5,462 nucleotides of DNA, taken from a virus. A program made the position numbers and the translations under genes. The notes under the pieces are model-generated. The model had not been told where the DNA came from. It was given only the letters and a program-made list of their open reading frames with translations, and did not search any database. Where the stretch lies: IMG/VR virus record IMGVR_UViG_3300045988_021932, positions 1 through 5,462 of that record. One strand, given 5' to 3'. This document shows, piece by piece, positions 1 to 5,462 of the stretch. Numbering within the stretch: the stretch's first letter is position 1; every line of letters begins with the position of its first letter.

Positions 1-77
1 AAGGACTTGGTAAACATAGGTTTGTTCATGGTGGTCACACTCAGCGCCGCCGTGTTGCCCAGCGGACTTGTGTTGTC
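1..77. repeat. Terminal direct repeat, copy 1. Identical to 5386..5462, marking a circular genome with a unit length of 5385 nt.
   Basis: Base-by-base comparison shows all 77 nt (aaggacttggtaaacatagg...acttgtgttgtc) are identical at both window ends. The repeat lies inside the VP1 reading frame, so it is an assembly overlap rather than a biological DTR. Confidence 0.95.
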
Positions 78-1163
78 GGTCGAAGAGGTCTGGATAACCT
101 GAGACACGTTGATAGGCAGTCTGTAGCCGCCCAGATACTCCGGAATTTGCATCCGGCTGTCAGGCGAGATAACCCCAAAGTGTTCCCTCAACACCTCGCG
201 GTATCTTGTGCCGCCTCGTGCGTCTTTTTCCAGCAGCTTCTGGATCTGAAATGCCTGTCGGAGTTGGTTGATGGTCGTTGCGTTTACGCTGCTAAGGTCT
301 GCCATGAGATAATGGGTTGTTACATCACTCCCGGTTGGTTGTGTTGGACCCGATATTGTGTAGGTTCCAATGTTTTGTTCATATTGGATTCCTGCTTTTG
401 GGTATGGGTTTGAAGCGCTGCCGCTGTTTTGTCTGAAGAAAATATCGTCTGGATTTAACGTTTTAAGGTCGCTTTCATATGGTTTAACGCTAGCATTCCC
501 GCTCAGAGGCAGAGTAATCGGTTCGCCTTTCTGAGGTTCGGGCAGTGCTCCGGTGTAGTAGTCAAACACCTTCGCCGCTTTGAGAGGCTTTGCCAACGTG
601 ATGGCGCTGTCGTTGGTTTTGCTGCCGTCGTTTTTGCCGGTTGTGGTTGCGTCCGTCACTTCTACGAGCGTCGGCTGTGTAACGTTCTGGTTCCGGAACC
701 ACTCGTTGTAGATGAGGCCGTATGCGCGTCCCGGCAGAGCGCTCACGCTTATGCCCTTTACTTTGGTAGGCAGACCAAGATAGTCTGCTAAAGTTCCTTC
801 TTCCCAGCCTTCTGCCGGTGCTGTGACCTGCGGGATGCTGTATTCTGTTTTAGGCGTCCATGCGGTTTCTTTGTTTTCACCCATAAACTCCTTCCAGTGC
901 TCCCAGAGCAAGCGGTTCGGCACGAAGAAGAAGTAAAAGTCACAGAAGGCATTGTCCATCACAGGAAAGATTGGCGTTGCCATACGCATGACACAGGCCA
1001 CGTCGATTTCGTGCGTATCCCCGGGTAATACCTCATCCAGATAAATCGGGATGAGGTCGCCGGTGTTAAAGGTGGTTTTGTTGTCACTGTTGCGCTGGAA
1101 TCTGCTTCGGCTTACTCCTACCTGTGGATTCTGTGCAAAGTTGTATTCACTGTTGCGGTTCAC
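1..1163 (-). CDS. VP1: Major capsid protein VP1 (Microviridae F-type capsid), N-terminal and central part. The ORF runs off the left edge and continues through the circular junction into 5385..4911, giving 545 aa in total.
   Basis: A GTG start at 1163..1161 is preceded by GGAGG with a 7-nt spacer. My translation begins (M)NRNSEYNFAQNPQVGVSRSRFQRNSDNKTTFNTGDLIPIYLDEVLPGDTHEIDVACVMRMATPIFPVMDNAFCDFYFFFVPNRLLWEHW. It later reads INQLRQAFQIQKLLEKDARGGTRYREVLREHFGVISPDSRMQIPEYLGG, both classic Microviridae capsid motifs. I scanned triplets 78..600 and found no in-frame stop, and I translated the rest by eye. The frame is continuous with ORF 4911..5423, since 1163 minus 38 is divisible by 3. Confidence 0.93.
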   Translation of the reverse strand, partial: MNRNSEYNFAQNPQVGVSRSRFQRNSDNKTTFNTGDLIPIYLDEVLPGDTHEIDVACVMRMATPIFPVMDNAFCDFYFFFVPNRLLWEHWKEFMGENKETAWTPKTEYSIPQVTAPAEGWEEGTLADYLGLPTKVKGISVSALPGRAYGLIYNEWFRNQNVTQPTLVEVTDATTTGKNDGSKTNDSAITLAKPLKAAKVFDYYTGALPEPQKGEPITLPLSGNASVKPYESDLKTLNPDDIFFRQNSGSASNPYPKAGIQYEQNIGTYTISGPTQPTGSDVTTHYLMADLSSVNATTINQLRQAFQIQKLLEKDARGGTRYREVLREHFGVISPDSRMQIPEYLGGYRLPINVSQVIQTSSTDNTSPLGNTAALSVTTMNKPMFTKS

Positions 1164-1636
1164 TCTGCTGCCTCCTTTTTCTCTGTCGTGTTTTCAGTCG
1201 GCTTTTTTTCCTTCAGGAGATCCATTTTGTCGGCCCACTCTTCCGTGCCGTAGGCCATGACGTATTTTTCTACGTCGTTATCCCATTTGTTTTTGATTTC
1301 GATAGGCAGTGCTTCAAACTGCTTCTTTGCGTCCTCGATGCGGTTGTACCATGTGTGGTAGTCCGTCGGCACGTCGGTAATGTCCACCATCTGCTCACTG
1401 TTCTGCCATTCCTGGTCCCCCAGCGTCGTCGGGTCGTAGGTCGCTCTTTTGATGATGTTTTCGATTTTGGTTTCATCCAGTCGGCTCTGGATGAGTGCAT
1501 AGACGTCGTTTTCGCCGGTTTTCACCAGCTCCCTGCCGGTTTCGGTTATTTTGTACTCGTATTCGGGTTCGTGTCCGTTCCCGGTCAGACTCGTATGCCT
1601 CACGTGGCCGCTGTATGCGCTTCTGAACTCACTCAT
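1160..1636 (-). CDS. VP3: Internal scaffolding protein VP3 (158 aa from the ATG at 1636).
   Basis: The ORF-track frame is 1160..1651, and its listed first codon is GTG. I prefer the ATG at 1636..1634 (MSEFRSAY...), which is preceded by GAGGG with an 8-nt spacer. The segment DITDVPTDYHTWYNRIEDAKKQFEALPIEIKNKWDNDVEKYV matches my recollection of the gokushovirus scaffold pattern (D-P...F..LP...F.N). The acidic/lysine-rich tail, the position just upstream of VP1, and the 4-nt overlap of the stop TGA with the VP1 GTG (GTGA) fit this call. Confidence 0.85.
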   Translation of the reverse strand: MSEFRSAYSGHVRHTSLTGNGHEPEYEYKITETGRELVKTGENDVYALIQSRLDETKIENIIKRATYDPTTLGDQEWQNSEQMVDITDVPTDYHTWYNRIEDAKKQFEALPIEIKNKWDNDVEKYVMAYGTEEWADKMDLLKEKKPTENTTEKKEAAE

Positions 1637-1871
1637 TGGGCTTGCCCTCACATACCAGCGTTCTGCTGTTGTCCATGATTTCGCCGGTTTCGTCTTCCAT
1701 GGTGCAGATGTAGCACAGTTGGAAGTCTTCCGGCTTCACGCTGATAAAGCTGTCTTTGTTCTTCTGCTGACTCTCAAAGAGTCTGCTGGCAACTGCGTCG
1801 TTCTGCTGTTCGAAGAGTCCGCTGTAGCTCTTGGCCACTTTGTCATAGATTGCATAGTATTTTTTCAGCAT
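1629..1871 (-). CDS. Small non-structural protein, VP5/ORF5-like (80 aa).
   Basis: The ATG at 1871 overlaps the upstream stop (TAATG), and the stop TGA overlaps the VP3 ATG by 8 nt (ATGAGTGA). The pattern YAIYDKVAKSY..LF....DAVA.R.F ... PEDFQL..I...DETGEI resembles my recollection of chlamydiaphage-type ORF5/VP5 proteins. That resemblance is recalled, not searched. Confidence 0.7.
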   Translation of the reverse strand: MLKKYYAIYDKVAKSYSGLFEQQNDAVASRLFESQQKNKDSFISVKPEDFQLCYICTMEDETGEIMDNSRTLVCEGKPNE

Positions 1872-1990
1872 TACAGTCTCGTGCCTCCTCGCATGTTTTT
1901 CGGGCTTACGTTGACGGCCTTGGTCTTTTTTGCCGTCTGAGTAAACACTTTCGTGTCTTTTGACTTTTTGACCTTACTTCTCTTCGCCAT
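1871..1990 (-). CDS. Small highly basic DNA-binding/packaging protein (39 aa), gokushovirus ORF8-like and analogous to phiX174 J.
   Basis: This ORF is too short for the ORF track, so I translated it by hand: MAKRSKVKKSKDTKVFTQTAKKTKAVNVSPKNMRGGTRL. It has 14 Lys/Arg in 39 residues. The C-terminal RGG-x-R-L resembles the RGGIRF/L ending I recall for ORF8-type proteins. AGGAG lies 5 nt upstream of the ATG at 1990, and the stop is coupled to the next gene. Confidence 0.75.
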   Translation of the reverse strand: MAKRSKVKKSKDTKVFTQTAKKTKAVNVSPKNMRGGTRL

Positions 1991-2174
1991 GGTTACTCCT
2001 TTGGCTGGTTGCCCTCTACTGCGTGATAAATCTTGTCCAGCATGGCCAAGATTTTGCGGATGTTGTTAAACAGCGCGTCAATTTCCTTGAGAGTCAGAGC
2101 GGTTCACCTCTTTCTAAAAGTTATTTTGTATAAATGGTTTTGTAAAATAGCACTTCTGTGCTGTTTAACCTTGG

Positions 2175-2360
2175 TTATTGCTCTACCCAATTTTCCGGGT
2201 CGAGTGCTTCTGTTGTTCCCAGCATCTTTTTTTCGATGCGGTAAATTTTATCTTTGTCGTAATCGTAGCTGTATCTGTACTTTGTTGTTTCATAGCATCC
2301 GTATTGGTACAGTTTTTCAAGTGCTTTTACACTCAGGTGATTCATGGATTTTGCTTTCAT
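2175..2360 (-). CDS. Hypothetical protein, 61 aa, and the first gene downstream of the consensus promoter.
   Basis: The ATG at 2360..2358 is preceded by GAGAGG with an 8-nt spacer. The product is MKAKSMNHLSVKALEKLYQYGCYETTKYRYSYDYDKDKIYRIEKKMLGTTEALDPENWVEQ. The 79-aa version in the ORF track starts at a TTG that lies inside the -35 box, so I use the shorter start. I recognise no family. Confidence 0.6.
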   Translation of the reverse strand: MKAKSMNHLSVKALEKLYQYGCYETTKYRYSYDYDKDKIYRIEKKMLGTTEALDPENWVEQ

Positions 2361-2385
2361 GTTTCTTACCTCTCTTTCTGTTTGC

Positions 2386-2414
2386 ATTATACCACATGTT
2401 TCTTCTTTTGTCAA
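2386..2414 (-). promoter_or_regulatory. Sigma-70/SigA-type promoter with a perfect consensus: -35 TTGACA, 17-nt spacer, extended -10 TGgTATAAT.
   Basis: The minus strand reads ctaTTGACAaaagaagaaacatgTGgTATAATgcaaacag. The -35 box is at 2414..2409, the -10 box at 2391..2386, and the TG at 2394..2393. It is followed by the SD and ATG of the 61-aa ORF. Confidence 0.85.
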
Positions 2415-2418
2415 TAGG

Positions 2419-2436
2419 TTTTTTGAAATTTTTTTT
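2419..2436 (-). promoter_or_regulatory. UP-element-like A/T tract immediately upstream of the -35 box.
   Basis: The minus strand reads AAAAAAAATTTCAAAAAA, ending 4 nt before TTGACA. This resembles the A/T-rich UP-element pattern. Confidence 0.5.
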
Positions 2437-2441
2437 GAGAG

Positions 2442-2481
2442 GTCATGCGCTAGGCGCGGTGCGCCGTACGAAGAGCATGAC
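2442..2481. other. Nested GC-rich stem-loop with an outer stem GTCATGC/GCATGAC and an inner stem GGCGC-ggt-GCGCC.
   Basis: The inverted repeats are 2442..2448 with 2475..2481, and 2453..2457 with 2461..2465. No T-tract follows on either strand, so it is not a canonical terminator. Confidence 0.6.
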
Positions 2482-2522
2482 GTAACTTCTCGGTCCCGAT
2501 CGCCGGATTGCCTTTATTTACT

Positions 2523-2549
2523 TTTTCAACACTTTCAACACTTTCAACA
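2523..2549. repeat. Iteron cluster C: three tandem 9-bp units (T/C)TTTCAACA. On the gene strand these read TGTTGAAAG.
   Basis: TTTTCAACA is at 2523..2531, and CTTTCAACA is at 2532..2540 and 2541..2549. The period is exactly 9 bp. Confidence 0.9.
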
Positions 2550-2551
2550 GG

Positions 2552-2560
2552 TTTTCCACA
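2552..2560 (+). promoter_or_regulatory. DnaA-box-like 9-mer TTTTCCACA, fitting the relaxed consensus TT(A/T)TNCACA.
   Basis: Read directly from the sequence. It sits in a 10-nt direct repeat TCCACAAAAT shared with the perfect box at 2616..2624. Confidence 0.5.
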
Positions 2561-2566
2561 AAATGT

Positions 2567-2586
2567 TGCACAAAGGTTTTTGTGCA
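2567..2586. other. Hairpin TGCACAAA-ggtt-TTTGTGCA (8-bp stem) whose arms each overlap a DnaA-box-like 9-mer.
   Basis: It is a perfect inverted repeat. TGTTGCACA (plus strand, 2564..2572) and ATATGCACA (minus strand, 2581..2589) each differ from TT(A/T)TNCACA at one position. Confidence 0.6.
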
Positions 2587-2596
2587 TATTGCTACA

Positions 2597-2613
2597 CTTT
2601 CAACAATTCAACA
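2597..2613. repeat. Iteron cluster B: two copies of TTCAACA with an 8-bp period.
   Basis: CTTTCAACA is at 2597..2605, and TTCAACA is at 2607..2613. Confidence 0.85.
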
Positions 2614-2615
2614 AG

Positions 2616-2624
2616 TTATCCACA
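2616..2624 (+). promoter_or_regulatory. Perfect consensus DnaA box TTATCCACA.
   Basis: It is an exact 9/9 match to the canonical bacterial DnaA box, located between iteron clusters in the non-coding region. Confidence 0.6.
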
Positions 2625-2683
2625 AAATTATCAACATTAAGATTAACCAAAAAATATCGTTCCAAGGATAAAAATTCATAGTA

Positions 2684-2698
2684 TTCAACATTTCAACA
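2684..2698. repeat. Iteron cluster A: two copies of TTCAACA with an 8-bp period.
   Basis: TTCAACA is at 2684..2690 and 2692..2698. A degenerate copy, aTCAACA, is at 2630..2636. Confidence 0.85.
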
Positions 2699-2702
2699 CC
2701 TT

Positions 2703-2718
2703 CTACTACTACTACTAC
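2703..2718. repeat. Trinucleotide microsatellite (CTA)5, which reads (TAG)5 on the gene strand.
   Basis: The sequence ctactactactactac is read directly from the window. Confidence 0.9.
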
Positions 2719-2752
2719 AACAAGTTATATATAATAGATTATGTTTGCAAAT

Positions 2753-2792
2753 ACACGTGCGTGCGTGCGCGTTTCGCGCGTGCGTGCGCGTG
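2753..2792. repeat. GC-rich alternating purine/pyrimidine element containing a 13-mer direct repeat GCGTGCGTGCGCG (2759..2771 and 2778..2790, 19-bp period).
   Basis: There are 20 nt (2753..2772) and 18 nt (2775..2792) of strict R-Y alternation, separated by tt. The centre forms GCGCG-ttt-CGCGC. Confidence 0.85.
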
Positions 2793-2831
2793 AGCGTAAT
2801 TTAGCTTATGATTTTGCTTCGTACCTCGGTA

Positions 2832-2846
2832 GCCCCTACGAGGGGC
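2832..2846. other. Short GC stem-loop GCCCCT-acg-AGGGGC.
   Basis: It is a perfect 6-bp inverted repeat. An alternative pairing exists, CCTCG (2824..2828) with CGAGG (2839..2843). Confidence 0.5.
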
Positions 2847-2857
2847 GTACACGAAAG

Positions 2858-2895
2858 GGGTCTCCCGTGGCGACAGGAGACCCTTTTTTGTTTTT
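2858..2895 (+). terminator. Intrinsic-terminator-like hairpin GGGTCTCC-(10 nt)-GGAGACCC followed by TTTTTTgTTTTT. It is oriented on the plus strand, antisense to all genes.
   Basis: The 8-bp GC-rich stem is 2858..2865 with 2876..2883, and the T-tract is 2884..2895. On the gene strand the same hairpin is preceded by an A-tract and followed only by CTTTCG. Confidence 0.6.
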
Positions 2896-2937
2896 ATGAT
2901 GCTTTTAATTAGCCGTGGATAGCTGTGAAACTTGGGT

Positions 2938-2974
2938 GTGGGCCTAATCCTTATCTTGATAGGATTAGGCCCAC
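2938..2974. other. Perfect 14-bp stem-loop GTGGGCCTAATCCT-(9 nt)-AGGATTAGGCCCAC, located 9 nt downstream of the Rep stop codon.
   Basis: The inverted repeat is 2938..2951 with 2961..2974, and the loop is tatcttgat. No U-tract follows on the gene strand. Confidence 0.8.
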
Positions 2975-2983
2975 TGACACCAT

Positions 2984-4006
2984 TTATAGAATCCCTCTTG
3001 CTTTACTAAAGCGTTCTCTGAGATTCTTTTCTTTAATTTTCCCTTGCTGCTCTATTGTTACGTCTGTGTTTGACATCTTGATTTTAAGTGCATTTGTTGC
3101 GCTTGACTGTCTTTTTTCTTTAATCTCCCACAGCCTTTTGGGATTTTCGGTTTCTTGCATCTTGTCAAAGTACCTTGGAATGGGCCTTTTTTTGCCGTTA
3201 AAATATAACCCATCGTCTTTGTACATTTGTTTTTTGTGTTCTTGATAGTAGTCGTATCCTAGACCCGGATTTCGCGACATGCAGCAGTAAGGCGCTGGTA
3301 GCCCTAGCTCATTGTATCGTTTTGTGTCGTTGCCGTAGGCTTTTTTTGTCACATATCCCGCTACATACGCCATTGTTTCCGGTGAGGCCTCTGCAATTAT
3401 TACATTGCCCATTCCCCAGATTTTGTCTATTGTTTCGCTCTCAAAGTATGGATTATTGCCTCTTTTTTTCTTAAGGTCTGGTATTTCTAGCCCATAATAG
3501 ATTGCATGGTGATGCGGTCTTCCTGTGGTTTCGCCGTATTCGCCGCAATAAAAATATCTGAGGTCTGTACCCCATTTATTGGACATTTCTTGCTTTTTTC
3601 GGAGTCTTTTGTTAAAAAGTACCATGTCCTCTTGCAATAGGATTTGCACAACTTCTGGCGCGTCTCCCGTTGTCCACTGGTGGACTGCTCCACGTATAAG
3701 TTCGCCGGTTGCTCTTATCATTCCCGGCACATATTCTTGATTCCATGTAAGAGTAAAAAACCATGCTGGTGTGAGTGTTTTTGACTCCATCAACATTCTG
3801 GTCTCCCAGTCTTGTCGCTGTCTGAGTCTGCATCCCAGACACTTGCCGCATGGTAGCAGCATGACATCTTTTCTATATGCTAGGCTTTCGTATGTCGCCT
3901 CTGGATTATGTGCTCTTTCTCTGTATTTTTCTAGGGTCATGATTGACCCTGTTATGTTATGGTCGTTTGGGTTGTATACTCTGATAAGTGGTCTTTCACA
4001 GCTCAT
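2984..4006 (-). CDS. VP4: Replication initiation protein VP4 (HUH rolling-circle endonuclease, phiX174 gene A-like), 340 aa.
   Basis: The motifs present are CGKCLGCR, motif I FFTLTW, HUH motif II GRPHHHAIYYG, and motif III YVAGYVTKK. In motif III the two Tyr are spaced by three residues, as I recall for phiX174 A. The ATG at 4006 abuts the VP2 stop (TAAATG), and GGAGG lies 8 nt upstream. Confidence 0.93.
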   Translation of the reverse strand: MSCERPLIRVYNPNDHNITGSIMTLEKYRERAHNPEATYESLAYRKDVMLLPCGKCLGCRLRQRQDWETRMLMESKTLTPAWFFTLTWNQEYVPGMIRATGELIRGAVHQWTTGDAPEVVQILLQEDMVLFNKRLRKKQEMSNKWGTDLRYFYCGEYGETTGRPHHHAIYYGLEIPDLKKKRGNNPYFESETIDKIWGMGNVIIAEASPETMAYVAGYVTKKAYGNDTKRYNELGLPAPYCCMSRNPGLGYDYYQEHKKQMYKDDGLYFNGKKRPIPRYFDKMQETENPKRLWEIKEKRQSSATNALKIKMSNTDVTIEQQGKIKEKNLRERFSKARGIL

Positions 4007-4870
4007 TTATTTACCTCCCCCCAATTTGTCTTTCCAGTAGTTTCCGAAGTTGCTGCCGATGTACTGATTGTTCCTAGGCGTTGTTCCGGCTGCTGTGTCT
4101 TTTTTTTCTTTTTTGCCGCCTCCAGCTGCTGTGCTTTTGCCGCTGTTGTTGTTTTGGTTGAGCCATCCGGTTAAGTCCGGGAAATCCGTCTGATAGCTGT
4201 TATAACCGCTACTGTGCTGCTCTCCGTGCGAGTCTGTCCATGACCAGCTTTCTGCTTTGGTCTTGCTGTAGTTTGCTACTGTGCCGGAGATTGTCGGCAT
4301 ACTAGCCGATTGTGTCCCGACGCTTGGTGCGCTCATGCTGCTCTGTCCAATGGTCCCTTGTGCTCCGCCCGGTGTGCTTGCTCCGCCTTGCTGGTATGCG
4401 AGTATTGGATTCAACCCCGCTTTTTTCATGTCGGCCATTGCTCTTTGGTAGCTCGTGTTGCTCATACGCTCTTGCCATGCCCTGTTAGCCGCCGCCTCTG
4501 CTGAGTTGTAGGACATCGCTGCATCCTGCTGGATGCGATTATAAACGCCCTGCTGGATAGCTCCCAGAGTGTTTAAGCCCAGTGCCATGAGAGAGTTCTT
4601 ATTGTTTTGCTGACTCTGCATTCCTTGCGCTTGCTGACTTTGCCCAAGAAAGTATTTTGCAAGCTCTTTTGTTTGGTCAACATTTACGCCGCTTTCTCCG
4701 GTCATTGTTGACCCGCTTGCGCCTTGGCTTGTCTGGTATCCGCTAGAGCTTGTTACTCCACTTCCGGATGTGCCTTTGAGCGCGTTGAAGATTCCTGTTC
4801 CGGCGTTTATGAGCGTGCTTACTCCGCCTAGTAATTTTGCGCCTGCTCCTAGTGCTGCTAAAAATGACAT
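4007..4870 (-). CDS. VP2: Minor capsid / DNA pilot protein VP2, 287 aa.
   Basis: The N-terminus is Gly/Ala-rich ([16 protein letters not shown]) and the body is Gly/Ser/Gln-rich. The segment [30 protein letters not shown] matches the conserved block I recall in gokushovirus VP2 proteins. The position between VP1 and Rep also fits. Confidence 0.88.
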
Positions 4871-4875
4871 GTACT

Positions 4876-4900
4876 AAAATAGCCGGGTTTTGCCCCGGCT
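4876..4900 (-). terminator. Intergenic hairpin plus short T-tract between VP1 and VP2, probably a partial terminator or attenuator.
   Basis: The gene strand reads AGCCGGG-gcaaaa-CCCGGCT followed by ATTTTAG. The 7-bp stem is 4900..4894 with 4887..4881. It lies between the VP1 stop (4911..4913) and the VP2 ATG (4870). Confidence 0.6.
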
Positions 4901-4901
4901 T

Positions 4902-4906
4902 CCTCC
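4902..4906 (-). promoter_or_regulatory. Shine-Dalgarno GGAGG located 31 nt upstream of the VP2 ATG, separated from it by the 20-nt hairpin.
   Basis: The gene strand reads TAAgaaaGGAGGa[hairpin]attttagtacATG. There is no other purine-rich SD and no alternative start codon nearer to it. Confidence 0.5.
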
Positions 4907-4910
4907 TTTC

Positions 4911-5462
4911 TTAGTGATGGTCGATGAGTCCCGGAATACTGTAGACCGGCATACACCGCGTTGTTTTGTTCATAAAGTAAAAGTCTGCGATAAAGTCCGG
5001 CTGAGACTGTACTGCAAGAGTCCGCTTCATCTCGGCTTCGCCTTGTTCCATCCAAGTGGTGCTCAGAGTAGGCAGTGCGTTGTAGTCCTGTGCATAGTGC
5101 CATGCATCGAGACTCTGTTGTGCGTTGCTTCGGAAAAGACCGGTAACCTTGCTCGGCTTATACCGATAGTCGGCCCATGCTTCCTGGTAGCCGAATGCCT
5201 CGTTGTCCTTTGCGTTGCCCTGTGCATAGATTTCTTTGTTAAGAATAGCCTGTTCGCCGATGTTTGCCAGTACCGGCCAGTAGTAGTCATATCGTCCGGT
5301 GCGGCTCCACATGCGTTCGATGCCCTGCTGATAGGTCTGGTCGGTTCGCACCACTGCGAGTCCCATGATAAAGCCGTGTTCTGTAAAGGACTTGGTAAAC
5401 ATAGGTTTGTTCATGGTGGTCACACTCAGCGCCGCCGTGTTGCCCAGCGGACTTGTGTTGTC
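4911..5462 (-). CDS. VP1: Major capsid protein VP1, C-terminal part. It is the same gene as 1..1163, and its last 77 nt duplicate 1..77.
   Basis: The ORF-track protein reads ...RYDYYWPVLANIGEQAI...TTRCMPVYSIPGLIDHH with a stop at 4911..4913. This C-terminus is typical of gokushovirus VP1, and the frame is open up to the right window edge. Confidence 0.93.
   Translation of the reverse strand, partial: DNTSPLGNTAALSVTTMNKPMFTKSFTEHGFIMGLAVVRTDQTYQQGIERMWSRTGRYDYYWPVLANIGEQAILNKEIYAQGNAKDNEAFGYQEAWADYRYKPSKVTGLFRSNAQQSLDAWHYAQDYNALPTLSTTWMEQGEAEMKRTLAVQSQPDFIADFYFMNKTTRCMPVYSIPGLIDHH
5386..5462. repeat. Terminal direct repeat, copy 2 (identical to 1..77).
   Basis: Same evidence as copy 1. Position 5386 corresponds to position 1. 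Confidence 0.95.

What the first reader, a model, noticed from the sequence alone, without database searches (positions are those of the whole stretch)
2415..2983. Oversized, densely structured non-coding region in an otherwise maximally compact genome
About 570 nt, roughly a tenth of the genome, has no convincing ORF on the gene strand, while most coding genes overlap or abut. The region contains iterons, DnaA boxes, an AT-rich tract, a microsatellite, a GC-rich alternating repeat and four stem-loops. Iterons plus DnaA boxes plus an AT-rich segment is the architecture of iteron-controlled theta-plasmid origins. Iterons beside stem-loops is also how CRESS-DNA virus Reps recognise their origins. 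I do not know of either arrangement in Microviridae, where the phiX174 origin lies inside gene A. This region is my best candidate for an undescribed replication-control or complementary-strand-origin module.
Basis: partly seen in the sequence, partly recalled or inferred. Interest (0 to 1): 0.75.

Follow-up and report, generated by a model that had tools for sequence, protein, structure and literature searches.

The report
Host replication-origin copy in a microvirus
The large non-coding stretch of this small single-stranded-DNA gut phage holds a close copy of the DNA-opening module of its likely host's chromosomal replication origin (DnaA boxes, DnaA-trios, AT-rich tract), which I found no paper describing for this virus family and which suggests that the phage recruits the host's master replication initiator.

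Summary
About 570-620 nt (11% of a 5,385-nt circular gokushovirus genome) is non-coding, with no conserved ORF and no Rfam match.

The "iterons" are ten same-strand 9-mers of consensus TTTTCAACA, including one perfect TTATCCACA. The "microsatellite" (CTA)5 follows the last two boxes after a 4-nt gap and precedes an 82% AT tract. This 9+8+4+trios+AT layout is that of the bacterial basal unwinding system (BUS: DnaA-box pair, DnaA-trios, unwinding element) of Firmicutes oriC.

A genome scan found the same box type, the same box offsets (within 1-2 nt) and collinear similarity over about 200 nt in the dnaA-dnaN intergenic regions of Oscillospiraceae and Ruminococcus gut MAGs.

- The module occurs in well over 100 gut gokushovirus genomes.
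- It is far better conserved than Rep (84% nt against 44% aa).
- A natural deletion variant keeps only the minimal BUS.
- Three genomes carry the module inverted.
- Chp2, phiMH2K and SpV4 lack it.

Best reading: a captured host-oriC module that binds host DnaA on the double-stranded replicative form. The iteron-plasmid and CRESS readings are not supported. A second element, a hairpin next to the VP4 stop with an invariant CTTGATAG loop and covarying stems, is a candidate Rep site. No paper in the searched library describes any of this.

The parts
2386..2414 (-). Sigma-70-type promoter (TTGACA, 17 nt, TATAAT, with upstream TG). It drives the single minus-strand transcription unit away from the non-coding region.
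   Evidence: 12 of 12 consensus positions, the only such site in the window. It resembles promoters of Enterococcus and Bacillus phages (H85-H94).
2415..2440 (.). A/T tract (81% AT) directly upstream of the -35 hexamer. It looks like an UP element.
   Evidence: The UP-element function is inferred.
2441..2481 (.). Two-tier hairpin (GTCATGC...GGCGC-GGT-GCGCC...GCATGAC). It is specific to the phages and nearly invariant where present. Its function is unknown.
   Evidence: Fold z -2.2 to -2.6. An exact 26-nt motif occurs in 81 IMG/VR contigs at a fixed 259-262 nt (less often 250 or 278-280 nt) from the trios. It is invariant in about 60% of 114 relatives and absent in the rest, including KT264799. 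Host oriCs have no counterpart.
2523..2560 (+). Distal DnaA-box cluster of four boxes at 2523, 2532, 2541 and 2552: TTTTCAACA, CTTTCAACA, CTTTCAACA, TTTTCCACA.
   Evidence: It aligns with the distal double box TTTCAACAGGTTTTC[A/C]ACA of Oscillospiraceae oriCs.
2564..2590 (.). Hairpin (TGCACAAA / TTTGTGCA) whose two arms are DnaA-box-like (TGTTGCACA on +, ATATGCACA on -). It is inserted in the phage relative to host oriCs. Its function is unknown.
   Evidence: Fold z about -3; box matches; absent from host oriCs in alignment A2. Some relatives have other hairpin sequences at this place.
2597..2636 (+). Middle DnaA-box cluster of four boxes at 2597, 2605, 2616 and 2628, including the perfect TTATCCACA at 2616-2624.
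   Evidence: Their offsets from the first trio (-106, -98, -87, -75) match host oriCs (-107/-97/-98, -86/-87, -76).
2637..2681 (.). Spacer, 76% AT, variable in sequence and about 45-50 nt long in both phages and host oriCs.
2682..2702 (+). Trio-proximal tandem box pair TATTCAACA (9 nt) + TTTCAACA (8 nt), then the 4-nt gap CCTT. This is the counterpart of DnaA-box#6/#7 and the GC gap of the BUS.
   Evidence: Same 9+8+4 layout as B. subtilis, S. aureus and B. halodurans in Table S1 of PMC8287927. Consensus of 114 relatives: TTTTCAACA|TTTCAACA|CTCC. Offsets -21 and -13, as in host oriCs.
2703..2717 (-). DnaA-trio array: (CTA)5 on the + strand, which is 5'-TAG-3' (3'-GAT-5') x5 on the minus strand, the strand that DnaA would bind as ssDNA.
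   Evidence: C. difficile has CACCTACTACTATTACTACTATGA. Present in at least 82 of 86 genomes found through the independent hairpin motif and in 67 of 80 found through Rep.
2718..2752 (.). Phage-specific conserved CAACAAGTTAT followed by an AT-rich tract (82% AT). This is the presumed unwinding element (DUE).
   Evidence: CAACAAGTTAT is at least 90% conserved in relatives, but part of it lay in the pattern used to retrieve them. It is absent from host oriCs. It moves with the module in the inverted genomes.
2753..2797 (.). GC-rich alternating purine-pyrimidine direct repeat (two 17-mers 19 nt apart). It is conserved in most relatives and its function is unknown.
   Evidence: As a hairpin it folds no better than shuffles. 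It keeps its orientation when the box/trio module is inverted.
2856..2887 (.). GC-rich hairpin with T runs on both sides. It looks like a bidirectional intrinsic terminator and probably ends the VP4 transcript before the origin module.
   Evidence: z -2.9 to -3.9. The terminator function is inferred.
2938..2983 (.). 14-bp perfect hairpin beside the VP4 stop, with loop TATCTTGAT on the + strand, followed by TGACACC. It is a candidate site recognised by Rep or by another protein.
   Evidence: Fold z about -7.6. In 107 of 132 clade genomes a hairpin here carries CTTGATA(G) in its loop on at least four unrelated, mutually compensating stem families. Its orientation relative to VP4 is fixed even where the oriC-like module is inverted. 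Chp2 has a 14-bp hairpin with loop TCTACTTGAT, but on its coding strand.

Best explanation
The core of the non-coding region (about 2523-2752) is a phage-borne copy of the DnaA-dependent opening module of the host's chromosomal origin. The host is probably an Oscillospiraceae or Ruminococcaceae-type Clostridium.

The module has ten co-oriented DnaA boxes in three clusters. The last two form a tandem pair that is followed, after 4 nt, by five DnaA-trios and an AT-rich unwinding element.

Proposed mechanism, acting on the double-stranded replicative form:
1. Host DnaA-ATP binds the boxes.
2. The proximal pair directs a DnaA oligomer onto the trio strand.
3. The duplex opens at 2718-2752.
4. The host's own helicase-loading and priming machinery then gains entry to phage DNA.

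This would give the phage a replication start that needs no Rep. It could serve early amplification of the replicative form, or cell-cycle-coupled episomal maintenance. Soaking up DnaA would be a side effect.

The flanks are ordinary: terminators and a conserved-loop hairpin on the VP4 side, and one strong promoter on the other side, so that transcription does not cross the module.

Shown here: the anatomy, its match to the published BUS rules, its match to real oriCs next to dnaA and dnaN, its conservation, its survival in a deletion variant, and its independence of orientation. Inferred: DnaA binding, unwinding, and what follows from them.
For: 1. Layout. The window + strand reads TATTCAACA|TTTCAACA|CCTT|(CTA)5|AT-rich. 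B. subtilis reads TTATCCACA|AATCCACA|GGCC|CTACTATTACTTCTACTA|TTTTTTATA, and other Firmicutes have the same 9+8+4+trios layout in the same orientation (C. difficile).

2. Host match. A genome scan for TTCAACA-N4-CTAYTACTAC returned about 40 BUS-like loci, most of them from Clostridia gut or rumen MAGs.
- In L190 the upstream ORF is DnaA by Pfam; in L195 the flanking ORFs are DnaA, DnaN and RecF.
- The same gene order is seen in other loci.
- None of the 120 loci encodes VP1 or VP4.

3. Box type. These oriCs use TTTTCAACA-type boxes in dense clusters mixed with TTWTCCACA. The 9-mer repertoire is the same in 114 phage cores and 7 host oriCs.

4. Geometry. Box offsets from the first trio are shared within 1-2 nt: -98/-97, -87/-86, -76/-75, -21/-22 and -13.

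5. Collinear similarity. A profile of the phage cores aligns nearly end to end (about positions 10-209 of 210) with Oscillospiraceae oriCs at E 4e-15 to 3e-11. A profile of the distal part alone still hits them. The alignment is A2.

6. Constraint from a host factor. The core is 84% identical in nucleotides between phages whose VP4 proteins are 44% identical.

7. Natural deletion. KT264799 keeps only the box pair, trios, AT tract and the VP4 hairpin. This corresponds to the published minimal functional module of box#6/7 plus trios.

8. Box interchange. MG945157 has TTTTCCACT|TTTCCACA at the proximal pair. More than 100 further microvirus-size loci match the canonical-type pattern TTCCACA-N4-trios.

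9. Inversion. Three genomes carry the whole module inverted, which fits an element that acts on dsDNA.

10. Statistics. TTTTCAACA: 11 matches against 1.6 expected, 0 of 200 shuffles reaching 11. A box with at most 3 mismatches followed by at least 5 trios arises in 3 of 300 shuffles.
Against: - No experiment. DnaA binding and unwinding are inferred from sequence alone.
- The window's own two proximal boxes have 3 mismatches each to TTATCCACA. They fail the published rule of at most 2 mismatches unless the host-type box TTTTCAACA is taken as the standard.
- The host is inferred, not shown.
- Most phage sequences were retrieved with patterns that include the trios or the hairpin, which inflates the apparent conservation of those columns. 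The blastn hits and the Rep-ascertained set are the independent samples.
- The host loci were retrieved with a 17-base pattern, so E-values over the last roughly 20 positions are circular.
- A rolling-circle phage with its own Rep has no known need for DnaA.
- From memory, B. subtilis oriC plasmids need both DnaA-box regions to replicate autonomously.
- Pure DnaA titration would also explain a box cluster.
- The conserved CAACAAGTTAT, the 2441-2481 hairpin and the GC-rich repeat are not explained by this model.
Confidence: 0.6

Rival explanations
1. DnaA sink. The module exists mainly to titrate host DnaA onto many copies of the replicative form. This would block or retime host chromosome initiation, or derepress DnaA-controlled genes, and would start no DNA synthesis on the phage.
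For: Ten DnaA-type boxes per genome on a multicopy replicon. The B. subtilis box regions are named incA, incB and incC because copies on plasmids disturb initiation; this is from memory, and the incC naming appears in PMC6669920.
Against: A sink needs boxes only. Here the trios, the 4-nt gap and the AT tract are kept in exact register. The natural deletion variant KT264799 discards eight boxes and keeps only the two weak proximal boxes with the trios, which is the opposite of what a sink predicts.
Confidence: 0.2
2. Complementary-strand origin. On the incoming single strand the (TAG)5 run and nearby hairpins recruit DnaA, a primosome or RNA polymerase to prime second-strand synthesis. This would resemble the DnaA-box hairpin 'A site' / ABC primosome, the phiX174 n' site, or the sso of rolling-circle plasmids.
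For: In 64 of 67 genomes the trio strand is the coding-sense strand, which is presumed to be the packaged one. A phage-specific hairpin at 2567-2586 has DnaA-box-like arms. Conserved intergenic hairpins are the usual candidates in microviruses (PMC9865509).
Against: Three genomes carry the whole box/trio module inverted while the rest of the region keeps its orientation. DnaA boxes need duplex DNA, and all ten are co-oriented, so they cannot pair with each other. The 2567-2586 hairpin is replaced by unrelated sequences in some relatives, and the 2441-2481 hairpin is missing in KT264799.
Confidence: 0.08
3. Rep (VP4) origin of the CRESS / pMV158 type. The 9-mers are iterons bound by the phage's own HUH Rep, which then nicks a neighbouring hairpin.
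For: Direct repeats lie beside hairpins. A hairpin with an invariant loop and covarying stems sits beside the VP4 stop.
Against: The same 9-mers are kept by phages whose Reps are 44% identical. They also fill host dnaA-dnaN regions that encode no VP4. The distance and orientation between the boxes and the conserved-loop hairpin vary: about 64 to 250 nt, and inverted in three genomes.
Confidence: 0.04
4. Iteron-controlled theta-plasmid origin acquired from a plasmid.
For: Repeats, DnaA boxes and an AT-rich tract together give a superficial resemblance.
Against: No plasmid-type initiator gene is present. The repeats are 9-mers identical to the DnaA boxes. Nothing in 72,556 plasmids matches beyond 35-nt chance hits. 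The trio array belongs to chromosomal origins.
Confidence: 0.03
5. Homology patch for recombination with the host oriC (integration or marker exchange); or recently captured, functionless host DNA; or a hidden ORF or non-coding RNA.
For: About 200 nt of collinear similarity to host oriCs.
Against: Identity to any host found is only about 60-70%, too low for efficient homologous recombination. No microvirus genes lie next to any of the 120 genomic hits. The module is conserved across well over 100 diverged genomes and is retained in the most compact ones. There is no Rfam match, no conserved open frame and no Pfam match.
Confidence: 0.05

Closest known systems
Bacterial chromosomal origin basal unwinding system (BUS: DnaA-box#6/#7 + DnaA-trios + AT-rich element; B. 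subtilis incC; Richardson 2016/2019, Pelliciari 2021)
   Same: Tandem 9+8-nt boxes, a 4-nt gap, at least 5 CTA (3'-GAT-5') trios on the correct strand and in the correct orientation, an AT-rich tract next to them, and further box clusters upstream. Box offsets equal those of real Oscillospiraceae oriCs within 1-2 nt.
   Different: It sits in a 5.4-kb ssDNA phage rather than between dnaA and dnaN. The window's proximal boxes are the TTTTCAACA type, with 3 mismatches to TTATCCACA. The phage has added elements: CAACAAGTTAT after the trios, a hairpin within the box cluster, and flanking hairpins. It occurs in either orientation relative to the neighbouring genes.
oriC minichromosomes / oriC plasmids (E. 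coli, Spiroplasma, Mycoplasma vectors); from memory
   Same: A small circle that carries a chromosomal-type DnaA origin and no initiator gene of its own for that origin.
   Different: Those are laboratory constructs. This is a natural virus that also encodes an HUH rolling-circle Rep. Autonomous replication from the module has not been tested.
DnaA-box-containing phage and plasmid origins (P1 oriR, F, pSC101, R6K, RK2); from memory
   Same: They use host DnaA boxes and an AT-rich region.
   Different: Those depend on their own iteron-binding Rep and use one to a few DnaA boxes as helpers. Here there is no such Rep, the repeats are the DnaA boxes themselves, and a DnaA-trio array is present.
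phiX174 origin (CAACTTG|ATATTAATAAC... inside gene A) and microvirus intergenic hairpins
   Same: The hairpin beside the VP4 stop carries CTTGATA(G) in its loop, which shares 7-8 nt with the phiX174 cleavage site. Hairpins with a conserved loop and compensating stems are reported in other Microviridae (PMC9865509), and Chp2 has one with loop TCTACTTGAT.
   Different: Over 20 nt the resemblance is at chance level (13 of 20). In this clade the motif lies on the strand opposite to the genes, whereas in Chp2 it lies on the coding strand. No nicking data exist.

Membership tests
BUS (DnaA-box + DnaA-trio basal unwinding system) | A DnaA box with at most 2 mismatches to the standard motif (TTATCCACA, or the species-specific motif) within 0-16 nt of the trios | tested here: inconclusive
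   The window's proximal boxes TATTCAACA and ATTTCAACA have 3 mismatches each to TTATCCACA, so a strict scan finds nothing. They have 1 mismatch to TTTTCAACA, the dominant box of Oscillospiraceae oriCs. Relatives such as MG945157 carry TTTTCCACT|TTTCCACA, which meets the rule.
BUS (DnaA-box + DnaA-trio basal unwinding system) | A second, tandem box (at most 4 mismatches) abutting the first; spacer at most 16 nt (commonest 12-13) with a gap of about 4 nt | tested here: met
   9+8-nt boxes and the gap CCTT (consensus CTCC) give a spacer of 12, as in B. subtilis, S. aureus and B. halodurans.
BUS (DnaA-box + DnaA-trio basal unwinding system) | At least 3 consecutive trios with a central A on the strand complementary to the box strand (consensus 3'-GAT-5'), in the correct orientation relative to the boxes | tested here: met
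   (CTA)5 at 2703-2717, on the same strand as the boxes and 3' of them.
BUS (DnaA-box + DnaA-trio basal unwinding system) | An AT-rich unwinding element directly after the trios | tested here: met
   2719-2752 is 82% AT.
BUS (DnaA-box + DnaA-trio basal unwinding system) | DnaA-ATP binds the boxes, oligomerises on the trios and separates the strands | not testable with these tools
   This needs purified DnaA and strand-separation or nuclease assays.
Chromosomal oriC | Located on the chromosome, typically beside dnaA and dnaN, as the cell's own origin | tested here: not met
   The element lies in a 5,385-nt gokushovirus between VP4 and a promoter. The homologous host elements do lie between dnaA and dnaN.
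Iteron-controlled theta-plasmid origin | A replicon-encoded initiator (Rep) that binds 17-22-bp iterons | tested here: not met
   Only the HUH VP4 is encoded. The repeats are 9-mers equal to DnaA boxes. No plasmid is homologous.
CRESS / rolling-circle-plasmid type origin (iterons + nick hairpin) | Iterons specific to the cognate Rep and adjacent to the nick hairpin | tested here: not met
   The boxes are unchanged between Reps of 44% identity and are present in host chromosomes. The spacing and orientation to the conserved-loop hairpin vary.
CRESS / rolling-circle-plasmid type origin (iterons + nick hairpin) | A hairpin that presents a conserved nick motif in its loop | tested here: inconclusive
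   The hairpin at 2938-2974 has an invariant loop motif CTTGATA(G) and compensating stems in 107 of 132 genomes. Nicking has not been tested, and the motif lies on the non-coding strand.
phiX174-type origin | The 30-nt sequence CAACTTGATATTAATAACACTATAGACCAC (from memory) | tested here: not met
   The best matches are 13-14 of 20, equalled at unrelated sites in this genome and in three other gokushovirus genomes.
Single-strand (complementary-strand) origin | Strand-specific and orientation-dependent relative to the packaged strand | tested here: not met
   For the box/trio module, three genomes carry it inverted. For the flanking hairpins the question stays open.

The most novel reading that the evidence does not exclude
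This abundant clade of gut gokushoviruses has two replication systems. One is the usual Rep-driven rolling circle. The other is a captured, invertible oriC cassette that lets the double-stranded form replicate as a DnaA-dependent minichromosome coupled to the host cell cycle. That would give a small 'lytic' ssDNA phage a plasmid-like carrier state with no integrase, and it would name Oscillospiraceae as the hosts. If the conserved CTTG|ATA loop is in fact the Rep nick site, the packaged strand in this clade would also be antisense to all of its genes.
Probability: 0.25. Interest if true: 0.9.

Novelty: new variant of a known kind. Interest (0 to 1): 0.8.

Why it matters
- Replication. Microviruses are textbook rolling-circle replicons thought to need only their Rep plus host elongation factors. 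A conserved module for the host's initiator in 11% of a 5.4-kb genome implies a dependence on DnaA, or a manipulation of it, that I found no paper describing for them.
- Hosts. Human, pig and primate gut gokushoviruses are abundant and uncultured, and the records found here name only the animal or faecal source. The box type and geometry point to Oscillospiraceae or Ruminococcaceae, which gives a concrete target for culture and for CRISPR-spacer searches.
- Origin biology. The phages amount to a natural mutagenesis series of the basal unwinding system: box swaps, a minimal variant and inversions, across well over 100 genomes. They also show that TTTTCAACA is a working DnaA-box type in a large clade of Clostridia.
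- Persistence. If the module supports theta replication, it offers a mechanism for the long-term persistence of microviruses in gut communities.

Tried and rejected
- phiX174-like origin at CAACAAGTTATATATAATAG: 13 of 20 identities, no better than unrelated sites in this genome, Chp2, phiMH2K and SpV4. Rejected.
- Known RNA families: no match in the window at E <= 1.
- Hidden ORFs: no frame is conserved and Pfam finds nothing. The + strand stretches without stops come from the stop-free 9-mer repeat.
- Plasmid origin: no plasmid homology.
- Prophage or mis-binned phage as the source of the genomic hits: no VP1 or VP4 in any of the 120 loci.
- A general gokushovirus feature: Chp2, phiMH2K and SpV4 have no BUS.
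- Covariation in the 2441-2481 hairpin: none can be measured, because it is either invariant or absent.
- The GC-rich repeat as a hairpin: it folds no better than shuffles. Its GCGCGTG units recall the Lactococcus Chi site (from memory); I did not pursue this.
- Hits of the trio pattern in large viral contigs: these are Thr-rich coding repeats, that is, chance.
- XerCD/dif-like site around 2725-2750: only a loose resemblance by eye, not pursued.
- ssoA-like CS-6 (TAGCGC in the 2441-2481 hairpin): recalled from memory only, with no supporting match.
Full report
**1. What the window is**

The 5,462 bases are a circular genome of 5,385 nt with a 77-nt terminal redundancy. All recognisable genes lie on the minus strand. 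PHROGs identifies:
- VP1, the major capsid protein (E 8e-222), which runs across the junction;
- VP2, the pilot protein;
- VP4, the replication initiator (E 7e-104; 4006 to 2984);
- VP3;
- a VP5-like DNA-binding protein.

The nearest GenBank phages are faecal gokushoviruses from humans, pigs, dogs and monkeys, at 78-85% identity over about 85% of the genome.

**2.

Between the VP4 stop (2984) and the next gene there is no convincing ORF. The listed 79-codon ORF starts at a TTG that lies inside a perfect sigma-70 promoter on the minus strand: 2414..2386, TTGACA-17-TATAAT with an upstream TG, the only 12-of-12 site in the window. The probable start is the ATG at 2360. The non-coding stretch is then 623 nt, 11.6% of the genome.

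Three results argue that it is non-coding:
- Rfam finds nothing.
- Pfam finds nothing in the five small ORFs.
- No reading frame stays open across the core in 114 relatives.

- Repeated 9-mers: TTTTCAACA with at most 1 mismatch gives 11 matches against 1.6 expected. Eight of them lie within 176 nt, all on one strand.
- Two exact matches to TTWTNCACA, one of them a perfect TTATCCACA.
- (CTA)5.3.
- An 82% AT tract and a 71% GC alternating repeat.
- Hairpins, of which four fold clearly better than shuffles.

**3. The region is conserved, and better conserved than the genes**

blastn against 50,697 phage records finds the region in 55 records. Apart from a few hits of tailed phages to the promoter, these are gokushoviruses. 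The part shared most widely is window 2523-2738.

KT264789 shares only 30% of the genome at 74% identity, and its VP4 is 44% identical in protein. Its non-coding core is nevertheless 84% identical over about 390 nt.

Most are 5.2-6.1-kb microviruses, and the distance between the two motifs is fixed at 259-262 nt, less often 250 or 278-280 nt. A consensus of 114 representatives, non-redundant at 95%, shows that the best-conserved blocks are the 9-mers themselves.

**4. What the repeats are**

The last two 9-mers, the 4 nt after them, the CTA repeat and the AT tract read, on the + strand:

TATTCAACA|TTTCAACA|CCTT|CTACTACTACTACTA|CAACAAGTTATATATAAT

The clade consensus is TTTTCAACA|TTTCAACA|CTCC|CTACTACTACGACTA|...

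The published definition of the bacterial basal unwinding system (BUS) has these parts (PMC8287927):
- a DnaA box, often a tandem pair;
- a spacer of at most 16 nt, most commonly 12-13, with a gap of about 4 nt;
- at least three DnaA-trios (3'-GAT-5', which reads CTA on the box strand);
- the unwinding element next to them.

Table S1 of that paper is written 3' to 5'. Converted to the top strand it gives, for B. subtilis, TTATCCACA|AATCCACA|GGCC|CTACTATTACTTCTACTA|TTTTTTATA, and the same 9+8+4 layout for S. aureus and B. halodurans. C. difficile has CACCTACTACTATTACTACTATGA.

The phage element therefore has the register and the orientation of a Firmicutes BUS. The 'microsatellite' is the trio array, and the 'iterons' are DnaA-type boxes.

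**5. The same module in host chromosomes**

About 40 of them have the full look of a BUS: boxes, gap, trios and an AT-rich tract. Most of these come from Oscillospiraceae, Acutalibacteraceae, Ruminococcus and other Clostridia MAGs of gut or rumen origin.

- In L190 the ORF upstream of the match is DnaA by Pfam. In L195 the flanking ORFs are DnaA, DnaN and RecF.
- Other loci show the same gene order.
- None of the 120 loci encodes VP1 or VP4, so they are neither prophages nor mis-binned phage contigs.

In several of these oriCs TTTTCAACA is the dominant box: 16, 10, 9, 9 and 8 copies of its TTCAACA core in the 300 nt before the trios. It clusters between dnaA and dnaN, and in some loci upstream of dnaA, intermixed with TTWTCCACA.

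The 9-mer repertoire of 114 phage cores is TTTTCAACA > CTTTCAACA > TTTTCCACA > ATTTCAACA and so on. There are 978 boxes on one strand against 31 on the other. The repertoire of seven host oriCs is the same.

Box positions relative to the first trio coincide within 1-2 nt:
- phage: -106, -98, -87, -75, then -21, -13;
- hosts: -107/-98/-97, -87/-86, -76, then -22/-21, -13.

A profile built from the phage cores aligns nearly end to end (about positions 10-209 of 210) with Oscillospiraceae oriCs at E 4e-15 to 3e-11. A profile of the distal part alone, which excludes the bases used for retrieval, still hits them. Alignment A2 shows the collinearity: a distal double box, a triple box, a variable spacer of about 50 nt, then the box pair, gap and trios.

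The phage-specific additions are:
- the hairpin at 2564-2590 inside the box cluster;
- CAACAAGTTAT after the trios;
- everything left of 2523 and right of 2752.

**6. Natural variants that bear on function**

- KT264799 has a VP4 86% identical to this one and a genome of 5,179 nt. It has lost the 2441-2481 hairpin and the eight distal boxes. In their place stands coding-looking sequence that abuts CATTCAACA|TTTCAACA|CTCC|(CTA)5|CAACAAGTTATATATAAT, followed by the hairpin beside the VP4 stop. What survives is the published minimal functional unit, box#6/7 plus trios (PMC6669920).
- MG945157 has TTTTCCACT|TTTCCACA at the proximal pair. More than 100 further microvirus-size loci match TTCCACA-N4-CTACTACTAY. 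The CAACA and CCACA forms therefore interchange in the phages as they do in the host oriCs.
- Of 80 loci retrieved through Rep similarity alone, 64 carry the module antisense to VP4, 13 show no module (many of these loci end just past VP4), and 3 (L322, L335, L339) carry the whole box + trio + CAACAAGTTATATA segment inverted. In those three the GC-rich repeat and the VP4 hairpin keep their orientation. An element that tolerates inversion acts on duplex DNA, not as a strand-specific signal on the packaged strand.
- Chp2, phiMH2K and SpV4 have no such module. It is specific to this gut clade.

**7. How it most likely works**

- Shown: the anatomy, its fit to the BUS rules, its correspondence to real oriCs, and its conservation, minimal form and invertibility.
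- Inferred: host DnaA-ATP binds the boxes on the replicative form; the proximal pair directs an oligomer onto the (TAG)5 strand; the duplex opens at 2718-2752.
- Consequence I think most likely: host helicase loading and priming on phage DNA, independent of VP4. This could serve to amplify the replicative form before Rep is made, or to maintain it as an episome in step with the host cell cycle.

The layout of the region fits an insulated origin. A hairpin beside the VP4 stop (2938-2974) and a terminator-like hairpin (2856-2887) lie on one side, and the single strong outward promoter lies on the other.

The main rival is DnaA titration. It is weakened by the exact conservation of the trios, gap and AT tract, and by the minimal variant, which throws away most of the boxes.

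Rep-specific iterons are contradicted by the 44%-identity Reps and by the presence of the boxes in host chromosomes. A plasmid-type iteron origin is contradicted by the absence of an initiator gene and of any plasmid homology.

**8. A second element: the hairpin beside the VP4 stop**

The hairpin at 2938-2974 has a 14-bp perfect stem (z about -7.6). On the + strand it carries TATCTTGAT in its loop and is followed by TGACACC.

In 107 of 132 clade genomes the corresponding hairpin presents CTTGATA(G) on at least four unrelated stem families: GTGGGCCTAATCCT, CACTCAGCCAAGTA, AGCCCAGTACCT and AGCCAAGTAC. Within families there are clear double substitutions, for example AGCCCAGTACCT, AGCCTAGTACCT and AGCCAAGTACCT, each with the matching opposite arm. 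That pattern indicates a structure with a loop that is read sequence-specifically.

Chp2 has a 14-bp hairpin with loop TCTACTTGAT in its VP3-ORF8 intergenic region. The motif recalls the phiX174 cleavage site CAACTTG|ATA (from memory). In this clade it lies on the strand opposite to the genes, whereas in Chp2 it lies on the coding strand.

It is a candidate site for Rep nicking or termination, or for second-strand priming. The tools here cannot decide which. Conserved-loop hairpins of unknown role have been noted in other Microviridae (PMC9865509).

**9. Unexplained parts**

- The 2441-2481 hairpin: nearly invariant where present, dispensable in KT264799.
- The GC-rich alternating repeat.
- The conserved CAACAAGTTAT.
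- The hairpin with box-like arms at 2564-2590.

**10. Comparison with what is known, and novelty**

The element works like a chromosomal BUS and meets its structural criteria. The exception is the mismatch rule for the window's own proximal boxes when these are scored against the E. coli consensus. It is not a chromosomal oriC, because it lies in a phage.

Searches of 8 million full texts found no paper that links Microviridae, microviruses or gokushoviruses with DnaA boxes or oriC, and none that describes DnaA-trios in a phage. I rate it a new variant of a known kind: a host-origin unwinding module carried, conserved and rearranged by a clade of ssDNA phages.

**11. Caveats**

- All functional statements are inferences from sequence.
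- The host assignment is indirect.
- Retrieval by motif inflates the apparent conservation of the motif columns. The blastn set and the Rep-ascertained set are the independent checks.
- The E-values of the phage-host alignments include a circular component over the roughly 20 nt used for retrieval, and a repeat-driven component elsewhere.

Noticed in passing
L310 9090-9360 (IMGVR_UViG_3300045988_095961, a 43.5-kb viral contig): A tailed, temperate-looking virus carries about nine TTTTCAACA boxes, then about 110 nt, then TTTTCAACA|TATA|(CTA)5|AT-rich. The module lies between a tyrosine integrase and two Xre-type HTH genes. Either a second, unrelated phage lineage carries the same Oscillospiraceae-type oriC module, or the contig includes a host oriC flank.
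   Followed up: partly
L322, L335, L339 (IMG/VR gokushovirus contigs): The whole box + trio + CAACAAGTTATATA module is inverted relative to VP4, while the GC-rich repeat and the CTTGAT hairpin keep their orientation. The oriC-like module behaves as an invertible cassette.
   Followed up: yes
L307 (Chlamydia phage Chp2) about 2905-2950: A 14-bp perfect hairpin CTAGCGTATAACAG|TCTACTTGAT|CTGTTATACGCTAG lies in the VP3-ORF8 intergenic region. Its loop motif is the one found in the hairpin beside the VP4 stop in the gut clade, but here it lies on the coding strand.
   Followed up: partly
window 2361-2435: The promoter region resembles intergenic sequences of Enterococcus and Bacillus myoviruses and siphoviruses and of a human-gut phage (77-89% over 36-75 nt, H85-H95). 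Together with the strong GGAGG-type ribosome-binding sites, this fits a Firmicutes host.
   Followed up: no
window 2175-2414: The listed 79-codon ORF begins at a TTG inside the -35 hexamer of the promoter. The likely product is 61 aa from the ATG at 2360. It has no PHROG or Pfam match.
   Followed up: partly
window 1991-2174: A second gap of about 185 nt on the gene strand holds no ORF of 30 codons or more, so the genome is not 'maximally compact' outside the region under study.
   Followed up: no
window 2501-2800: AT skew turns positive and GC skew strongly negative (-0.40) only here; the rest of the + strand is T-rich. The one-strand run of TTTCAACA boxes accounts for this.
   Followed up: partly
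L341 (IMGVR_UViG_3300045988_086966, 8,781 nt): A contig of this Rep clade is about 3 kb longer than usual. Beyond the conserved CTTGAT hairpin after VP4 it carries different, coding-looking sequence instead of the oriC-like module.
   Followed up: no
L373, L374/L379/L457, L391, L398, L437 (larger IMG/VR contigs): Canonical Firmicutes-type BUS sequences (TTATCCACA or TTTTCCACA boxes, gap, CTA trios, AT-rich tract) occur in several large 'viral' contigs. They may be host oriC flanks in prophage calls, or further phage-borne origins.
   Followed up: no
L212 (Mesoaciditoga sp. MAG) 2640-2790: A Thermotogota MAG has ten TTTTCAACA-type boxes and a BUS-like box pair with trios, but they lie beside a groEL-like gene and phosphatase-like ORFs rather than dnaA or dnaN. 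The TTTTCAACA box type is therefore not confined to Clostridia.
   Followed up: no

Follow-up and report, generated by a model that had tools for sequence, protein, structure and literature searches.

Introduction

The closest described counterpart of the locus analysed here is the basal unwinding system (BUS), whose definition we take from PMC8287927. It comprises a DnaA box no more than 16 bp from the DnaA-trios with at most two mismatches to the species motif, a second box with at most four mismatches, at least three consecutive 3'-NAN-5' trios on the strand and side set by box orientation, and an AT-rich unwinding element. In such a system DnaA bound at the boxes opens the duplex with ATP, an activity that depends on both boxes and trios. 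The trio consensus is 3'-GAT-5' (PMC6669920, PMC8287927), the published spacing peaks at 10-13 bp from the better box, and the gap of ~4 bp after the proximal box was formerly called GC-rich (PMC8287927). In C. difficile the trio CACCTACTACTATTACTACTATGA is located upstream of the DUE (PMC7561715), and TT(T/A)TCAACA has already been proposed as the mollicute DnaA-box motif in a phytoplasma review (PMC3322544).

Microviridae are the textbook example of replication by a phage-encoded rolling-circle nuclease, and the bacteria that gut gokushoviruses infect are largely unknown. We analysed a 5,462-nt stretch of viral DNA (the window) that represents a circular 5385-nt gokushovirus encoding VP1, VP2, VP3, VP4 and VP5, and describe a module resembling a DnaA-dependent origin that adjoins its nuclease gene.

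Results

A preliminary description of the window had reported seven perfect, co-oriented TTCAACA repeats in three clusters, and our analysis reproduces them: the heptamer occurs on the + strand at 2525, 2534, 2543, 2599, 2607, 2684 and 2692, with spacings of 9 + 9 bp in the first cluster and 8 bp in the second and third. The claim that this exceeds chance also holds (0.92 copies expected; none of 200 dinucleotide shuffles reaches seven), and no further copy was found outside the array on either strand of the whole genome. The degenerate copy reported at 2630 is ATCAACA (2630-2636), which lies within TTATCAACA (2628-2636). The heptamers are the cores of a 9-mer repeat unit, (T/C/A)(T/A)TTCAACA, and ten 9-mer boxes share a single orientation across 2523-2698. 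Four further elements had escaped the earlier list: a perfect consensus DnaA box, TTATCCACA, at 2616-2624; TTTTCCACA at 2552-2560; (CTA)5 at 2703-2717, beginning 4 bp past the last heptamer; and the weakest 31-mer duplex of the genome, at 2712-2742 (dG −30.0 vs a genome mean of −41.8, sd 3.7 kcal/mol). The A+T content of 2718-2753 is 81%. The parts follow one another in the order boxes, 4-bp spacer, trios and AT-rich DNA:

2523..2560, + strand: predicted DnaA-box cluster 1, conserved in 13 GenBank relatives; boxes TTTTCAACA 2523-2531, CTTTCAACA 2532-2540, CTTTCAACA 2541-2549 and TTTTCCACA 2552-2560; successive boxes start 9, 9 and 11 bp apart.
2597..2636, + strand: predicted DnaA-box cluster 2; boxes CTTTCAACA 2597-2605, AATTCAACA 2605-2613, TTATCCACA 2616-2624 and TTATCAACA 2628-2636.
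2637..2681, no strand: variable AT-rich spacer (~45 bp) that separates the origin-proximal pair from the boxes upstream; length and position are kept, sequence is not.
2682..2698, + strand: origin-proximal tandem box pair, TATTCAACA 2682-2690 and ATTTCAACA 2690-2698, containing the last two heptamers of the preliminary description.
2699..2702, no strand: 4-bp spacer CCTT from the proximal box to the first trio; in hosts usually (G/C)CCC.
2703..2717, − strand: five DnaA-trios, read on the + strand as 5'-CTA-3' x5.
2712..2753, no strand: AT-rich putative DNA unwinding element.
2718..2726, + strand: virus-specific, near-invariant motif CAACAAGTT at the junction of trios and AT-rich DNA.
2938..2974, − strand: strand-specific hairpin with a 14-bp perfect stem and the loop ATCAAGATA on the coding strand.
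2984..4006, − strand: VP4 replication initiator gene, adjoining the module (Pfam PF23343 REP_ORF2-G2P, E = 1.6e-14).

Because the + strand reads 5'-CTA-3' x5, the − strand presents 3'-GAT-5' x5, the consensus single-strand DnaA-binding motif. The 8-bp start-to-start spacing at 2597-2613 and 2682-2698 means that these boxes, taken as 9-mers, overlap by 1 bp. The fourth box of cluster 1 switches between CCACA and CAACA among the 13 GenBank relatives, and the TTATCCACA of cluster 2 aligns with TTTTCAACA in relatives L004-L006, L008-L010, L012 and L013. No second repeat family was seen in the window, and an Rfam covariance-model scan of its whole length returned zero matches at E <= 1.

The same array is present at bacterial chromosome origins. 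The pattern TTCAACA-N1-2-TTCAACA-N3-6-CTACTAC was found in 104 bacterial genome stretches against ~2 expected by our estimate; 77 of these, the majority from gut Oscillospiraceae and Ruminococcus, adjoin dnaA and/or dnaN, and 57 display the order dnaA-motif-dnaN (DnaA and DnaN were confirmed by Pfam in stretches L038 and L057). These 57 intergenic regions carry on average 7.0 forward and 1.6 reverse copies of TTCAACA, a density of 17.7 per kb compared to 0.47 per kb outside, and TTATCCACA was found once across all of them. The data indicate that the origins of these bacteria use TTTTCAACA rather than TTATCCACA. Viral and host copies are alike in composition (forward boxes, 8.3 vs 6.0; CTA repeats, 4.2 vs 3.8), and host oriCs have a comparable spacer between the boxes and the pair, often with a small palindrome as judged by eye.

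Beyond the box pair and trios, no extended similarity of the element to host origins was found. Recent capture from a host was considered and rejected, since BLAST against the 104 bacterial stretches matches only 35-64 nt, corresponding to the box pair, the trios and the start of the AT-rich DNA. A search of 72,556 plasmid records revealed no similarity.

The viral module follows the BUS layout part by part. TATTCAACA and ATTTCAACA each have one mismatch to the host-dialect motif TTWTCMACA and end 12 bp and 4 bp, respectively, before the first trio. Against the E. coli consensus TTATCCACA each has three mismatches, so they lie within the BUS limits only when read in the dialect of the 57 host origins and of PMC3322544; TTTTCAACA, which many sister genomes carry, has two mismatches. 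The (CTA)5 tract lies downstream of 5'-TTCAACA-3', in the orientation seen at the 57 dnaA-motif-dnaN loci, 12 bp separate the trios from the distal box and 4 bp (CCTT) from the proximal one, and the AT-rich DNA at 2718-2753 begins immediately past them. An oriC lies on a chromosome beside dnaA/dnaN and drives chromosome replication; this module lies on a circular gokushovirus and thus resembles an origin without being an oriC.

The module is conserved among related phages: 96 IMG/VR microvirus contigs carry it, as do at least 47 gokushoviruses in GenBank. It adjoins VP4 in 92/96 IMG/VR contigs (classes A, B and C), where it either follows that gene or separates it from VP2. It occurs irrespective of orientation, opposite to the genes in 50 cases and in the same direction in 43. 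TTCAACA is unchanged where VP4 identity to that of the present virus is 31-98%, including viruses at 31-48%. Over the same range the trios, 4-bp spacer, AT-rich element and their exact order match the boxes in how tightly they are conserved, and the element tree and gene tree are incongruent. At homologous alignment columns TTTTCAACA is swapped for the canonical DnaA box TTATCCACA or TTTTCCACA. A second microvirus lineage displays the same architecture in the canonical dialect, with 4-5 perfect TTATCCACA boxes. The viral copies also have a feature of their own, CAACAAGT, which occurs in 83/96 of them vs 0/77 host origins; the module is therefore not a plain origin copy. The box cluster with trios is absent in SpV4, phiMH2K and Chp2, indicating that microvirus replication as such does not require it.

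These data bear on which protein the array serves. The preliminary description had likened it to the Rep iterons of plasmids, geminiviruses and circoviruses, and proposed that the repeats are specificity determinants for the VP4 Rep, sites for a 61-aa protein or sites for a host factor. Its broader statement, that a phased array of this kind binds a replication initiator, is supported; its attribution to phage proteins is not. The repeats are indeed direct, phased and adjacent to a Rep gene, and the virus-specific CAACAAGT could be a VP4 site. However, the same heptamer pair and geometry occur in dozens of bacterial dnaA-dnaN origins without phage genes, the heptamers interchange with canonical DnaA boxes, and only 20/114 element-bearing genomes encode a 61-aa ORF homologue. 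Moreover, iterons are expected to co-vary with their cognate Rep and to be replicon-specific rather than host chromosomal motifs, whereas the heptamer remains constant despite divergent VP4, without co-variation, and the motif lies beside dnaA and/or dnaN in 77 bacterial stretches. We consider iterons for VP4 or the 61-aa protein highly improbable; given the evidence against the phage-protein options, the likeness to Rep iterons is one of functional analogy, not membership. The third proposal, host-factor sites, is the one that the comparisons favour.

VP4 could also be involved after a host protein has acted. The hairpin at 2938..2974 is probably a separate replication signal outside the repeat array: its loop is conserved over 93 relatives while its stem takes at least five different sequences, its polarity follows the genes, and in 88/93 genomes the AT-rich side of the module faces it, at 30-228 nt. 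A DnaA-assisted form of rolling-circle replication can therefore be envisaged, in which the module melts the DNA, the hairpin or CAACAAGTT becomes single-stranded, and the HUH nuclease VP4 nicks it, with DnaA replacing the supercoil-driven melting used by phiX174 protein A. The adjacency of VP4 to the module in 92/96 contigs, the facing of the AT-rich side toward a hairpin with conserved loop and compensatory stem, and the position of an invariant virus-specific motif exactly at the trio/AT-rich junction would all fit this scheme. Nevertheless, we know of no rolling-circle replicon that uses DnaA to assist initiation, and classical gokushoviruses replicate without the module. In addition, in the four class C genomes the boxes, not the AT-rich DNA, face the hairpin, 166-316 nt away, and in the window the hairpin and the AT-rich stretch are 185 nt apart, with GC-rich structured DNA between them. 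Assisted rolling circle thus appears unlikely, although it is the foremost of the alternatives that we weighed. Separately, a likeness to the phiX174 origin (CAACTTGATATTAATAAC vs CAACAAGTTATATATAATAG; CTTGATA in the hairpin loop) was set aside as too short and too AT-rich.

Single-stranded DNA phages require a complementary-strand origin of some kind, and DnaA-box hairpins can assemble a primosome, as at the R6K 'A site'. A signal of this type, acting on the incoming viral strand, might be sought in the small hairpin TGCACAAA/TTTGTGCA at 2567-2586, between the box clusters. A single-strand origin would be expected to have a stable conserved structure, a fixed polarity and a place on the packaged strand. 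However, half of the relatives do not preserve that hairpin, both single strands of the module are less structured than shuffles (z = +1.39 and +0.83), and the module is found in both orientations (50 vs 43) relative to the packaged coding strand. The possibility that the packaged strand flips together with the element was rejected, since coding-strand base skew shows no reversal between orientation classes (T-A skew −0.30, −0.37, −0.36) and third-position skews are alike. A single-strand signal for complementary-strand synthesis is accordingly difficult to sustain, and we give it very little weight. The occurrence of both orientations, the equal skews and the low single-strand structure are best read as a module that would act on double-stranded DNA.

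A module that binds DnaA on double-stranded DNA need not be a replication start. One alternative is that the module serves as a sink or sensor for DnaA: the replicative form, being multicopy, would titrate host DnaA without being replicated from the module, either shutting off chromosome initiation during take-over or coupling the phage cycle to the initiation potential of the host. With ten boxes per genome and many replicative-form copies, much DnaA would be bound. Plasmid-borne box regions of B. subtilis oriC owe the name 'inc' to their effect on initiation, in keeping with such a role. Extra DnaA-box clusters modulate B. subtilis initiation (PMC3245932). Titration needs boxes alone, yet the trios, spacer, AT-rich element and order are equally conserved, and the constant adjacency of VP4 is left unexplained; we therefore view a pure sink as an outside prospect, somewhat less probable than assisted rolling circle.

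Another alternative is an operator array through which a host regulator (DnaA, or for example Spo0A) would control VP4 or the promoter at 2414..2386. This promoter, on the gene strand, matches sigma-70 at 12/12 positions with an extended −10, is the only consensus promoter detected by our scan, and is located 110 bp from the first box; within the repeats the scan revealed nothing convincing. The Spo0A 0A box TGTCGAA is one base from TGTTGAA, and Spo0A sites occur in phi29-type phages. The 0A box has a conserved CGAA core, however, which the heptamer breaks. DnaA regulates transcription in many bacteria (PMC13438810). The promoter region lies outside the conserved block, the position and orientation of the module relative to the genes vary, and trios and an unwinding element serve no operator role. 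Together, these observations make an operator improbable.

Discussion

We propose, with reasonable though not full confidence, that the repeats are DnaA boxes in the dialect of the host and that the module is a virus-borne BUS copy opened by DnaA, a reading that draws on sequence comparison. The box dialect would be TT(T/A)TCAACA, and the most likely host a gut member of the Oscillospiraceae/Ruminococcus group. In the proposed mechanism, ATP-DnaA of the host would occupy the boxes on the double-stranded replicative form, then, starting at the proximal box pair, extend as an oligomer along the trio strand, so that the AT-rich DNA beside the VP4 gene and its conserved hairpin would melt. In our best reading, DnaA-driven opening is the function of the module, and we favour the view that the opening would be used to start or sustain replicative-form replication with the host initiation machinery. 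Candidate events after melting are theta-type replication or maintenance, help to VP4, or DnaA titration. The sequences show an architecture identical to that of host origins, its conservation and its independence of orientation, whereas DnaA binding, melting and these later steps are our inference.

A stronger version, in which gut gokushoviruses carry a working host-origin copy and DnaA fires the replicative form in theta mode like a minichromosome, is put forward tentatively, as somewhat more doubtful than not. If true, it would provide a plasmid-like carrier state or Rep-independent amplification for a 5-kb lytic-type phage without integrase, and the box dialect of a phage would report which bacteria it infects. 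In B. subtilis a plasmid-borne origin is complete only with a further box region upstream of dnaA, so one cluster may not suffice to fire.

Several features of the locus are counted against the look-alike reading. The host is assigned only through the motif dialect, which is also the only dialect that the proximal boxes fit. The boxes at 2597-2613 and 2682-2698 overlap by 1 bp as 9-mers, and host origins lack both the viral CAACAAGT and any extended similarity to the module, which is itself missing from SpV4, phiMH2K and Chp2.

A literature search for DnaA boxes or oriC-like sites in Microviridae, gokushoviruses or phages found no prior description, and we know of no account of a host-origin look-alike in these phages. 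Searching the literature with the repeat sequences themselves led mostly to primer tables, the phytoplasma review being the exception. If the proposal is correct, a large group of gut microviruses would also plug into the host initiation system, with bearing on their replication, their persistence in slow-growing anaerobes and their interference with host DNA synthesis. It would also help in assigning hosts, since the box dialect (TTTTCAACA here, TTATCCACA in the other lineage) can be matched to bacterial origins; that of this phage points to Oscillospiraceae and Ruminococcus.

Among known systems, the iterons of geminiviruses, circoviruses and rolling-circle plasmids are likewise short direct repeats near a Rep gene and a hairpin with a conserved loop, but they co-vary with Rep and are absent from host genomes, and the phage repeats do neither. 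The theta origins of P1 (oriR), pSC101, F, RK2 and R6K combine DnaA boxes with Rep iterons. As in those origins, a mobile replicon would recruit DnaA to boxes beside an AT-rich region and its own initiator gene. There, however, DnaA assists a Rep that the replicon encodes and that binds the iterons, whereas the phage initiator is a rolling-circle nuclease and a second repeat family was not seen; to our knowledge, no DnaA-trios have been described at any of them.

Temperate microviruses reportedly mimic dif and integrate by means of host XerCD (Krupovic & Forterre 2011; Kirchberger & Ochman 2020). The present module would be comparable in that a minimal phage without an enzyme of its own for the job copies a host cis site and borrows chromosome-maintenance machinery; the copied site is a replication origin rather than a dimer-resolution site, and the expected outcome is episomal opening or replication rather than integration. 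As far as we know, E. coli datA and the B. subtilis DBCs do not have the arrangement of trios and AT-rich unwinding DNA that distinguishes the phage module. The likeness is in their dense DnaA-box clusters, which lie outside oriC and influence initiation (PMC3245932).

The fullest correspondence is with the BUS of B. subtilis incC and C. difficile oriC2 (Richardson 2016/2019, Pelliciari 2021). Unlike these, the phage module belongs to a single-stranded DNA phage of 5.4 kb, has an HUH Rep gene rather than dnaA/dnaN as its neighbour, adds the invariant CAACAAGT and a strand-specific hairpin on the AT-rich side, and outside the motifs shares no similarity with host origins. Common to both are a tandem box pair, a spacer of ~4 bp, at least three trios, AT-rich DNA and extra co-oriented upstream boxes. 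The order and relative orientation of the parts are identical, the phage trios comprise five perfect 3'-GAT-5', and the heptamer pair and trios match the dnaA-dnaN regions of Oscillospiraceae and Ruminococcus letter for letter.

The TTCAACA array belongs to an origin-like module

The window holds an entire circular gokushovirus genome (5385 nt); the window ends overlap by 77 nt, and the nearest record is Gokushovirus WZ-2015a (KT264798, 86.5% identity). All genes lie on the - strand: VP1, which wraps the window ends, a Chp2-type scaffold protein, the ORF5 protein, VP2, and VP4, which carries a Rep ORF2/G2P domain. The module described here (2523–2753) sits in a long non-coding stretch (~2415–2983) that runs from the VP4 stop to a sigma-70 promoter ahead of a 61-aa ORF without a Pfam match.

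The preliminary description reported seven TTCAACA copies at 2525, 2534, 2543, 2599, 2607, 2684, and 2692, with spacings of 9/9, 8, and 8 bp and a degenerate copy at 2630. All of this was confirmed; the heptamers lie on the + strand only, none occurs elsewhere in the genome, and their excess is indeed beyond chance (seven versus 0.92 expected, with none of 200 shuffles reaching seven). As 9-mers, the repeats take the form (T/C/A)(T/A)TTCAACA, and several elements that had been missed accompany them (the first five entries below, together with the AT-rich DNA past the trios).

Features of the non-coding stretch and its borders
2552–2560: DnaA-type box TTTTCCACA
2616–2624: DnaA box TTATCCACA, perfect consensus
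2628–2636: box TTATCAACA
Directly after the last heptamer: spacer CCTT
2703–2717: (CTA)5, five in tandem
2718–2726: CAACAAGTT, immediately past the trios at the junction with AT-rich DNA
2938–2974 (arms 2938–2951 and 2961–2974): hairpin with a 14-bp perfect stem, directly beyond the VP4 stop (2984)
2414..2386, - strand: sigma-70 promoter, 12/12 consensus match (TTGACA, 17-nt spacer, TATAAT) plus TG extension
2360, - strand: ATG of the 61-aa ORF, which follows the promoter and a strong Shine-Dalgarno sequence

On the - strand, (CTA)5 reads as five copies of 3'-GAT-5', the consensus DnaA-trio to which DnaA binds as single-stranded DNA (PMC6669920). The stretch past the trios is 81% A+T, and no 31-mer duplex in the genome is less stable than 2712–2742 (−30.0 versus −41.8±3.7 kcal/mol). 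In bacterial origins, tandem boxes, a ~4-bp spacer, at least three trios, and AT-rich DNA define the basal unwinding system, or BUS (PMC8287927), and the window presents the same elements in the same order. The proximal boxes of this genome count as boxes under the published definition only when scored in the host dialect, TT(T/A)TCAACA, a form proposed as a DnaA-box motif of mollicutes (PMC3322544).

The same arrangement marks bacterial origins

We scanned one genome per species (185,579 species) for TTCAACA-N1-2-TTCAACA-N3-6-CTACTAC, a pattern of 21 specified bases for which ~2 chance matches are expected over 596 Gb, two strands, and eight gap combinations (like all chance expectations for the collection scans, our own estimate). 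The scan returned 104 bacterial stretches; among the 80 titles listed, 58 are Clostridia, among them 19 Oscillospiraceae, 14 Ruminococcus, and 5 Acutalibacteraceae. The motif adjoins dnaA and/or dnaN in 77 of the 104 stretches and lies in the order dnaA-motif-dnaN, on one strand throughout, in 57; the flanking dnaA/dnaN genes were verified with Pfam in two of the bacterial stretches (L038 and L057). One match comes from a microvirus contig that had been binned into a MAG; the others are similar-looking loci in gut Alphaproteobacteria MAGs, further chromosomal sites, or plain coincidences within coding sequence.

The dnaA-dnaN intergenic regions of these 57 loci have a median length of 398 nt and average 7.0 forward and 1.6 reverse copies of TTCAACA each (17.7/kb versus 0.47/kb outside), two of the forward copies being built in by the search pattern. 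TTCCACA averages 0.8 forward and 0.3 reverse (2.38/kb versus 0.30/kb outside), and TTATCCACA occurs once overall. These counts identify TTTTCAACA as the prevailing origin box form in these bacteria. The box-pair and trio part is common, letter for letter, to the module and the Oscillospiraceae/Ruminococcus origins.

The preliminary description had suggested that the repeats could be specificity determinants for the VP4 Rep, sites for the 61-aa protein, or sites for a host factor. The presence of the same array on bacterial chromosomes speaks against phage-protein iterons; moreover, the heptamers do not co-vary with VP4 over 31–98% VP4 identity, and only 20 of the 114 genomes with the element have a homologue of the 61-aa ORF. 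Judged by the motif dialect, the host is most likely a gut bacterium of the Oscillospiraceae/Ruminococcus group, a reading that calls for caution because this dialect extends beyond Clostridia to chromosomal copies in gut Alphaproteobacteria MAGs.

The TTCAACA pair, trios, and AT-rich DNA also occur in chromosomes away from dnaA/dnaN, in gut Alphaproteobacteria MAGs (L015, L031, L066, L073, L082, L100, L115, and L116) and in L016 and L026. By eye, the ~45-bp spacer between upstream boxes and proximal pair in Ruminococcus/Oscillospiraceae dnaA-dnaN origins (e.g., L024, L048, L057, and L064) often holds a small palindrome such as TGTCCATATATGGACA, and viral spacers at the site of window 2637–2681 hold short inverted repeats of variable sequence, such as AACGTAGTAACGTT in the GenBank gokushovirus L005.

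The module is conserved and mobile in particular microvirus lineages

By BLAST of the non-coding region, 47 or more GenBank gokushoviruses carry the module; they come from the faeces of humans, pigs, dogs, monkeys, and mink. Fourteen aligned copies share the same blocks, with TTTTCAACA swapping with TTATCCACA or TTTTCCACA at homologous columns. The same search pattern matched 96 IMG/VR contigs (4.4–6.3 kb, save for one of 10.7 kb), 94 of which have a recognisable VP1 and/or VP4. Within 260 nt, viral copies carry on average 8.3 forward and 0.3 reverse boxes with 4.2 CTA repeats, compared to 6.0, 1.3, and 3.8, respectively, in host origins.

A second microvirus lineage, comprising four IMG/VR contigs of ~4.7 kb (L268, L269, L275, and L277; VP1 ~37% and VP4 ~28% identical to this genome), carries the same architecture in the canonical dialect downstream of VP4, where a TTCCACA pair, (CTA)5-6, and AT-rich DNA accompany four to five perfect TTATCCACA. 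Nothing resembling the module was found in the cultured reference gokushoviruses SpV4, phiMH2K, and Chp2, and it was therefore acquired by particular lineages rather than being a general microvirus feature. The window module (2523–2740) is 88–90% identical to copies in three GenBank gokushoviruses (L002, L003, and L011) that show hardly any gene-level alignment to this genome, and only 73% identical to the copy in L118 despite a 96% identical VP4 gene, which indicates that the non-coding module is mosaic and has been exchanged between genomes by recombination. Six “viral” IMG/VR contigs of 14–76 kb from one metagenome (L267, L272–L274, L276, and L279) combine canonical boxes in a cluster with trios and AT-rich DNA; they may represent origin look-alikes on tailed phages or phage-plasmids, or else prophage predictions into which the host origin was drawn.

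Orientation of the module and its mode of action

Taking the orientation of the module in the window as the reference, we sorted the IMG/VR genomes into three geometry classes.

Class A (50 genomes, with this window): genes on the opposite strand to the module; module after VP4, AT-rich side towards the VP4 stop
Class B (39 genomes): genes on the module strand; module between VP2 and VP4, AT-rich side ~80 nt ahead of the VP4 start
Class C (4 genomes): genes on the module strand; module after VP4

The module is thus VP4-adjacent in every class, but it may point either way relative to the coding strand. All classes have similar base skews on the coding strand, and neither single strand of the module folds as well as shuffled sequence (z = +1.39 and +0.83). 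These three observations argue for action on double-stranded DNA and counter a hairpin-type single-strand origin. Taken together, the module has a BUS architecture that is conserved, orientation-independent, and VP4-adjacent, as judged from the genomes compared.

In all 93 related genomes, A strongly outnumbers T on the coding strand (T-A skew ~−0.30 to −0.37), and the third-codon-position skews are alike in all of them. The phiX174 viral strand is T-rich, i.e., of the opposite bias.

Host ATP-DnaA would bind the boxes on the replicative form, extend onto the trio strand, and open 2712–2753. We favor a role for this opening in starting or maintaining replicative-form replication via the host pathway, because the whole unwinding apparatus is conserved, not the boxes alone, and because the box complement equals that of the host dnaA-dnaN region. 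The module could possibly act as a DnaA sink, although a sink has no need for trios or an unwinding element.

A serious alternative is that melting of the AT-rich DNA helps VP4. Consistent with this, 88 of 93 related genomes have the equivalent of the 2938–2974 hairpin at the AT-rich end of the module. Its loop is kept (coding strand CTATCAAG(T/A)A or ATAGACAAG(G/T)A) on at least five unrelated stem sequences, i.e., with compensatory change, and its polarity tracks the genes. The hairpin may serve as the VP4 nick site or as a complementary-strand origin. Likewise, CAACAAGT marks the trio/AT-rich junction in 83 of 96 viral copies versus 0 of 77 host origins; it is oriented with the module, not with the genes, and is absent from the second lineage.

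Other structures flank the module. An inverted repeat (GTCATGCGCT/AGAGCATGAC) surrounds a GC-rich core at 2442–2481, on the stretch that separates the promoter from box cluster 1, and is also kept in L118 and L119, the closest relatives. These two lack a strongly structured, GC-rich insert (2755–2935) that is present in L120 and L001; on the - strand, 2745–2985 folds to −51.2 kcal/mol (z = −6.65). Within the insert, on the + strand, an alternating purine/pyrimidine (CG/TG)n tract (2754–2797) forms an 18-bp stem with G-T pairs, and a terminator-like hairpin (2858–2883) is followed by TTTTTTGTTTTT, antisense to the genes. Many class A genomes, as well as one Ruminococcus origin (L065), have similar (CG/TG)n tracts beyond their AT-rich DNA.

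Comparison with known systems

Our literature search, of incomplete coverage and thus yielding absence of evidence only, found no report of DnaA boxes, trios, or oriC-like elements in Microviridae or gokushoviruses. The component parts of the module are already well known. In C. difficile, the trio CACCTACTACTATTACTACTATGA likewise has three boxes on one side and the unwinding element on the other (PMC7561715). A conserved, mobile module of this kind in a rolling-circle single-stranded DNA phage appears to be new.

Follow-up and report, generated by a model that had tools for sequence, protein, structure and literature searches.

Probable mimicry of a host chromosomal replication origin in the non-coding region of a gokushovirus

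The large non-coding region of a gokushovirus genome carries an ordered set of DnaA-box repeats, DnaA-trios and A+T-rich DNA that is conserved among related phages and matches the chromosomal origins of Ruminococcus/Oscillospiraceae. Together these elements, which include the DnaA boxes flagged by an original prediction made on the same DNA, probably form a mimic of the host chromosomal origin, about 230 bp long (positions 2523-2752), that would act on the duplex replicative form (RF), where DnaA would open the DNA and allow the helicase to be loaded. The window analysed here, 5,462 nt from IMG/VR record IMGVR_UViG_3300045988_021932, is a complete circular gokushovirus genome whose ends share a repeated stretch of about 77 nt. 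Its closest relatives by megablast are gut gokushoviruses from human, pig, dog and monkey faeces (80-87% identity). Gokushoviruses are among the most abundant single-stranded DNA (ssDNA) phages of animal guts, and we know of no account of how their complementary-strand or RF synthesis starts. A search of the literature on gokushoviruses or Microviridae together with DnaA, DnaA boxes, oriC or origin-like elements found no prior description.

All genes of the window lie on the minus strand (Table 1), and the only replication gene seen in the genome is the HUH-type VP4. The DnaA-box region falls within the single large non-coding region (2415-2983, 569 nt), which is bordered by the VP4 stop and by a minus-strand promoter (2414-2386) that drives the gene strand and has its nearest DnaA box about 110 bp upstream. 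Three ORFs called in this region (2344-2640 and 2508-2681 on the plus strand, 2450-2587 on the minus strand) were judged spurious, being repeats read through as FQH/FQQ runs, and ORFs overlapping the module are further placed in doubt by large indels among relatives in the same region. Rfam gave no match over the whole window at E values up to 1, and a plasmid database searched in distant mode with the module as query gave none either. The idea of integration or a prophage state was discarded, as tblastn with VP4 and VP2 matched only one mis-binned phage contig among 76 genome loci.

Table 1. Coordinates of genes, signals and module elements in the window.
Feature	Position	Strand	Remarks
VP3	1651-1160	minus	
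VP5	1871-1629	minus	
VP1	from 1193 across the junction to 4911	minus	
Small ORF	2175-2360		
Sigma-70-type consensus promoter (TTGACA, 17 nt, TG-extended TATAAT)	2386-2414	minus	12/12 matches; conserved in relatives
G+C-rich hairpin	2442-2481		Promoter-side boundary of the module; conserved
Three head-to-tail 9-bp box variants (TTTTCAACA, CTTTCAACA, CTTTCAACA)	2523-2549	plus	Cores 80-99% conserved in 75 genomes
TTTTCCACA box	2552-2560	plus	Aligned position in relatives TTTTCCACA/G or TTTTCAACA
8-bp hairpin (stem 2567-2574 / 2579-2586)	2564-2589		Lineage-specific; arms like weak inverted boxes
Adjacent box pair CTTTCAACA, AATTCAACA	2597-2613	plus	>90% conserved
TTATCCACA, 'perfect' E. coli-type box	2616-2624	plus	Minority variant of the array unit
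TTATCAACA box	2628-2636	plus	
A+T-rich variable spacer	2637-2681		Small inverted repeat TATCGTTCCAAGGATA at 2655-2670
Tandem trio-proximal boxes TATTCAACA (2682-2690) and ATTTCAACA (2690-2698)	2682-2698	plus	Counterparts of DnaA-box 6 and 7 of the basal unwinding system
4-bp spacer CCTT	2699-2702		In relatives mostly pyrimidine-rich, often G+C-rich (ACTCC, GCCC)
Five consensus DnaA-trios (3'-GAT-5'), (CTA)5 on the plus strand	2703-2717	minus	
80% A+T stretch, 35 nt	2718-2752		Candidate DNA unwinding element
G+C-rich alternating purine-pyrimidine hairpin	2753-2797	plus	Bounds the module; G.T pairs stabilise the plus strand only
14-bp stem-loop, loop TATCTTGAT (CTTGATA-type nick motif)	2938-2974	plus	Candidate rolling-circle origin; just past the VP4 stop
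VP4	4006-2984	minus	
VP2	4870-4007	minus	

Eleven boxes of the form (T/A)T(C/G)(A/C)ACA lie between 2523 and 2698, all on the plus strand. The common form of the 9-mer is TTTTCAACA or CTTTCAACA, with three copies placed head-to-tail, and the variable spacer that interrupts the array holds other small palindromes in relatives. The elements named by the original prediction are all present: TTATCCACA at 2616-2624 and TTTTCCACA at 2552-2560, the 10-nt direct repeat TCCACAAAAT, and a perfect 8-bp hairpin (TGCACAAA/TTTGTGCA, 2567-2586) with the box-like arms TGTTGCACA (2564-2572, plus strand) and ATATGCACA (2581-2589, minus strand), each one mismatch from TTWTNCACA. The direct repeat extends to a 22-nt repeat (2543-2564 and 2607-2628) that is 91% identical. 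Strict DnaA-box matches alone are weakly above chance: TTWTNCACA occurs twice in the window against 0.42 expected (11 of 200 shuffles reach two), and TTATCCACA with at most one mismatch occurs four times against 0.95 expected (3 of 200 shuffles reach four). With the true repeat unit the signal is very strong. That unit, TTTTCAACA, had escaped the original prediction, as had the DnaA-trio/(CTA)5 block, the A+T-rich element and the match to host origins.

The end of the array that faces VP4 is laid out like a bacterial basal unwinding system (BUS). A BUS is defined by a DnaA box with at most two mismatches to the species motif, often accompanied by a second box in tandem, by a spacer of up to 16 bp, of which 13 is the most common length, and by at least three trios with a central adenine and the consensus 3'-GAT-5' (PMC8287927). 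In Firmicutes, the 5'-TnnT-3' repeats opposite the trios are the DnaD recognition element (PMC10201434). The BUS of Bacillus subtilis consists of DnaA-box 6/7, the DnaA-trios and an A+T-rich region (PMC8287927, PMC6669920, PMC10201434). In the window, ATTTCAACA lies 4 bp and TATTCAACA 12 bp from the first trio, which gives the tandem pair at the spacing of about 10-13 bp. Each of the two boxes has one mismatch to the host-type TTTTCAACA and three to the E. coli TTATCCACA; a box within 0-16 bp of the trios is thus recognised with the host-type motif only, which the published rule permits as a species motif and which was itself deduced from position and context. The strand opposite 5'-TTATCCACA-3', the minus strand, carries five consensus trios where at least three are needed, and the plus strand of the (CTA)5 block reads as repeated 5'-TnnT-3', the DnaD recognition element. 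A+T-rich DNA follows beyond the trios at 2718-2752.

The module was seen in every relative examined. A DNA pattern scan recovered it from 83 microvirus-sized IMG/VR genomes, and in a set found through VP4 protein similarity the array and CTA block were present in 29/29 relatives with enough flank, two of these 29 blocks being TTA or CCA variants. Because the CTA block served to select the pattern-found set, trio conservation there follows in part from the selection; the sets found by VP4 and by BLAST are free of it. The non-coding region is about 82-88% identical even in gokushoviruses whose coding regions are beyond megablast matching. Across 75 non-redundant genomes, the density of plus-strand boxes is 30/kb in the module and 0.08/kb in the rest of the genome. 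A check for DnaA-box enrichment in related intergenic regions had been proposed with the original prediction; the enrichment of the repeat unit is about 360-fold, and the claim of a real, selected cluster of DnaA sites in a gokushovirus intergenic region is supported. Within the modules of these genomes 590 boxes point forward and 11 in reverse, and the most conserved columns are the box cores and the CTA block.

The emphasis that the original prediction had put on a 'perfect' box proved misplaced, since the A at 2618 and the C at 2621 are common to only about 20-30% of the 75 genomes. In a 15-genome alignment the site at 2616-2624 is TTATCCACA in eight and TTTTCAACA in seven, and CCACA and CAACA interchange at further box positions. 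Spacing is more constant: the distance from the upstream box to the first trio, 12 bp in the window, is 13 bp in 57/75 and 12-14 bp in 67/75 genomes, and the proximal box is separated from the trios by 4-5 bp in 67/75. Three to six trios are found in all 75 genomes, a set selected on the CTA block, and the fourth triplet is without a central A in about half of them. The mean A+T content of the 30 nt past the CTA block is 67% in relatives because a G+C-rich hairpin stands close behind; in the window, too, the A+T-rich stretch is short and the hairpin follows directly.

Outside this clade, Chp2, phiMH2K and SpV4 have no such DnaA-box clusters. A scan of viral contigs for three copies of TTATCCACA identified a distant microvirus (L343) with three perfect boxes at 11-bp spacing, without trios, situated about 10 nt past a promoter-like TTGACC...TATTAA. 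Reliance on DnaA sites is therefore not confined to this clade, nor is it shared by all microviruses. Large viral contigs that matched the CTA pattern were without box arrays and were set aside as chance coding matches.

The closest counterparts of the module are cellular. A scan of bacterial genomes for the triple repeat of 2523-2549 matched many non-coding stretches in Ruminococcus, Oscillospiraceae and Clostridia assemblies, in which the repeat lies between dnaA and dnaN; Pfam places DnaA ATPase and helix-turn-helix domains in the flanking gene on one side and three beta-clamp domains on the other. The dnaA-dnaN interval is the classical origin position in Firmicutes. Box counts in these host intervals range from 23 to 37; a further 3-7 boxes lie upstream of dnaA, and coding DNA has almost none. 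The spectrum of box variants is alike in host and phage, with TTTTCAACA making up 43% and 31% of boxes, respectively, CTTTCAACA 32% and 26%, and TTTTCCACA 11% in both, and at box position 6 the A:C ratios of host and phage are 84:16 and 85:15, respectively. The junction of boxes and trios also recurs: GTTTTCAACAGTTTCAACACCCCCTACTACTACTACTA adjoins dnaN in Ruminococcus/Oscillospiraceae origins, the dnaN-adjacent counterpart of the trio-proximal boxes is GTTTTC(A/C)ACAGTTTCAACA, and six host origins end beside dnaN in GTTTTC(A/C)ACAGTTTCAACACCCCCTACTACTACTA followed by A+T-rich DNA. The window equivalent is TATTCAACATTTCAACACCTTCTACTACTACTACTAC, followed by 35 nt at 80% A+T. Extended homology between the phage module and host origins was rejected, as the common sequence is limited to motif patches of 27-43 nt, and capture of a host origin and convergence on one are therefore indistinguishable.

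The DnaA proteins of these hosts carry the recognition helix GGRDHSTIVY, compared with GGRDHTTV(I/L)H in the solved B. subtilis, Aquifex and E. coli proteins. In E. coli DnaA, a role of His439 is known from the structure of domain IV with DNA. The threonine substituted in the host protein aligns with E. coli Thr435, a base-contacting residue (PMC13451751). Judged from sequence, these recognition-helix changes would fit a shifted box preference. Taken by itself, the origin mimicry suggests a host within Ruminococcus/Oscillospiraceae. Two other identities considered for the 9-mers, a Spo0A box (TGTTGAA against TGTCGAA) and a mimic of a promoter -35 element (TTGAAA, minus strand), were dropped, since the same 9-mers fill the DnaA-box positions of host origins, beside the trios.

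The candidate rolling-circle origin bears on the polarity of the phage. Among relatives, base changes in the stem at 2938-2974 compensate one another and the loop, with CTTGAT, is conserved; CTTGATA-type motifs are the nick motif of phiX174 and pC194-type replicons. In the window this motif falls on the plus strand, opposite to the gene strand, and the homologous stem-loop of Chp2 (loop TCTACTTGAT) is on the Chp2 coding strand. At four-fold sites, the coding strand is rich in T in Chp2 and SpV4 but rich in A in the window and phiMH2K. Singleton substitutions among close relatives, counted on the plus strand, comprise 22 G>T and 3 C>A changes. The hairpin at 2753-2797 is more stable on the plus strand in 63/75 genomes (mean -18.9 vs -14.7 kcal/mol). 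Together with these three further hints, the strand of the nick motif suggests that phages of this clade may package the strand antisense to their genes, in which case the virion strand would be the CTA/TnnT side of the origin and not the DnaA-trio side.

From the anatomy of the module and its host counterparts we infer DnaA binding, unwinding, the recruitment of DnaD and helicase, and the stage of replication served. Host ATP-DnaA would bind the boxes on the duplex RF and spread onto the trio strand, upon which the A+T-rich stretch would melt. DnaD would bind the opposite, TnnT strand, and the host helicase loader, helicase and primase would be recruited, such that host machinery would start synthesis on phage DNA. 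The module would serve complementary-strand synthesis or RF-to-RF replication, alongside the candidate VP4 rolling-circle origin (2938-2974). A tie between phage replication and host DnaA, also put forward in the original prediction, is most likely. Several features speak against an origin mimic: a rolling-circle phage has no obvious need for a duplex unwinding origin, the trio-proximal boxes qualify only with the deduced host motif and not with the E. coli consensus, the A+T stretch is short and runs straight into a G+C-rich hairpin, and the fourth triplet often lacks its central A. In a bolder version, possible though doubtful, the RF would be a true minichromosome fired by DnaA, replicating in theta mode from the copied origin and timed by host DnaA-ATP. 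Plasmid-like persistence in Oscillospiraceae would then be possible, VP4 rolling circle would serve only to make virion DNA, and the virion strand, with the TnnT/CTA strand, might be antisense to the genes.

The original prediction had instead envisaged a complementary-strand origin on the packaged ssDNA, in which a box in a hairpin stem binds DnaA and an ABC-type primosome is assembled. The sequence evidence supports DnaA recruitment but not the box-in-hairpin model, which we regard as quite improbable. The 8-bp hairpin with box-like arms does exist, and within its lineage the loop varies while the stem is kept, but the stem pairs only 6/9 positions of its weak box-like arms and is missing from more than two-thirds of related modules. 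It occurs in about 20/71 of them, while about 26/71 have an unrelated hairpin (TTCGTCA...TGACGAA) in that position instead, and none is found in several lineages. All good boxes are unpaired in the predicted fold, which has no full DnaA box in a stem, and almost all of them are direct repeats, whose nearly uniform orientation gives no duplexes in ssDNA. Some lineages do have one inverted box (TGTGGAAAAC) beside a forward box, from which a box-containing stem could form, and in the window a pairing with one mismatch is possible between the perfect box and 2578-2588; the latter pairing is not general because the 2616 site is TTTTCAACA in nearly half of the aligned genomes. Other long-range pairings that would make boxes duplex in ssDNA were rejected, their partners varying among relatives without covariation or compensating changes. 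Both strands of the whole non-coding region, as ssDNA, are far more structured than shuffles (z = -4.3 and -3.6), but this structure is located in the G+C-rich flanks of the module. For the core of boxes and trios (2515-2752), shuffled sequences fold better (z = +1.18), and the 2567-2586 hairpin is the only stable element in it. According to these predicted folds, an unstructured core with structured flanks would fit an element that acts on duplex DNA.

The remaining readings accept the repeats and give them other work. As a sink or sensor, the array would soak up host DnaA in the manner of a multicopy datA or an origin decoy and never fire, with the effect that host initiation is blocked or re-timed, or that phage development is gated on the DnaA-ATP level. 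Eleven boxes per genome on a multicopy RF would suit such a role, which was the original prediction's own alternative and is compatible with all the evidence on DnaA-box identity. It is nevertheless unlikely, since a sink needs boxes only and leaves unexplained the conserved box pair, 13-bp spacer, trios and A+T block in BUS order, as well as the uniform orientation of boxes toward the trios and the unstructured core. DnaA is also an established transcription factor at box clusters in Firmicutes, and array-bound DnaA could repress or activate the promoter at 2414-2386 and couple expression to the replication state of the host; the promoter is a conserved consensus one about 110 bp from the first box, and the three boxes of L343 lie near promoter-like sequence without trios. 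We give this reading little credence: the array points away from the promoter, structured G+C hairpins stand between the two, and the array ends, 290-340 bp from the promoter, in trios and an A+T-rich block, trios not being known to act in transcription control. Direct repeats near a replication gene are, moreover, typical of iteron origins, and most units differ from TTATCCACA at two to three positions, such that the 9-mers might resemble DnaA boxes only incidentally and serve as a packaging signal or as iterons for a phage protein (such as VP4, VP5 or the product of the ORF at 2175-2360). This last reading is scarcely tenable. No repeat-binding initiator of the phage's own was found; the repeats match the host box spectrum, and the same 9-mers and box-trio junction occur in cellular dnaA-dnaN origins without phage genes, the single mis-binned contig being the only VP4/VP2 match among the 76 loci.

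As a copied host origin, the module would supply a concrete DnaA-dependent mechanism and a third route beside those of phiX174 (PriA) and G4 (primase). It would also provide a sequence-based prediction of the host, Ruminococcus/Oscillospiraceae, for a large uncultured clade of phages, and suggests that boxes, trios and an unwinding element constitute a unit able to move onto a virus. On the bacterial side, a major family of gut bacteria has a divergent DnaA box, TTTTCAACA, and DnaA proteins whose recognition helix is altered to match, and the module could aid the construction of replicating vectors for these hard-to-manipulate bacteria.

Among known systems, the chromosomal BUS is the nearest. 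The phage module shares its order, orientation and spacing (tandem boxes, a short and often G+C-rich spacer, trios, A+T-rich DNA) and is near-identical in sequence to that of Ruminococcus/Oscillospiraceae. Unlike a chromosomal BUS, it sits on a 5.4-kb rolling-circle ssDNA phage, uses TTTTCAACA variant boxes and has a short A+T block capped by a G+C-rich hairpin. A chromosomal oriC lies beside dnaA/dnaN, whereas the phage module lies between VP4 and the gene promoter; it is a mimic and not an oriC. OriC minichromosomes and datA-type reservoirs are extrachromosomal or secondary box clusters that compete for DnaA. The phage array resembles them as a DnaA-box cluster outside the origin locus, but it is found on a lytic-type microvirus with a separate HUH-Rep rolling-circle origin.

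Other mobile elements also carry host DnaA-binding sites. DnaA boxes occur in the origins of pSC101, F, P1 (oriR) and RK2, and phage T5 reportedly has a DnaA-box cluster at its injection-stop region. These elements have few boxes together with their own initiator and iterons, or use the boxes outside replication, whereas the gokushovirus carries a whole chromosomal unwinding module, trios included, without a theta-type initiator gene. The A-site of the ABC primosome is the single-strand initiation signal of plasmid R6K. It resembles the phage module in the proposed use of DnaA for priming on a small replicon and in a hairpin with box-like arms; in the phage, however, no complete box lies in the stem, the hairpin is lineage-specific, and the conserved part is an unstructured array of direct repeats with trios. 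Complementary-strand origins are represented by the PriA assembly site of phiX174, the primase-recognised hairpins of G4 and the sso of rolling-circle plasmids. Like these, the phage module is non-coding, lies a few hundred nucleotides 5' of a putative nick site and is flanked by stable hairpins. Their signals are folded ssDNA, whereas the core of the phage module is unfolded and consists of protein sites of the duplex type.

The main DnaA boxes in the dnaA-dnaN origin regions of Ruminococcus/Oscillospiraceae host-type loci (L156 4464-5809, L163, L193, L168, and L202) are TTTTCAACA/CTTTCAACA and not TTATCCACA. The recognition helix of DnaA in these bacteria reads GGRDHSTIVY, as against GGRDHTTV(I/L)H. 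Together, the predominance of these boxes at the origins and the altered recognition helix suggest a DnaA box specific to the Ruminococcus/Oscillospiraceae lineage. DnaA boxes are also found in a G+C-rich contig from a distant microvirus (L343), where three perfect TTATCCACA boxes with 11-bp spacing occupy an intergenic position (2458-2488) and are preceded, by about 10 nt, by a promoter-like sequence. No DnaA-trios follow these three boxes.

In the window, positions 1-77 have the same sequence as 5386-5462, and the genome is therefore circular, with a length of approximately 5385 nt, recorded with a terminal overlap. Over positions 2407-2793 it shares 82-87% identity with KT264788, KT264789, MG945657, KT264790, and PV067914, while the coding regions of these relatives give no megablast match to the window. 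Either constraint on the non-coding module is much stronger than on the genes, or the module has been exchanged by recombination. The identities of VP4, the HUH-type replication gene, and of VP2 to relatives are mosaic. Features within and around the non-coding region are collected in the table.

Features of the window, with positions and strand
Feature	Position	Strand	Remarks
Sigma-70-type promoter with TG extension	2386-2414	-	12/12 consensus match; kept in relatives
Small ORF, ~61 aa (MKAKSMNHLSV...)	2175-2360	-	Shine-Dalgarno-like sequence
Putative rolling-circle nick motif, loop TATCTTGAT	2938-2974	+	Antisense to all genes
Conserved G+C-rich alternating purine-pyrimidine palindrome	2753-2797		Directly after the A+T-rich block

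On the + strand, the palindrome folds into an 18-bp hairpin containing 3-5 G.T pairs, and the structure is far weaker on the - strand. This element could act as an origin signal on single-stranded DNA, be prone to adopt the Z-DNA form, or halt unwinding. At the promoter side of the module, G+C-rich hairpins (2442-2510) are present as unrelated alternative versions at the aligned position across relatives (the phage genomes L005, L006, and L008). One version contains TAGCGT, which we take to be similar to the CS-6 loop motif in the ssoA origins of rolling-circle plasmids.

The sigma-70-type promoter appears to be the sole promoter of all genes, the first of which downstream is the small ORF. 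This promoter is not of the Bacteroidetes type and is compatible with a Firmicute host. A further hairpin (2858-2883) is stronger in its - strand form, with 11 pairs including G.T, than in its + strand form, and a run of T residues lies at its + side. It fits a candidate transcription terminator for the VP4 transcript.

The + strand is T-rich in genome-wide composition, shows an excess of G>T substitutions among close relatives (22 vs 3), and bears G.T-stabilised hairpins. Together with the antisense placement of the putative nick motif, these three properties point to the + strand as the one that is single-stranded, and phages of this clade may package negative-sense DNA. In the Chlamydia phage Chp2, the loop homologous to that of the putative nick motif lies on the coding strand, whereas the loop in the window is antisense to the genes.
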